DNA of 64,000 nucleotides. Source: Camelus dromedarius. Its lineage: Eukaryota. Where the stretch lies: NCBI RefSeq assembly GCF_036321535.1, contig NC_087436.1:4030001-4094000 (forward strand). Reading direction: 5' to 3'. A program made the position numbers and the translations under genes. Each line of letters opens with the position of its first letter. The stretch's first letter is position 1. Under the pieces are notes generated by a model, which had not been told where the DNA came from, searched no databases, and saw nothing but the letters and a program-made list of their open reading frames with translations. This document shows, one piece after another, positions 1 to 64,000 of the stretch.

Positions 1-699
1 CAACCACAGACAGTGGACAGCTTTTCACTAAATTACTCGAACAGCCCATCGGACTACCTGGAAACCCTTTACTTCTATTAAACCCTCTTCTGGGTACTTC
101 TGATTGGTGGACTTGGCCTCTGACTGGCCTACTCAGAGAGCTCCCAGCCTCACATCCGGGGGTGGGAGAGGAAACTGCAGTTGGGGGAAATCAGTGCGGA
201 ATACGGACATCCTCCCGCCAGGTCTGCACGGGTAGAAGTGCCACAACGTGCTAAGAAATTATACCGTCATTACCCCTGGGCTCCCATGGACTGGTTTCAC
301 ATTAACCAAACTCATGACACACTGATGCAAGAAAACCAGAAATTTAACTTATTAATGTAACAGAAGACGTGAAACTATGAACCAGACTGCAATATCAGAG
401 TTCAACCATGAGTACATGTTCTCCTCAATGGCCCAATCACGGGCAGGCAGTCACATGGCAAGCGTGGACAGAAGCAGAGCAGCAGAAAGGGTTTCTAGAT
501 TAATTCAATGGACTGAATTTCTGTTATACCAACAGATCTACTGTCTGGAAAACAACGCTAATCACGGTGCACTCTTCATGGACAGTGGCCAAGACACGAC
601 TGTGAGCACCTGTGTGACTCTCCTTTCTCTGTCCTTTCTGGGCTAACTGATGCACAGACGTACAGAGATCCAGGGATGCAGATACATCTAAACACCCAA

Positions 700-925
700 A
701 GCCCATTTTCGGAGCCTCAAAACCAGACAGCCAGGGTTTAAATACCAGCTCTGCCGCTTACTATTTCTGTGACCTTGGCCAACTTACCCTCTGTGTGCCT
801 CAATTTCCACACTGTAAAACTGGTATAAAAATCAAACTTTTCTTACTCGCTTGTTGAGAAGATTGAAGGATACATTTCTGTAAAATGCTCAGAAAAAATG
901 TAGCACATTTTTGGTGCTCAACAAA
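700..925. mobile_element. MIR SINE remnant (others near 3900-4080, 29480-29690, 35890-36070 and 62170-62510)
   Basis: ccagctctgccgcttacta...ctgtgaccttggcc...gcctcaatttcc...ctgtaaaa core. Confidence 0.7.
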
Positions 926-3900
926 TATCAACTTAATATTACAGTGGTTTACAAGTCTCCTTTCTAATCATCTCCTGTGTTTCCTGGCTAGACTAAGTCC
1001 CAAAGGAAATCTTCATTTCTCCTTTTATAAACTCTTGGGGTGCACCCTTCTGTTCCATCCCACCACCTGTTTAAACTGAGGGAGGGGATGCCTCCTCCCC
1101 ACTCCTCTGGGCCACGGAGAGTGCTTCTCCCTTCATACCCCTGGCCCCTGGCTCACAGTTAGCCCTCCTCACACTAACAGAGTGAGGTGTGATTCCAGGG
1201 AGACAAGCAGGGCATGTGAAGCCCTTCCTTTCCCTCCAGGGTTGGCCACCCTTGGGAAGCACCTGGGGTGCTCAGCTCCATAGCAGGACAGCCCTTTGCA
1301 TGATGGGGCAGATCTTCTCAAGGGAAGGCTCGCTGTGGCACAGAGATACCTGGGACAGGGTAAGTCTCTATTTCTGGGACACTGTATCACAACACTCATT
1401 TACCCACAACCCTGAAGTTCATGGAGAGCGTGGCTTCATCAGTAAAAAAGAAAACATTTATCGCCTGCCTAGTCTTTCGTATTATCTCTCAGTTGGCTGC
1501 TGGAGACAACATGTGTATAAGTATTGGATCCCCTTAGGCCCCAACATATATGAAGTAACAAAAACTCTGTAGCTTAACGTTGGTTCAGGGCGACTGTGTA
1601 ACGGTCCTGACTCTGCTGATGCTAAATTATGGGTATAGGAACTATGGAACCTCCTCAAATATCTTTCATCATAAAACCAGCTTTTCTTATTTTCCTGTTT
1701 CTTAGTAATTGCCAAAGACCATCAAATGATGGCTTCACACAAAACAGCAGCTAAAGTTTATAAGCCCTCTTGACATAACCACTGTGGTAAACACTTTACA
1801 TAACTTCTAATTCTCACAATTCTACAAAGCAGATACGAGAGTCCCCATCTCACAGACGAGGGAAAAACTCAGAACGAACTGACTCAGGCTCACGTGGTTC
1901 AGTGGCAGCACGTACACGCAAACCCAAGTCAAAAAACTACACCCCTTTGTATATGTACCAAATCATCTCCCACCAATTAACATACATCGGCGGTGTCAAT
2001 ACTCAGGGAACTCAACACACTTTTTAGCTTTAAGTTGCTCCAGAGGCTGCTTCTAGCTCTTTTATAAAATCCCGGCCCACTGATTTCTAACACTGGAAGA
2101 AAAGTCCGATTTTCCCATTGTTTGCACAGCAAGTCTGAAATGTTCACAGCGAGATGACAGAATAAAACTAAGATATAGGCAGAATAATTTTTCCAGGTAG
2201 ACAGACATAATGGACATTGTGCTATTCTGAAGCATTAAGCAAAGAAATCAAAATAAAATCACGTTGTTTAAGCCTTCTTTTAAAAACAGGAAAATTAAGA
2301 CTGTAAGAAGGTGCAACAGCACCACCTACGGCTTAAAAGACCTTCCAGGTTCCCAGGAAAGATGCAACACAAAAATTGCCTGTATGATCAGAAAGGAGAA
2401 TCAGGTAACTAAAAGCTTATGTACCACATACTGCACTTTGCTTCGGGGGAAGGGAGGGGTATTCAGTATTTAATCTGATATTGCTAATACTCCTGAATAT
2501 AAACAAAAGACACAGGCTCATGGAAACTCATCTTAGAGGAGGAAAGAATCCAGTCCAGCCACTTCATTTTACAGGAGGGGAGACTGATACCTTGGATCTG
2601 TCCTCCTGGCAATCAGCAGCAAAGCTCTCCTAGGCCTCATGTCTTGCACTGTAGCAAAAACCAACAGATCTGTACTACGCCTATATTCATAAAAGTCACG
2701 TCTGTATTTTTCCAACAGCAGGTAATCAAAGTATCTTGCAAAATACTTCTCAAAGAGCCAGGAAGTCATACAAGTTTGTTGAAATACAAAAACATTTATT
2801 TACATATTAAAACAGCCTGAGCTTTATTCTCTCTATTAAAAAAGTGACATTTCAAATCAAAATTTTGATATTTTAAAACCTGTTAAGAGTGCAGAAAAAA
2901 TATCAAAATTTTCTTTAATCACAAATGAGAGAAGCTTATTCCCTGAAAATGATCAATGTGGATTTTTCTAAACTTAATGGTTCTGGTCAGAATCTCATGA
3001 ATTTATAAGTCTGAGTGGATATTTACACGGCAACATGAATTCTGAGCTGTAACAATACACATTCTGTGTAAATAATCTTCAAGGTCGTCTGCTTAAGGCA
3101 ATTTAAGTATTCCCTGTTTCACGAGAATGATACAGATTTCATTAAAACTTCATACTGCACTAAAAAAAAAACTGAATCCTTGTTATTTTAAGCCATATTC
3201 ATATATAACATATATATACATATTGAATATGCATCAGAAATAAGCTACACTTTTTAGTATTCAGAATTGATACTTCTAAAGTATCAGTCATTGTGACAGC
3301 ACATTTTTATTAAGCACCTCAACGGTGCTTTGTATACAAGGCGTCTAACTCTCACAGTCAGACAAGGTAAACGATATTACTCAAATTTCACAAATGACGA
3401 AATGTACTTAAGCCATGAAAACAACTAACATATTCATCATCAAGAAAGAAAAGAGTAAGGATTTTACTTACAATACTCACTGACAATCTTTTCTTCCATA
3501 CTAAGACTACATAAAAACAATTCAGTCTTTGTAAATTTTTCAGTCAATAAGCGCCCCTAGAGAAAAACAATAACATCATTAGCAACGGTTGGATTTTCAA
3601 AGCCCACTTCTCTTTTGAACAATAATTATTTTAAATGATTTGTTTTTAGTGCTTACAAAGCACTAAAATAAAAAAAAAAGATATTATCTTTTTAAGTCAT
3701 TACCTGAGAATAAAACATTTGTTAATATGTACAATTTTAATTTATGCCACTCTGTCTCACATTCTCACTGGTGTCTCTCCTTTGAAGACCTCATCAGGCT
3801 GAGATCGCTAAAATCGGTCATTTATGGACTCACAGGATTTCGGGAAACCACTCAACGGGAGGCTGATTAGAGGAGCAATTGAGATTGCATCCTGTGCAGC

Positions 3901-4335
3901 CTGGATTCCAGCACCGAGCTAGACACCGCCAGCTGCGTGAGATTTGGGACAAGCTGGCCCATCTCTCAATCCCTCAGCTGCAAAAAAGGAGACACTGATA
4001 CCTACCCTCAAACACCTGCTATGAAGTAAAACATGAGGAAAACATTTTAGCCTTAGGTAGGTGTCCACTCACAGCGAGTTTGGTCATTATGATGATGAGG
4101 ATGGCTGTTAATAAATTAAGCTAAACCAAAAAGTAGAAATCACCATAAAGGAGAAACATTTTAAGTCAATGAGCATTTCCTTTTGGATGGATTGCAGAAT
4201 ATTCTATTGATTTTTTTAATAAACCAAGATTTGTCGATTAATTATAGATTTACAGGTTCACGGACGAGTCTCCAGAAAAAGAATTAGAGGCCTCTAACCT
4301 CTGAATATTAAGAAAGTAAAGTTTAAAAAAAAACA

Positions 4336-4421
4336 GGGGGAGATTATACCTCATTTGGGAGAGTATGTGCTTAGCATGCATGAGGCCCTCAGTTCAGTCC
4401 CCAGTAATTTCATTTAAAAAA
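4336..4421 (+). mobile_element. tRNA-derived SINE (camelid Vic-1-like), degenerate
   Basis: A/B-box-like head with ...tgcttagcatgcatgaggccctcagttcagtccccagta and an A-rich tail; similar to the copies at 22049 and 49221. Confidence 0.7.
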
Positions 4422-4945
4422 ATTTTTTTAAGAAATGGAGAATTAAAGCAAAATGATGGAGGAATACGGAATTTTTTTAGAGGACTCAACTCAGATTTAA
4501 GATGGGGAAAAAACATCCATTTCTCAGAGGAAATCTTGAGAACTATGTAAACTGGATCTGAGATGTCTAGTCTTTTAACATTATTCAAGAATTCATATTA
4601 CCAAGTCTTAAAACTACCTGATAACCCTCAATGGTGATAGTGATCATAACAGCTGCCAACACGGATCGAGCTCTGGCTAGGACTGCTCTGTTCTGACATC
4701 TCTGCCCCTGAGGCCTCACCAGGCTGAGAGCATTAAATTCGGTCATTCATGAGCATCACGTGTAAGTCCTACATTTGTGCTTCTCACTCCCCCCTTCCCC
4801 AGCCCCTCTGAGGGAAGCACTGTTATCATCTTCCCCACCCGCAGATAAGGCCAGTGAGGCACTGAGACTAAACCCGTTCCAGGTCACATCGGCATTAAAG
4901 GACGTCTGTATTTCTGCTGTTTTGCTTTTGACAAAGGAATCTGAG

Positions 4946-5370
4946 TGTCAGCCGAGGGAGGCTGATGTGGGGTTCTAGGAGGTGAGCGGCCCAAACGAAA
5001 AAATGCACGAGGAGTTGCCATACTGCTGGACAGACTTCAGCCGGAGAATCCATGGGGTTAACAACACTTTATTGCCACAGGGAGGTGCACCCTATGATGC
5101 ACCTGTCCTGCTTTTATCTGTTTTCTGTCAGCACATGCGCGGTCTGAGTTTCTTTGTTCATCAGGCTTACAGAATATCTCTAGCACATGCGTACTTCTAT
5201 TTTCTTTGTTCTAAATCTTATATAATTGACGCATGCGTGGAGCAATTATTTACTGCATACTACAAACATGCTCTGATCGTGGCCTTGGGTCCCACGGCTA
5301 TAACTCATCTCAATGCTCCGATCGTGGCCTTGGGTCCCACGGCCTTAACTCATCTCAACACCAGCTCACA
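4946..5370 (-). repeat. 3' LTR (425 bp) with two copies of a 45-bp U3 repeat (5270-5314, 5315-5359)
   Basis: Direct repeat of 10810-11189. Preceded on the minus strand by the PPT. AATAAA at 5073-5068. Confidence 0.97.
5068..5073 (-). terminator. LTR polyadenylation signal AATAAA (second copy at 10932-10937)
   Basis: tttatt on the plus strand in both LTRs, at the position expected for R. Confidence 0.8.
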
Positions 5371-5381
5371 TTCCACCCCCT
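5371..5381 (-). other. Polypurine tract AGGGGGTGGAA
   Basis: Purine-rich run abutting the TG start of the 3' LTR. It overlaps the env stop codon. Confidence 0.9.
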
Positions 5382-6534
5382 AGGTCGTGGGAACCCTAAC
5401 CCATAGAGCGGAGCATTGTGCCCAAAGGCCACAACAACAATATAGAGTACAGCATCCTACCAATACACAGACAGCAACAATAGCCAGGAGAGTTAGGCTC
5501 CATTTCCAGGAGGACGTCAAGGATGACCACCAATTCTTGAGGGGGTCTTGAGTTATATGATCTATGCGATCCAATTCCTGATCTATTTCATGCAGTGCCT
5601 TAGCTACTTCCTTCTGGTGATCTGGTATATAGATACAACATTCAATATGTAACATAGCACATGTGCCACCCTGGTTTGCAGTGAGAATATCTAATGCCAT
5701 TCTATTTTGTAAGACTACCTTTCGCATCTGGGTAGTCTTGTCTAACTATTCCTCTATAGCTCTTCTAGTAACATTCAGTACAGCTGATATGTGCTGAGCT
5801 AAAACTTCTACCTGAAATTCAACACTGATGGTCCCAGCACCAGGCAGGAACAGGGCCATGGGATAAAACCATCAAGCTGCACGCTTCCCCCGGTGCCACC
5901 GGGTGTGCAGTGGGTCCCAATTTGTGGGGTGCTCTGTCAAAGTGGGCCGGATATGTCCGGGCAAGTAAGCTCTACCCCCAAGTACAGTGCCCTGTCCATT
6001 TATCTGGGAGATAAGACCATCCGTGGATGCCATATACCCACAGATACCCTGGTGGCAGGAAATCAGTGGGTTTTGTGCCAATTAGAGGTCGTCCATCCCA
6101 CCAGGTGGAGGCATTTACATTATAAGTAATTTTGGCACACAGCTCTTCTGGGAGCCACCCCATTGTGTGGTTTGGAGCCTCGTGTTCAAACCGCTGCTCA
6201 ATACAGAGGGGGCTTAAGTTCCTCACTTTCACATGAACATTATTCATCCATCCCCACCCATTCCATACAGTCCTTCCAATTAGGGGGGGTATTGCTCCGC
6301 TCATGTCGGAGTATTTCTTCAATAGTGTTCCGCCGCAAGTCCCAGGGCGATCTCTCTGTCCTGTTGGCATTCCATCGAATCAAGGTGCTCCAATTAGCTC
6401 TGGACGCGGGGTGGAGGTGCCATGGCAGTCTATCTCCTGCGTCTACAGGAAGTTCAGTACAGACCCAACAGTGAGAGACGTTGTGGACTCAAGCGAAAGT
6501 GTGTGCCCAGGAGAACATGGTATTTGCTGTTACC
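5380..6534 (-). pseudogene. env: env (gamma-type SU/TM), disrupted
   Basis: Conceptual translation VTANTMFSWAHTFA*VHNVSHCWVCTELP... with furin site RGKR, fusion peptide WFYPMALFLPGAG, ISD LQNRMALDILTANQGGTC, CAMLHIECC (CX6CC) and TM helix SLTLLAIVAVCVLVG. Stops near 6490, 5873 and 5747; frameshifts at homopolymers near 6286 and 5976. Confidence 0.93.
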
Positions 6535-9500
6535 CTGGATGGAAGGACAGAGCAGAGGTGGACACTATGATTGGCAAATCTCTCCCTTCTGGGAGGATGC
6601 AAGCCATTTTCTCATCCTGTGAGAGTACAGTGGCAGGAAGGGCTGTTCGCCCTGGGCGGTGGTACCACATCAACCCGCCCACACTAGGTTGGTTACACTC
6701 TGGGAGAGCTTCAGGAGCTATCAGTGGAATTGCCCAAAGCTGTAGGGCTTCTGCTCCTTTAAGTAGGGACACTCCTGTTTTCCCTAGAATAACCTGCACA
6801 TCAAAAGGCCATTCCCCCACTCGTGGGGTTACCTGCAGGGCTTTCTCTAGCCCACTGCCCCATGGTTCCAAAAGGGCTAGCCAGGGGCCTTCAGTCTGGA
6901 CCTGATTCTTCCATGTCCAGGTGTCCTGTTTTCCTGAGTTCAACACCCTGGGGGCGCGTAATATTAACGCATGCCCCACTATTGAGACATCGGAGGCATC
7001 CTGCATAGGCCCAATTCTGAGCCTCCGAATAGTCCCTTGCAATAACTTTTCCAGTGGGCTCATACCTGTATGGCGAGGTTGTTCATTCAAAAGATGTACC
7101 GCCTGAGGCAAGACATTGTTCCAGCCTCGCCCTTGTGGTTTGAGAGCCCTCAGTTTGTCCTTTAATAGACCATTGTACCGTTCAATCATTCCTGCTGCTT
7201 GAGGACGGTAAGGCACATGCAATATCCAGTTAATATCATTTTCCTTGGCCCATTCCTGGGTCTGTTGGGCAGTGAAAGGGGTCCCTCTATCACTTTGTAT
7301 TTCTAAGGGAGTCCCATAGAAGGCCCGTAAAACTTCCAGTGCTCTAATAGTAGAGTCTTGTGTAGCTCGGGGCACATGGTGAGCAAAACTTAGGCCAGTA
7401 GCGGTGTCTACCGCTGTCAGCAGGTACCGCAAGCCCGTACTCAGAGCAAAGGGGCCTACGTAATCTATTTGCCATACCTGCAATGGCTGAATTCCCCGTT
7501 CAATCTTCCCCATCTGTTGGGGCCATCGCCGCCGGTGTGGGTGGTGCTTAGCACACCATGGACATTGCCGCACGGCATCTTTGGCTTCACTGTGGCTCAG
7601 GTGCAGGCCCCACCGGTCGGCTACCTGCCTCATTGTGTATGAGCCAACATGACCAAGTTTCTTATGGAGCCACGGACCTATATCGGGTCCTGGGACCATA
7701 GCTTGTACAGGACGGAGTTGGGCTAGCGCGTCAGCAGCATCATTGCCCGGTGCCAGGGCTGGGCGGTGCCCTGGTACATGGTAAACAGTATGGTGGCCTT
7801 CTTGGCCTTTGTCCCATAACTGTTTCCACATCTGTTGTCCCCACAGGGGCCGATGCCCAATCATCCAGTCTTGCAGGGCCCATTGGGGTATCCACAATGT
7901 AAGGCCTCGATATACGGCCCAACTATCTGTACATATATGCAAGGGGCTAGGTTCATTCATCAACACCAGCCATACTGCCCGTAACTCAGCCCATTGGCTG
8001 GATTGGCCTTCTCAGGTCTCATACCAGAAGGCTTCAGTGGCAGGGTGCAGTTCTACTGCAACCCAAGTGGGCGGACTGCCCTTACAAGATCCATCAGTAT
8101 ACCAAGCAGTTCCCGGGGGTGGCCCTTTCCCTTCACGAAAGGGACTGGGGACAGGGTCCACCCCTTGTTGTGGGAGGGTCTGTACATCAGGCGCAACAAA
8201 TCTCACAGGCCCTAAAAACTGCTGCAACCCTGCAGCCAAGGGGCTAGCGGTGTACTGGCTCTCTGTTCCAAATAAACACCCCACTTCGTCAGAGTTGGGG
8301 TTTGGGCAGTTCCTGATCGGGATTGCTTTGCCCATGTCTGTACCCATCCTGCAATAGGGTATGTGGTCTGCACTTGGACCTCTTGCCTCCCCGTCAGGGG
8401 TTCAGTGACAATCAAGGATGCATAAGTCGCTAGCAACTGTTTCTCAATCAGAGAATAATGACATTTAGCCCCTTTCCACAACTGAGACCAGAATCCTATG
8501 GGCACTTTCTACTGCCCATGTTTCTGCCATAAGCCCCAGCCATATCCATCACTGTCCACATGGACTGTCAAACAGAAAGGGATGTCTGGATCTATAGTGT
8601 GCAGTGCTTGCGCTTGGGCCACTGCCCTCTTAGTTTCAACAAATGCACATTCGGTCTCATCAGACCAGTTCCAGATTTCTCCCTTTTTAATCAGTTTATA
8701 CAGGGGTTTGGCTATTTGGGCCAAATGAGGAATAAACACCCGCCAGTATCCCAGAAGACCCAAATAAGTCTGTAACTGTTTAACTGTTTCAGGACGGGAA
8801 TATGCTTGGATTTTGTCTATTACTGCTTCAGGCAGCATTTTTGTCTTACCCGACCAGACAACACCCAAGAATTTGACAGAATATCCAGGTCCTTGCACTT
8901 TGTCCTCGTTCATGGCCCACCCCCAGCCCACCAGGGCTTCTCGCAGCGCTGTGGCACTGGTTTCCAAATCTGAAAGAGAATCAGAGGTTAGCATTATGTC
9001 ATCAATATAATGGAACAAGCGAACGGTATCCGGTTTGCTCCAGGTAGCCAGGTCCTGGGCCACCAGGCCATGACACAGTGTAGGGCTGTGCAGATATCCC
9101 TGCGGAAACACAACAAATGTCCATTGTCTGCCTTCCCAGGTGAAGGCAAACTGTTCTTGGCTCTCAGGGGCTATGTCTATCGAGAAGAATGCATTAGCCA
9201 GGTCAACCACATAGTGACAAGTACCCAGTTCATGGGACAGTCGGTCCATCAAATCTGTTATATTCGGCACAGCTGCATGCATGGGGGGAGTGACTTTATT
9301 CAGTTCCCGATAGTCCATTGTCATCCTCCAGGAGCCGTCTGGCTTCCGCACCGGCCATGCTGGAGAGTTATATGGGCTATGCGTAGCCCGAATTATACCG
9401 GCTTCCTCAAGCTTCAGAATAGTCTGTCCTATTTCCTCATGGCCTCCGGGCAATCGATATTGCCAGACATTCACCACTCTTGTGGCCCGTGGCAAAATCA

Positions 9501-9906
9501 AAGGTGCATGATGAGGATGCCCCCGTATAACTGTTTTCACCATATGGACTCTCAGGCGAAATTCCCCTTGAGTCGTCTGTATTTGCAATCCTTGCAAAAT
9601 GTCTATCCCCAAAATGTATTCAGCTACTGGGGATATATGCACTTCATATGCAGCAGGGGACAGACGGCCAATGCCCAAAATCAGAGTCACTCGTTTAACA
9701 CACATTTGCTTGTTTCCATATCCTTCTATATCAACCCATGGTCCCTGAAAACGCTCCGGATTTCCATGCACCAATGTAATTTCAGCTCCTGTGTCTACTA
9801 GTGCCAGCACTCGCTGTTTATTCATGGGGGACCAGTGAATAGTCAGCTAAACATGTGGCCTCCGGTCATCGGGGTGCCCCACATCCTGAACACCTTGGCC
9901 TTCCTC
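6530..9906 (-). pseudogene. pol: pro-pol (protease, RT, RNase H, integrase), disrupted; RNase H C-terminus plus integrase still open for 478 aa (6530-7966)
   Basis: [27 protein letters not shown]; RNase H WYTDGS/AEL/TDS; H-x4-H...CPWC; WQID, QSDRG, IERYNG. In-frame stops at 9847-9849, 8509-8511 and 8012-8014; frameshift near 8250. Confidence 0.95.
6535..6560 (-). promoter_or_regulatory. env splice acceptor CACCTCTGCTCTGTCCTTCCATCCAG|G
   Basis: Long pyrimidine tract plus CAG at the very end of pol, directly before the first env-homologous residues. Confidence 0.7.
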
Positions 9907-10780
9907 CTAGTCTGGGAGGAAATCAGCAAAGGCCACCTCTTGGGCCTGATGGGAGGTTGGCAATGGAGTATATTGTTGCTCAGGCCATAATTTCTTCCAT
10001 AAGGCCATCAGCACCTCCAATGGCTGGCCATCTAATTTTACATGGTCCAGGCCAGCTGCCAGTAAATCACACCATATCTGCCAGCGATCTAGCTTTTGGG
10101 GCCCTCCTAAAATTGGAGCATTCCCCTTTTTCCTCCTTGGTGTGGACTTCCCTTTCTGTGTCACTGCACAGGAGGAGGGGATCTTGGACTCACCTTGAGT
10201 CTTGGCAGCATGTACCCCCTTTCAGCGCACCTCTATGTCCCCCAGACGAGCCAGAGCCTCAGTTACTTCATGAATGGGGTGGTCTACATACGGTGCTAGT
10301 AGCGCCGCCATAGTCCCAAATGTTCCCGTTGGGCCATTAGCCAAAATCAAATCTTTTATTCGAGCTGTAAGGAGCTCATCATCTGGATGCTCCCAGGGGC
10401 AGTGGGACCGGAATTACATAGGCATAGCTGCTCTCAGAGGCGGCGGAGCTAGGACCATGCAGACATCTTTCTGCTGTGCTGGGTCTCTGCTTAAGCTCCT
10501 CTTGCATCTGTAAACCTCTCATGTCTTGGCTAGCATGCCGTAAAACAGAAAAGAACATCCAGGCCACCCTCCCGGCTGCCTCTTGGTGGGCTAATGGGAC
10601 ATTATTTTCTAACAGCTCCAACGCCCTCCGAACATCATCTGGCTGGGGCGCCACTGTGTCCCAAACCTCAGGTTGAGCCCACGTCAGCAAATAGGCTGCC
10701 ACCGGGTATCATATAGAGGTAGGGGGCCACTTTGCATCCACCAGAGCATCCCCGTCAGGGGCAGGGGGTTCAGAAGGGGC

Positions 10781-10789
10781 ACTCACCTC
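10781..10789 (-). promoter_or_regulatory. Major splice donor GAG|GTGAGT immediately after the PBS
   Basis: Near-consensus donor; the exon ends at 10787. Confidence 0.75.
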
Positions 10790-10917
10790 ATCCTGCCAAC
10801 TACGCCAAGTGTCAGCCGAGGGAGGCTGATGTGGGGTTCTAGGAGGTGAGCGGCCCAAACGAAAAAATGCACGAGGAGTTGCCATACTGCTGGACAGACT
10901 TCAGCCGGAGAATCCAT
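10783..10917 (-). CDS. LTR-encoded 44-aa leader ORF, putative Env signal-peptide exon: MDSPAEVCPAVWQLLVHFFVWAAHLLEPHISLPRLTLGVVGRMR*
   Basis: ATG at 10917, open through U5 and the PBS. Its TGA lies inside the donor AG|GTGAGT. Splicing 10787 to 6534 gives ATG AG|G GTA ACA, in frame with env. Confidence 0.6.
   Translation of the reverse strand: MDSPAEVCPAVWQLLVHFFVWAAHLLEPHISLPRLTLGVVGRMR
10790..10807 (-). other. Primer-binding site for tRNA-Ser, TGGCGTAGTTGGCAGGAT
   Basis: 17/18 match to the complement of the tRNA-Ser 3' end (ATCCTGCCGACTACGCCA). The mismatch is a G:U pair. It lies 2 nt after the LTR. Confidence 0.92.
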
Positions 10918-11189
10918 GGGGTTAACAACACTTTATTGCCACAGGGAGGTGCACCCTATGATGCACCTGTCCTGCTTTTATCTGTTTTCTGTCAGCACAT
11001 GCGCGGTCTGAGTTTCTTTGTTCATCAGGCTTACGGAATATCTCTAGCACATGCGTACTTCTATTTTCTTTGTTCTAAATCTTATATAATTGACGCATGC
11101 GTGGAGCAATTATTTACTGCATACTACAAACATGCTCTGATCGTGGCCTTGGGTCCCACGGCCTTAACTCATCTCAACACCAGCTCACA
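10810..11189 (-). repeat. 5' LTR (380 bp) with one copy of the 45-bp repeat
   Basis: By eye identical to the 3' LTR except A5171/G11035 and the 45-bp unit. Followed on the minus strand by CT and the PBS. Confidence 0.97.
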
Positions 11190-11734
11190 CTGAGATATCA
11201 ATTCAAGGGAGACTGTTAAATAATCAAGTCTGCCTGGTCTTCACCTCAAAGAGCAGATACTATAAATTCCTGATGTAGGATGAGGCTGCCGCCACAAACT
11301 GACTCAGCTTGAAATTAATATCCAAGATGAAGCAGCGGATACACGTAAATATTCATGATTGTCAACTCCGCTCATGGGTCTGGGCCCTTCACTGCCTGAA
11401 CGGGGGTGAAATCCCCACCCCTGTCAGGGATGGAAGCGCGGCTCTTCCCAGTGTCACCCAGGCTTCATGGGCTGTTTCCCCCCACAGGCTGTCCTCAATG
11501 ATTAAAAAGCTCTCAAGATTTTTACACCATGCAAAACTGAAAGACATTTCTGCAGATGGAGCACTTTCTCAGGCTTAAACCTTTTTTGCCTACACTCAGC
11601 AAGGGGGAAAAAAGAAACATGACTCTGCAAAGTCTCTGAGCCTCACCACTCACAGGAATAGAAAGGCCATAGCAGAAGATGACACTTCACATCGCAGGGT
11701 GAGAACAAAATAAAGCGGCCCCAACAACAGGCAC

Positions 11735-12280
11735 TCCCAGAGACAGCGCTCAGCAGTCTTCTGCACACTCACGGTTTTGCAGCCCTCATCACCATCTATT
11801 TCCAGAACACCATCACCCCAGAAGAACACCCCTGTCACTAAGAGTCACTCCCTAACACCCCTCCACCCAGCCCTTTGCAACCATCACCTGCTCTCCGCCT
11901 CTGCATGTGCCTATTCTGAGCATTTCAGATCACTGAAATCAACAATATGTGGCCGTCTGTGGTTCCTTTCACTTAACATGCTGTTATCAAGGCTCATCCA
12001 TGTTGAAGTGGTATCAGCATCTCTCTCTGTTTTTTTTTTTTTTTTTTTGAAAACGTTAAAGTTTATTAGAAGGTGGTAAGTACTATCAAAAAGAGTAGAG
12101 TGGAGCATAAGGGGTTGGGTTTCAAAGGGAAAAGGGCAGGTTGAGCAGTCAGGGTGGACTTCCCAGAACAGGTGGCCTTTTTCATCTTCCCCTTAATTTT
12201 TTTTTCTTTTTTATTCACTCTTACGTCTGAATAATGTTCCACTACATGGAGATACTACATTCTGTTCATCCATTCAGCAG
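11735..12280 (-). mobile_element. Old L1M 3' fragment interrupted by a poly(A)-tailed insert at about 12030-12205
   Basis: L1MB-like text (caccatctatttccagaac..., ctttcacttaacatg...tcatccatgttg, ttcatccattcagc) on both sides of the insert. Confidence 0.6.
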
Positions 12281-12635
12281 CTACGTATGGACGAGGTCCA
12301 GAAGAATGAGTGTAAGAGGTGACTAGCAGGGATGGCATTAAACAAAGGGCAAGATGTGCTTTAAAAAAAAGAGGCAACAAACAGAGGCACAAGGAAATTC
12401 AGTGAGTTTCTGAGCAAAGTGCATGCTTGCTTCGGCAGGACTACCGTGCAGGGTTGAGGCAGATATTGGCAGGAATCACGGGGAGGGAGTCACCTGAGAA
12501 GACGCCCCACTGCAAGTAGCTCAGCCAGTTCTCCTCCGTCATCCTGTATTTTTAGAGCCATGTTTCTTGGTTTCTCTTATTTCAAGTAATAGCACTTTAA
12601 CTACACATCTGGTCATCTGCATCAGACCACCTTAC

Positions 12636-12746
12636 CTCCAAGCCACAGAAAATCATTCATTGACCGGAGCAGCTCCAGGACATAATGGGGATGGATTAGG
12701 GAGTCCTGCAGCATCCCAGCCTGCAGGTATAAACCCAACATGTGCC
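12636..12746 (-). pseudogene. TRAPPC9: TRAPPC9 pseudogene, exon 3 with an internal deletion at its 5' end
   Basis: Translates [36 protein letters not shown] versus human [36 protein letters not shown]. Acceptor caacag and donor G|gtaagg are kept; the HYKKRCQGRMRK segment is missing. Confidence 0.9.
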
Positions 12747-15700
12747 CTGTTGATGTCAAGAAAGTAAAATGCATGGAAATATCTCACTGCTGGTGCATGA
12801 TATCTGCCCCCAAATTGCCCCAAAATCATACTGGCAAAGCACTACTCAACCCGCTCACTACAAAAAAAAAAAAAAAAAAAAAAAAAAGCTAAGAAGGCAA
12901 ATTTAGGCTCTTCCTTTGAAAACCAGCTACCATCACTGCCAGTATCTGAGGTGGAATTCTCCTGACTTCAAAAACCACTGTGCAGTTACTTTTCAAACGT
13001 GAAGGTATATATGTATTCCACGTAGATGATATTACAGAAGGATTTTTCTTTTCAAAATTTCCAGTTGCAACATTAGCACAAGAAAGTTTTTGTTTCAGCT
13101 TTAAAAAAAATCAATTATCTTCCACTTTCTTAATGTTGATCCTATTTTTATTTTATAAAGGGAGCTATGTTGCATATTATAAACCAACTGTTTGGCTTCT
13201 GCAAACAAGAACTGTATGACTTCACTATTTCAGAGCAAACTTTAACGATGCTTTGAGAGGTGGGGCCTGTGGCGCTCAACTAACATCTCTTTAAATACTG
13301 ACAAGGATGTGCTATTAAGTAATGCAAAGGCTCTAACTCCATATTAACTCAGAAACCAAAGAAACTACACCAAAACCTTACTTTATCATTTTTAAATATT
13401 CCGATTCTTTTGAATATTAAATTTCTTAAAAGATATGATTTCTTTTTGAGAAAAACAACAGCTGTATTAAATTTCCTCTCATCAAGAAAGCAATCTTTAT
13501 CAAGAATAAAAACCCCTATGGAAATCCAAAAGATGGGACGTTTCTAGCTAAGTGAACATGCAGATGTGAACACAAACTTATGTCCTATCAGATCTCACTC
13601 GAACGAGCTCAACAAAGTCCTGGGCTACCCTAGAACTTAGCTCTTCTGTTCCAAATGTTGGCTGAGCTAAGATCATCAGGCAAGGCAGGGAAGGAGAGAA
13701 GAGGAAAGTCCACCTGGCGACCTCCATCTGTTTTCTTCCAGCCACAAGGTGCCGCTAGGGAGGCCCCGCTAACAAGCCCTCCCCATAACAAAATCTGGCA
13801 TCCACACTGCCCCTGCCATCCCCAAGCAACCCCGATGCCCCTCTCCCACTGGTCGCCTCCCAGCCTGTGAACGGTCTTCTAATGACCCCCCCAGTTGGTG
13901 GCAACCTCCCCCTCTTCCCCGCTACACACACACACACACACACAGAGCCAAGGCAGCCTTCCCAAAGCACAAATTTGATTACCTCAACCCCCACTTCAAA
14001 CCCTTCAGAGGCTCACTGGTAGAGTTCTAGCCCTACACCTGACCCTGACCCTGACCCTGACCATGCTCGCCCAGCCTCACCTCAGTACCCAGGTCCCCAG
14101 TGACCTCAGGGGACCCCTGACTTGCTCCTACTTCCCACTTGCCTCCAGGCTCATCTTGACTATTTCTCAAGGAAGCCTTCCCTCCCTCCAACCTCCGCAC
14201 TTTGTTCCTCTGTTCCTAGAACATTCTAGGCTAAGTCAACTTCTGACACTACTAAGCTCCCAAGATGCTAATAAATTTTGCTTATTAATGTGGGTCCACT
14301 CTCCCCTAGACACTCAGAAGTGTGCATGTTATGAATAAATGAATGACGGGGTGGGTCTCAAAGGGAGAGACTTACCTGCTTTCGCCCATCCCGGCCCTTC
14401 TTTCTGTAGAATATCAGATGCAAAACCAGAAGTACCTTTCCTGAGGGTCACTTCCTGCTGACACCCTTCACTGCCTCCTGGGTCAGTTTTAGTAAAACCC
14501 AAACTTATCCAAAGCCCTCCACCCAAGGCCATCTCCAGTGTCCTCCCAAGCAGGGGCACCCTCCACCCTGGGCCACACAAGGCACACTCCCTGAGTTCCC
14601 ACCTCACAAGCCTCCAGGCCTCTGCCCGGGCTGCTCCTGTCACCTGAGCCACCTTCTTGATGCCTTCTCCTGGCTGACACTTACTATGTACTCACAACTG
14701 AATGTAGAGCCCATTTCTTCCAGGAAGTCCTCTCTGATAATGTCCTTTAGCTCTTGGCTGGGCTTCCTTTAGAGCAGCACTGCATGGCGACCAAATGGTG
14801 TTTGTCCACCCACTCCTTTGAGACCATGACATCTTGGAGGCCACATGGGAAATAGGAGTGAGACGACAAGAGGGTAGGGAAGAGCTAAAAGCAAAATCAC
14901 AGCCCAAGTTCCAAATTTAAGGATTCTTTCTCAGAAAAAATGAATAAAATGTTTCATACGTGTGTCATTTGGCTATGATTTTTGTGGCTCATGGAAAGCA
15001 AGAGCTTGGTGTTCTAGTCCAAAAACCAAGTTACATGCAAAGAAATGTATATATTCATATATAAAGGAAGCCAGAACTGCTCAACAACAGTTTGCAGTTT
15101 AATTCCAAAGGAACTTTGATAAAGGCAATCTCTCTCTCTCCTTTTTTTTTTTTTTTTTTTTTGAATCATATAGTTTCAGAAGTATTTGTATAACTAAGTG
15201 ATTGCTACAGCCCATGATTCTGCACTGGAGTGTTTGGGGTTGAGGAAGCCCAGATTACATGCACTGTGTAAATGCAATCACACAAACACACTGACAGGAG
15301 CCCTAGTGGCTGAGCTGAATTTTCAAAGCAGACAACCTTACAATGGAACACAGTTCTAAGTAGAAAGTAAGAAATGCAATGTTCTGTACTCAATTTCATA
15401 CGTTATATGGGCCATTAACCGATAGTGCACCTTGTATAACGAAACCCAAAAATAAATTGCCAACGTCGATTTTCTCCATCTGACAGTTTTATGTTAACAT
15501 TGGTTATCAAACCCTCAATCCATACGGAGAGCTCAGGCTTACGCTGCAGCAGGTTACATCCCGCCGAATACAGAGGATCAAGGAAGAACTGGAGAGTTTC
15601 CCTTCAGAAGCTGCTAAGTCTGGTTTTGCACCTGTACGTAATTTGCAACCACGTCATCGTCAAAGGAGTAAGACCTTACATCTGTGGGGCGTAAAGCACT

Positions 15701-18700
15701 GCGGTGCTTCTGAACAATCAAAGAACACTGAGCTTTGTGAAACAGTCCTGAGGCACTTAAATTGCACTTTTTCTGAAAGGCTCCAAAACTGACCCACTTC
15801 ACCATTCCAGTTACAACAGGGAGGTACCGGAATTAGTAGAGAAAACATGCCCTTTAAGTCTGAGAAGGCCCTGCTTGAATCCTGCTACAGCATTTACTAG
15901 CCGCTAAATGGACCAATTCCTTAACCCCTCTGAGAAGGCTTCCCAATCTGCAAAAGGCGGCTGCCACCGACCACCTGGGAGGCATGGATGTGAATGCAAC
16001 ACGCAAATAGGGCGGCTGACTGGTACCTGACACGGGGCCTGTCTAGTTTCCCTCCGCTGCCCTTCTCCCACTTTAAACTTGCACTGTTGCCTCTGGTAAG
16101 GATCAAGCCGCTGCAAGAGACTGCCCGATTCTTCTGTGTATCCTCGTATACATGACTTACCCTTAGGAGGCCAGAAAAACTGCCTCCTCCTCAGTTACTG
16201 TCAATATTCTTTAGAGCTTGTGTTTTTTTTTAACTCTATTTTGCAGGGAGACTATTCCAGAACTGTCCAAGCACCATTCTCCAGGTTGGCTCCCCTCACA
16301 GCACCCATCCCTTTTCATCTCAGATCCTCTGTCTGATTGCCTTCTGTTCATGGGAAAGAGAGTCCGGTAGGGTGGGGACTCCCTAGGCCTCCTTCCCACC
16401 GTCAAAGGTAAGTGTGACTACCTTCTCCCCCCTCCCCACTCCAACTCCAGCTTCTGAGGAGTCTCCCCTCCCGGACCCTGCAGCCTTTGCATCTTCCCAA
16501 GACACACACGTGGCCATGACCCTCCCTTTAGATTTCATCCTGGCTGGCCCTGCCCAACACCCGGCCCCTTAAGCATAAATGGCATTGCTCTGAAAATCCC
16601 AAACGCCGCTGACTGACACACCAAAGCTGCATTGTCTGGGCTTTCCTCCAACCGAGGCACAGCCCTGCCCTCCCTCAGCCTCAGTCTGCACCTCTTGAGA
16701 AGAGCTAAACCACATGTAAGGCTGTGAACTCCAACTAAGAAGGACGAATCCCAACGTGTATCTCTAGTCCGGCACCTTCACCTGAGCCCCAAGCTCATAG
16801 ACCCGAGTGCCTCTTTGAAGTCCTCACTTGGATGACAAATGGCATCTTAAAAATGCCTCATGTCCACCATTTACTCTGGAATTCGATTCCTGACAGGTAC
16901 CTCCCAGACTCCTCATTTAACTAACAGAACCAGCACCCACCTAGATGTTTGAGGTCACATTCAATATCCGCTGTTCCCTCCCCCAAGCCCTGGTCTGGAA
17001 TGAGTCCTGTTATTTCCGTTGCTAAGCCCATCTCAAGTCTGCTTCTGCAGGGACCATGGCCGTAACCCCACAAGCTCACAGCATGGTGCAGTGAGTCACA
17101 GTCCTCCGAAGGGTGCTCCCTGGAGGAGGAGGCATCTCCTGCCGCTGGTCACCTCAGAAGTCACTGGATTCTCACAAAGGAGGCCCAGGAGAAAGGACTC
17201 AAGTTTCGTCCATGGTCTGAGCTTTGAAGGACCTGAGGTCTGGGGGAGCTCCTAATTAGCAGACAAACCTGCCAGTGAGCAGAAGAGGATGGAGGAACCC
17301 AGGGAAGGCTGTTCTCACTCTGACCCCTGGGCTCTCAGGAGCCACGGGAAAGGCCACTGTCCAGGGCACAGCCCAGCCATCACAGATCCCAGCCTGCATT
17401 TGCCAACCCGGACAGCCTAGACTCCTTCTACTTGCAACACTTACTTCTGTTCTGTTCCCCACCCAGAATGTGATGGACTATTTCAGAAATTCTGGCCTGT
17501 CTCAAGCGAGACCAAGTCAGTGAAAAACGCAGTGTTGACATTTGGACCAGAGCATGAAAGGAGGAACAAGGCCTCATGGTCAGCATGATGGTGGTGGCCA
17601 AACCCTTCCCCCGGGTGAGATGAACCATGGTAGGGGTGAGAATACAAGGTCCTAGGTCGGCCAAAGCATCTCCCTTCACAGCTGACTGGGGTGTTGGGGT
17701 CTCACTATCGAAAACTAACGACACGGCCGTCAGTGGTGGACGTCAGCTGCAACAGACACAGAGTCAGCCATTTACTGCCAACGTGGGTTAAAAGTAAAGG
17801 CCGGTACAGGGAGGCCTGCACAGCTGCTGAGGCAAAACACAGACCAGGCTCTGAATGCCCACTGGATGAAGCAGACTGGAACATACGGTCCCCTTTAGCG
17901 GTCCGTTTGTCCACCAGATCCAGGTGAGTCAGCCTCTTCGGAGAAGGCCAAGTTGTCCTGATACTCAGAAAAAACAGCCTCGTACAGGGAACAAAAGAGT
18001 GGCATGGATTTTAGACCTGATACTGCCCCTTTATGAAGGCAAACTAAAGTAAATGGCACGGGGAAGTTGAATACAACAAAAAAAAAAAAATGACTGCTTC
18101 CTCCAACAGCGTCCCCTGCACCTGATCACCCCCGAGCCGGCCACTTCCTCACCAGTGACCGCCGGCCAGGAAGCGCCATCACGCACGTCACACAGCAACA
18201 GCCAGGAACCGCGTGCTGAGCACTTTTGTGTAAAAGCAGGAATCGAGCAAGGTGCTGCAGACTTTGACATTCCAAGTTTAAATACTCCATGAAAAGAATC
18301 CCTAAGCAGCCTCCTAAATCAATTCGCATCTCACTTCTTCAAAACAAACAAATTTAATAAGGGCTCATTTGTCACCAAATATGAGGAAGACCAAACAGGT
18401 TCCTAAAAGCAAGGATTTTAACAGGTATCAAACACAAGTGGGTGATGTACTAACAAAGCAAATATTCCAAAAAATTAGAAAATAAAAAGATGACTAGGAT
18501 AATACATGGATCAAGGCAGCTGTTAAGTTTTTGCTTTTTAAAGCGATGGAGACAGCACGGAGGGCGATCTAGCTATTTCCAATGCAGGGTGTGCACAGCC
18601 CACCTTTTCAGACGCAACAACATGCTCACAGGGCAGTACAAGAGAAAAAGGAAAAGAGGAACAAGTGAAAATTAGAAACACACAAGAACAAAAATGACTT

Positions 18701-20544
18701 TGACAGCCTGTACAAGATCTTACGTGAGTGTGATGAGGACAGGGACGTGGGGACGGTGAGACCCACCCTCACCTCATGCTCCAGGGAAGGCAGGGTCCTG
18801 TGGGGAGCGGCGCTGCCAGGGGACATCAACGTGGTAAGAGCCCCAAACCAAAACTCCACCTACATGCGTCTAGGCAGGTTTTGAGCTACAAAATGTGGTC
18901 GCATTTCAGGCTGGACAGTTTTACTCACTCCCACCAAGAGTAGCAGGAGAGGATAAGGCTCTGCTCCTGCACCAAACATTGTTTTATAAATTAATGACTG
19001 TGGAATAGTAAAAGGAACAATGGAGTAAAAGTAACTGGAGAAGAACGTGCTTGACCCGAGCTCACTGGCCGCGATATCTCACTGACGTTCAGATGCTGGC
19101 TGGGCGCTTATTGTATCAAAACAGACAGACCCACCAGGAGGGAGGTTTAATGTGTTGCTGTATTTTGATGCCGAGAACCATGCCTGGTACACGAGGTTCT
19201 GGGTAAACAATGGTGACAGTGTCAAACACTATGGACTAAGCACACATCCAACTACTTTGTCAAATCCAAGGACAGACTTGAAAAGGCAAAAACAAGCTGG
19301 CATTCTCCGGTGGGTCTACAGACTCAGAGACAAGCAGTTGCTGAGCAAAAATGTCACCAGTGCCTCCTATGACAATAGAGGAGGCACTGGCCAGGGGGCT
19401 GGGGCATGCTCCAGGCTTCCACTGCTCACGAAGCAGTCTGTCAAGGGGGAGAAGTTGGTCCCTGCTTACGTTGCACCGATGCACCTACCTGGACTAATGC
19501 CTGGGGGCTCAGCAGGAGGTGACAGGTGAGGTGAACGGAGCCAGTCTCGGTGTAGCCTGGTGCTGGCAGCTGTGCCTTCAGCAGTGCCCAGGCTCCTAAA
19601 CCTGCCACCTCATCTCCAAGGAGCAGAAGGGGAGTGCAGGCATGTAGATCACAGGGCCCTGCGAGGACAAGTACAGATCATGGCCACGACATTTCTTGCC
19701 CCTTCCTTAAGCCATAGAAGAATGTCCGGGGAGGAACTGAAAATTCATCCAGAGTTCGCCAGGCACCACACGCAGGTGGGACTCGGGTCCCCTGTGCCTC
19801 TCACTCACAGGGCTGGTCTGGACTTTCTTTTTATCAATTCTCTGGCATCTTCTCCTCCAACTGACCAACAACCAGAAATTAGGATCTGATCTTAGGTAAG
19901 TTCAAGAATCACAGATCACCGCCTCCACAGCTGACCCGGCTGCATGTGCTAGGAGCTCCGACCGTCACCAATGAGACCGCCATGAGCCCTCTCCAGACTG
20001 AAGGCCTGAGGCCGTAGGCCGGGGGGACACAACTTCCCTCACTCTCCGCAGCAAAGGGGGACCACCTCTCGGCAAAGGCATCTCAACCTCTCCTGCCGGA
20101 GGGACAGCACGATGGACACAAGGGGAAACAGAGCAGAAGGTGAGGGGTAGGTAGCCCAGAAGAGCTCGTCTGCACTTTCAAGGAAAAGTGAGTCCTTTGA
20201 CATAATCACAGGGACAAAGTGAAGATGAACCTTTCCCTGCTCTGTCCCATACTCCATGACATGCATTTTCCTGCATAAGGAGTTCATTCGGAAGTCCCTG
20301 GCGGTGTTACTGATGTCCTAACCTGGCATGGTGACTGTCTAGCATGAAGAGAGGGCCTGAGCCGTGCAGGTGCTGGGCCTGGGAGGCAGGAGACACCGGC
20401 TCCATCCCCAGCTCAACCAGAGCCTCGTTCTGCATCTCGGGATTCAGCATCTCATCTATAAGCAAAGGGATGAGACTGTCCCAGGACAGGCTGCCCAACA
20501 GTAATGAAATGAGATCCATGTAAAGAAAGTTTCCCAGTTGCCAC

Positions 20545-20810
20545 ATTTAAAAAGTAAACAAATAAATAAACAAACAAAAAACAAATACTAGAAACTGATT
20601 TAAGAACAGATCTTACTTATTCTACTGTATGTAAAATACTATCATTTTGACATGTAATCAATATAGAAAGTAACAAGGTAGATTACATTCCTTTTACTAG
20701 ATAAGTCTCAGTATCTGATGTGCATTTGTCCTACAGCACATCTCAGCTCAGACCAGCCTCCTCCCCAGCGCTTCTAGCATCAGTGGCTGTGGCTACTCTA
20801 TTGGACAGCA
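20545..20810. mobile_element. hAT-Charlie type MITE (MER3/MER33-like)
   Basis: acatgtaatcaatata...acagcacatctcag...gtggctactctattggacagca terminus. Confidence 0.6.
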
Positions 20811-21047
20811 ACTCCAGGTGTCCCACCAGGGGTCCTGGCTGAAAAGCTGGAGTAAGTGTCCACACTAACCCTAAAAGGATCTCTCTGAAACAAAGGCGGA
20901 TTCACTTTTGAATGTCTGTAAACCGGCGGGCTGCACCTCCCTCCACCCTTGGCTACAAGACAGCCCTCTTCCTTGCTGATCCCTTCCTGGATGTAGGGAA
21001 GCAATCCGGCACACAGCCAGGGTGGCCGGGCCTCCAGATAGACGTAC

Positions 21048-21616
21048 CTGCTGACTGTGTCCAGTCCCATGAAGTCCTCCTTCTCAAACAAGGTGCAGAG
21101 GAGGTGGATCTTGTCCCCAGACTTGTTGGGGGCCCTATCCAGCCACTTGGACTTGAGCATGATGAAGAGTGACTCAGTGAAGTCCTCGATCCTCTTCACC
21201 AGCCTGCAGTCCTCATAGATTGAAGGCCACGTCTGTGCGTGTCTGCTCGGCCACCTCCCCATGCAGCACAAAGACAAAGAGCTAAGAGTCATTATCGAGG
21301 TGCCATACAGCTCCTCTGCACGTGGAGCTTCTCGAAAGCCTTGGCCGAGAGGCAATCGGTAATGGTGACAAGGCCCACTACATTGCTGTGGGTCTGGAAG
21401 TTTCTCCACCCATTCTCGGGTGCATAGTGGTGCCTGTAGTGCATACAGAGTGCCCACTGGGAGCCGCACGGGCTGATCTGGCTCACCAAGGAAATTCGCT
21501 TATAGATGCAAAAGAAATTCTCCTCTGAGATGATCCCAACGGCTTGGATCACCACGGGGAGAATCTGGTCGTTCTCAGCGCACTGCACGTAGTCAGGGAT
21601 GCTCATGTTGCAGCCC
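21048..21616 (-). pseudogene. TRAPPC9: TRAPPC9 (NIBP) pseudogene, first coding exon (exon 2), frameshifted
   Basis: [13 protein letters not shown]...[12 protein letters not shown]...YRHHYAPEN...[10 protein letters not shown] in one frame, and YEDCRLVKRIEDFTESLFIMLKSKWLDRA...FEKEDFMGLDTVSR in another. ATG at 21606 is 10 nt after a ggcag acceptor; donor AG|gtacgt. Introns are present, so this is an unprocessed duplicate. Confidence 0.95.
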
Positions 21617-22048
21617 CTGCCGAGAGGGGAGAGGAGATTGAGATACATACTCTGCTGTGGGCTGTGGGCCCCTCTGGGTTGTGGTGACCTGGTGTGTACC
21701 AGCCAGAAGGCAAGGGGAGCCCAAGCAAAGCCGGGGGTACAGTTTGTCCTCAGTGTCTGCACATGGCTACCGTAGGTCGGATCACATTACCCAGCTTTTG
21801 GCCTAGGCTTCCTGCCCCTGCAGAGCAGGGTCATTTCTTGTTTTCTGTTCCAAGCACCTAGCCAAACCCTGATGCAAAGTCAGTGCTCAAAACTGCTGAA
21901 TAAAGAAATGAAAAAATGAACTGCTTTCCACACCCCTTTAAGCAGAATATAAAGAAAAGAACCACAGTGGGATCAAAACATCTGGATTTCTATCCAATTT
22001 ATTTGAACTCCTAAGCTGCAAAATAATGGATAAGATAACTTGTCTTGC

Positions 22049-22171
22049 GGAGGAGGGTACAGTTCAGTGGTAGAGCACGTGCTTAGCAAGTACGAGGTCC
22101 TGTGTTTAATCCCCAGTACCTCATTTTAAAAAGTGAAACAAATAAACAAACCTAATTACCCTCCTCAAAAA
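22049..22171 (+). mobile_element. tRNA-derived SINE (camelid Vic-1-like)
   Basis: ggagggtacagttcagtggtagagcacgtgcttagc...gaggtcctgtgtttaatccccagtacctc followed by an aaataaacaaacctaattacc tail. Confidence 0.8.
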
Positions 22172-24440
22172 ATATTATTTAACTCAAAATTCAAAAAACA
22201 CCTTGCATTTGACACAACATTGTAAACTTGACTATACTTCAATTAAAAAAAAATCCTTGCCTTACAAGAATACATCTGGATTATGGAAGTTTGCAAATGT
22301 AAAATGCCTAGGTTACAACCTGCATAAAAAGGGGGGACTGTACAAATTTACTATCCCTCCTTTATGAGCTATATTACATTTGGGGGGGATTATAACCTCT
22401 CAGAGCTAATTTCCTCAGATTAAAAAAAAGAAAACATTACCTGATTCTCAGTATTGCTGAAGAATCTGATAATCCTATGAAGGCATCTGATACACAGAGG
22501 TTACTCAATAAATGTTTGTTGAATGAATGAATAAACAAGCAAAGTGAATGCTGCTCCCTGCCACAGACCATCATATTGGTACTGCCTGGAAATCCCAAGC
22601 CCACGTTCACCCGACTCTACACTAACCATGTTGGTGAACTGTGCAGGCCTGTGTGCTTCTCTAAACCCCAGTTTAATCATGAATAGAAATGAGGGCAATA
22701 ACACAAACCTCAAAGGGTTAGTGAGTCAGTAATGAATTGTACCCGAAATTTGCAAGATTGAGCCATTAAGGAAAATTGGGCAAAGGGTCCATAGGCCCTC
22801 TCCATATTATCTCTTACAACTACATGGGAATCTACATTACATCACAAAATTAAAAGTCTAATTTTTTAAAGAGGCTATTGAGGTTAAATGAGCTCACTGT
22901 CTCAAATAAGGAACACACAGCACAAATAGGACAATCCCTAGACCATGAGATACACTCAGTTAAATTTCCCACTGAACCCACTGGTCCCTCCAACTTCAGA
23001 GCATGAGGATGGGTCCTCGTGGCCAGGGGCCACTACACCTGAAGCTAACAAAGCTAATGTTCCCCACTTCCAGGAGCCCCTGTCACCACCCTAGGTCTAA
23101 GTTTGTATTTGTAATTTTTTTTTCTTTTTATTAAATAGAAACCCCCAATTGCATAGCCTTCAGTTCAGCAAAACCTGACCACAGAGATAATGATGGCAGC
23201 CCTTCTTGGTGAAACAATAAAATGAAAAGCCATTTCCACAAGAACTGTGTGTAAATCTACTAGGGAACTTCATCCTGGACTGAGGGGAAGAGGACTGGGG
23301 AGGAGGGGGCAATCTGCGGCACACAGACCCATGGGCCACCTGTCCCACGATGGACTTTAGTTTCAACACTCACCCTCCAGGAACTTCAAAATACACACAG
23401 ACAGAGTGCTATGGACAAGATTTTTTTTTTAAAGAAATCACTGACTCCCTAGCAGCTCTTGTTTCTACTGAGACACAAATGGATTATGTGTATAATGTTT
23501 CACAAAAACCCTAAAATAGTAGCACCCCAACTTGACACATGAAGAAACTGAGGGAGAGAGGTTTATCACATTGTGCAAGACTAGAGAGAGGCCACATCAG
23601 ACACCGTATTTAAACCCAATCCCCTGCTCCATTGCTCACACTAGAAAGTGTGAAATACTGCCCCTTTCCTGCCCTTTCCCTGCAATAAATCTCTGAAGAG
23701 TCTTTTCTGTGCCACTTGGAATCACAATCACATCAGTTTTCCACAAAGAACTATGTCACTCCTTGGAGGACATATCAAAATCTAACGGGTTGGAATGGGA
23801 GGAGAGATTTGTATTTTCTGTTTCTCAAAGGAAACATGGCTTTAAAAGAAACTGAAAAGGACTTATCTAGTCTATGGTCTCATTGTGCAGAGAAGGAAAC
23901 GGAGGCTCAGAAGAGATGAGGAAAGGGCCTTATTAACAAATATTGCCTGAGTGCAGCACCAAGCCAGCCATGGGCACTGCTGTGGGAGGATCTGGGAGGC
24001 CCAGGAGAATGAGTGTTAGAAAAAGGAAAGATAAGAAGCATACAAGGCCCTGTCTCTACATCACCATACCATGGAGTTCCACCAAATTACCCAGTATGGG
24101 TGCAGCCAACATTAAGGTGGGCTAGAGAGGTTATAGAAACCTGGAATTCTCAACCATAGTGGAAATTCCAAAATTTACTATGCTTTTTCCCAAGTTCATG
24201 CATCAGCTCAGTGGGCACTCTGTACCAGGAACTACATAAGGCCTCGAGTTCTCCCAAATACAGATCTCTATTACCACGTGTGCAAACCACATAGAGGCCC
24301 ACCAGAAGAAAAACGCCCACAGATAAGATGGAATTACTGAAACTGAAAGCAGCCAAAAAGCATACATTAACTAGGAAAAATGGTGCTGCTAGAAATGGAC
24401 TCATGGACATAGAAATAAACTGTGTTTAGCAGGCAGGAAA

Positions 24441-24650
24441 GGGGGGATTAACAGATACACATTAATAAATATAAAATAAATGACAAGGACCTGCTATATA
24501 GCACAGGGAACTATATTCATGTTATTGTAATGAGTTGTACTAAAAACAATCTAAAACATATGTATATATATATGAATATGTTTATAACTGAATCTCTGCT
24601 GTACACCTGAAACTAACATTATAAGTTAACTACACTTCAATAAAAAATAA
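24441..24650 (+). mobile_element. L1 3' end (cetartiodactyl-type)
   Basis: caaggacctgctatatagcacagggaactatattc...ctgtacacctgaaactaaca...cttcaataaaaa. Confidence 0.8.
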
Positions 24651-25779
24651 TTAGAAAAATAAGAGCAAGTCATTAAAAAAATAAAAGAACACTGTACTCA
24701 CCATAGCTGTAGGTGGTGGAGAATTCTGGCTGCAAGCAACAAGTCCACTGGATCACTCCAGCGCTGACTATCACCCTTTCTGACCATCAGAGATTCACTG
24801 GGCTTCACTGAGGTTACTTTTCTCTTCTGTGAAAGGTTACATTTGCAATTAACAATGTATAGAATCTCATCATTCACAAGCCCAAAAATTAGTGAGGACT
24901 TCCCATGGGCCAGGCTCTGGACAGATGAAAAGATAAGGTCTCATATATATTCATGGTTAGAAGAAATTTATGTCATAAAGATATTAATTCTTCCTGTTTT
25001 GATAGACAGATTCAATGCAATTCTGATTAGAATTCCTACCAGATGTTTCATGGAATGTAGCAAGTTAATTTATGGTCAGGAACAGCCAAGAAACTTCTTT
25101 AGAACCACCACTGGTGAAGGGTGGATAGGTCATTGATTTCCACTGTTCTTCCTGAAGTGATGAAAACATTCTGGAATAATAATGGTTGCAGCACTGTGAA
25201 TATGCTAAAAGCTGGTGAATTGTACCATTTAAATGGATGGAATTCATGGTATGTGAACAATATCACAATAAAGCTGTTATATGAAAAAAATATTTCTGGA
25301 CAATTATTTTCCCCTCTATACAACTAGTCTGCCGCACAAATAAAGAAAAACAAAAAACCAAACCAAACCAAACTGTGCCAAGAGCTCTTTAGGACTGCAA
25401 TGTCCCTAGGTCTCCAATGCCTCTGGTGGTGCTGTTCCTGTTAACACACTCTAGCTGGGCTGGACTAGTTAGGGACTGTAACTATCTTTCTAAAATCGAC
25501 AGTCACACGTTTCACCCTGGGAGAGGGAAGCCTGGAGGATGTCACAGACTCATGCCTTCAGCTCATTTTTAACTGAACCAAGCCCTGCTTTCAACACTGT
25601 AATCCCTCTCACTATAAAAACACGTGACATCAACAGGCACCGCCATCATAACACCTGAAAGTGTTCAAGGAACTTGCCTGGGGCAGAAACACTGAGGGAG
25701 GAGACTGAAGCTTCCTTAGCACTGACGCTCCCTTTTGCCGACTCCACCAGGAGAAGCTGGGCTTTACAGCCTGAGGCTC

Positions 25780-26900
25780 TCAGCCCGGGGAGCAGCACCC
25801 ACGCCGCTGACCTAGTCCTGAGGGAGCTGGAAAGGGAGAGGAGGGCAGCCCCGGGGTCACGGGGCAGGGAAAGCGGGGGGTTGGGGACGCGGGCTGCAGC
25901 CCCGCTCGGAGGCCAGCCCCAGCCCCAGCCCCAGCCGCCCGCCCCCGTCCGGGTCCGCAAACCCCGCCCGCCCGGGACACAGCCCTCCCAGGGTCAGGGA
26001 CGAGCCGGCGGCCAAGGAGAGGAAGCCCGGGAGGAGAGGATTCGCGGGCGGGAGAGGGGAAGGGGACGCCAGCCGTGGACTGAGGGGAGCCCGGCTGGGG
26101 CGAGAGGCGGCAGGTGCACACCTGGCCCTGGACAGCTGTGGCCGGGGTGCCGGTGTAGAGGGGCCTGGCCTGAGCAATTTAGCTGAACACACGCTGACTC
26201 GCGCCCTCGCTGGCTGTGACACGCGGACCGCCCTCCCGCAGCCGCCTGAACACTTCCCGTGAGCCCGCCACCTTGCACTTCCACAGCCGGAGGCCCCGGC
26301 ACCGGGCAGGAGCTAAAGGCTTACCGGGCGACAGAGCTGAGAAGACTTTGGGGCCGATCCCCTGCTCGGAGCTGGAGCTTCCAACCCGCGGTCCAGCTGG
26401 CACTGACTGCGCATGCGCAGGAGGGCCAGCGAGCCTCTGGGTTCTGTGAGAGAAGCTGGGGAAGTGAGGGAGGGAGAAGATGGGAGGAGGAGGGGAGGAG
26501 GGGAAAAGTGGAGGGAGACAGATGGACAGGAGGTGCACAGAGAAGGGAGGGATCTGGAGGGGGAGGGGAGTAGCAGAGATGGAGAGAAAAAGCTTTACAT
26601 CTGGGGGCACCCCGAAACAGGCGGCAGTCCTGCCTCTGTACCCTTCTCTAACACTTCAAGGCCCGCAGCTCAAATTTTACCTCCCTGGTCCAGCCCTCCA
26701 GCCGAGGCCTCTGCAGAACCCCTACGGGAATCACACCTGTTGCCCCACGCGGAGCTGGGTTTCTTGTTGCTCTGGGACCCAAGCACCCGCGGGTGTTGTC
26801 GCTCAGAACTACCTTGGGAAGAGTACATATTCCCCTTTTACACGCTGGGAAACAGGCAGGCACTATCTCTGCCTTAGCTCCACTGTCCCAGTTGTTGGGC
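25780..26900 (-). promoter_or_regulatory. TRAPPC9: CpG-island promoter and first-exon region of the TRAPPC9 duplicate
   Basis: CpG-rich. Perfect NRF1 palindrome TGCGCATGCGCA at 26408-26419, GC boxes, candidate donor CCG|GTAAGC at 26325. EVKFELRALK (26654-26683) matches the N-terminal extension of the long human TRAPPC9 isoform as I recall it. Confidence 0.75.
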
Positions 26901-27091
26901 TGGCGGGGAGCGGGAAGTACAAGATCAGAGCCCCAGACTGAGCAGACTGCCTAAGTGTTAGTGCATAGTCCCCATACCTCCTGAGTAAACCACACCCCAC
27001 CCTAGTGGAACCATCAAGGGCTCACAGTAGGTCCCTGGGTGTGGGAAAGCTGTCCTCAGTTCCAGTGCCCAGCTTGCTAGGTAGATAAGAG

Positions 27092-27575
27092 TGTTACCGA
27101 GTCCAAATTCATTCTCCTCAGTGCAGGACAGGCCAATAGGTTCAGAGACTAGGTGTTGGGGCATGGAATAGCAAGTTTTTGTAGACCTTGATGGCAAACT
27201 AATGTCCTGGAAAACCATCTCCCCAAGTCAGAATTCAGGCTCCTTTCCTACGTGCTTGGTTGTAGTAAACTTCTTGGTGTAGGAATTCTTTTTTGTTAGA
27301 ATCCTTTGTTCTTGCAGCTATCTGCCTGGGTCATATCTCTGTAAACCTCCAACAAAACAAAAGTTATTTTCTATTCTGCAACTTGTTATCTTTATATGAA
27401 TGGAAAAGTGTTAAATATCCTTAAAAGTCAGAGCCTTCAGAATAGGCTCTCCTGTATATTTCAGGCTCTAGGCAACATTGTTTCACAAGAAACATGAAGC
27501 CTAGGAGACAGAGCACAGAGTTAAAGTCAAAGGAAAAGATCTAGTATGGAGTCAGATTTGTTCTTTTCTATTACC
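27092..27575 (-). mobile_element. Solo LTR (ERV1, MER41-like)
   Basis: tgttaccgag... to ...gagtcagatttgttcttttctattac; reverse-complement homologue of 28245-28763. Confidence 0.75.
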
Positions 27576-28244
27576 CGGGCAGAAGGCACTTGAAGATTTA
27601 AACCCCTTTAAGTTAAAAATAAGTAAAAGTTTAAAGGAATTTACATACATAGGTGGGAATGTGCATAACATATCTGGAAAAGCACACAAAGGATAGTAAA
27701 CAGTGGCATCTCCAGGGACGGCTGGAAGAACAGGGGATGAGGGAAAACTTCTTTCACTTGTGTATTTTTGTGCTCTGTTTGAGATTTTTTTAACCATATG
27801 CATGTATTTCTTTTTCAGTTAAAAAAAATTGTAATGGAACAAAGGAGTAACTAGCACAGCAAATACAGCAGCCATAGAATCACTGTGCCATCACTTTTAA
27901 TTTAAGCCAGGAAACATTTATTGACTCTCTCCTATGTGCCCAGTGCTGTTTTAAGACTTCTTTTATTATTTTTATTTTTATTTTTATTTTATAAAATAAT
28001 AACATGCTATCCCTCACCCCTGCCCAGGGCTGGTGGAAAACCAACTGAGTTTTTCTTGAGTTGTTTTCCAAGGAGTAGAGATGAGTTATAAACAGGACAC
28101 ATCTTCCGTGCAAAACAGTTGGAGTGGTTTTCCAGCAGACCAGACAGCTATGAAGGGTTTACAATAGAGGCGCCCAGAGGCTAAGAGAGAAAGCCTCCAG
28201 GACCCTACAACAAGCTGCCCAAAGTGCCTTCTCCATGGCACTAC

Positions 28245-28763
28245 TGAAATAGGAAAGAACAAATCTGACTCCATATTAGATCTGTTCTTTTGACTTTAAC
28301 CCTGTGCCCTGTTTCCTAGGTTTAGTCTTGTTGGTTCTGCACCTTTTGTAAAACAATGTTGCCTAGAGCCTGAAATATACAGGAGACCCTATTCTCAAGG
28401 CTCTGACTTTAAAGGATATTAACACTTTTCCATTCATATAAAGATAACAAGTTACAGAATAGAAAATAACATTTGTTTGTTGGAGGTTTACACGGATCTG
28501 ACCCAGGCGAAGAGCTGCAAGAACAAAATATTCTAACAACAAAGAATTCATAAACCAAGTTTGCAACAACCAAGCATTCCTGCTTCCCCTTTTTAATATA
28601 AAAAGAGCCTGAATTCTGACTTTGGGAGATGGTTTTCCAGGACATTAGACTTCCATCTTCTTATCTGGCTTTCCAAATTAAAGTCGCTATTTCTTGCCCC
28701 AAAATGGTCTCCAGATTTATTGGCCTGTAATGCACAAGCAGAACAAGCCTGGACTTGGAAACA
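28245..28763 (+). mobile_element. Solo LTR (ERV1, MER41-like), same family as 27092-27575
   Basis: TGAAATAGG...GGAAACA ends, with TATAAAA near 28598 and ATTAAA near 28677. Confidence 0.75.
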
Positions 28764-29755
28764 CAAACATACATTGAAAGTACCCATTTGGTATATTAAA
28801 TGACCTGCTTCCACTCGTCTTCCTGACGTTTTCTTCTCTTGACCACTCCTGCTATGTTTATGAAAAGCCTGTCATGTGGACACATTTGCATCTCTTGCCA
28901 CTACCCTTCCAGGTAAGAACTGATGCCAAGAAGTCAATGGAAGTTGCTAGAATGTATTACCTGGCCAGAAAAGAGCAGAAGTGTTCACTGGCTGATGTTC
29001 AGGAGCAGGCTGGGACACCTGACAAGATGTCATAAGTACGGATAGACAGCTGGGCACCAAAGGAGAAGCTTCTAAGCCTCCATGAGGGACTTGTTGCATA
29101 GGAAGGAAAAGTCCCAGCCTATAGCTCTGATCCCACCATGAGCTTCCTGAGTGAGGCTGGACAAGTCACTTAAATTCTCTAGGCCCGTGCTGTCCACCAT
29201 GGGAGCCACCAGCCACATTCAGGATTATGAAGTTATTCTGTAGCCAGACAGATTTGTAAATACACATTTTATTGCAAAGGTTCAGCAAATATAATATTTA
29301 AAAACATTATTGGTTATCTTGCCCTAACGAGTTATTTTTTTATGTCTAGCTTCCTGTGGTTTGCAATGCCTGCGACTAATGATTCCCTCACAGTGAGTTA
29401 TTTTGAAATTATAAGTTACTGGACACAGTACACTCATATCACACTTGAAAAAAATTGAACCACATAAGCAAGGTGATCTGACTTAGTAGTTATGAGCAGG
29501 GGCTCTGGGGTCAGCCTGCCTGAGTATAAATTCTCACTCTGCCTCCAGGGGATTCTGTGTGAATCTTGGAAAAATTATTGTTGTTGTTGTTGTTATTTGT
29601 GCCTCTTTTTCCTTCCCTTTTAAATAGCGAGGAATATGTAGACTCTATCTCATACCGTGTTGCCAGGATTAAATGACTAAACGTCTGTGCTGCCCACTTC
29701 CCTGGGTTTCAGCATTCTCCAGGCAATCAGTGTCAAACTCAGAGGCATTCTCCAC

Positions 29756-30095
29756 TGTCTTCGTCAGTCTGGGATGCTGTAACAAATTACCATGGGTCGG
29801 GTGGCTTAAACAACCAGCATGTTCCTTAAGTTTTGGAGGCTATCTGGGATAGGATAGCCTTCATGGCTCAAAGATGGCTGTCTTCCCACTATCTTCATGG
29901 GCCAGAGAGCAGAGAGAAGCAAGCAATCTGGGGCCCTTTATAAGGGCACTAATCCCATTCATGAGGGCTCTACTCTCATGACCTCATTTTATCCTAGTAA
30001 TCACCTCCCAAAGGCCCCGCCTCCCAATACCATCACCCTGGGAGTTGGGGTTTCGACACATGGATTTTGAGGGGATGCAAACATTCAGTCCACAC
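29756..30095 (-). mobile_element. MaLR LTR (MLT1A-like)
   Basis: ctgtaacaaattaccat...gtggcttaaacaac, tataagggcactaatcccattcatgagggc, acattcagtcca. Confidence 0.75.
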
Positions 30096-30417
30096 ATCAC
30101 CTAACTCTCCCCAACATGCAATCATCAAACCTGTAGCTAATTTCAAAGTAATGTTTATATCTCTCAGCCCATTTCCATTACTGAATCCACTAACACTGAA
30201 GCCCTGTTATATTTTATTCCTTATTTTTCTGGTAGAGATTTAATTGATTCCTCTACTCCAATGCTCTCCTCACACCAAACAGTCCTCCTAACAGCCCTGC
30301 CGGGTAGGTCTTCCTTAAAACACCTTCCCACTGCACCTGGTTGTTTTTTAGGTGTAAATGTCAGAATCCTCTCCACACCCCAGCCTAGAACTTTAATCCC
30401 TTACACTACCGCTCACT

Positions 30418-31178
30418 ATGTTATTTTTCTATTACCACTGTAACAAACTTCCATAAGCGTAACAACTTAAACCAGCACAGATTTATCACCTTATGGCTGT
30501 GGAGGTCAGAGATCCAACACAGTTCTCATTGAGCTAAATTCAAGTTAACAGCAGGGTTCCTTCCTTCTACAGGATCTAGAAGAGAATGTTTCCTTGTGTT
30601 TGTTTTTTTTCCAATTTCCAGAGGTCACTCACCTTCCTTAGCTTGTGCCCCACGACTTCCTCCATTTTCATGGTCAGCAGCCTTTCTGAACACTGCTCCA
30701 TGGCTACACCTCCCTCTGATTTTAAACTCAGCTGGGCTGTGTCCTGCATTTTAAGGACCCCTGTGATTACATTGGGCTCACCTGGACAATCCAGGCTACT
30801 CACCCTATTGTCTCCTCTCAGGATCCCCTTCTCCCCTCCCACTCAGGCATTATGTATGTGGCTGTGACACTCACCTTGTGTGACATTTCCTCCCATGAGC
30901 AATTTAAGGTTCAAGGCACTTATGAATGACTTTTTGTTTTTTTTCCTTAGTCTTTCTACCTTCAGTATGTGTGGTGAGATTATATGAATCCTTTTTATTT
31001 GTGGCCCTCCACTAATCTTTAATAATGTATCATGGGTTTAAAAGGCTAATAGACAATTTAGAAGGCAGAAATCCTCTAAGATTTTTCTAATATATCTGTC
31101 ATCCCTTTTGCCATGTATAGAAACATGTCAGTGTTGGCTAACCTGTGGCGGGGGAGGAACATGATTCTGCCGCCACAC
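30418..31178 (-). mobile_element. MaLR LTR (MLT1-like) containing an inserted inverted duplication
   Basis: ctgtaacaaacttccata..., tttaaggacccctgtgattacattgggctcacctggacaatccagg, cccttttgccatgta. Confidence 0.7.
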
Positions 31179-32834
31179 TCCACTCATTCACACCAATTTG
31201 ATGATCGGCTAACAAAGGATCTATGCTCCCCGCTTCGCTCACTTCCTCCTCCTTTGTATTGACTATCCTGTTCCCACTGCTTCCTTCATTCACCACATCA
31301 GGATTTCATGACCACATTCTTCTCTAAATGGAATGGGTATCTTGCATCTAATGTCTGATAACTGTTCTTATTGTATATGCACACACTGACCTACACATAA
31401 CCCCACCCATCTCTTTATTTTCCTAGAATCATCCAGAGGAATCAGTTCCATGATGATGATGATGATGATGATACTGACAGAGATGACGGGGGCCTCTCAA
31501 GGATTCTGATAAAGAGGGAATCAATAAAGGGAGGGAATCATTGCAAAATTGCCCCAGAAACAGGCTTAAAAGTAAATAACTGCTAAAGTGTTTAATGAAA
31601 TTGACTAATATTTAACTATTTTTAAAACTTTGTAACACTGAATTTAAAATTTTACTGGGAATTTTCATTCACCCCTAACCAGGATTCAACTCTAGGACCA
31701 AAATCTAAGGATTTCTATCTTCTAACAAATTGTCCACTAGGCTTTTAAACACGTGATCCTTTAAAAAGAGTAAGTGCTGGGCTGAAAATAAGCAGGATTC
31801 ATATAATCTCACCAGACACAGTGAGTGTGGAAAGACCAAGGAAGAAAAACAAAAAGCCATTCATAACATCTTGAACTTTACGTTGCTCACAGTAGAAAAT
31901 GTTAGCCAAGGTGAGCATCATATCAACATGACGCCTGAGTGGGATGGGGAAGCTGATCTTCCTCATCAGACATTTATGCTGATTTGTTAGATGCCAACAC
32001 AGTTTCCTCATTGGATTTGCTTCTAATAAGTATGGAAAAGTTTAGGCTCTACCAAGAACAGACTAAACATTTTCCCCTGCTGTCAGGTCACTGGACTAAA
32101 TGTCCCCACAAGAAAGATATGATTATGTTTCATAGGGAAGTCTTCCTGAGAAGCAACAGGCTTTTCTAGGGCAGAACTGTAGGTCCCCACATGGAGGGCT
32201 GGAGGAGGGCTTGAGGGGACACTGGAAAAACAACAGGAGTGAGTTCAGATACTGCTGCTCAGGTCGCCAAAGTCAGCAGTGCTATCTCTAAGGATATGTC
32301 ATTCTCCCAAAATTTCCATGAGTGAAGGAACCTGTGAACACTAAGCAGGTTTTTAAGACAAAGCAGCACATAATTTGCATCACAACTCAATTACAGTATG
32401 TTTTGATATTTGGAAAATAATTAGCTCATTGTTCTTTGAAACTGCAGCAGTAGTAATAGAAATAAAAAAGACTGAGCCGTCTTGGAGACAACAATCAATA
32501 AACAATTCTAAATCTGCAGGATTCCTTGACGATATGCAAACAATGAGCTAGATGTGTGCTGCAGTTACCTCTTACTGCAGGGCTCACTCCTGCAAAGCAT
32601 AGAACTAGTTTTCTCAGCAGATTAGGAATCTTGAGAGGCTTACTATATGGCAGGAAAGATCAGACAAGTACATACATCCAAATATGAATAAATGTAATCA
32701 AATATTATGAAATGTGAATGGAGCACAGACAAAAGAGAAATTCCTTTCACCTGGGATCTAGAGAGACTTCTTCAGAAAATGTGGCTTTGGAGATGGCCAA
32801 AGATATGGGTGGAATTTTGGCAGAACAGGATGTA

Positions 32835-34405
32835 AGGAATTTAAGAACTGATTCTAAAATTCATATAAAAATGCAAAGGATCCCAAATATCCAAAACAAC
32901 TTTGAACAAGAGAAACAAAGTTGGAAGACTTACACTATCTGATTTTCAGAATTTTTTTATAAAGCTACAGTAATCAGAAAGTATGGTGTTGGTGTAAAAC
33001 AGGAAAATAGAATAATGGAACAGAATAGAAAGTTCAGAACTAAACCAACACTTATATAGACAATTCATTCTCAAAAAGGATGCAGTGGAGGAAAGGATCT
33101 TTTCAACAAGTAGTGCTGGAATTGTTAGATAGTGATATGCAAAAAAAAAAAAATGAACTTTGATCCACACCTCACAAAATATACAAAAATTAACTCAAAG
33201 TGGATCATAGATCTTAATAGGAAATCTAAAACTATAAAACAGCTAGGAGAAAAAGCATAGGCTTAAGCTTTATGACCTTGGGTTTGGCAAATATTTCTTT
33301 GCTATGACACCAAAAGTATAATCTATTTTAAAAAGTAACTGATAGAGTGAACTTTACAAAAATGAAGACTCTTCAAAGCTCTTCTAAACACTGAGAAGCA
33401 AATGAAAAGACAAGCCATAGACAGAAGCTATTTGCAGATCATATATATGGTAAAGGTCTCTCTTTGTGTCTGATCCAGAATAAAAATGTTTCAAAACTCA
33501 ATAATAATGCAAACACCTGAATGAATGAATGAGGCCAGAAAACACACTTCAGTAAAGATATCCAGATGGATAATAAGCATATGAAAAGATGCTGATTAAA
33601 GATGCCATTAGTCATTAGAGAAATGTTTTTAAAAACCACAGTGAGATACTAGTACACATACATACTAGAATGTATATGATTAGAAAGACCGACCTTACAA
33701 AGTGCTGTCAAGGAAATAGAGCAGCCAGAACTGATACACAGCACGAGGAATTTACATTAGCACAACTATTTTGGAAAACTGTTTAACAGTTTCTTTAAAA
33801 AAGGTAAACACTTATCTAACATATAACCCAGATATTCCTCATCTGATGCTTTAGAAAATAAAAGCATATGTCCATACAAAGACTTGTAACCAAATATTCA
33901 CTGCAATATTATTTATAATAGCACAAGTTGTAAATAACCCATGCATCCATGAAGAAGTAAATGAAGAAACAAAGGATGGTCTATCCAAACACTGCTCACA
34001 ATAAACTATTCAGGAAAAACTCAGCACTAAGCAATACTCTGCTATAAGAAAAATAAGCTATTAATACAGCAACATAGATGACTCTCAAAATAATTACACT
34101 GAATGAAAGAAGTCAGACAACATAGAGTAGATACTGCATGAATCCATTCATACAACGATCTTCAAAATGCAAACCAGTATGTTGTGATAGAAAACAGATC
34201 AATGGTTTCCAGGGGAATAGACGGAGAGGGAGGGAGGGACAACAAAATGCAGGAGAAGAGTTTTGTGGGTGATGGGTATGTTCACTGTCTTGAATGTGGT
34301 CATGGTTTCTTGGGGATATACTTATGTCAAAACGTATTAAGTTGTACACTTTAAATGTGTGAAAATTATTTTGCCAAGTATACCTCAAAGCTGTCTTAAG
34401 AAAAA
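32835..34405 (+). mobile_element. Old L1M (ORF2 3' part and 3' UTR), degenerate
   Basis: Remnants such as ctgattctaaaattcatat, tataaagctacagtaatca, aaaaattaactcaaagtggatcatag, atgaaaagatgct, tccatacaaagacttgt. Confidence 0.85.
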
Positions 34406-36759
34406 AGGCACTTCTGTCCTGACACAACTCAGGGCCTGATTGGAGTGAGATGATCAGTCCCTCACCCTGTCTGCCTAACGGGAAAGTAGAAAACCTCTTA
34501 CGGAAGATAAGATATGGATTTTTCATTTGCAATGTCTGCCATGTAATAAAGAATTTCTAGACATGCAACATGTCAAGACTATATGATGGATAAAATGAGA
34601 ATAAGAAATATTAGACAAAGGATGCAAACCCCCAGGTGATGTAGGTAGGCATCAGAGTTACCAATAAAGGCTATAAAATACTTTTAATATATTCAAGAAA
34701 ATAAGGAAACGATGGGAGAATATATAACAGGGTCAAGACTTTCACCAGAGAAATATACTGGAATGTATTTTTAAGAAAAATCAAACAGATACTCTAGAAC
34801 TGAAGCTTTCAGCTCTGGAAACAGGTAAACAGAGCTAATTAGGATCCTTTTTAAGTAAAACTTTCAGTAATGCCGGATAAAATACAACAACAAAAGTAAC
34901 ACAGATCTAACTCTGCTCTGGAGAGAGAAGTTCCCAGGTGACAATACAAAGAGGACACTTAACGCCAAAATGGTAATCTTGTGAGCTGATGCCACCACAC
35001 CCTGGAGGGAAGGGGTTTTCATCTGCACATAAATAGGGATGCAATGTCCATTTAGGAAAAAGGGTCCATACCAGATGTAGAAGAGTCTTCCTTTATAGAA
35101 ACCTCTGCATAAGACGTATTGGAAGACTTGCCTCTTCACTGAAAGGAAGACTCAAAGTTCTTCACATGTGCACACAGGAAAGGGGTGAAACAACTGGTTC
35201 TCTAGGGAAAAACAAAGTCTCCCTTAAAAAAATCTAGTCTCCACTCCCCTGCTTTATATGAATGTGGAATCCAAATTGATACTCCACTTAAGATTCCGGA
35301 ATTCCCAAACTGAAAAATATAATAATTCATGGTTGATCATATCACTTGGAGCCTTAGGATAAGCAACACAAAACTGTTCTCTAGGGAAACTTTAAAAACC
35401 AGGATGTAAGGGACAATCATAGGAAAAAAAAATTGTACTCACTATAGAGAATCTCCCACAACTCTACACACACACAGACACACAACTAAAAACAGAAGGA
35501 AATGAGTGTCACAGGGAAGAAAGAGCTAACCGTAAAACACAGGATGATTAATATTCCAGAGCCTAAAATTATGAAACAATCTAAGAGAGAGCATAAAATA
35601 AGTATGACTGAATCATTAAAAGATAAAATGAATCTTATATAACATAATGAACAATCAGGACATCATGAAAAAGAAAACAGATCAATTTTTTAAAGAACTA
35701 AACAGAACTTATGGAAACAAAATACAGATATCATTTGGTATATAAAATTCAATGTATGGGTTAAGTAACATTTTAATCTTCAATATCTAGGGTGTTCATT
35801 AAAATTCAACAGTAATCTCTAAAGTAATTGTTTAAAAAGAGAATAAAAATAAAGAAGTCAAAATGAAGAATGCAAAATAGGCCGGTCACTATTCTAAGTT
35901 CTTCATCTATTTTATCACTTAATCCTCACAGTCTTTGAGGTGGATACTACCACTTTTTGTATATGAAGAAAGTGAGTCTCAAAGGGATTACATATACTGG
36001 TTACATGGTTAGCGAGGGAGGGAACCAAGCCCGGATAGGCTGTCTCTAGACGCCATGCTCTTAACCATGACTGCAAGGTATATAACAGGCAGGAGAAAAG
36101 CAGAGCAAAGCAAATAGAATTCACAAAACAAGATGCCAGAAATAAAATATCATCACTAATCACAATGTATTTAGATGAAATAAATAATGAGTTAAAAGAT
36201 TTACAGATTTCATTTGTTTACCTGAGACAAAGCAGAATTAAAACTTAAAACTGGTTGAAAGCTTAGAAGAATAACAGAAAGAAGTCAAAAGTTAGAGCCA
36301 GAAAAAGAGACACCTGAGAAATACTAATCAATGGAAATCACTCAAGGCTCCCTCAGGTTCATAGGTACCTGAAACCCACCTTGGCCTGACACTTACCAGC
36401 TCTGTGCCTGAGCAAAACTCTCAGTCCCCCGGAATCTTCGTTCACTCACCTGTGAATGTAAGGAACGATCCCTCCTTCCATCTGGCCAATTTGTATTGAC
36501 TGCAGTGCCACGGGTACTGGTCAAGCCACCTGAGGTCCGTCAGTGAAAAAATAAGGATCCTTGTCCCTATAGGACTGAGGAGGAGCAGAACATAAACTAC
36601 AGTCGTGACAGTCATGTGAAATATATAGTATTCTAGAAGGTGATAGAAATAATATGATCAGGGAGAGGGGGTTTCTGGGGCAGAGACAAGGGGAAGGCAG
36701 TTTCCAGGTTAAAATGAGATGGCCAGAGCTGGGCTCACTGAGGACCTTGAGAAGGGGGT

Positions 36760-37150
36760 GCTAGTTGCTGAGCTCCCTCTAACACAGCACCGCACACTGG
36801 GTGACGTTAACCACAGAGGCTCACTGTCTCACAGCCCTGGGTGCGGGGAGTCTGCAGGCAGGGTGTCAGCAGGGCTGGTTCCTCCTGAGGGCTGGGAGGG
36901 AGAGGCTGGTCCAGGCCTCTCTCCTTGGCTTGGAGATGACCGTCTTCTCTCCACATCTCATCAAGTCATCTCCATGTACACGTGTCTCTGTGTCCACATT
37001 GCCCCTTTTTATCCGGACACAAGTCATACTGGATTAGGGCCCACCCTAATGAACTCTTCTTAACCAATGACATCTGCAACAACCCTATTTCCAAATGGGG
37101 TCATGTTCTGTAGTCCTGGGGGTTAGGACTTCAGCATATGAGTTGGACAG
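36760..37150 (-). mobile_element. MaLR LTR (MLT1B-like) inserted in an L2 fragment
   Basis: ggacacaagtcatactggattagggcccaccctaatga...catctgcaacaaccctatttccaaat...ggggttaggacttcagcatatga. Confidence 0.75.
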
Positions 37151-37562
37151 AGACCGGCCAGGGCAACAGGCCTGTGGGTGCATATCTGATGTCCCCAAGG
37201 GCCAGCAGGGAGGCCAGTGTGGCTGGAGCGGAGTGAGCCAGGGAGAAAACCGGAGATGAGCTCAGCTTGGGGAGGGGGAGGAAAGCTGTAAGGTCACCAT
37301 AAGGACTCTCGCTTCTTCACTGAGTGAAATGAGAAGCCATTGCAGGATTTTGAGCAGAGAAGATCACACCCAGGGTCTCAATCTTGCCTGACTTAGGTGA
37401 TAAGGATGAAAATATTTAGGCTTTTGAGCTGATAATAGTTAGACTACATGTTCGACTTTGAGTTGATGGTGTAGTAAATGAGACTCTGGAGGGTGTTGGG
37501 ATGAGGTGGATGCATTTTGCATGTGGGATGGACAAGAACCAGTGGGGCCAAAGGGAAGAACT

Positions 37563-38003
37563 CGGTAGAATAATGGCCCCCAATATGTCCACGGTCTGAT
37601 CCCTAGAACCTAGGAATGTCACTGTGCATGGCAAAAGGGACTCTGCAGGTGTGACTGTCAAGGACCTTGGGATGGCAGATCACTGTGGGAAAGCAAACAT
37701 CATCACGGAGGTCCTTAGAGGAGAGAGGCAGATTGGTCAGAGACAGAGATGTGATGTGACAGCAGAAGTCACAGTGACACAGGGCCCTGGGCCAAGGAGT
37801 GTGAGCACCTCTGCAGGCTGGGAAATGTAGTAAGATGAATCCCTCCCAAGAGCCTCAGTGTGGAACGTAGCCTTGGCCACACGTTGGTTTTAGCCCACTG
37901 ACATTGACTTTGCATTTCTGCACCCTAGAACAGTGAGACAATGGATGTGTGTTACTTTAAGCCACTGAGTCTGTGGTCCTTTGTTACAACAGCAATAGGA
38001 AAA
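37563..38003 (+). mobile_element. MaLR LTR (MLT1C/D-like)
   Basis: gaataatggccccc..., atggcaaaagggactctgcaggtgtga, tttaagccactgagtctgtggtcctttgttacaacagcaataggaa. Confidence 0.75.
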
Positions 38004-39822
38004 GAGCTCAGGAACCAACAAGAACATGAACCCAAGGCTGCCTGCTGTGCCGGCAGGAAGTCCTTTGTCTCTGATCCTGGGGGAGTGTCCTGTCTTCTGG
38101 CAGCATCCACAGACTACCTCATGCTAACCTGGCAGCTTGCAGGGGGTCAAATCTTAACCCTGCACAGTTCTTGATATTTAGTTAATAAAAAAGATGGTGT
38201 CATCATAGGTATTTTTCCATCTTTTAAATACACTTCAGTCTTCTAATTGAGAGACTGTGTAAATAGTTTTCAATCTTAATAAGAAATAACTGTGGTTTTA
38301 TTTGGTTACTTAAATTATGAATAATAATATTCACATTAGTAAAAGTTATTAAAATCAACATTTTTCAATGAAAATATCAAATTTTTTTTTGCATGAACAT
38401 GTATTAACTACAAGAAATGTTCCATGCTTTCTTCTATGATTTAGTGTTAGAGTCTTAAAGAATAATATTTTCCTCAAAAGATATTATGGCGAGGGGATTT
38501 CTTTTGGTGGTACAGTTCCTACATAAAATCTGGTGCATGGCTCAGGCCACTGGGAACCTAGAGATGATAGAAATAAGGAGGCATTATAAACACAGAACAA
38601 TTTTTAAAGGAATTAAAAAACTGGATTGTGAAAACAAAGAATCAGAGAATATTCTGGTGAAATAAAAGTATTTTTCAGCTTAAGCAAGACACTGGGTGAA
38701 TAAATCTAAAATGAAAAAACCACCCAGAGATTAGCAGCGAGTCATGCATGCAGTGTGACTGATCAAAACCAAGTTGTTTCCAAACCAGTGTGCAGGCTTG
38801 ATGCCTTCATCAATCAAGTCTGTGTGGCACCAGGCCACCTCGAATACATGTTGATGAGGTATTTATAAGCCCTTCACCATCCCAGCTCAAAGCCCACACA
38901 CGAGCCACACGACCATCACCTACACATCTGCAAAATACCCATCATGGTGAATAGCACTTTTCTTGCTCAGTAGCCGGTGGCAGGGCACTGTAAGCAGAGA
39001 TATAGGGACACAGGGACACAGAGGCACCTCCCCTTACTCAGCTGATAACCTTCCGTGCATTCCTGGGGACAGGACTGTCATAAAATGCACCATGCATTGA
39101 TCCTCCTCCTAGGAAAGAAACGACAGGGTTGTCCTCAGGTTTGAGCAAGGGTGGCCGGGGGATCTCAGAAGAGCTGTTTCAGCACAACCAATAGAAATGA
39201 TGGCCACCGTGACCACGAGAGACGTCCCCTGCCATCTCGGTAGGCACTTGGGCTCCTGACAAAAGCTGGGCTCAGTAAAGGGTTGAGTAGAAGGCACAGG
39301 CCTGAGGGATGCCCCAGCAATAGGCAGGAGGTAGGGCCTGGTTTATACTGCTCTGGGTGTATCCCAGCCTCATCCGAATACAAACTCAGAAACTTGCAAA
39401 ACAGCAGAGCTGGGATGGATCACATACTCCAGACTCCTCTCCTTATAGTTAAAAGGGTGGCAGCCCTGAGAGGCAAAGCAACGTGCTAAAGGCAGAGCGT
39501 GGAAGTGGCAGCGCCAGATGAAATGCACCGTGCCAACCCCCGTTCAAGGCCGCTAACACTGAGTATGGGGCCAAGGTTTCCAACGAGGAGAATGAGACAG
39601 TGTAAATACTTTGTTCCCCCCAAAACCCCAAAAGTTTTTTAAAGGCACAAAACTCACCTTAACTAGCTCTCTTCTGAGGGGGCGCTCTTCTGTCTCCGTC
39701 TTTCTGTCTGTCTCCATTTCTCTCTCTCAGACACAAACACATACAGTTTTGTGAAAGGGGAATTCCTGCCATACAAAGACAGACTTCACATCTTCAGAAA
39801 GACACTTGACAAAGCACGTTTC

Positions 39823-40212
39823 TCAATTCAAGTCTTTGTGTGAGGTCTGAGCAACTGGCTTATCTTCTAGAACAATTGGTGGTTCCAAAATCAGGAGATC
39901 ATCTTCCCCAAAGGAAGAGTTCTGGTCCGTGTTGATGAAGCTGGGGGTGTCACATTTCATGAGCCCGTTCGGCTCCTCCTCTGGCCACCTGCTGCATCTG
40001 ATGGCTTCCTGGAGCCGAACATCCCTGTCAAGGGCTATGGTTGGGATTGCAGATTTGGCCTTGTCCAAGTGGCCCACTTCATTGACGTAGCAGTGAAAGA
40101 GGGACCTAGATTCGTCATTGCCCTGCCAGAGAACACCTTGGGCACCAGCGGTCTTCCAATGTCTGACACAAAGCTGTTCAGTCTGAATCTCTTCTTGGGA
40201 GACTCTGCATTG
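39823..40212 (-). pseudogene. MRAP2: MRAP2 terminal coding exon, frameshifted; upstream exons not found in the window
   Basis: Acceptor ttttctttatag, then NAESPKKRFRLNSFVSDIGRPL..KVFS, a 1-nt frameshift near 40126, then QGNDESRSLFHCYVNEV...FGEDDLLILEPPIVLEDKPVAQTSHKDLN*. This matches the MRAP2 C-terminal region. Confidence 0.93.
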
Positions 40213-42019
40213 CTATAAAGAAAACCAAAATAAAAGATCGCTCACACTCTAGCTCGGTGACCTGAAGAATCATAGTTTTTGCCATCTACTGAGTGCAAGT
40301 CCCTGCACAGAGCATGCTGACAAGCACTGGAAATAAGAGACATCACTTCTGAACACATACAATTAAACCCAAGGTCTCAAGTGAGGGACCTTGGACCATC
40401 CTGAAAAGACATCGTTCCCTGAGAATCCTCAGTATTGCTGAATCACACACCAGTGTTTCTCATTGGGACACTCAGATCATCTTCATCAGAATTAGTTAAA
40501 GTGCTTCTTAAAATGCAGGATTCTGGGGTGCAGACCCTCAGGGTCTCCAGAGGTAGGGACCTGTAGTCTGTATTTTTAGAGCAGCCGAGATCACTGAACA
40601 CGCCCAGGTTTAGCACCGCGGTCTACATCGTGTCACCTGAGCATCGACAATGCTGTCTCACGGGGTAGGCGGGTTGCCATGTGTGTCAGGGTGCTGTCCT
40701 ACCCACGAGACTCCCCTGATTCTCAGAACTGACAGTGCTGCCCCATTGGGCAAAAAATACCACCATTTCACAATGCATACGCAGGGCGCCCGACTGACAG
40801 ATACAATCAGTGATGGGAGAGGGGACAAAACTCATGTTCCTGATCCCTTGTTTCAATTACTGTGGGATGAATGATCAATTCAAGGGTAATAAATCAGTGT
40901 ATGAGTGAATAACATGACTCTCGTTAGTCCCACGAGTGCCTGGAAGAGCGAGCCTGGGCACACTGAGAATCATAACAGCCCATCTACTTAATTGTCATCC
41001 TCCCCAGATTTATGTAAAGGTTACTTCCACCCAGGCAGTGACCCCTGAAGGGCAAGAATCATGTCTGAACACACTCTCAAATACAGAACAGAACCTGACA
41101 ACAATTAGGCTCTGGGGTCTGTGTTTAGCGAGTGTGGAATCTCAGTGATTCCAGCTCTTAGACCTTGCCTTCCCATCCCACCCCTCACGATATGGCCCTT
41201 ATGACCAGCTCTCCCGGGGCTGGGGCCATGGAACCCATTTACAGGACTGGAAGAATCTGATCATGTAAACCATCCCCCAGAATATCATCAAGAGTCACCT
41301 GCATTTCAGGGATCAGTAATCCCAGAAGCTTTGCAGTTCAGGCAGCTGAGGGATTTTTATATCAGCTCTGTCTTCTACTGTGACTGCCTGGGTGACTTCA
41401 GACAAGGAATTCTCAAAAGCCTGAGCTTTTCCTTTCAGGAATAATCTAATTAACAAATCTCATTGACCACTCAACAAATGTGATGTGAAGATCAATGATT
41501 TACACAGGAGTACAACATTCACTAGGTCGTGGATTTAGAATCAGAGAAAAATCATTTGAGAAAGATTGACAGAATGTAGCTTTAATGCAAATTTAAGTAT
41601 TCTTACCTTTTGGTAAATCATCTTCCCCTACTTATCACTTCACCCAAGTTCAAAATATATTTGAGAACAGGGATGAGTGTGCCAGCAATCTGGGACCCAA
41701 TAACTTAAAATGTCACCTAGGAAAAAGAGGGGAGTAACACATTTTTAAAAAGCATGGTGAGGATGGCGGGGCCATCCCCCAACTCCAGACTAAGAATCTC
41801 TGAGTAATAGCTTTCCTGCCTGCCTGGGGCATCAGTTGATGTGAAAACCCACCCAGAAACCTCACTGTCCAGCAGCTCTTCCGTAACACAGGCTACACTT
41901 TCTCAGAATTAAGAATTGGGGCCAGTAACCACTTCGCTGAAGAATAAACACAAAGGAGAACAAGAGAGTTCTGCCCCTTCCCAGGGGAGAGCCCAGACCT
42001 TGGGCTGCATGCACTGCCA

Positions 42020-44112
42020 CCACCTCCCAGGAGAAGAATAAACTGGAGAAGGGCGTTCTGCGAAACTGGGGCAGCAAAGGTTGAGATGAGAACAAATTGA
42101 CCAGCTGGCCAGGGACAGCACCCTTCGTCGCTGCCTTGGCAGCTGCCTCCGCCCCCTCAGCACATCCTGCCCACCTCCGGTGGCTAAGCTGTCAGGGAAA
42201 CTGTGCTTTGCGACCTGGGGCAAAAGAGGCTGCCCCCAGGCCAAGCTGCGGAAGAGATGGGAGCTAAACCACCAGCTCCCAAGCGGCAGGCTCCATACCC
42301 CCGCCAACACCCCGCCGCCACCGCACCCTACGGCAACCCCGGGGCAATATGACCCGGAGAAGCGTGACCTGGGAATGAGGGGCGGCCACGTCAGGCCTCC
42401 AGAGAGATGGGAGCTTATCCTCCAGCTCGCCAGGGGCAGCCCCCCTCTCCTCTCCACCACCTGATCTCACCGCGCCCACCTCCCAGGAGCAACCTGACCG
42501 GGTGTGGGGTGTCAGGCGAATCTTGCGCGGGAGAGGCCATCCCCAGGCCAGGTCAGGGGAGAGGAGAAGAAGTGGCCCCATTAGGACGGGCAGCCGGCCG
42601 TCTCAGCTGCCTCTGCCCCTCGACGGGATCGCGCCCGCCTCCCAGGAGCAAGCTGATCTGGAGACGGGCATCCAGCTTCTTGGGCAGCAGAGGACGCCCC
42701 CAGGATTGGCAGCGGGGAAGAGGAGAGCAAATTGACAGGCTCCGCGCTGAGGTCTTCTACCTCCGCCGTTGCCACCCCCGCACCTTAAAGGCACCGCCCA
42801 GGGCGCCCCTCCCCCTGCAGGCTGAATGGGACAGGCGTGTCTGGTGATCTGGGGCAGGAGAGGCCACTCCCACACCAGGCCATCGGGGAGGCGGGAGCCA
42901 ATCCACCAGCTCCCCAAGGCAGCCCCCTACCCCCGCAGCAGCCACCACTCTTGCCCCCTGACCTCACGGTGGCCTCCTCTAGGGAGCAGGCTGACCTGGA
43001 GATGGACGTCCGGTGAACTTGGGACAACAGGGACCGCCCCCAGGGCAAACCATGGGGGGAAATGGGAGCAAATGGACCGGCTCCATGGGAAAACCTGCCG
43101 CTGCTGCCACCACCCCCAACGTACCATGCCCGCCTCCTGGGGTCAGGCCGACTAGGATACACGTGTTCCGTAACCCAGGGCAACAGAGACCGCCCCCAGG
43201 ACAAGCCGCGGGGAAGATGGGAGCAAATGTGCCCGCTCCCCCGCTGCAGGCCCCCGACCCCCGCCGCCCGTGCACCCTGACTACCCTGCCTCCTGCCCCC
43301 AGCAGGCAAAGTGGGACAGGGGTGTCCGGGGACCTGGCGCAGCAGAGGCCGCCTGCAGGCCACGCGGCACAGACATGGGAGCTAATTCACAAGCTCCCAA
43401 GGGGCAGCCTCCCTATCCCCGCAGCCACCACCTTACCAGCCCCCTGACTGCACCGCACCCATCTCCCAGGAGCAAGCTCACCTGGAGTCCAACATCTGGC
43501 GAATCTCCGGCGGCCAAGGTCGCCCCCAGGCCAGGCCGCGGGGGAGAGAAGAAATGGAGTAACTCCTTGGAACGGACCCCCTCACCCTGCAGCCGCCGCC
43601 GCCGCCTCTCAGGAGCAAGCTCACTTGGAGACTGGCGTCCCGCCTCTAAGGCAGCAGAAGCCGCCCCTGGCTCCGCCGCGGGGGAGAGCGGAGCGAATTG
43701 ACCGGCTTCCGCGCGGCAGCCCCCCTACCCCCGTGGGCCCCGCACATTAATGGCACCGTCCCCACTCCCCACTCAGCAAGCTGAGTGGGACAGGCGTGTC
43801 CGGCGACCTGGGGCAGCAGAGGCCGCTCCCAGGCCCGGCAGCCGGGAGAAGGCAGCTATTCCACCAGTTCACCAGGGGCAGCCCCGCTCCGCCCCCCTGC
43901 CGCTGCCGCCGCCCTCTGACCTAACTACCCCACCTCCCAGGAGCAAGCTTACCTGGAGTCCAACATCTGGCGAATCTCCGGCGGCCAAGGTCACCCTAGG
44001 CCAGGCTGCAGGGAAGAGAAGAAATCGACCGGCTTGCCCGGGCAGCCTCCCACACGCCGCCGCCTCCGCCGCTCCAAACCATTGCACTAGCCTCCCGGGG
44101 TCAGGCTGACTG
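42020..44112. repeat. CpG-rich degenerate tandem array, about 13-14 units of ~160 bp
   Basis: A CCTCCCAGGAGCAAGCTGA-like anchor recurs near 42022, 42173, 42335, 42478, 42637, 42808, 42973, 43132, 43295, 43461, 43605, 43770, 43932 and 44090. Confidence 0.85.
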
Positions 44113-44149
44113 AGAGGATGTGCACTTGCCTTCTAATCCTGGCCACGTG

Positions 44150-44340
44150 CCTGAGCACCTCCCTGCATCCCTACACTCCCTGCACCTCTGCACCCCTGCC
44201 ACTATCTGCACTTCTGCACTGCCTGCACTTCTGCACCCCTGCACCCCCGCATCCCCTGAACTGCCTGCGCCCCCCACAGCCCCTGCACCCCTGTCACCAG
44301 TTACACTTTTGCACTGCCTACACGCCTGCACCCCTGCATG
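44150..44340. repeat. Degenerate (CTGCACCCC)n 8-9-bp minisatellite
   Basis: Repeated ctgcacccc/ctgcactt units directly after the 160-bp array. Confidence 0.8.
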
Positions 44341-44632
44341 TCCCACACACCACCTCTTGGGCCTGTGGCAGAGTCTCTGCTGTTAGACCAATGCACAGGA
44401 ACTCACATCTTTGCCAGTATATGATGCATCAGTGGACGTCTGGGGTTGGCTGCAGGAAGGTACATGTTCCCGGTCACTAGCCTGGGCCACTAGGGTGATC
44501 TCTCTGAGGTCACCAAGGACGGGCTCAGAGATGCTGTTTTCCGGGAAGAGAGGAGTTGAAACAGGTCTTGAGGGCAGAGCTGTGCTCACCAGGCTGTCCA
44601 CGCTTCATGTTTTACACAGGGCTTCGGAGAAG

Positions 44633-45216
44633 TGAAATGGATCCGGCCAAGTAAGACCGGCCTGCTGTATGCCCACCTCAGTCCTGGGCTCTGAGTCAGA
44701 CCAACTGGCTCCCACCCTCACAGCCCAGTTTGGGTACCTGAATGGTCCCTTTGAGGCGTCCCATCAGTTCTCAGGAAGAAGTCTGGCTGCTTCCACCCCA
44801 TGGCCCTCCCTCCTGTGCTGGCCTCAGGAAGTTTCCTTATTTGGGGAAGAAGGCAGCCCACCCCCTACCCCACCCCTCACTGTGCTCTCACCCAGGCTGC
44901 TGCTCTCTCTGCCCATCAGAGTCTGGAAAGCCATCCCTCTTCAGTTATGTCCCTTCTGAGATGGACTTTCTTCCACTCAATTCTAGGCAAGGATGCACCA
45001 TGGAATGCACTGGGTAAGAGAACCAAAATAAATAATATCTTCTGTGAGGTTTTCTGTTTATCTACTGGGGCTGGGCTGTGTGTAGTTTGCTACAGCTATT
45101 GGTGTGAGAGGCTAAAACAGTCTGTGTGTCCTTGTTTTCATCTCCCCGCTGTCTTTGGGTTTTCCCTAGAGACTCCTGAGACATTTACTTCCTTTACTTT
45201 TATTCCTGTCATTACA
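44633..45216 (+). mobile_element. Probable solo LTR (family not recognised)
   Basis: TGAAATG...CATTACA inverted termini with an internal AATAAA near 45027; no clear TSD. Confidence 0.45.
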
Positions 45217-48200
45217 CAGGGGCCCTACTGACATGGAGGTAAGGTGTTGGGGGAGCAGGACAGAGCAGGGCATCTGTAGTCCTGTGATTAGTTCTCATTG
45301 AGCCTGTGCCCTGAGCTGTGACCTCCACAAGTGTGTCTCTTTCCCCCCACCCCAATTTGGGTGAGACAGAAGGGATTTCCCTTCTCCCAGGTTGGTTAGG
45401 CTCTGGTAAAATAATTTCTCATTAAAAAACAAACAAACAAAAAACAACTTCCCCCAATGAAACAGAATGTTCTGGGTGTATTTCAATAGAGTTATTTTCT
45501 CCTTTCCAGGCAGGAAGCATGAGGAGTTATCCTCTGGCCTTCATTCTGAGAACAGGACACGGTCCTGGAGGTAAAATGCATGAAAAAGAGCAGGGGGCCC
45601 CTCTGACTGGCCCCCTGGAGTTGTCACACTCGGACTTCCCCACGCTGAGACTCCCACTGGCCTCAGGGACCTGTTAAATCTGCCAGCCCCGGGGGTTCTT
45701 ACAAAAGCGGGTTCTGCCCTGGGAGCTGTGACTCTCCAAGCCTGCCCGGCTGCCTCTCTGGGTTGGGAGCAGCTTTTCCCCTCATTTTTCTGGGATCTAA
45801 GAAGTGCAGTGGGATTGCAGCTCCCTCAGCTCTGGTGTTGTTTTCAGGACAGAAGGAGCAATTTCTGAGCTCCACACGAGCTGGACCAGAGGCTGGAATC
45901 TTCCCCTCCTCTGCCTCCGTGCAATAAGTGGCTGTGGTTCTAGCCGAGTTTCTTTTAAACACACACATCCCAGCCCCTACAGGAGCACACAGTCCCATAA
46001 ATCCCCCCAGTTTCCACTGGTAAATATGGGACACGGGTTTCGGGACCACAGAGGCCTGACTGCACGACTTCCTCCGTGGCCTATTAACGTGGTTGCTCTG
46101 GGCCTTGTCTGAAGTGGCTTGCTTACCGCACCTGGTACGTGGGAAACACAAAATAAGTACTAGAACCTTCACTTTTTCTCCCTCCAGGGCCTTCAAACAT
46201 AGAAAGTATTAAGTGAACTCAGACAGCCTAGTCACTGCAATGAGGTCCGTCCAGCCTGGCTCTCCTGAGTGATGGGCACTGACTTGCACCTTAACTCGGA
46301 ACAGTAGGGGAACTGCCTTCCTCTAACTGGGCATCTCCCCACACCGGGCTCGCCCTCAGCTGAGACGGGGCCAACTCCCCCATTGAGGTGTGTGCTGGTG
46401 GCTTCAGTGTGACCTGGATCTGCCGGGATGTGAACCTGCAGTGAGTGAGGTGGAGGGTCGGGTGGAGAAGGGTCCCTTCTGGGGTGGCAGGGGGCCCAGT
46501 AGCACCCAGCCCGGCCTGGTGCCTGGGGCTCCCTAACACCTCCTACAGCTCCTGGGTTGGCTCCGGTCCTGGCCACTCCACACACCCTCCCAGCATCTTT
46601 TCATTAAGTCCCTTTTTTGCTTTTATCAGCCAGAGGTGGCTTCTGTTGCTTGTTCAGTGAAACAGTGCATCGGGAAACCAAACTATTTCTAACATCAGTA
46701 AAATTCCAACCTCAGTTATCTCGCCGGGCAGACCGTGCAGCACAAAGGCCTGCAAAGTGCTGTGCAAATGGCTTACGTGAAGGGTCCTCATCATCTGTCT
46801 TCAGAGATACAGAAGCTGGTGGTTCAGGTAAAACCTCAGGGAGGGATTGAGGAATCCAAAGCTGGTTGGTTTCAAAGGCTAACTGGTCAGACCAGACCCC
46901 TGAGCTGTGGTCAGAAGTCTAGCTCAACATCACGCAGACTCAGCACCCTAAGTGCCGGGAGGGGCCAGTGGTGTTCCCTTTGCAGGCTCTCGTTGGGGAT
47001 TCACTGTAGCCCTTTAAATGCAGCAGAGATTCCAGCCCCCTTAGCCCCCACCCTGAGTGTTCCATGACACAAATCCTGGGAGTGTTTAATTTTCATCTTT
47101 GTTTATGAGGATGAAGGAGGGGCAAGAGGAGACATAAATTCATACTGACTGATACAAGGTCACAGCCAGTACCTCCTCCTTGGAGAGCTATGTGCTCCCA
47201 CAGTGGTGGCTGGGGGGCTGGGCGGAGACCCTCTGCTGATCCCAGAGGGACTCGCTCCTCTGGCCACAACTGATGGGTTGGACAACAGATCCAGAGGGAG
47301 ACAGAGCATCTTTCCTGGGAATTTGGAACTGACACACAGAAATCAAGTTCACTCATCTGGGGATTGGCGAGGGTGAGGGGTGGTGGTTGGAAATCAAATG
47401 AAACCAGAGCATGAGAGAAAGTTAGAAGTGAAAGAGAGAGAGACAGAGAGACTGAGCTTGTGAGAGCAAATAGTCAGAAAGAAGGAAAACAATCAGGGGA
47501 CAGAGGAATTCCAGCTCAAGACTGTCTAGTCTGTCCCAGCCCATCAACGACCCCACGGGATGGTTAATATCATTCCAGTTTTGCAGATTAGGAAAAAGGC
47601 TGAAAGAGATGGGGGCTGGGTTTGGGTGCACAGTTAATTCAAGTGCCGCTGGATCCCTCACTTCCCATTGCCTGAAGGCACCTTAATCCTCACTGGGACC
47701 CCTGCAGTCCCCTGACAGCCCAGCACCCTGATCAAAGGGCCCCTGCGGGAGTGGGAACCCCTCTGAGCGTGAAGAGTTCCCTGAACCGAGATGCCATGCA
47801 TCAGCAGGCTCCCGCTCACCCCAGGTTAACATCGCCCCAGCTGTGCAGTCTCCCGACCCACTACCCTCCCTGCCAGGCACCCCTGTCCTTACCACCGAGG
47901 GTACTGCAGGAATTCAGGCACAGGGATGCCCAAAGCAACACGAGCCCACCGGCTGTACAAACAGCAGACTCCCAGCCCCACCTGGGTTCCGAGGGGACAG
48001 TAGGCGTCCTCAGCTTCCATGTGTCTAAGACAATCTTCTTCTTCAGCTGGAGGTTATAGAGAAAAATAAAAGGTCCAAAACATAGTTCGGTGAGGAATTC
48101 CTCCAAGGACCTGACTCCAGAGACTACAACCAGGGGTACCTACCCCCCGGACTTGGGGTGAAGGTGGATTATTGATCAGCACAACCCCCGGTGGCCCAGC

Positions 48201-49220
48201 TCCTCGGCTTGGCTGCCCAGAGTGGGCTGGGGGAATGGGTAAAGCCAGGGCACTCAGGAAGAGCACAGAGGACCTGATCTCCCCTCTCCGCACTTGTAAA
48301 CCCTTCCCCAAATCTCAAGGCATCTGACAAAGAGCAGCCACCACAATAAGGAGATGCTCCCATCTCTTCACTCACTCCTGTCTGTTCACTTACATGCTGA
48401 GCATCCACTGGGTCCCAGGACATGACACATAGGATGGCCGATGGGACAGGCTTGGTCCTTCTCCCTGGACCCTGTTCAATCTGATGGAAGAATGATCACT
48501 CATAAAGAGTTTCTCAAAATTATACAGAGACCAAAGACAAACTGCAGAGTGAACCAAATTTAAAAATATATATGAAGATCCCCCAGTCTTCCAGCCTAAG
48601 GTTAACAGCATAAAGCAAAAAGATCTTGCCTTTGATCACCAAGGAAGTTGTCACCCCCTCTCAGGTGGAAAGGACAGTTATTCTTTGAGCAGGACACAGA
48701 AGTGCTCCATTGGATTGGACCAGGGCATCTACATTCATTCAGCAAATGTGTATAAGCTCCTACTACGTACGGGAATCTCCTAACTAGACCCATTCACAAG
48801 GCTCTCGGGCTTTATCAGTAAACAAAATAGACATGACTCCCCATCACTGGGGGCTCAGAGTTTTAGTATAGGAAACAGGCAGCATGTTGGGGGTAGCAAG
48901 AGCTTGGAAAAATTTTAAACAAAAAAAGTGATATGAGCAAACTCCGGTGATGGCGGTGGGGTGGGAGACAGGCAGGAGGGAATAAGGCAATCCTGGCAGA
49001 TCTCACGGAGTAATGAACTTGAAGCAGAATAGATCCGGAGGAAGAAGGAAGAGCCGGAGCCAGAGGCCCCCAGAGTGAGGGGGAGAGTGTGGGCAGAGAG
49101 GCAGAGCACGCTGGGTCCTGAGGCCTTTGTGACGACTTTGGCTCCTAATGAAATGGTGACCCGTTTAGTGAGTTTTGAGGGGAGGGGTGATGTAGTCCAA
49201 CTTAAGCTTTTGTATTTGTG

Positions 49221-49328
49221 TTTTTTTGTGGGAGGTAATTTATTTATTTTAATGAAGGTGCTGGGGATTGAACCCAGGATCTCTTGCATGCTAAGCATGC
49301 GCCCTACCACTGAACTACACCCACCCCC
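49221..49328 (-). mobile_element. tRNA-derived SINE (camelid Vic-1-like)
   Basis: Reverse complement of the same SINE (ggggattgaacccagg...ctaagcatgcgccctaccactgaactac). Confidence 0.8.
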
Positions 49329-52300
49329 TCAATGTATGCTTTTACAGGCTCCCTCTGACTCTGTGTGGATGAGAGATTGTAGGAAAGCAAAGATGGAAAC
49401 AGGAGGCTATTGGTGTCCAGGAAGGGCTGAAGGTGGCTCTTAGGAGGGCAGGGAGCAGGGAGCAGGTGGTTAATGAAGACAGAGTATCCAGAATTTTCTA
49501 ACAAGCTGGATTTGCTGTCTGTGTGTGTAAGAGAAAGAGAGAAAGAACATTGTTCCAACATCTGGACCTGGACAATGGGAGGGATGTCCTCTCCATCCAC
49601 AGGGGATGGAACAAGGTGGGGCTGAGCAGGTGGAAAGGGGCTAGTATCAGCTCAGTTCTTCAATGTCATGGTTAAGGGGTGTATTACATATTGCCACAGA
49701 AATGCCTAATAGGTAGAGGAGTCTGTTTTCTTTTTCTTTTTAACATTTAAAAAATAAAATTTAAATGTATTAATTGTATTATGTGAATGATTTGGGAATT
49801 TTGTTTCATGCCAAGGTATATGTTATATATAGCCAAATGGAAAATATATCAGAAAAGGGGAGAAATGAGGGCTTTCACATAAACTGACTGTCCATAATGT
49901 AGGTAAAATTTCAATAAAACCAGTCTTCAGTGCAAAAACCTCATCTTGGTGTTACATAAAAATAAATGAAAAAGGACTATGTTGATGTATCATTATTTCA
50001 TGTTACATAATAGCCCCAAACAAACACACTGTTTAACTATGAGGCTTGTAGAAATACTATTCGCTTTTTTCATATAAATACAGAAATGCAGAAAGTTTCT
50101 AAGGTAGAATAAGCATCTTAGTGGAAATAATACAGATTTGAGCATTTTACATGATATATATATATTTACTGATACAAAATTTGGAAAAGTAATTACATAG
50201 TAGAACATATGTATGAATGTGAAAGCAAGATAAATGAAAGAAAAAGAATGTGAGTCTCAGGGATAAAGGTCCAGATGGAAAGGGCAAGTCAGGGAGTTTT
50301 GGAGAAATTGAGAAATTGATGGCATGCCAATTTCCAAGGCTGGGTTGCTTCCACCAAAGGAATAGCAGAGAGAGAGATGAGAGGCCCAGGAGCCAACCCT
50401 GGGGCACACCCACAGTATATGTTTGGGAAAAAGAGGAGACATTGGCAAAGGACCAGCCAGTAGACCAAAAGCAGAAAGCAGACAGAGTCATGGGCTGGAG
50501 TTTGAGTGAAGCAGGAACACGGGGGAGGAGGGATGGAAGAGCTGGGTCAAATGCTGCCGAGGGGCTATGTATGATGAGGACTGAAAATTGACCGCTATAT
50601 TTAGCAACGTGGGGTCACTGATGGCCTTGACAGGGCAGTTTCCATAGAGCGAGGGATCAGGGGAAGAGCCAGAGTGGGTGTAAAAGGGGATGGCTCAAGA
50701 GAAGATGCAGACAGTGCGTTTAAACAACTCCTTAAAGATTTGCTTCAAAGACACAGGGTGGCAATTGGTGGGGGTGAATTAGGGTCAAGGAGTGCTGTTT
50801 GTTTCTTTTAAGAAGATGGACGTTTATATACTGATTGGAGCCAACTAGCAGGAGAACAAAATAGATGAGGTAGTGAAAGAGAGGATGGTTTTGGGAGTGA
50901 CAACCCAGAGAAGATGGGAGGGATGGGGCCCTGGGGACTTTTCGAGGAATTGGCTTTCGATGTCACCTGTAATAAGAGGTGGGGCACCGAGAGTGAGGTC
51001 ACAGACAACAGTAGGTGAGTGGATGTGCCGGGAGTTGCTTGTGAAATTTCTCTTCTGTTGGCTTGTTTGCTTGTTCAAAGTAGAAAAGTAACCTTACCAG
51101 CTGAGGGACGAGGAGGAAGAAAGAGTTACTGGAGCCATGAGAAGAAGATAAGAAAGAGCCTTCCAGGGAGAATGGGACAGTGAAAAGAGCAGGGGGAGAC
51201 GGGGGAGTGCGTGCCCAGAAAGTTACATTTTCTCTTTGACGTCCCCAAATGTGTGATGTGTGATTACCCTTCCTGCTGTCTACGAAATAAAAATTAAGTA
51301 TGGTTCAGAGGAAATGCTATTTCATTCTAAGAGGCTACCTGTTTCTCAGGAATGGTCATCTTAAACTGCAAATATTACAAGAAATGTTGAAAAGATGAAC
51401 CTGTGTACCTAAAATCCCCTATTTTCTATTAATCTGGTTACTATTCAATTCTCCTATCAATAACTCATAACCAATACTGCCATGATGGAGGTATATTGAT
51501 GCTTAAAAGGAAATGAGATCTGTATCCTTTTCCTAAATTCCATGGCTTCCTTAATATGCAGTTCCCCTTGGAATTTAGGAATGTCTGGTATAAGAAGTGA
51601 GAAACAGTTTGAGAAAATCCTGGCTCAGAATTACACAGCACAACCGCATCTCAGAAGTATATACAGCCGTAAAGAATTTTAGAAGCAAAACTCCTTAACT
51701 ACTCTTAAAGACTTTTGCAAACCTGGGCCTGCCCAGATGTTTCCAAACTGGAAAGGGACTCCAATCACTTGCCTGGTACCGGACCAGAGGCTGGCCAGCC
51801 TTTTCTGTAAAAGCGAGAGAGTAAATATTTTCAGTTTTGCAGATCATTTTTTGTAACCATGCAGGTCTGCAATAAGAAAGCTAAGAGCACTGGGAGACAG
51901 GAAACAAATGGGCATGCCCAAACCCTCCCTTCCACTCAGGGCAGCTTCTCTGTGGTGGGGAGTTTTGCCACAATCACTTGCTTCTTTGTTTCCATTGGTT
52001 TCTTTGTTTCCACCTTACTGCTCAAGCTCAGAAATTCAGGTGGGCCTGGTCCTTCAGCATCCATGCAGAGAGAAGGCTGAGCGGGGGTGGGAACCCCACC
52101 TGATGGAGAAGAGAGATTGCTGGGAGGGACACTACGGTGGCCACCATGACACGAGACAATCACACCTTCTGGGGTGAAAGGGAATGAAGACAAAGGAGGG
52201 ACAGAGCAGTGGGACTCCTAGGTCGCCTGCCAGGCTTTCTCTCCCTCCACAGCCACCCTGGGTGCCTGGGGGGTGTTGGGCTTCAGCTACGGTGATTAGG

Positions 52301-55300
52301 ATGAAGGGACTCAATATAAAGGACCCTCCACCTCCTCACTAGGTTCCAAACGCAGCCCCTCTAAGTCCACCCTCTGAGTTTCTGGAACTCAGCTGGAAGA
52401 ATATTCTGGAAGAATACATGAGCAGGCCAGACCCAGAGCCCAAGCCAAACACGACGGTGGCCACGTGGGGTTGTAACCCCATGCTCAGTGGTAGGGGACT
52501 CCTTGCAAATCTGCAGAAATCCCTGTTCCACCTCATTCCTGGGGGAAACCCCAGATTTCCTCCTGCTCTGTCTGTTCTTCTCTTGATGCTATTGTCCTGG
52601 ATGGATGCAGAGTCCTTGAACCTGGCCCTCCAAACTTACATAAGCAGCCTGTTCAATAAAACAAATTATGCACTTTTTCACATTTGCCAGTTTTTTGATT
52701 CCAGAAATTTTGCGGGACTCATTCTCACAGTCTCCTGTGCCCCCACCACTTGGTGGCCCTCTGCTCATGGAAACACGATTTCCCACAACTGCACCCTGCC
52801 TCCCAGCTGGTCAGAGGGGAGTGTCCCACAAAGACACAGGTGTTTGTGAGGATCCTGCCCCCAGCAGAAAGCCTACTCCTGGAGCTACGGACAGGGATCT
52901 GGCCTCCTGAGCCACTCAGCTCTAATTCAAAGCCTAAACTGGGGGCCCCGAACATTGCTGAATGAATTTCTGAGTCACCTGGGCTGGAGGGACCTGATTT
53001 TTCTTTCCAGGAATGGATGTAACGCAGCCTCCATTTTCAGGGCTGACATTCATGAAGGATCTAGTTCCCCCAACTGCACCCGAGGAAGGAGAGGCCCTTC
53101 CATCCCACTGGTTAGAAACCCAGCCCAGGGGAGTTCCAAAGCACCGCATTGCTGTCAGGTCCAGCATCCCTGCAGAGTGGCCCCTGCCCTTGAATGAGCC
53201 CCTTCCCTGGGCCTTCCCTGCCCCGACATGACCACACCCCAGCCTGTGCCAGAGCTCTGGGGCTCTGCGTGTCCAGGGCACACAGTTGGGACCTGAGCCA
53301 GGTGTCCCCTGGGCCTCAAGGGGGAGAGGTCTGCCTCTGCATCAGGGGAAGGTGATCCCACATGGCTGGCAGGACACTCTCAATATGGACCTCCAGGAGC
53401 CCAGGGAGCAATTTCCCTGCAGGTGTTAGAAGCCATCATCAGGAGGGCAGGCCCCTCTTTGTGCAGACCATCCTGCAGTGCTGGGCCCACGTGCTGACCA
53501 CAGAAACCTACTTGCCCCCAGGTTACCCCAGGCACAAATTCGTCACTTGGTGACCTGGGTACCACGGGCTCATTGGCCATCCCATGAGGGTGGTCCTTGC
53601 AGGCATGGTCTCCAGGTGCTCCCGTTAAGAAATCCCCCTGGGTTTCTGTGGTCACAGAGCCCACATCAGAAGATTCTAGTCCTGCAGTGAGCCCCACAGC
53701 AGTCACCTCCCCTGTGCATGTCCAGGGACAAATGACAGCAATTTATTGCCAGTAATCGTGGTGAACAAGGGGGTGGGATTCCATACTAAGTTCAGGATCC
53801 TGGTAACTCACTCTGCACCCCAAAAAGCATCCATGAGAAATGTGTGTATTGGGATATCTGTGCCCCTAGAAGAGCTGTTCCTCAGGGCTCCTGGGACCCT
53901 CCAGCCCCTCTCAAGGTTCTCAGAGCTTGGGTCTAAATTTCTATCTCCCTCCTTTGGTGTACAGCCACCTGAGTCTCTTGAACACGGGTCACTTTATTGC
54001 ATGACTTGGCATGTTCTTAGTGCTCGTCCTCCACCCCTGCACTAGACTCCCACGATGTTCCCACTGACCCTTGGCTCCCTGGGTGGGTCAGGGGGCCCTA
54101 AGTCTGCACCCTTCACTCTCCTCCTCTACCCCCAACCCTGAGGCCACCCCTAGGTGGACTGGGAGGTGTTTGTAAATGAGTCTTACACAAGGACATGACT
54201 GGACAAAGCAGGGCCCCATCCCCGGAAAGCACACCTGCTCCCTTCTCTGAAGAGGACCCCACAGCCCCACATTGCCTCCCAGGGGTCTACTCAGCACACA
54301 GTCCCCCAGTTCTGGGCAAGGCGTCTCCCTGGAATCCTTGCTTCCAGGCAGAGTCTCTCTGTCTGTCTTCTGAGTTTAGAGTTGTTCTCATGTTCCTGAG
54401 CACCAAGGTGCCCAGCACAGACCCTTCAGTGACCTGAAGAGACAAGGAAGATATGTGGCCACAGGTCTCACAGGACACACCTGCTGGGACCCCAGGCCAA
54501 AGGGCCGTCCTTCTGCCTTCTCAGGTGTGGATCCCGTGGTACCTTTTTGCAGGGGGCCCAAATGGGGAGTGGGGCCCAAAGCAGTTCATGGGGCTCTCTG
54601 GGCAGGGAAGACTTGGGCCAGGCAGCCTTGCCTGGTTTCCCTGCTGGGGCACTCTAAAAACCCCCGCTCCTCTGGCTGTGGCTGGAGGCCCCCCCAAACT
54701 TCAGGGCGGGGCCCTTTCTCTCAGCCTCCACTGCCTCCAAAGACACGCTGGCGCTGGCATGGGGAAAGAGCTTTCTTGCCCTCTTGTGGCCAAGTTGCCA
54801 GAGGTGGATGCTGCGGGGAGCTGGAGAGAGAGGTAGCACTTGCTCAGATGTGAGTGGTTAGGCAATTTGACACCTTGTCAACTAGCCTTAAACATTGGAA
54901 AGAGGGCTTTCCCGGGAAAGCTGGAAGTTACTTTCAGTAATTTGTTTAAAGGTTTCCTTTTTTTTTTTTTCCCTTAAAGACTCATAAAACCTCTCCCAGG
55001 TCATTCCTGGTATGGACCATTATCCAGGGATCAATCGGGAAATGCAGGAAGAGAGGGGTGGGGGTGGGGGAGAGGGGAGGGGAGATCATAGCCCACGGAG
55101 AGGAGATGCCCCTCCCAGGAGCCACAAACTGGGCAGTGGCTGCTGGCATCCAGCTCTCCTGTTCTCAGGCCCATTTCATCTGCGGGGTGTTTCCAAAGGA
55201 AAGAATGGTGGAAGGGCCATGGAGGACACCTAGACCTCCCAGAATAGACAGGGGGAGCAGAGTCACCATGCTGGCCCAGGGCTTGGAGACAGACCTGCAG

Positions 55301-55324
55301 TGGAGACCACAGGTCTTCTGAGAA

Positions 55325-55860
55325 GCCAGTTTCGAAATAAAGGCAGTATGCGCTGGAATACCCATTTCGAGCAATTGCTTCATCCTAGACATGTAATTTA
55401 CATAGTTCTTCTCACCACGAAACTCTGTGTTCCCAACACGCTACATGAATGACGGCTTCAACACACATTCATTTCTGAGATGTGAACAAGTGGAGAGCCG
55501 CTCTTTCATCCAGCATAATGGGCATGGTCACACCTAGGAACGCTTACCAAGATTTCTCAGCAACAGCCAATTTCGAAATAAATGCAGTGTGCGCAGGAAA
55601 AGCCGGTTGGAGTGAGGGCTTCCCCATACACATGTAAGTTATATAGTTCCCCTCACCATGAAACGCTGTTCCCAACATGCTACATGCATGAAGGCTTCAA
55701 CACACATTCAGTTTTAAGAAGTTAGCATGTGGAGAGCCGCTCTTTCATTCAGCATAAACAGCATGGTTACACCCAGGAAGATTTACTCAGATGTCTCAGC
55801 TGGTTCCTTCACCCAGATTCAAAATAAAGGCATTTTGTGCTGGGAAAGCCTGTTGGAGAG
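55325..55860. repeat. Satellite-like tandem repeat, about 2.2 copies of a ~241-bp unit
   Basis: gccagtttcgaaataaa at 55325, gccaatttcgaaataaa at 55566 and cccagattcaaaataaa at 55812. Units share ggcttcaacacacattca and gtggagagccgctctttcat. Confidence 0.85.
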
Positions 55861-56849
55861 TGTTCAGAGCTGTTTCGGGCTCTGTCCCAGCTGGAGGGTG
55901 CAAACCCCAACCTCCAGAAAGAGGGTCCAGGCCCCCACCCGCCAGGTGGTGTTGCTTTTGTTGGGGAACAGTGATCTTTGGGTTAGATATTTTGTGGCTC
56001 TCTCTAAAAACTGCTTTGACTTAAGTTTGCATCCTAGTCACCAGTTCCAGGGCAACAGAAAAAGCATACCCTACATCCCTTTGCACTCAAATCTTCCCTA
56101 AAGAGCAAATATTTGCCCATGAAAATACCAGCTGCTCTTCTAAGGCCCCTAAATACCCAGCAGTGTGGGCGGTGCACTCTTGATCGGGGACAGGAGGAGA
56201 GGGACCAACGGTCCTCCGGCAGGCTTGTCCCTGTGTGGCAGCTGTGCTGTGGGTGCGTGGTGGGGAGGGCCATGCAGGGAATCCTGTTTGAGGGGCCCCT
56301 GTGCACGTCTGCATTATGGTCTGAGGTTTCATACAAAGGTTCCAGGCATCCTAACTGGTCAGATACAGCCCCCACCCTCGGGCTGGAACCACCAGGAGCT
56401 CAGTATCTGTAACAGGGACAGTGCCCGGTGTGGGGAGAGGTCATGGTACATTCTGTGGGCGGGGGGGGGTGGTGCTGGGGAAGGCATGGGGTGCAGTGAA
56501 GGGTGGAGGGGGCAGGGTCCCTTGCTTGGGGGTGAGAGTTCTTGGGGAGACCACAGAGCATGGCACACACCATCCCCACCCCATACCCCAAATTCCTAGC
56601 CCCACCAACACAGGGGCCGCTCTGCGCCCTCTCACCATGGCTCTCCTGTGAGACAGCACCCAGCCTGGCATATGGCACCCTTGCCCTACCTCCCCTCTTG
56701 GGACAGACACTGTCTTCTTGGAAACTGCCCAGTAGCGCAAATTCAAGGCCAGCAGCGGGCCTGGCGGATCTGCACTTCAGGTGCCCTACCTGGCCAGCCG
56801 TGCGTGCCTGGGCTCAGTCCTCTATCTTGCCCACCGGCAGCCTTGGTCC

Positions 56850-57620
56850 ACGTCCGGTGCAAGCGGAGGCCGCGGAGCCCAGGTTGGGCCCTGCACACAG
56901 ACAGCTGAGGGTGCCCCCGCCCCGCTGCCCCGCTGCCCCTGCCCCGCCGCCCTGCCCACTGGTGGCAGCACCGCCCCAGCCTCTGGCCAGCGCCACCTGC
57001 AAGTGAGGACGTCCGCTAGGCCCCGCCCTCCCCGGCCCCGCCCAGCTGCCACATAAGCCTCCCCCCAGCCCCCATTGTGGCCGCGCCCTGGCTCCCATTG
57101 GCTCCGCAAATTCTGCCCTCGCACGTCTAGCCTCGGGAGGACGCAGACGCAAGCGCTAGGGGAGGGCCCCGCGGCGTTGCCATGGCTAAAGGCGCCGCGC
57201 TCCACACGGGCCGGCGTGCGCTTCTGGGGCGGGCAGCGGGCTCCGGAAGTGTGCAGCTGCCCGGGACCATGGCGGTGCTTGCTGCTGGGGCTGGCTGCTT
57301 GCTCGGCCCGGCGACTAGTTCTGGCCTGGTCAGTCGGCGGCCGACATCCTGTCTGGGGCAATGTCCCACAGACGGTAAATGTACGTCCGCGCCGTTGGCG
57401 GGGCCAGTGGACGTGGACCGGGGTGGGACCCGGGTTGGTGTGGCTGCCGGGGAGGGGCTGTGGTGCCGGGGAGCGGGTTGGGGCAGGGGGGACAGGGCTG
57501 GGGCACAGCCTCCGGCTTTCCTCCCCCTCGGGCGCTGGGGCTGGGACCGCGAGTCCGGGTAGCCCTGCATGGCCGCGGCCTCCCAGAACCCCCGGGATGG
57601 GCAGGCGGAGGACCTGTCTT
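56850..57620 (+). promoter_or_regulatory. POFUT2: CpG-island promoter of the POFUT2 duplicate
   Basis: CpG-rich, with GC boxes, an inverted CCAAT (attgg near 57097) and an ETS site CCGGAAGT at 57243-57250 just upstream of the ATG. Confidence 0.75.
57269..57374 (+). pseudogene. POFUT2: POFUT2 pseudogene exon 1 (frameshift and stop)
   Basis: ATG GCG start. FWPGQSAADILSGAMSHRR is out of frame with the ATG and is preceded by TAG. Donor CG|gtaaat. Confidence 0.9.
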
Positions 57621-58765
57621 TTATGAAGCGGGGCCTTATTCGGGTTTTGAAGAGCCCCAGAATCAGATGTTGGAATGGGGTGGTTTATCAGCCTTGTTTA
57701 TCTGCAGGGAAATTTCAGTTCCATCCAGATGTTGGCTCCTTCGGTAAACCTCAGGAATAAGATAAGTGTCAGTGCCGATTAGCAGTTATCTAGGGCTTGA
57801 CTCAAAATAGACTGTGCGGGGTGTAGGGATGGTAGATGGGCCTTCCCTCTCAAAGTTGGCAGTCTTCTGGGATTAGAGGCCCCAGTTGAGGATTACATCC
57901 TCATCTGCGGTAATGGAGGTTGTGGGAAACATTAACACAGAGAAGGGAGGAGTGTGGCTGCGGTAACTCATTAAAAAAGCCAGGACCCTTGCCTGGCTCT
58001 TGTGTAGGAGAGTCTCGCCTAGGATAGGGCAGCAGTTATCAAAGTGTGTCTGAGGCCCCTGAGATGCAAGACTATTTTCGTAGAAACGCCGGTATGTCAC
58101 CTGCCTTTTGAACACTCTTGCACTCCCGAGTTTCCTGTGGGGATTTCCAGGGAAAACCTGGTCTGTGATATCACAAAACAGGGAATGTAGAGGCAGATAG
58201 AATTCAGCTCTCACCAGTCCAAAAGAGATTTGCAGAAATTAAAATCACTGCTATTCTTCTCATTAATGATTTTTGTTTAGAAAAATATACTTATTTTTTG
58301 CTTAAGAGTATTAATGGTAACATGTAGTAGGTTGCTATTATTTTTAAGTGAACTCATAAGCATTTTTTAAAGTTCTTATTTAAGTTCTAACACAGGAACT
58401 ATTGATAGATTTAACCCACATAAACAGCAGCCTTTTGGAGTCCTCAGTAATTAAGAGTGTACAGGGGTCTGTAGGCCAAGAAGCTTGAGAGCCCCTGGAG
58501 AACGGGTGCTCAGGTACTAGTCAGGTGCTTAGCATTGTTAGACAGATGCCAAGATGTCTTCTGCATGTGCTCCCGGACTCGAAGTAATTGGCCACATGGA
58601 GACGGGTGGGCAGTGCCTCCACTATGCAAACCAGAAGCTGGTGAACGTGTCTTGAGTCTAGGCCCTGTGCTGTGCAGGGGTTCCCATTGTATCTGTTCTA
58701 TCTAAGCCGGGATTCCTGTGCAGAGGCCTGGCCCTGAAGACCCGCTCTCCTTCGCTCCCTGCCAG

Positions 58766-59016
58766 GTACCTTCTGTGTGACGTCAACCCTTCAGAGGGCT
58801 TCAGCCTCCGTAGGAGCGTCTGTGTCCACATCGCCTTCCTCCTGAAGACCCTGCTGAAAATGGAGGAGTCAGTGCTGGTGATACCCCCTTGGGGCCGCCT
58901 CTACCATTGGCAGAGCCTGGACATCCACCAGGTCCGGATTCCCTGGTCTGACTTTTTTGATCTCTCAAGTCTCAACAGAAACATCCCTGACACTGAGTAC
59001 GAACAGTTCATTGCAG
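58766..59016 (+). pseudogene. POFUT2: POFUT2 pseudogene exon 2 (251 nt, frame still open)
   Basis: [83 protein letters not shown], flanked by ccag and G|gtgaga. Exon 3 is not seen downstream. Confidence 0.95.
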
Positions 59017-59484
59017 GTGAGATGGTGATCGTTTAACTGGGGCCAGATGGTTGTTGTTCTGGTTCCAATGTGAACATCGGGCCGTCTTGCTTCGGGCTTG
59101 TCGGTCTGCTAAGGGGTCCTGCTCATGTTTCCCGCACTGCAGGTGAATTAGCTCTTTCCATAGTTTTTCTCAGGAAATAGATCTGAAGTGTATGAGATCT
59201 GTGTTCCCTCCCCTCTGAAAATCCTGGCCTCCTGGTGAGATGGAGCGGTGACAAGAAGGCCACTGCCACACAGGCCTTGTCCCAGGAGGACTCGCTCCCT
59301 GGGCAGTAAGGGCCATTCTTACCTGAAGGAAAACACGATGTGTGTGTAGCATGGGCCACGTGCTGGAGAAGGTATGTAACCTCTCATTCAGTATAATTTG
59401 GTCCTGCTCAAGCTTCCCAGTTTACTTTCCGTAAGAGGTAAGAGTTGAAGATTTTCTTTGAATAAAGGTATTTAGAGCTTATCT

Positions 59485-61134
59485 TTTTTTTTTAATTGAA
59501 ATGTGGTTGATTTACAATGTTTTGTTAGTTTCAGATATACAGCTGTTTTGTTAGTTTCAGGTATACAGCATAGTGATTCAGTTGTACATATACATAGTCT
59601 ATTCTTTTTCAGGTTCTTTTCCATTATAGGTTGCAAGATACTGAATATTTTCCCCTGTGTTCTGCAGTGAATCTTTGTTGTTTATCTATTTTACATATAG
59701 TAGTTTGTAATTGTTAATCACAAACTCCTAAGTTAGATTTCTAAGTCTGTGAGTGTGTTTTTGTTTTGTAAATAAGTTCATTTGTATCATTTTTAAAAAT
59801 TCCACATACAAGTGATATCATATGATACTTGTCTTTCTCTGTCTGAGTTATTTCACTTTAGTGTGATAATCTCCAGGTCCATCCATGTTGATGTAAATGG
59901 CATTATTTCCTTCTTTGTTATGACTGAGTAATATTCTTCTATATCTAAATACTACATCTTTATCCAGTCATCTGTCAGTGGGTATTTAGTTTGCTTCTAT
60001 GTCTTGGCCATTGTAAACAATGCTGCTGTGAACATTGGGGTGCAGGTATCTTTAGGAATTAAGGTTCCCTCTGGATATATGCCCAGGAATGGGATTGCTG
60101 GATCAAATGATAAGTCTTTTTTTAGTCTTTTGAGGACTCTCCATGCTGTTTTCCACAGTGGCTGCACCAAACTACATTCCCACCAACAATGTAGGAGGGT
60201 TCCCTTTTCTCCACAGCCTCTCCAGCATTTGTGGTTTGTGGATGTTTGAATGGTGGCCATTCTGACTAGTGTGAGATGATAACTTATTGTAGATATGATT
60301 TGCATTTCTCTGATAATTAGCAATATTGAACCTTTTTTTCATATTCCTATTGGCCATTTGTATATCTTCATTGGAGAATTGCTTGTTTAGTTGTTCTGCC
60401 CATTTTTGGATTGGGTTGTTTTTTTTTTTTTCTTATTAAGTTGTATGAACTATTTGTATAGTCTAGAATTTAAGCCATGTTCAGTCTCATCTTTTGCAAA
60501 AATTTTCTCCCATTCCATACGTTGTCGTTTTGTTTTGCTTATGGTTTCTGTTGCTGTGAAAAAGCTGATAAGTGTAATTAGGTCCCATTTGTTTATTTTG
60601 TATTTTATTTCTCTTGCTTGGGTGGATTGCCCTAGGAAATCATTGCTGAGATATGTATCAAATAATATTTTGCCTATGTTTTCTTCTGAGAGGTTTATAG
60701 CGTCTTGTCTAATGTTTAAGTCTTTAAGCCATTTTGAGTTTGTTTTTTTTTTTTGTTTTTTTTTTGTTTTTTTTTTGTTTTTTTGTGACTCTATTGTATG
60801 CTTTCGATTTGTGGTTACCTTTTTTTTCAAGTATATCAACCCATTACTATATCTATTTCCTTTAGACTGATAATCACGTAGGCTCCAACACATCCTAAGA
60901 ATAATGAGAAAAAAAAAGAAAGAAAGAGAAAAAAATCTATCTTTTCATGCTACCATCTCCCATTACCACCTTTTTGTATTTTGATGTACTTTTTCTTTTT
61001 TCCATCTTCATGTTTATTGTCTTGTAACTCGTTATTGCATTTCCAACTATGGTTTCCCGTTTGTATAGCATCCTGCTTCCTTTCTGTTTAGAGTAGAACC
61101 TTTTAATGTCTCTGTTTGGTTCAATAATGCTGAA
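59485..61134 (-). mobile_element. L1 (cetartiodactyl-type): 3' UTR and ORF2 C-terminus joined to probable inter-ORF sequence
   Basis: ORF2 motifs [42 protein letters not shown]; poly(T) at 59484-59493. Confidence 0.9.
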
Positions 61135-62999
61135 TTATCTCCCCACCCCCCTCCTCCCCTTCGTCTCTGGATCCTCAGTCCAGGGAAGCCAAACCATCCT
61201 TGTCTTCATCGGTTCTGGGAAAGCAATCTTCAGAGTGGGAAGGAAAACATTGAAAAGTAATATTCTGTGTGTTGCTTTCTACCCTTGCCCAGAGAGTGAG
61301 AATCACCTCTGAAGGTGGAGGAAGAAAGTTGGAGGTGTGGGGCACAAAGTCTTTTGTCCTTTTGCTACTGAAAAAATGATTGCTTTTGTAATTAGTGATG
61401 ATGCCCCTTAAATTGGTGAGATCGAGATTCTACAGCTTCAGCGCCTCTGAATAACCAGCCGGGAGAAAGCTCTCCAGGGCCCCTGCAGTGGGAAAGGCAG
61501 CCCCTCTGAGCACCTGTTGTTCTGTATTCTTCCTGACTCCACATGGGTTCGCTACGCACCGTGCAGGACGATGCAGTTACCCGAGGTGGAGGACGGGGAG
61601 ACCCCTGCTGGGTGGAGAGCCACAGGAGCCCACATTTGAAGGACAAAGTGAAGAGTAGTGGGGCGGGCATAGGAAGAGAGGATGGTTGAGACCCAGGATG
61701 GTGTCCTGGAGTCCAGCAGGCGAGGCTGGCGGGGCAGATGGGGCCCTGGGGCATGGGCAGTCCTTGAGGGATCTGAAGCAAAGATATGAACCAAGAGACT
61801 GGATTCGTGTGGGCGTACAGCGCCCCCTGGAGGCCGCGGGGCAGTGCAGCAAGCCCAGGAGGAGCAGGCAGTTCCCCAGAGTTGGGTTGACTGGTCACAA
61901 CCAATTCACTGGGGACCGAGAGGTACCGAGATATTGTTAACTTTTTGTCCCTCTTCCTGGAAAAAAAGCTGCTTCCTGTTGAATAGCCTGTGTCGTTAGA
62001 GAGAATTAAAGACATGAAGCAACATTTCCTCAAAAGTCATCCATTGTGTAGTTGTTAATAAGGGTCAAATGCAGACTTGAATAGACTAAATCAAACATTC
62101 ATCATCGGATTTTAAAATCCTTTAAAATAAAAATTCTTGCTGTCTTTGTTCTTCATTTCAGGGTTCACTTGGTGATAATAATAGTAACCAAAGCAATAGC
62201 AAACCCTTACAGAACTCTGTCCTGCTGTTCCAGGAACTCTGTGTTCACGACAACCCAATGAGGTGACACTTTACAGGAAGGACAGTCATTAATCACACAG
62301 CTAGTAAATGCAGAGCTGGGACTTGAACCCAAGCTGTCTGGCCCCAGAGCCCCCTCTCAGGCCCTTCACTGCAGCTCATCACTTGGCATGCCCGACACAG
62401 GCCAGCATTAAGGAGCAGCATGACCTTGGCCAAGGCTGTTTCACCGCTTGGTCTCTGTTTCCTCATCTGTAGAATGGGGGTGTGGGCAGTGAATTCTGTG
62501 AGCTCAGTGGTCACTTCCTCCAGCTCTGCTATAGTATTGCTTTAAGTTAATTTAGTAAGTATCTGAGACTCTGAATGGGCCACCCTGGCTCTTTGCTAGG
62601 ACCTGGGTTATGGAGAAAAGTAAGATCAGCCTGCTTCTCCAAGGAGCCTGTGTCCCTCCACGGGAAGCAGCTGCGAGGCCCAGGCTCCCTCGCTGGCGGT
62701 CGGGGGCTGGGCAGGGAAGTCTGATAGAAGATGGAGGCAGAGCCCTTCCGAGAACAGTGTTGGCCACACAGCTCTCAGGAACGGGAGCGTCTGTCCAGGC
62801 TGCTGAGAGGGGGGTCCTCGTGAGGCCAGCAGCCCCCCTCCCCCAAATTAAGCCCTCAGGACAAAGATCCAGCCATCCCTGCAGTGTCACCATAGAGCCA
62901 GTCCATCCTCATCACTGTGCCCCTGTGCTCCTTTGTCCTGGGGCCTCTCTTCCCCCTACACCCAGAATACTCTTCTCCCTCTCTTCTCTGAGTGTCCCC

Positions 63000-63960
63000 T
63001 CACTTCACCCGTGGTCCCTGCTTCCTGGGCCACCATCACTGGAGTTGACGCTTTGCACCTTCACACCCCCCGTTTGATCAGGAGCCTGGGTTGGCCTCCT
63101 TGTGCTCACTTTCCACCTTCAGATGATTGCTCCTCCTCTCTTGGGAGCACCTGGAAAACCCAGATCCATTCCTAGCAGTGCCTGCCACCCTGGCCTCCCT
63201 GCTCATCTGCCACAGTCAGGAGCACCTGGACCACCAGCTCTGTATTGCCTCGCCTCCTACCATTAAGACGTCAAAGTTGATTCTCCCTCCACCACCCAGT
63301 ATGTTCATTTTAGGGTCTTCTTCCCTGTCTGCCTGAGCCAGCCACCCCCCATTCACCCTACCCCCGGGCTCATACCCGGGCGTGTCTCCACCCCAGGTCC
63401 AGCCTCTCTCCTTTAAGTGCCCACCTCTAGCCATCCAGCTGCTTCTCCACCAGCCTCCTTGGCCCTCATTCACCCTCACTAAGGCATCATGCACTGACTC
63501 CTCTGCTTTCCTGCCTGTCCACGTTCCTCTTACTTCCACTTCCCCACCTTCCAGCTCTGCATCCACAGTCAGCACTCTCTTTATGACAAACAAAACCCCC
63601 TTGAGCCTTGACCTTTTCAGTTCCTCACCAGGCCAACTTCCATCTCGGTTCACCCAGCTCTATTTGTTCTGAGCCTGCAGGCAGCAGGCTCTCCCAGCAC
63701 AGGTTTCTAAGACTACAAATCAATGCCCACCGTGTTGCCACTGCCAGGCAATCCTCCAGGATTTCTCTAGTGAGCACATTTCCCCACTTATCACTCAGTG
63801 GTGTCAACATTCTCTGCTCTCTGCACACCTCTAACCTTCCCTCTGTCTCTTCCCTGACTCCCAGCAGATGGCCTTGCCTCCTGCTTCAGAGAGAATGACA
63901 TGTCACTGGAAAGGAACTCGCTCACCTGCAGCAAATCTGCTCACCTCACCTTTTATCTGT
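63000..63960 (-). mobile_element. Ancient L2 fragment (approximate bounds; similar plus-strand L2 remnants at about 48720-49700 and 50230-51200)
   Basis: Pyrimidine-rich degenerate sequence typical of reverse L2; recognised by pattern only. Confidence 0.45.
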
Positions 63961-64000
63961 CCCTCTCCCACCTGGACTCTAGCTGTAGTTGTTCTTAATT

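Follow-up and report, generated by a model that had tools for sequence, protein, structure and literature searches.

An ERV-S-like provirus in the dromedary combines a decayed interior with a near-identical pair of LTRs

We found that an ERV-S-like provirus in the dromedary genome has an interior whose decay long predates the time at which its LTRs last matched. The explanation we favor is that an old, dead template was newly integrated after a defective RNA had been copied in trans; in our judgement it is as apt to be right as wrong, the mechanism being unsettled. Gene conversion between the LTRs of an old integration is its main competitor.

Results

The window, the whole 64,000-nucleotide stretch of Camelus dromedarius DNA that we analysed (NC_087436.1, positions 4,030,001 to 4,094,000), carries an ERV-S-like class III provirus of 6,244 bp on its minus strand (4946-11189), with TGT...ACA termini. 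The target site duplication (TSD) is a perfect 5 bp: the left copy (4941-4945, plus strand), which has a single occurrence in empty-site contigs, and the right copy (11190-11194, plus strand) have the same five bases. All proviral features given here lie on the minus strand. The 3' LTR (4946-5370) is 425 nt long and holds a 45-nt U3 unit twice (5268-5357), and the 5' LTR (10810-11189) is 380 nt long and carries AATAAA and TATA-like motifs besides a single 45-nt U3 unit, which is a hybrid. A polypurine tract (PPT) read from the sequence (5371-5381) adjoins the 3' LTR. The primer binding site (PBS; 10790-10807), which we take to be of the tRNA-Ser type, has its TGG start 2 nt from the LTR and is directly followed by a major splice-donor-like site (10780-10789, first intron base 10786). 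Between these ends lie a gag remnant (9907-10789), placed by alignment to the alpaca model P0176 and the dromedary model P0053, and pro-pol (6530-9906), with DTG, YIDD, RNase H and integrase. The dUTPase family had no match in pro-pol or anywhere across 11 open stretches, and the nearest hits (P0001, P0002 and P0020) also lack it. The env body (5380-6534) encodes an SU with CWVC, a furin-like site and a TM with ISD and CX6CC; a splice-acceptor-like site with a pyrimidine tract and CAG (6535-6552, last intron base 6535) precedes it. The host flank (11195-11750, no strand assigned) is part of a many-copy repeat.

The env, which matches Pfam TLV_coat (E 1e-12) and is 46-49% identical to the sloth P0047 and bat P0048 Env models, is of class I type (CXXC, CX6CC, ISD) and accompanies a class III pol. 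Positions 8849-8935, out of frame within RT and with a donor-like end (first intron base 8849), align in this alternative frame to the N-termini of three of the four bat and sloth Env models with scores of 65-82, against 17-23 in other frames or with the fourth model. Moreover, the donor at 8849 is in phase with the acceptor at 6535. This stretch is probably an env leader exon, which would be spliced to the env body.

Mapped against its relatives, the provirus has 12 breaks, made up of eight stops and four frame breaks. In gag there are stops at 10711 and 10224, some 170-176 codons (0.5 kb) are gone with a frame change near 10400-10387, and eight codons are lost in frame near 10500. Stops at 9849, 8511 and 8014 and a frameshift near 8256 disable pol; stops at 6491, 5874 and 5748 and frameshifts near 6282 and 5975 disable env. 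With all three genes broken, none is fit to support replication in cis. An earlier, sequence-only reading of this DNA had counted the pol breaks (three stops, one frameshift) and env breaks (three stops, two frameshifts) exactly. Of the one frameshift and at least three stops that it gave for gag, the frame change and the stops at 10711 and 10224 stand, the third stop is probably the one at 9909, and the 0.5-kb deletion was missed. The 9909 stop, at the gag/pol junction, is ambiguous and comes in addition to the 12 breaks. The relative P0054 terminates at the same codon, and the XtERV-S account describes a read-through stop that separates gag and pol (PMC8278194); both camel models that span the junction read on. 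P0053 ends where the window copy has one of its gag stops, which is probably recurrence.

How old is the LTR pair? As the sequence-only reading reported, the LTRs differ by one substitution over 380 aligned columns (5171/11035), which lies at a CpG. That reading overlooked a second difference: of the 45-nt tandem U3 unit, the 3' LTR has two copies and the 5' LTR has one. The two units of the 3' LTR differ from each other at 3 of 45 places and the 5' unit is a hybrid of both, which argues for loss from a two-unit LTR rather than later doubling (P 0.005-0.035). With dating rates from PMC8922424 and PMC8605555 and two assumed slower rates, the pair is 0.3-1.2 Myr old, with an upper 95% bound of 1.5-6.7 Myr.

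The interior gives a very different age. Eight stops in 5,160 coding sites correspond to about 2.8-3.3% decay (95% range 1.2-6.6%), and at about 3% roughly 24 LTR differences would be expected. Only two are seen (P(<=2) ~1e-8; 0.001-0.002 at the lower decay bound), and the interior is therefore older than the LTR match; a stop-codon clock places it at about 11 Myr vs 0.3-1.2 Myr for the LTRs. The mismatch to which the sequence-only reading had drawn attention is thus real (P still 0.002 at the lower bound). Its claim that the lesions predate an integration through copying in trans holds for decay long before the LTRs were last identical, and not for reverse transcription in trans as the established cause. 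On the sense strand, the 34 sites listed comprise 10 C>T, 7 G>A, 7 reverse transitions and 10 transversions, a mixed spectrum that points to slow germ-line ageing and not to a single APOBEC round.

Two further signs of youth or function were dropped. The PBS, PPT, LTR ends and splice-like signals are intact, as the same reading had noted, but 45-60 bases at 2-3% decay escape hits by chance with P = 0.17-0.41, so that their integrity carries no weight and is no sign of selection. Similarly, the 380-nt LTR has none of the listed letter differences between the window and sequencing runs; we do not take this as a sign of a younger LTR, since an LTR pool of about 300 copies rarely reads 100% another letter.

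In a pol tree of 27 rows, among which there is no named ERV-S/HERV-S reference, the window copy groups with mole and galliform elements (100/100). It forms a clade with the dromedary model P0032 (99/97) on a stem of shared protein changes at 5 of 213 columns, which suggests a drifting template that was copied once in the lineage, by one route or another. The two differ at 12 of 304 residues, and at 1 of the 213 columns the window agrees with alpaca against both camels. With camelid models that are 4-8% apart in protein and come from Camelus as well as Vicugna, the family is an old one. All three camelid pol models read through the stop at 9849, all camelid models likewise at 10711, and both camelid gag models keep the segment deleted from the window copy.

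The 27 long pol hits, the best at 62-68% identity, include no close relative from camelids, and no autonomous partner appeared among these and two near-length hits; the camelid models have partial open frames only. These pol hits, weak evidence as they are, lend no support to the recently active autonomous ERV-S that had been predicted. Exact matches to the window's ORF products were absent from the protein collection (0 of 8). Of 38 pattern matches to related loci in metagenome contigs none was confirmed, and viral contigs gave none. A single LTR-motif match (L001) was put down to chance.

We compared the window with 4 of the 24 sequencing runs listed, leaving out X21-X24 (<0.05 of words). 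Letter differences come from the 40 listed of 1,129 difference rows, ranked by a rule that is not given, and 6 of the 12 breaks fall outside them. Organism A, a close camelid represented by three runs, has about 25-35 family interiors, which lack the 3' part of the window copy and two of its stops: in all three runs another letter takes up 95-100% of depth at 9849 and 71-100% at 5748. Judged on breaks among the rows listed, these results do not bear out the non-autonomous subfamily that the sequence-only reading had foreseen. No sibling at another TSD was found in the runs examined. Empty sites occur in all four runs; the flank has 16-22 times the depth of the proviral interior in the three organism-A runs, or about 450-650 copies (a rough figure, as summed contig depth is not true copy number). 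With hundreds of flank paralogues the empty site is weak evidence, and we dropped it as proof of polymorphism.

Run X15, which bears another organism label, contains pieces 99.9% alike to the window copy (3 differences in 2,692 letters) that carry at least 7 of the 12 breaks and have no link to the flank. These breaks are thus not assembly errors. The near-identity indicates that the divergence of this defective copy is about as recent as that of the LTR pair, and it may be an allele of the window locus. The low cover of gag in X15 and its depth values were both set aside, and as the run type is not given we make no claim on expression.

Private letters, among the rows listed, number 33 in 5371-8806 (3,436 nt) vs 1 in 8807-10809 (2,003 nt). 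This is a jump of about 20-fold near 8800, and none of 100,000 uniform simulations was as uneven, a hint of mosaicism. In the same rows the density is 1.07% in the flank vs 0.96% in the 3' interior, and both are missing from organism A.

Discussion

How could a dead interior come to lie between near-identical LTRs? Over several million years in the germ line of camelids an ERV-S-like provirus fell into decay, as the 12 breaks and the ageing-type spectrum show. We propose that it kept a working LTR, PBS, PPT and presumably packaging signals, and that it would still have been transcribed. Its RNA may then have been packaged, reverse-transcribed and integrated by the Gag and Pol of another class III element, or of several partly broken ones. 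Reverse transcription would rebuild both LTRs from one RNA, and integrase would make the 5-bp TSD within a unit of the many-copy host repeat about 0.3-1.2 Myr ago. That only the 5' LTR lost 45 nt would fit slippage from one direct repeat to the other, either while reverse transcription was under way or later, and co-packaged RNAs may have exchanged templates near the RT region. Such an event, on these data, seems to have been rare or even unique, and a large non-autonomous subfamily is not suggested.

Copying in trans accounts for two LTR events where about 24 are expected, alongside a perfect TSD and ends, and it has precedent. It also fits the gap between the stop-codon clock and the LTR age, the hybrid 5' U3 unit, the absence of the 3' part from every organism-A run, the empty sites in every run, the near-identical defective copy in X15, the P0032 clade and the uneven spread of private letters. 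However, no sibling has another TSD and the X15 copy lacks a flank link; the stops at 9849 and 5748 are missing from almost all organism-A depth, and all camelid models read through 9849 and 10711. The family is old, and no long open camelid pol is among the 27 hits. Moreover, the equal private-letter density of flank and 3' interior, both absent from organism A, could be explained by one old repeat unit with a single loss. LTR homogenisation is a real rival because the site lies within a repeat of about 500 copies, a fact that the sequence-only reading lacked. An old integration into a repeat unit (4-14 Myr ago) would have decayed in place until one LTR was converted by the other, through a tract within the element or between unit copies, and the unit would have been lost from organism A, or never have spread there, by amplicon turnover. 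We regard this as a serious possibility, though distinctly less probable than copying in trans. It sits well with the shared density and absence of flank and 3' interior and with the failure to find a sibling or helper. P0032, with 12 of 304 residues different, could be an orthologue. Conversion tracts are also known from camelid LTR elements: PMC8605555 calls LTR-LTR tracts in 1,765-1,908 of 4,473-6,877 elements per genome. Nevertheless, the tract must span the entire LTR, and conversion alone leaves the drop in private letters across 8807-10809 unexplained. Were P0032 an orthologue and its species organism A, the runs of A should contain the letters of the flank and of the 3' part, and they do not.

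That drop, together with the column at which the window sides with alpaca against both camels, is what would be expected if a young provirus had received an old interior by ectopic conversion or double crossover, or if cDNA had overwritten an old locus. We consider such a patchwork improbable. The boundary near 8800 has breaks to either side (gag and 9849 on one, RNase H and env on the other), so nearly the whole interior would need replacing, and a sister copy without the 3' part gives the same pattern, itself drawn from the rows listed. APOBEC3 hypermutation and assembly error each yield many stops between matching LTRs, and we hardly credit either as the source of breaks in a young provirus. 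Sense-strand G>A makes up just 7 of the 34 listed changes (next bases T 3, G 3, A 1), and neither the four frame breaks nor the deletion of 0.5 kb is of a kind that APOBEC produces. Recurrence of at least 7 of the 12 breaks in X15 contigs speaks against assembly error, and the indel between the LTRs shows that they were not collapsed. The mutation spectrum and the X15 contigs thus largely refute both.

Defective ERVs mobilised in trans are known from cattle, dogs, mice and koala. [quoted passage not shown] Canid CfERV-Fc1(a) includes defective proviruses with near-identical LTRs, for which complementation and template switching were invoked (PMC6407205). In that family the same stops or indels recur at different loci in 12 of 19 proviruses; the window copy has far more breaks per copy. 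ETn/MusD, IAP I-delta-1 and recKoRV (PMC10924933) and the old-young recombinants of Onsen (PMC5668417) show dead or old members re-entering replication through a working relative, in other classes or hosts and as high-copy non-autonomous lineages or observed bursts.

Within its own group, the provirus has the class III pol with YIDD, the TGT...ACA ends and the env that, with a Ser-type PBS, are given as ERV-S features in PMC8278194 and PMC5210030, and it has no dUTPase match. It differs from ERV-S/HERV-S copies of the human lineage, which are described as generally degenerate, in an LTR pair that looks younger than about 1-2 Myr. XtERV-S of Xenopus tropicalis is similar in having a gag-pol of class III and a TM resembling that of class I, and probably also in its Ser PBS and in gag and pol that run in one frame with an intervening stop. 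XtERV-S itself is intact and 8.0 kb long, with a dUTPase-like region, 705-bp LTRs and an env start at the pol end (PMC8278194), whereas the window copy is dead and 6.2 kb long, with an env leader seemingly from an exon nested in RT.

What would follow? If copying in trans is true, ERV-S-like activity in a placental mammal is recent, and the known cases in which a dead ERV is paired with a working one gain a class III example. If conversion is true, LTR dating within camelid amplicons can err about tenfold. Either mechanism is already known; the novelty lies in the host and family concerned and in how large the mismatch is. A broader scenario, which we put forward tentatively and think rather unlikely in its entirety, is that an env-bearing ERV-S lineage, of a kind usually deemed an ancient relic in mammals, was still a source of Gag and Pol in the germ lines of camelids during the past ~1 Myr. 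It would have re-copied relatives that were heavily decayed and in part recombinant into heterochromatic repeats that had been amplified, with insertions still segregating and an Env leader from an out-of-frame RT exon, as in intact bat and sloth env models. In the open literature, outside paywalled articles, the entries of Repbase/Dfam and the supplements to PMC8605555 and PMC10435555, we found no published account of a camelid ERV-S family.

Elsewhere in the window, a reading of 20798-21786 as TRAPPC9 gained no support from searches. A tRNA-like SINE head at 4340-4412 was the sole Rfam match above threshold (1 of 6).

A decayed interior between matching LTRs

The provirus spans 6,244 bp of the minus strand (4946-11189). 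In the sequence of the window it has TGT...ACA ends, a perfect 5-bp target-site duplication and the layout LTR-PBS-gag-pro-pol-env-PPT-LTR. Pfam recognizes protease, RT, RNase H, integrase and TLV_coat TM domains and no dUTPase domain, the RT motif is YIDD, and the features described for class III ERV-S in excerpts of PMC8278194 and PMC5210030 are matched. Gene models from Camelus ferus, C. dromedarius and Vicugna pacos are close relatives (94-96% identity in protease-RT), and a 27-row tree clusters the copies from camelids with one mole and one galliform element; we infer a camelid host. The camelid models diverge by 4-8%, and the ERV-S-like family is therefore old. We take the PBS (10790-10807) to be of the tRNA-Ser type. 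Across it, the translation of the alpaca model P0176 differs, and two isoacceptors of tRNA-Ser may serve the family if our assumed tRNA reading is right. Our literature searches turned up no account of an ERV-S family in camelids, and the main text of PMC10435555 mentions neither camel, alpaca nor class III.

The provirus interior is far older than the match between its LTRs. The sequence-only reading had reported a single LTR-LTR substitution, and over 380 columns this holds, the substitution lying at a CpG, but the LTRs also differ by a 45-nt U3 unit, present twice in the 3' LTR (4946-5370) and once in the 5' LTR (10810-11189). The lone unit is a hybrid of both 3' LTR units, which favors deletion of one unit from the 5' LTR. 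In the provirus reading frames, ~5% of random substitutions yield stops, so 8 stops imply ~3% decay (95% range 1.2-6.6%) and ~24 expected LTR differences. Two were observed, which bears out the earlier picture of a decayed interior between near-identical LTRs. The probability of at most 2 LTR differences is ~1e-8, rising to 0.001-0.002 at the lower bound of decay and to ~0.01 at that bound with 7 stops. A primate stop-codon clock quoted in an extract of PMC8922424 places the interior at ~11 Myr, and the camel rate in an extract of PMC8605555 places the LTR pair at 0.26 Myr; slower, assumed rates give 0.6-1.2 Myr, and over all these rates the upper bounds are 1.5-6.7 Myr. Intact cis signals were rejected as evidence, since so few bases often survive 2-3% decay unhit.

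Breaks in gag, pol and env

Comparison with relatives gives 12 breaks (stops plus frame breaks) over gag, pol and env, excluding a stop at 9909. The pol and env tallies made from sequence alone were reproduced: on the minus strand, pol is interrupted by three stops (9849, 8511, 8014) and one frameshift (near 8256), env by three stops (6491, 5874, 5748) and two frameshifts (near 6282 and near 5975). For gag, at least three stops and a frameshift had been claimed. Against the 493-residue alpaca model P0176, we recovered stops at 10711 and 10224 and a frame change near 10400-10387 with ~170-176 codons missing; a further 8 codons are lost in frame. The third candidate, 9909, is ambiguous: it coincides with the end of the relative P0054, both camel models that cover it continue past it, and it may be the natural gag terminus or a thirteenth break. 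At this gag/pol junction (9907-9909), the window and P0054 have a stop that the dromedary and wild-camel models read through, and gag and pol may be fused into one frame in certain family copies.

All three camelid pol models read through stop 9849, and both camelid gag models retain the gag segment deleted in the window. The model P0053 terminates at the codon of stop 10224, where the alpaca model continues; hot-spot recurrence and descent are equally probable.

Family copies in sequencing runs

Twenty-four runs were found, the best of them sharing 0.63 (X15, from organism B) and 0.56 (from organism A, a close camelid) of the sampled window words, and four, X15 and three from organism A, were compared over 5371-11750. 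Six of the 12 breaks do not appear among the 40 of 1,129 substitutions and 12 of 34 indels listed; they may be shared or may fall outside that listing. Rough depth ratios give organism A ~23-37 interiors, 265-386 LTRs and 450-650 right flanks. At many 3' sites its whole depth carries a different letter, so the 3' part of the window copy is absent from all three runs. The other letter accounts for 95-100% of depth at stop 9849, 71-100% at stop 5748, and 100%, 40% and 67% at stop 6491, which may be partly shared or recurrent. For three listed frameshifts, 0-55% of depth has the other form, the remainder being uninformative. A large subfamily with the window's breaks is thus not evident, stops 9849 and 5748 being mostly the other letter in organism A, and the runs and models compared gave no support for the proposed non-autonomous subfamily.

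In X15, five listed contig pieces align gap-free to the window with 3 differences in 2,692 letters; at 6355 and 6492, X15 departs from the window. Together with the table rows they account for no fewer than 7 of the 12 breaks, namely stops 5748, 6491 and 9849, at least one of 8014/8511, and the three listed frameshifts, and this recurrence confirms those breaks. No link from the pieces to a flank was seen, and the copy may be an allele of the window locus or a sibling insertion. X15 additionally contains family copies without part of the breaks. Empty insertion sites occur in all four runs, with little weight because the flank is multi-copy. At 11177, 7-9 contigs of runs X1 and X18 diverge from the LTR, 12 bases inside its outer end, into a common other sequence, which suggests that organism A has another LTR subtype as well.

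Origin of the LTR match

How could matching LTRs come to enclose so old an interior? We think it an even call that the match arose by trans-copying of a defective element. A single replication cycle would yield the target-site duplication and the matching LTRs, as well as the loss of 45 nt from one LTR only and the possible mosaicism. Excerpts of PMC10924933 (cattle) and PMC6407205 (canids) describe dead ERVs mobilized in trans, and PMC5668417 describes recombination between old and young elements in Arabidopsis. The mode of the window copy may be likened to that of these ERVs; no membership test spoke against the likeness and none was decisive for it, the decisive points being breaks shared across different target-site duplications and a helper element. 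The recently active autonomous ERV-S that had been predicted found no evidence: none of the 27 long pol matches is a close camelid relative, and one of two near-length matches is a partial camel model. An old insertion with LTRs later matched by conversion, which we consider rather less probable, requires no unseen helper and accounts for flank and interior both missing from organism A; portions of PMC8605555 and PMC6598467 report LTR-LTR conversion in camelids and humans, respectively.

Letters private to the window copy, counted among listed rows of unstated ranking and hence hints only, amount to 0.96% (5371-8806), 0.05% (8807-10809) and 1.07% (flank). That the flank and the 3' interior are equally rich in them would suit an old unit lost whole from organism A; their scarcity in the 5' part would suit a recombinant, or else a sister copy without the 3' part. 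We regard a DNA- or cDNA-level patchwork as improbable. APOBEC or artefact is very improbable. The 34 listed interior differences (sense strand: 10 C>T, 7 G>A, 7 reverse transitions, 10 transversions) form a mixed spectrum that fits germ-line ageing and not APOBEC3, and an artefact would hardly recur in X15.

A possible env leader and other features

An alternative frame within RT (8935-8850, minus strand) aligns with signal-peptide-like N-termini of the Env models P0048, P0178 (bat) and P0047 (sloth), and terminates at a donor-like site in phase with the env acceptor at 6535. The pattern suggests that an env leader exon lies nested within RT and is conserved among mammalian ERV-S-like elements. 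We found no description of such a leader in the literature, and it may interest specialists. Open, full-length ERV-S-type env models occur in two distant mammals, sloth (P0047, 426 aa) and horseshoe bat (P0048 cluster, 418-483 aa), and are possibly host-captured env genes.

Two overlapping ORFs at 20798-21786 (minus strand) presumably resemble a decayed, frameshifted TRAPPC9 exon; searches with them gave no match. Camelid genomes contain repeat-rich, duplication-prone domains (excerpt of PMC13751797). The window also holds an inverted repeat at 27190-28657 (arms ~470 nt, 87-95% complementary piecewise, spacer 675 nt), a GC-rich decayed tandem array at 42000-44300 (units ~160 nt, higher-order spacing near 470-490 nt), a two-copy 239-nt tandem repeat at 55324-55800 (80% alike), and a tRNA-like SINE head at 4340-4412 (Rfam tRNA, 29.8 bits) with an inverted relative near 49242-49297.

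Follow-up and report, generated by a model that had tools for sequence, protein, structure and literature searches.

How can a retrovirus express an envelope gene that has neither a start codon nor a signal peptide of its own? It is usually assumed that env carries both just past a single splice acceptor, and screens for endogenous retroviruses (ERVs) score "intact" env genes accordingly. The provirus described here lies on the minus strand of a 64,000-nt stretch of the dromedary genome (Camelus dromedarius, NC_087436.1; hereafter the window, in whose numbering all positions are given). It raises this question because upstream of the acceptor its env frame, as had been noted from the DNA alone, contains a stop, no ATG and no hydrophobic run; the stop is 26 codons away. 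The original prediction answered it with two overlapping reading frames that begin in the 5′ LTR, one of them joined to env by a single splice and the other leading into gag. We arrive at a modified answer, to which we assign a probability of roughly 0.55: the env mRNA is spliced twice, a mini-exon within the reverse transcriptase (RT) region encodes the signal peptide of Env, and both Gag and Env start in the 5′ LTR.

The provirus, its family and its defects

The provirus spans 6,246 bp, and both predicted start codons are hosted by its 5′ LTR. Its borders and control elements are:

10810..11189, minus strand: 5′ LTR, 380 nt, TG...CA, borders fixed by the CTCAG target duplication
4946..5370, minus strand: 3′ LTR, 425 nt, TG...CA, U3 containing a tandem duplication of 45 nt
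directly 5′ of the 3′ LTR, minus strand: polypurine tract AGGGGGTGGAA
11190..11194 (5′ copy) and 4941-4945 (3′ copy), minus strand: target-site duplication CTCAG, 5 bp, read directly
10932..10937, minus strand: poly(A) signal AATAAA
10790..10807, minus strand: primer-binding site (PBS), 18 nt, starting with TGG 2 nt past the LTR and lying inside both candidate reading frames

Pairwise alignment of the two LTRs gave 3 mismatches over 370 aligned nucleotides. Candidate TATA boxes had been proposed in the 5′ LTR and are indeed found at 10982-10975 and, as TATATAA, at 11088-11082. ATG 10917 lies 15 nt past the AATAAA hexamer, at a CA dinucleotide. Judging by the hexamer at 10937-10932, the poly(A) site and with it the R/U5 border should fall at about 10917, and by LTR logic the ATGs at 10917, 10885 and 10791 would then all be part of the 5′ leader.

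The PBS is one that we take to be of the tRNA-Ser type, and a tRNA search of the window returned tRNA-Ala only. In the pol pieces, Pfam profiles matched protease, RT, RNase H and integrase; none of the nine ORF pieces scanned matched the dUTPase family. The active site of the RT reads YIDD (...FHYIDDIML... in the pol translation), which the accessible part of an earlier study describes as typical of class III ERV-L-like elements (PMC8278194). Compared with solved structures, the RT scored best with an MLV-type RT (7e-48) and also matched a foamy virus RT (1.6e-37), but the library includes no ERV-L sequence and these scores are therefore neutral on membership in ERV-S or class III. The 5-bp CTCAG duplication, the YIDD motif, the gamma-type Env and the lack of a dUTPase match all fit ERV-S and class III ERV-L-related retroviruses with env. 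A tRNA-Ser PBS combined with a 5-bp target duplication is described for XtERV-S (PMC8278194) and for ERV-S.1-Dbi of the black rhinoceros (bioRxiv 10.1101/2024.03.17.585361). As far as the accessible parts of these sources go, both elements also share the YIDD motif with the provirus, as well as a short Env of the gamma type that bears an N-terminal CXXC, LTRs that are almost identical, and recent activity. The predicted kinship with HERV-S and XtERV-S is thus in line with the 5-bp duplication and the YIDD motif, but XtERV-S differs in having its own env ATG, together with a signal peptide of 19 residues, a donor located upstream of the PBS and a leader of 158 bp ahead of gag (PMC8278194, accessible part).

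Among database proteins, NCBI models from Camelus and Vicugna come closest, at 81-90% identity. The name ERVPb1, which NCBI gives to proteins of alpaca, camel and sloth, probably reflects similarity only. Human ERVPb1 was rejected as the family of the provirus, as the env of human ERVPb1/HERV-P(b) is described as an ORF of 666 aa with its ATG in exon 2 (PMC8123466, accessible part), unlike the Env considered here with about 430-490 aa and an N-terminus from the mini-exon. Going by its sequence, the provirus probably belongs to an ERV-S-like (class III-related) ERV family, as a defective member that integrated recently. That family is young and transcribed, and the 64-kb window holds no second copy of the provirus.

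Contigs assembled from three RNA-seq runs of three studies (X8, X18 and X19) and from one DNA run (X2) were compared with the window. A joint 4940^11190 in X8 and X18 resembled an empty allele, but in the DNA run the depth of the flanks was 10-20 times that of the provirus, so that the joint may stem from other copies of a flanking repeat. The contigs also allow defects of the window copy to be told from features of the family. Its env gene is located as follows:

5383..6534, minus strand: env, with a short SU that carries an N-terminal CWVC, a furin-like RGKR and a gamma-type TM with CX6CC

The TM piece matches Pfam TLV_coat (1.2e-12). In the window, three stops interrupt the env frame (6491-6489, 5874-5872 and 5748-5746), and the frame shifts twice, at a run of C near 6290 and at a run of G near 5975. 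The stops at 6491 and 5872 are sense codons in every covering contig of all four runs, whereas the one at 5747 is a sense codon in the RNA contigs and in about half of the DNA depth. One base is missing from the window pol after 8256 and is present in all RNA contigs. In gag, loose contig ends at 10387/10388 in X8, X18 and X19 reveal an internal deletion in the window, which comparison with two related proteins (P0006 and P0101) sizes at about 200 codons. The window copy cannot make Gag, Pol or Env. As its LTRs have only 3 mismatches in 370 nt, most of its defects probably predate integration, which suggests mobilisation in trans.

Splicing through a mini-exon in the RT region

Three sites define the splicing pattern of the env mRNA:

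10781..10789, minus strand: major splice donor GAG/GTGAGT, exon end 10787, 3 bases past the PBS
8850..8969, minus strand: mini-exon of 120 nt within RT, right after YIDD, preceded by ...ttctctttcag/ and followed by /gtaaga
6530..6536, minus strand: env splice acceptor ...tccatccag/G, AG at 6536-6535, exon start 6534, overlapping the pol stop TAA 6532-6530

We show that transcripts of the family are spliced from 10787 to the mini-exon at 8969-8850 and from there to 6534. The joint 10787^8969 (GT..AG) was present in one contig each of X18 and X19, and in X8 it was found at a depth of 163.5 in transcripts from a copy with a variant PBS. The joint 8850^6534 (GT..AG) was recovered from X18 and X19. 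Both joints were absent from the DNA run X2. The donor and the acceptor named in the original prediction are thus both used in RNA, the latter one base upstream of the pol stop, whereas the single splice between them that was to select Env was not borne out: the junction check found the two joints above and no direct joint 10787^6534 among the 13 joints listed for the four runs, although contigs drop rare isoforms. The anchors of the joints measure 26-30 letters, and such short sides are weak; differences in depth, including a raised bin over the mini-exon, were not counted as evidence. Other joints exist as well, such as the GT..AG joint 10194^8969 in X8, which the DNA run likewise lacks, and there are alternative donors, as well as contigs that end loosely at 8850.

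NCBI gene models from camels and alpaca, which are independent of the RNA contigs, carry the same 120-nt exon, and none of the nine camelid models does without it. Seven of the nine camelid Env-bearing proteins (P0002, P0003, P0004 and P0103-P0106) start with a Met equivalent to ATG 10917 and read the mini-exon in the env frame, so that the predicted continuity of the 10917 ORF with env holds in other copies; P0003 has an extra gag-derived exon. In the remaining two, P0001 and P0110 from one dromedary locus, the start is a different one and the mini-exon is read in the frame of pol. As pipelines for gene models tend to prefer long ORFs, these models show the continuity of the frame rather than its use.

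The mini-exon is equipped with a branch-point-like ctaac, a pyrimidine tract that ends in cag/ and the donor /gtaaga. As its length of 120 nt is a multiple of three, the env phase is kept through it. The exon is open in the pol frame as well as in the env (+1) frame, the latter being open by chance in 15% of shuffles. Apart from the stops of the window copy itself, a single reading frame runs from ATG 10917 in exon 1 through the mini-exon, there one base out of register with pol, into env. For the directly joined ends 10787 and 6534 the predicted phase with the CWVC frame of env is likewise correct, but in the window this frame closes at TGA 6491-6489, 14 codons past the acceptor.

A candidate signal peptide and possible start codons in the LTR

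Signal peptides were assessed by hydropathy and the -3/-1 rule. In 11-residue windows the Kyte-Doolittle maximum reached 2.47 in the mini-exon-encoded stretch directly before VTA/NT, compared to 1.82 in the U5 peptide, which had been proposed as the core of the Env signal peptide and must be regarded as the weaker candidate. The residues at -3 and -1 before NT are small in the camelid and sloth sequences alike. The mini-exon thus appears to supply the signal peptide of Env: read one base off the pol frame, it would encode the hydrophobic core, and cleavage would occur near VTA/N. In the camel version of a 304-aa ORF that is shared with alpaca, an Arg is located within this core.

A profile-free HMMER search with an alpaca protein as query found an Env of a sloth (P0007, XP_037699820) that is intact with 426 aa and matches Pfam TLV_coat with 8.9e-20. 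Its first residues align with the camelid mini-exon stretch, and its Met stands opposite a Val/Ala position in the mini-exon, where the camelid Val codon has G at -3 and +4. Three ENA-derived proteins have a Met start a few residues ahead of the same motif, and the signal-peptide motif is also borne by orangutan models. Of the first 22 residues of the sloth Env, 10 are identical to the camelid env-frame peptide, but when compared in the hidden frame to the RT peptide of the camelids, 15 are codon-compatible; shuffled controls had a mean of 3.3, and none of 5000 shuffles reached 15. For the orangutan protein P0014 the corresponding values are 13/38 identical and 24/38 codon-compatible. The hidden frame is thus better conserved than the visible one, as it should be in an exon that codes for RT or did so until recently. 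This codon-compatibility test suggests that in sloth and primate, too, the signal-peptide exon lies inside RT. DNA of these relatives was not found among viral_contigs scanned with the RT piece or among metagenome_contigs scanned with the RT piece and a sloth-plus-Logan Env alignment. Four proteins (P0009, P0037, P0062 and P0071) have the contiguous pol tail instead of the mini-exon peptide as their predicted N-terminus; these look like unspliced conceptual ORFs, and a different design in some lineages is possible.

The mini-exon of the camelid copies encodes no Met in the env frame, unlike that of the intact sloth relative, and Env could thus start only at an AUG in exon 1. The reading frames in question are:

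10783..10917, minus strand: leader ORF from ATG 10917 (cccATGG), 44 codons, frame 0, stop TGA 10785-10783 inside the donor
10709..10885, minus strand: second ORF from ATG 10885-10883 (agtATGG, strong context), 58 codons, running through U5, PBS and donor in the gag frame
10789..10791, minus strand: third ATG, lying across the 3′ boundary of the PBS, frame 0, 2 codons before the donor
10388..10708, minus strand: N-terminal part of gag (YPVAAYLL...), followed by the internal gag deletion at 10387/10388

The leader ORF is present as predicted, with its stop inside the donor, and its frame 0 is the one that goes on into the mini-exon and env. Only ATG 10917 and ATG 10791 are in frame with Env in the camelid copies, and the candidate initiators of Env would therefore be AUG 10917 at the R/U5 border, which has C at -3 and G at +4, or AUG 10791 at the edge of the PBS. 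With a start at 10917, the pre-sequence would be 87 residues long and close with the hydrophobic core. An N-terminus equivalent to 10917 is present in P0002, P0003, P0004, P0103-P0106 and P0088, and the frame is open in the window, in P0002/P0003, in P0088 and in the 304-aa ORFs of both species, with up to 12 substitutions in 44 codons. The "RMR" that includes ATG 10791 is kept in every camelid leader-bearing protein seen to reach the end of exon 1; P0088 exits the frame earlier. On its own the leader ORF is not significant, as 24% of shuffles at its composition leave a frame of 43 codons open. Between alpaca and camel the 304-aa ORF differs at 5 of 44 residues in the exon-1 peptide, at 3 of 40 in the mini-exon and at 6-7 of 220 in SU, which indicates weak constraint on the leader.

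For Gag, ATG 10885 is the only in-frame ATG before YPVAAYLL, the next one being ATG 10558, 109 codons further on. The original prediction had this frame run open into gag. It does cross U5, PBS and donor, but in the window it is shut by TGA 10711-10709, directly before YPVAAYLL. At the position of this TGA, all three other camelid proteins that cover the codon (P0101, P0107 and P0005) read through, so that the claim holds for other copies; P0101 and P0107 start with a Met equivalent to 10885 and continue through the PBS and the unspliced donor into gag. A run of 109 codons from 10885 to 10558 with zero stops, as in other copies, has a probability of 0.024 in mononucleotide shuffles and 0.004 under a first-order Markov model, and the other two frames across this stretch contain 4 and 9 stops. 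Nine in-frame CTG, GTG or ACG codons lie between 10786 and 10567, which makes a non-AUG start of Gag past the donor possible.

Translation of Env and Gag from starts in the LTR is plausible. Gag would be initiated on unspliced RNA at AUG 10885 in U5, in a frame different from that of Env, so that translation would cross U5 and the PBS in two frames, and for Gag AUG 10917 would constitute an overlapping uORF. On the env mRNA the strong ATG 10885, which sits between ATG 10917 and ATG 10791, opens an ORF of 52 codons that ends in the mini-exon and would be a dead end; its position, like the C at -3 of AUG 10917, speaks against the model.

Competing explanations and comparison with known retroviruses

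The splicing could be real and the LTR ORFs could nevertheless be by-products, a reading that we consider rather unlikely. The camelid mini-exon would then have lost its Met, and Env would be absent or started at a non-AUG codon of the mini-exon; the Val codon opposite the sloth Met, with its G at -3 and +4, would suit such a start. Gag would be translated from one of the nine near-cognate codons past the donor or from ATG 10558, although an open run of 109 codons ahead of the latter is unlikely by chance. The chance probability of 0.24 for the leader ORF and an exon-1 peptide that evolves about four times faster than SU agree with a leader of no function, yet despite up to 12 substitutions in 44 codons the 10917 frame has stayed open in all the sequences listed above, and ATG 10791 is kept in all leader proteins that reach this point. 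Finally, the family would have to spread without an Env of its own. A gag deletion and env defects that were probably present at integration, in a provirus whose LTRs differ at 3 of 370 positions, point to mobilisation in trans and fit this view, whereas the sense codons that expressed copies have at all three env stops of the window speak against it.

Two further readings call the mini-exon into question. In the first, which appears highly improbable, a single splice 10787^6534 would join the U5 peptide to env and its WQLLVHFFVWAA core would be the Env signal peptide. Its phase is correct, the U5 peptide is moderately hydrophobic (maximum 1.82), and rare isoforms are dropped from contigs. However, the U5 core is located about 25 residues from the junction, the stretch homologous to the N-terminus of the sloth Env is in the mini-exon, and to the lack of this joint among the 13 listed for four runs comes the presence of the mini-exon in all nine camelid models. 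In the other, likewise very unlikely, the mini-exon would be a cryptic exon of a decaying element, the spliced RNAs would be non-coding, and the likeness to an Env N-terminus would result from RT conservation read off-frame by annotation pipelines. RT constraint alone would indeed preserve the hidden-frame peptide, and the several other joints and donors, for example 10194^8969 and the loose ends at 8850, also speak for this reading. It is harder to reconcile with the branch-point-like ctaac, the pyrimidine tract and the gtaaga donor that lie within coding sequence, with an exon length that preserves the phase and with an env-frame product that ends in a signal-peptide-like h-region and a small -3/-1 site exactly at the start of mature SU. 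The otherwise intact sloth Env of 426 aa, moreover, has its sole start in the mini-exon peptide.

Returning to the model of two splices and LTR starts, its extension to a whole mammalian ERV-S lineage (camelids, sloth and an orangutan locus) is tentative, and we hold it at somewhat less than even odds. The lineage would make a doubly spliced env mRNA with a signal peptide overprinted on RT; in camelids the ORFs of Gag and Env would begin in the 5′ LTR in two overlapping frames, the PBS would be coding twice, and the choice of start together with splicing would pick the product. If the signal peptide of ERV-S is hidden in an RT exon, ORF-based surveys misjudge which ERV-S env genes are functional. 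RT evolution over the mini-exon would be constrained by two proteins, and expression of Env would depend on two splices. With Gag and Env starts in U5 that are read across the PBS in two frames, a vertebrate retrovirus would also take the multiple use of sequence to an extreme and offer a natural system for the study of leaky scanning.

The literature searched, which included few subscription journals, yielded no account for ERV-S of an env exon embedded in RT, nor of Gag and Env starts inside the LTR. The accessible parts of the reports on XtERV-S (PMC8278194) and rhinoceros ERV-S.1-Dbi (bioRxiv 10.1101/2024.03.17.585361) do not mention an RT mini-exon or LTR start codons, and the latter, in that part, does not discuss env expression. 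As a possible counterpart of the mini-exon, Orf-x2 of XtERV-S was ruled out by its location in IN.

The closest precedent for the proposed Env start is ASLV/RSV, in whose env mRNA, according to the accessible part of the source, the first six codons upstream of the donor are common to gag and the Env signal peptide (PMC8220723). As in ASLV, splicing in the provirus would connect a putative Env initiator upstream of the major donor, in frame, to an env body without its own start. Unlike ASLV, with one AUG, one frame and one splice, the provirus has two AUGs in two overlapping frames and two splices: the Env-phase AUGs 10917 and 10791 do not share a frame with the Gag-phase AUG 10885, and only the two-splice form was found. 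Its AUGs are, furthermore, inside the LTR upstream of the PBS, and the hydrophobic core would come from a separate exon.

Other components of the model have counterparts elsewhere. HIV-1 includes small non-coding internal exons from the pol/vif region in its subgenomic mRNAs. The mini-exon is similar to these in being a short exon with its own acceptor and donor in the ORF of the polymerase region, between the major donor and a downstream acceptor, but unlike them it would be translated, in a frame overlapping RT. The Gag ORF of yeast Ty1 starts in the 5′ LTR and reads through the PBS, and glyco-Gag of MLV uses an upstream CUG. As in both of these, the Gag frame of the provirus would begin upstream of the conventional leader; however, Ty1, which lacks env, does not belong to the vertebrate retroviruses, and the start of glyco-Gag lies downstream of the PBS. 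Long Env leaders are known as well, for example the leader peptide of foamy virus Env. The signal peptide of MMTV Env is reported to have 98 aa (PMC8725593, accessible part). Both are contiguous with env, whereas the pre-sequence of 87 residues that a start at 10917 would give the provirus is similarly long but split over exons.

Alternative splice forms of the provirus family

The ERV-S-like provirus on the minus strand contains a 120-nt mini-exon within RT (8969-8850), whose donor, besides its joint to 6534, shows loose ends at 8850 in the RNA-seq runs X8 and X18. Since the sequence joined to the donor in these cases had no match near the env acceptor at 6534 at 90% likeness, the loose ends suggest the use of a different acceptor, either that of a divergent copy or one belonging to a host gene. 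Additional donors and an internal gag exon also occur (window 10194; database proteins P0003, P0006, P0101 and P0107). In one alpaca model, exon 1 in the frame of the ATG at 10885 is spliced in frame to mid-gag, and the predicted product would be a Gag protein without its N-terminal domain. In others, the mini-exon follows gag in the pol frame, and the ORF terminates at the pol TAA.

A 304-aa SU-type ORF in alpaca and Camelus

Four of the alpaca and Camelus models (P0004, P0103, P0104 and P0106) have in common an ORF of 304 aa that consists of leader, mini-exon and SU and is the counterpart of window 10917-5875. A degenerate furin site directly precedes its end, and CWVC is replaced by CWVY. 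Between the two genera, 6-7 of 220 residues differ in SU versus 5 of 44 in the leader. This ORF may be a conserved SU-only gene.

PBS versions and primate relatives

Two versions of the PBS, equal in length, occur among camelid copies (window 10790-10807, a contig of X8, a loose end of X18 at 8971/10807, and the camelid proteins P0004 and P0005). They may correspond to two tRNA-Ser isoacceptors. Both versions terminate in a way that leaves the donor and the PBS-edge ATG intact. The primate models P0014 and P0097 (orangutan) and P0053 likewise join an upstream exon to the RT mini-exon and then to env. The stretch between upstream exon and mini-exon may, judging from the peptide read back into codons, be PBS-derived; if so, the PBS would be read there in the other frame, which hints at open frames across the leader as a lineage-wide habit.

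Integration site and other features of the window

The 3' LTR carries a 45-nt tandem duplication near the U3 start (window 5314-5370) that is absent from the 5' LTR. In the DNA run X2, contig depth of the flanks (4700-4940 and 11195-11400) was 10-20 times that of the provirus, and an 'empty-site' joint 4940^11190 was present in RNA contigs. A high-copy repeat probably surrounds the provirus, and the joint is therefore no ground for claiming insertional polymorphism. Elsewhere, the window contains:

49253-49324, minus strand, tRNA-Ala (AGC) gene (ARAGORN)
42001-44000, GC-rich stretch (GC 0.67)

The latter is possibly the CpG island of a host gene.
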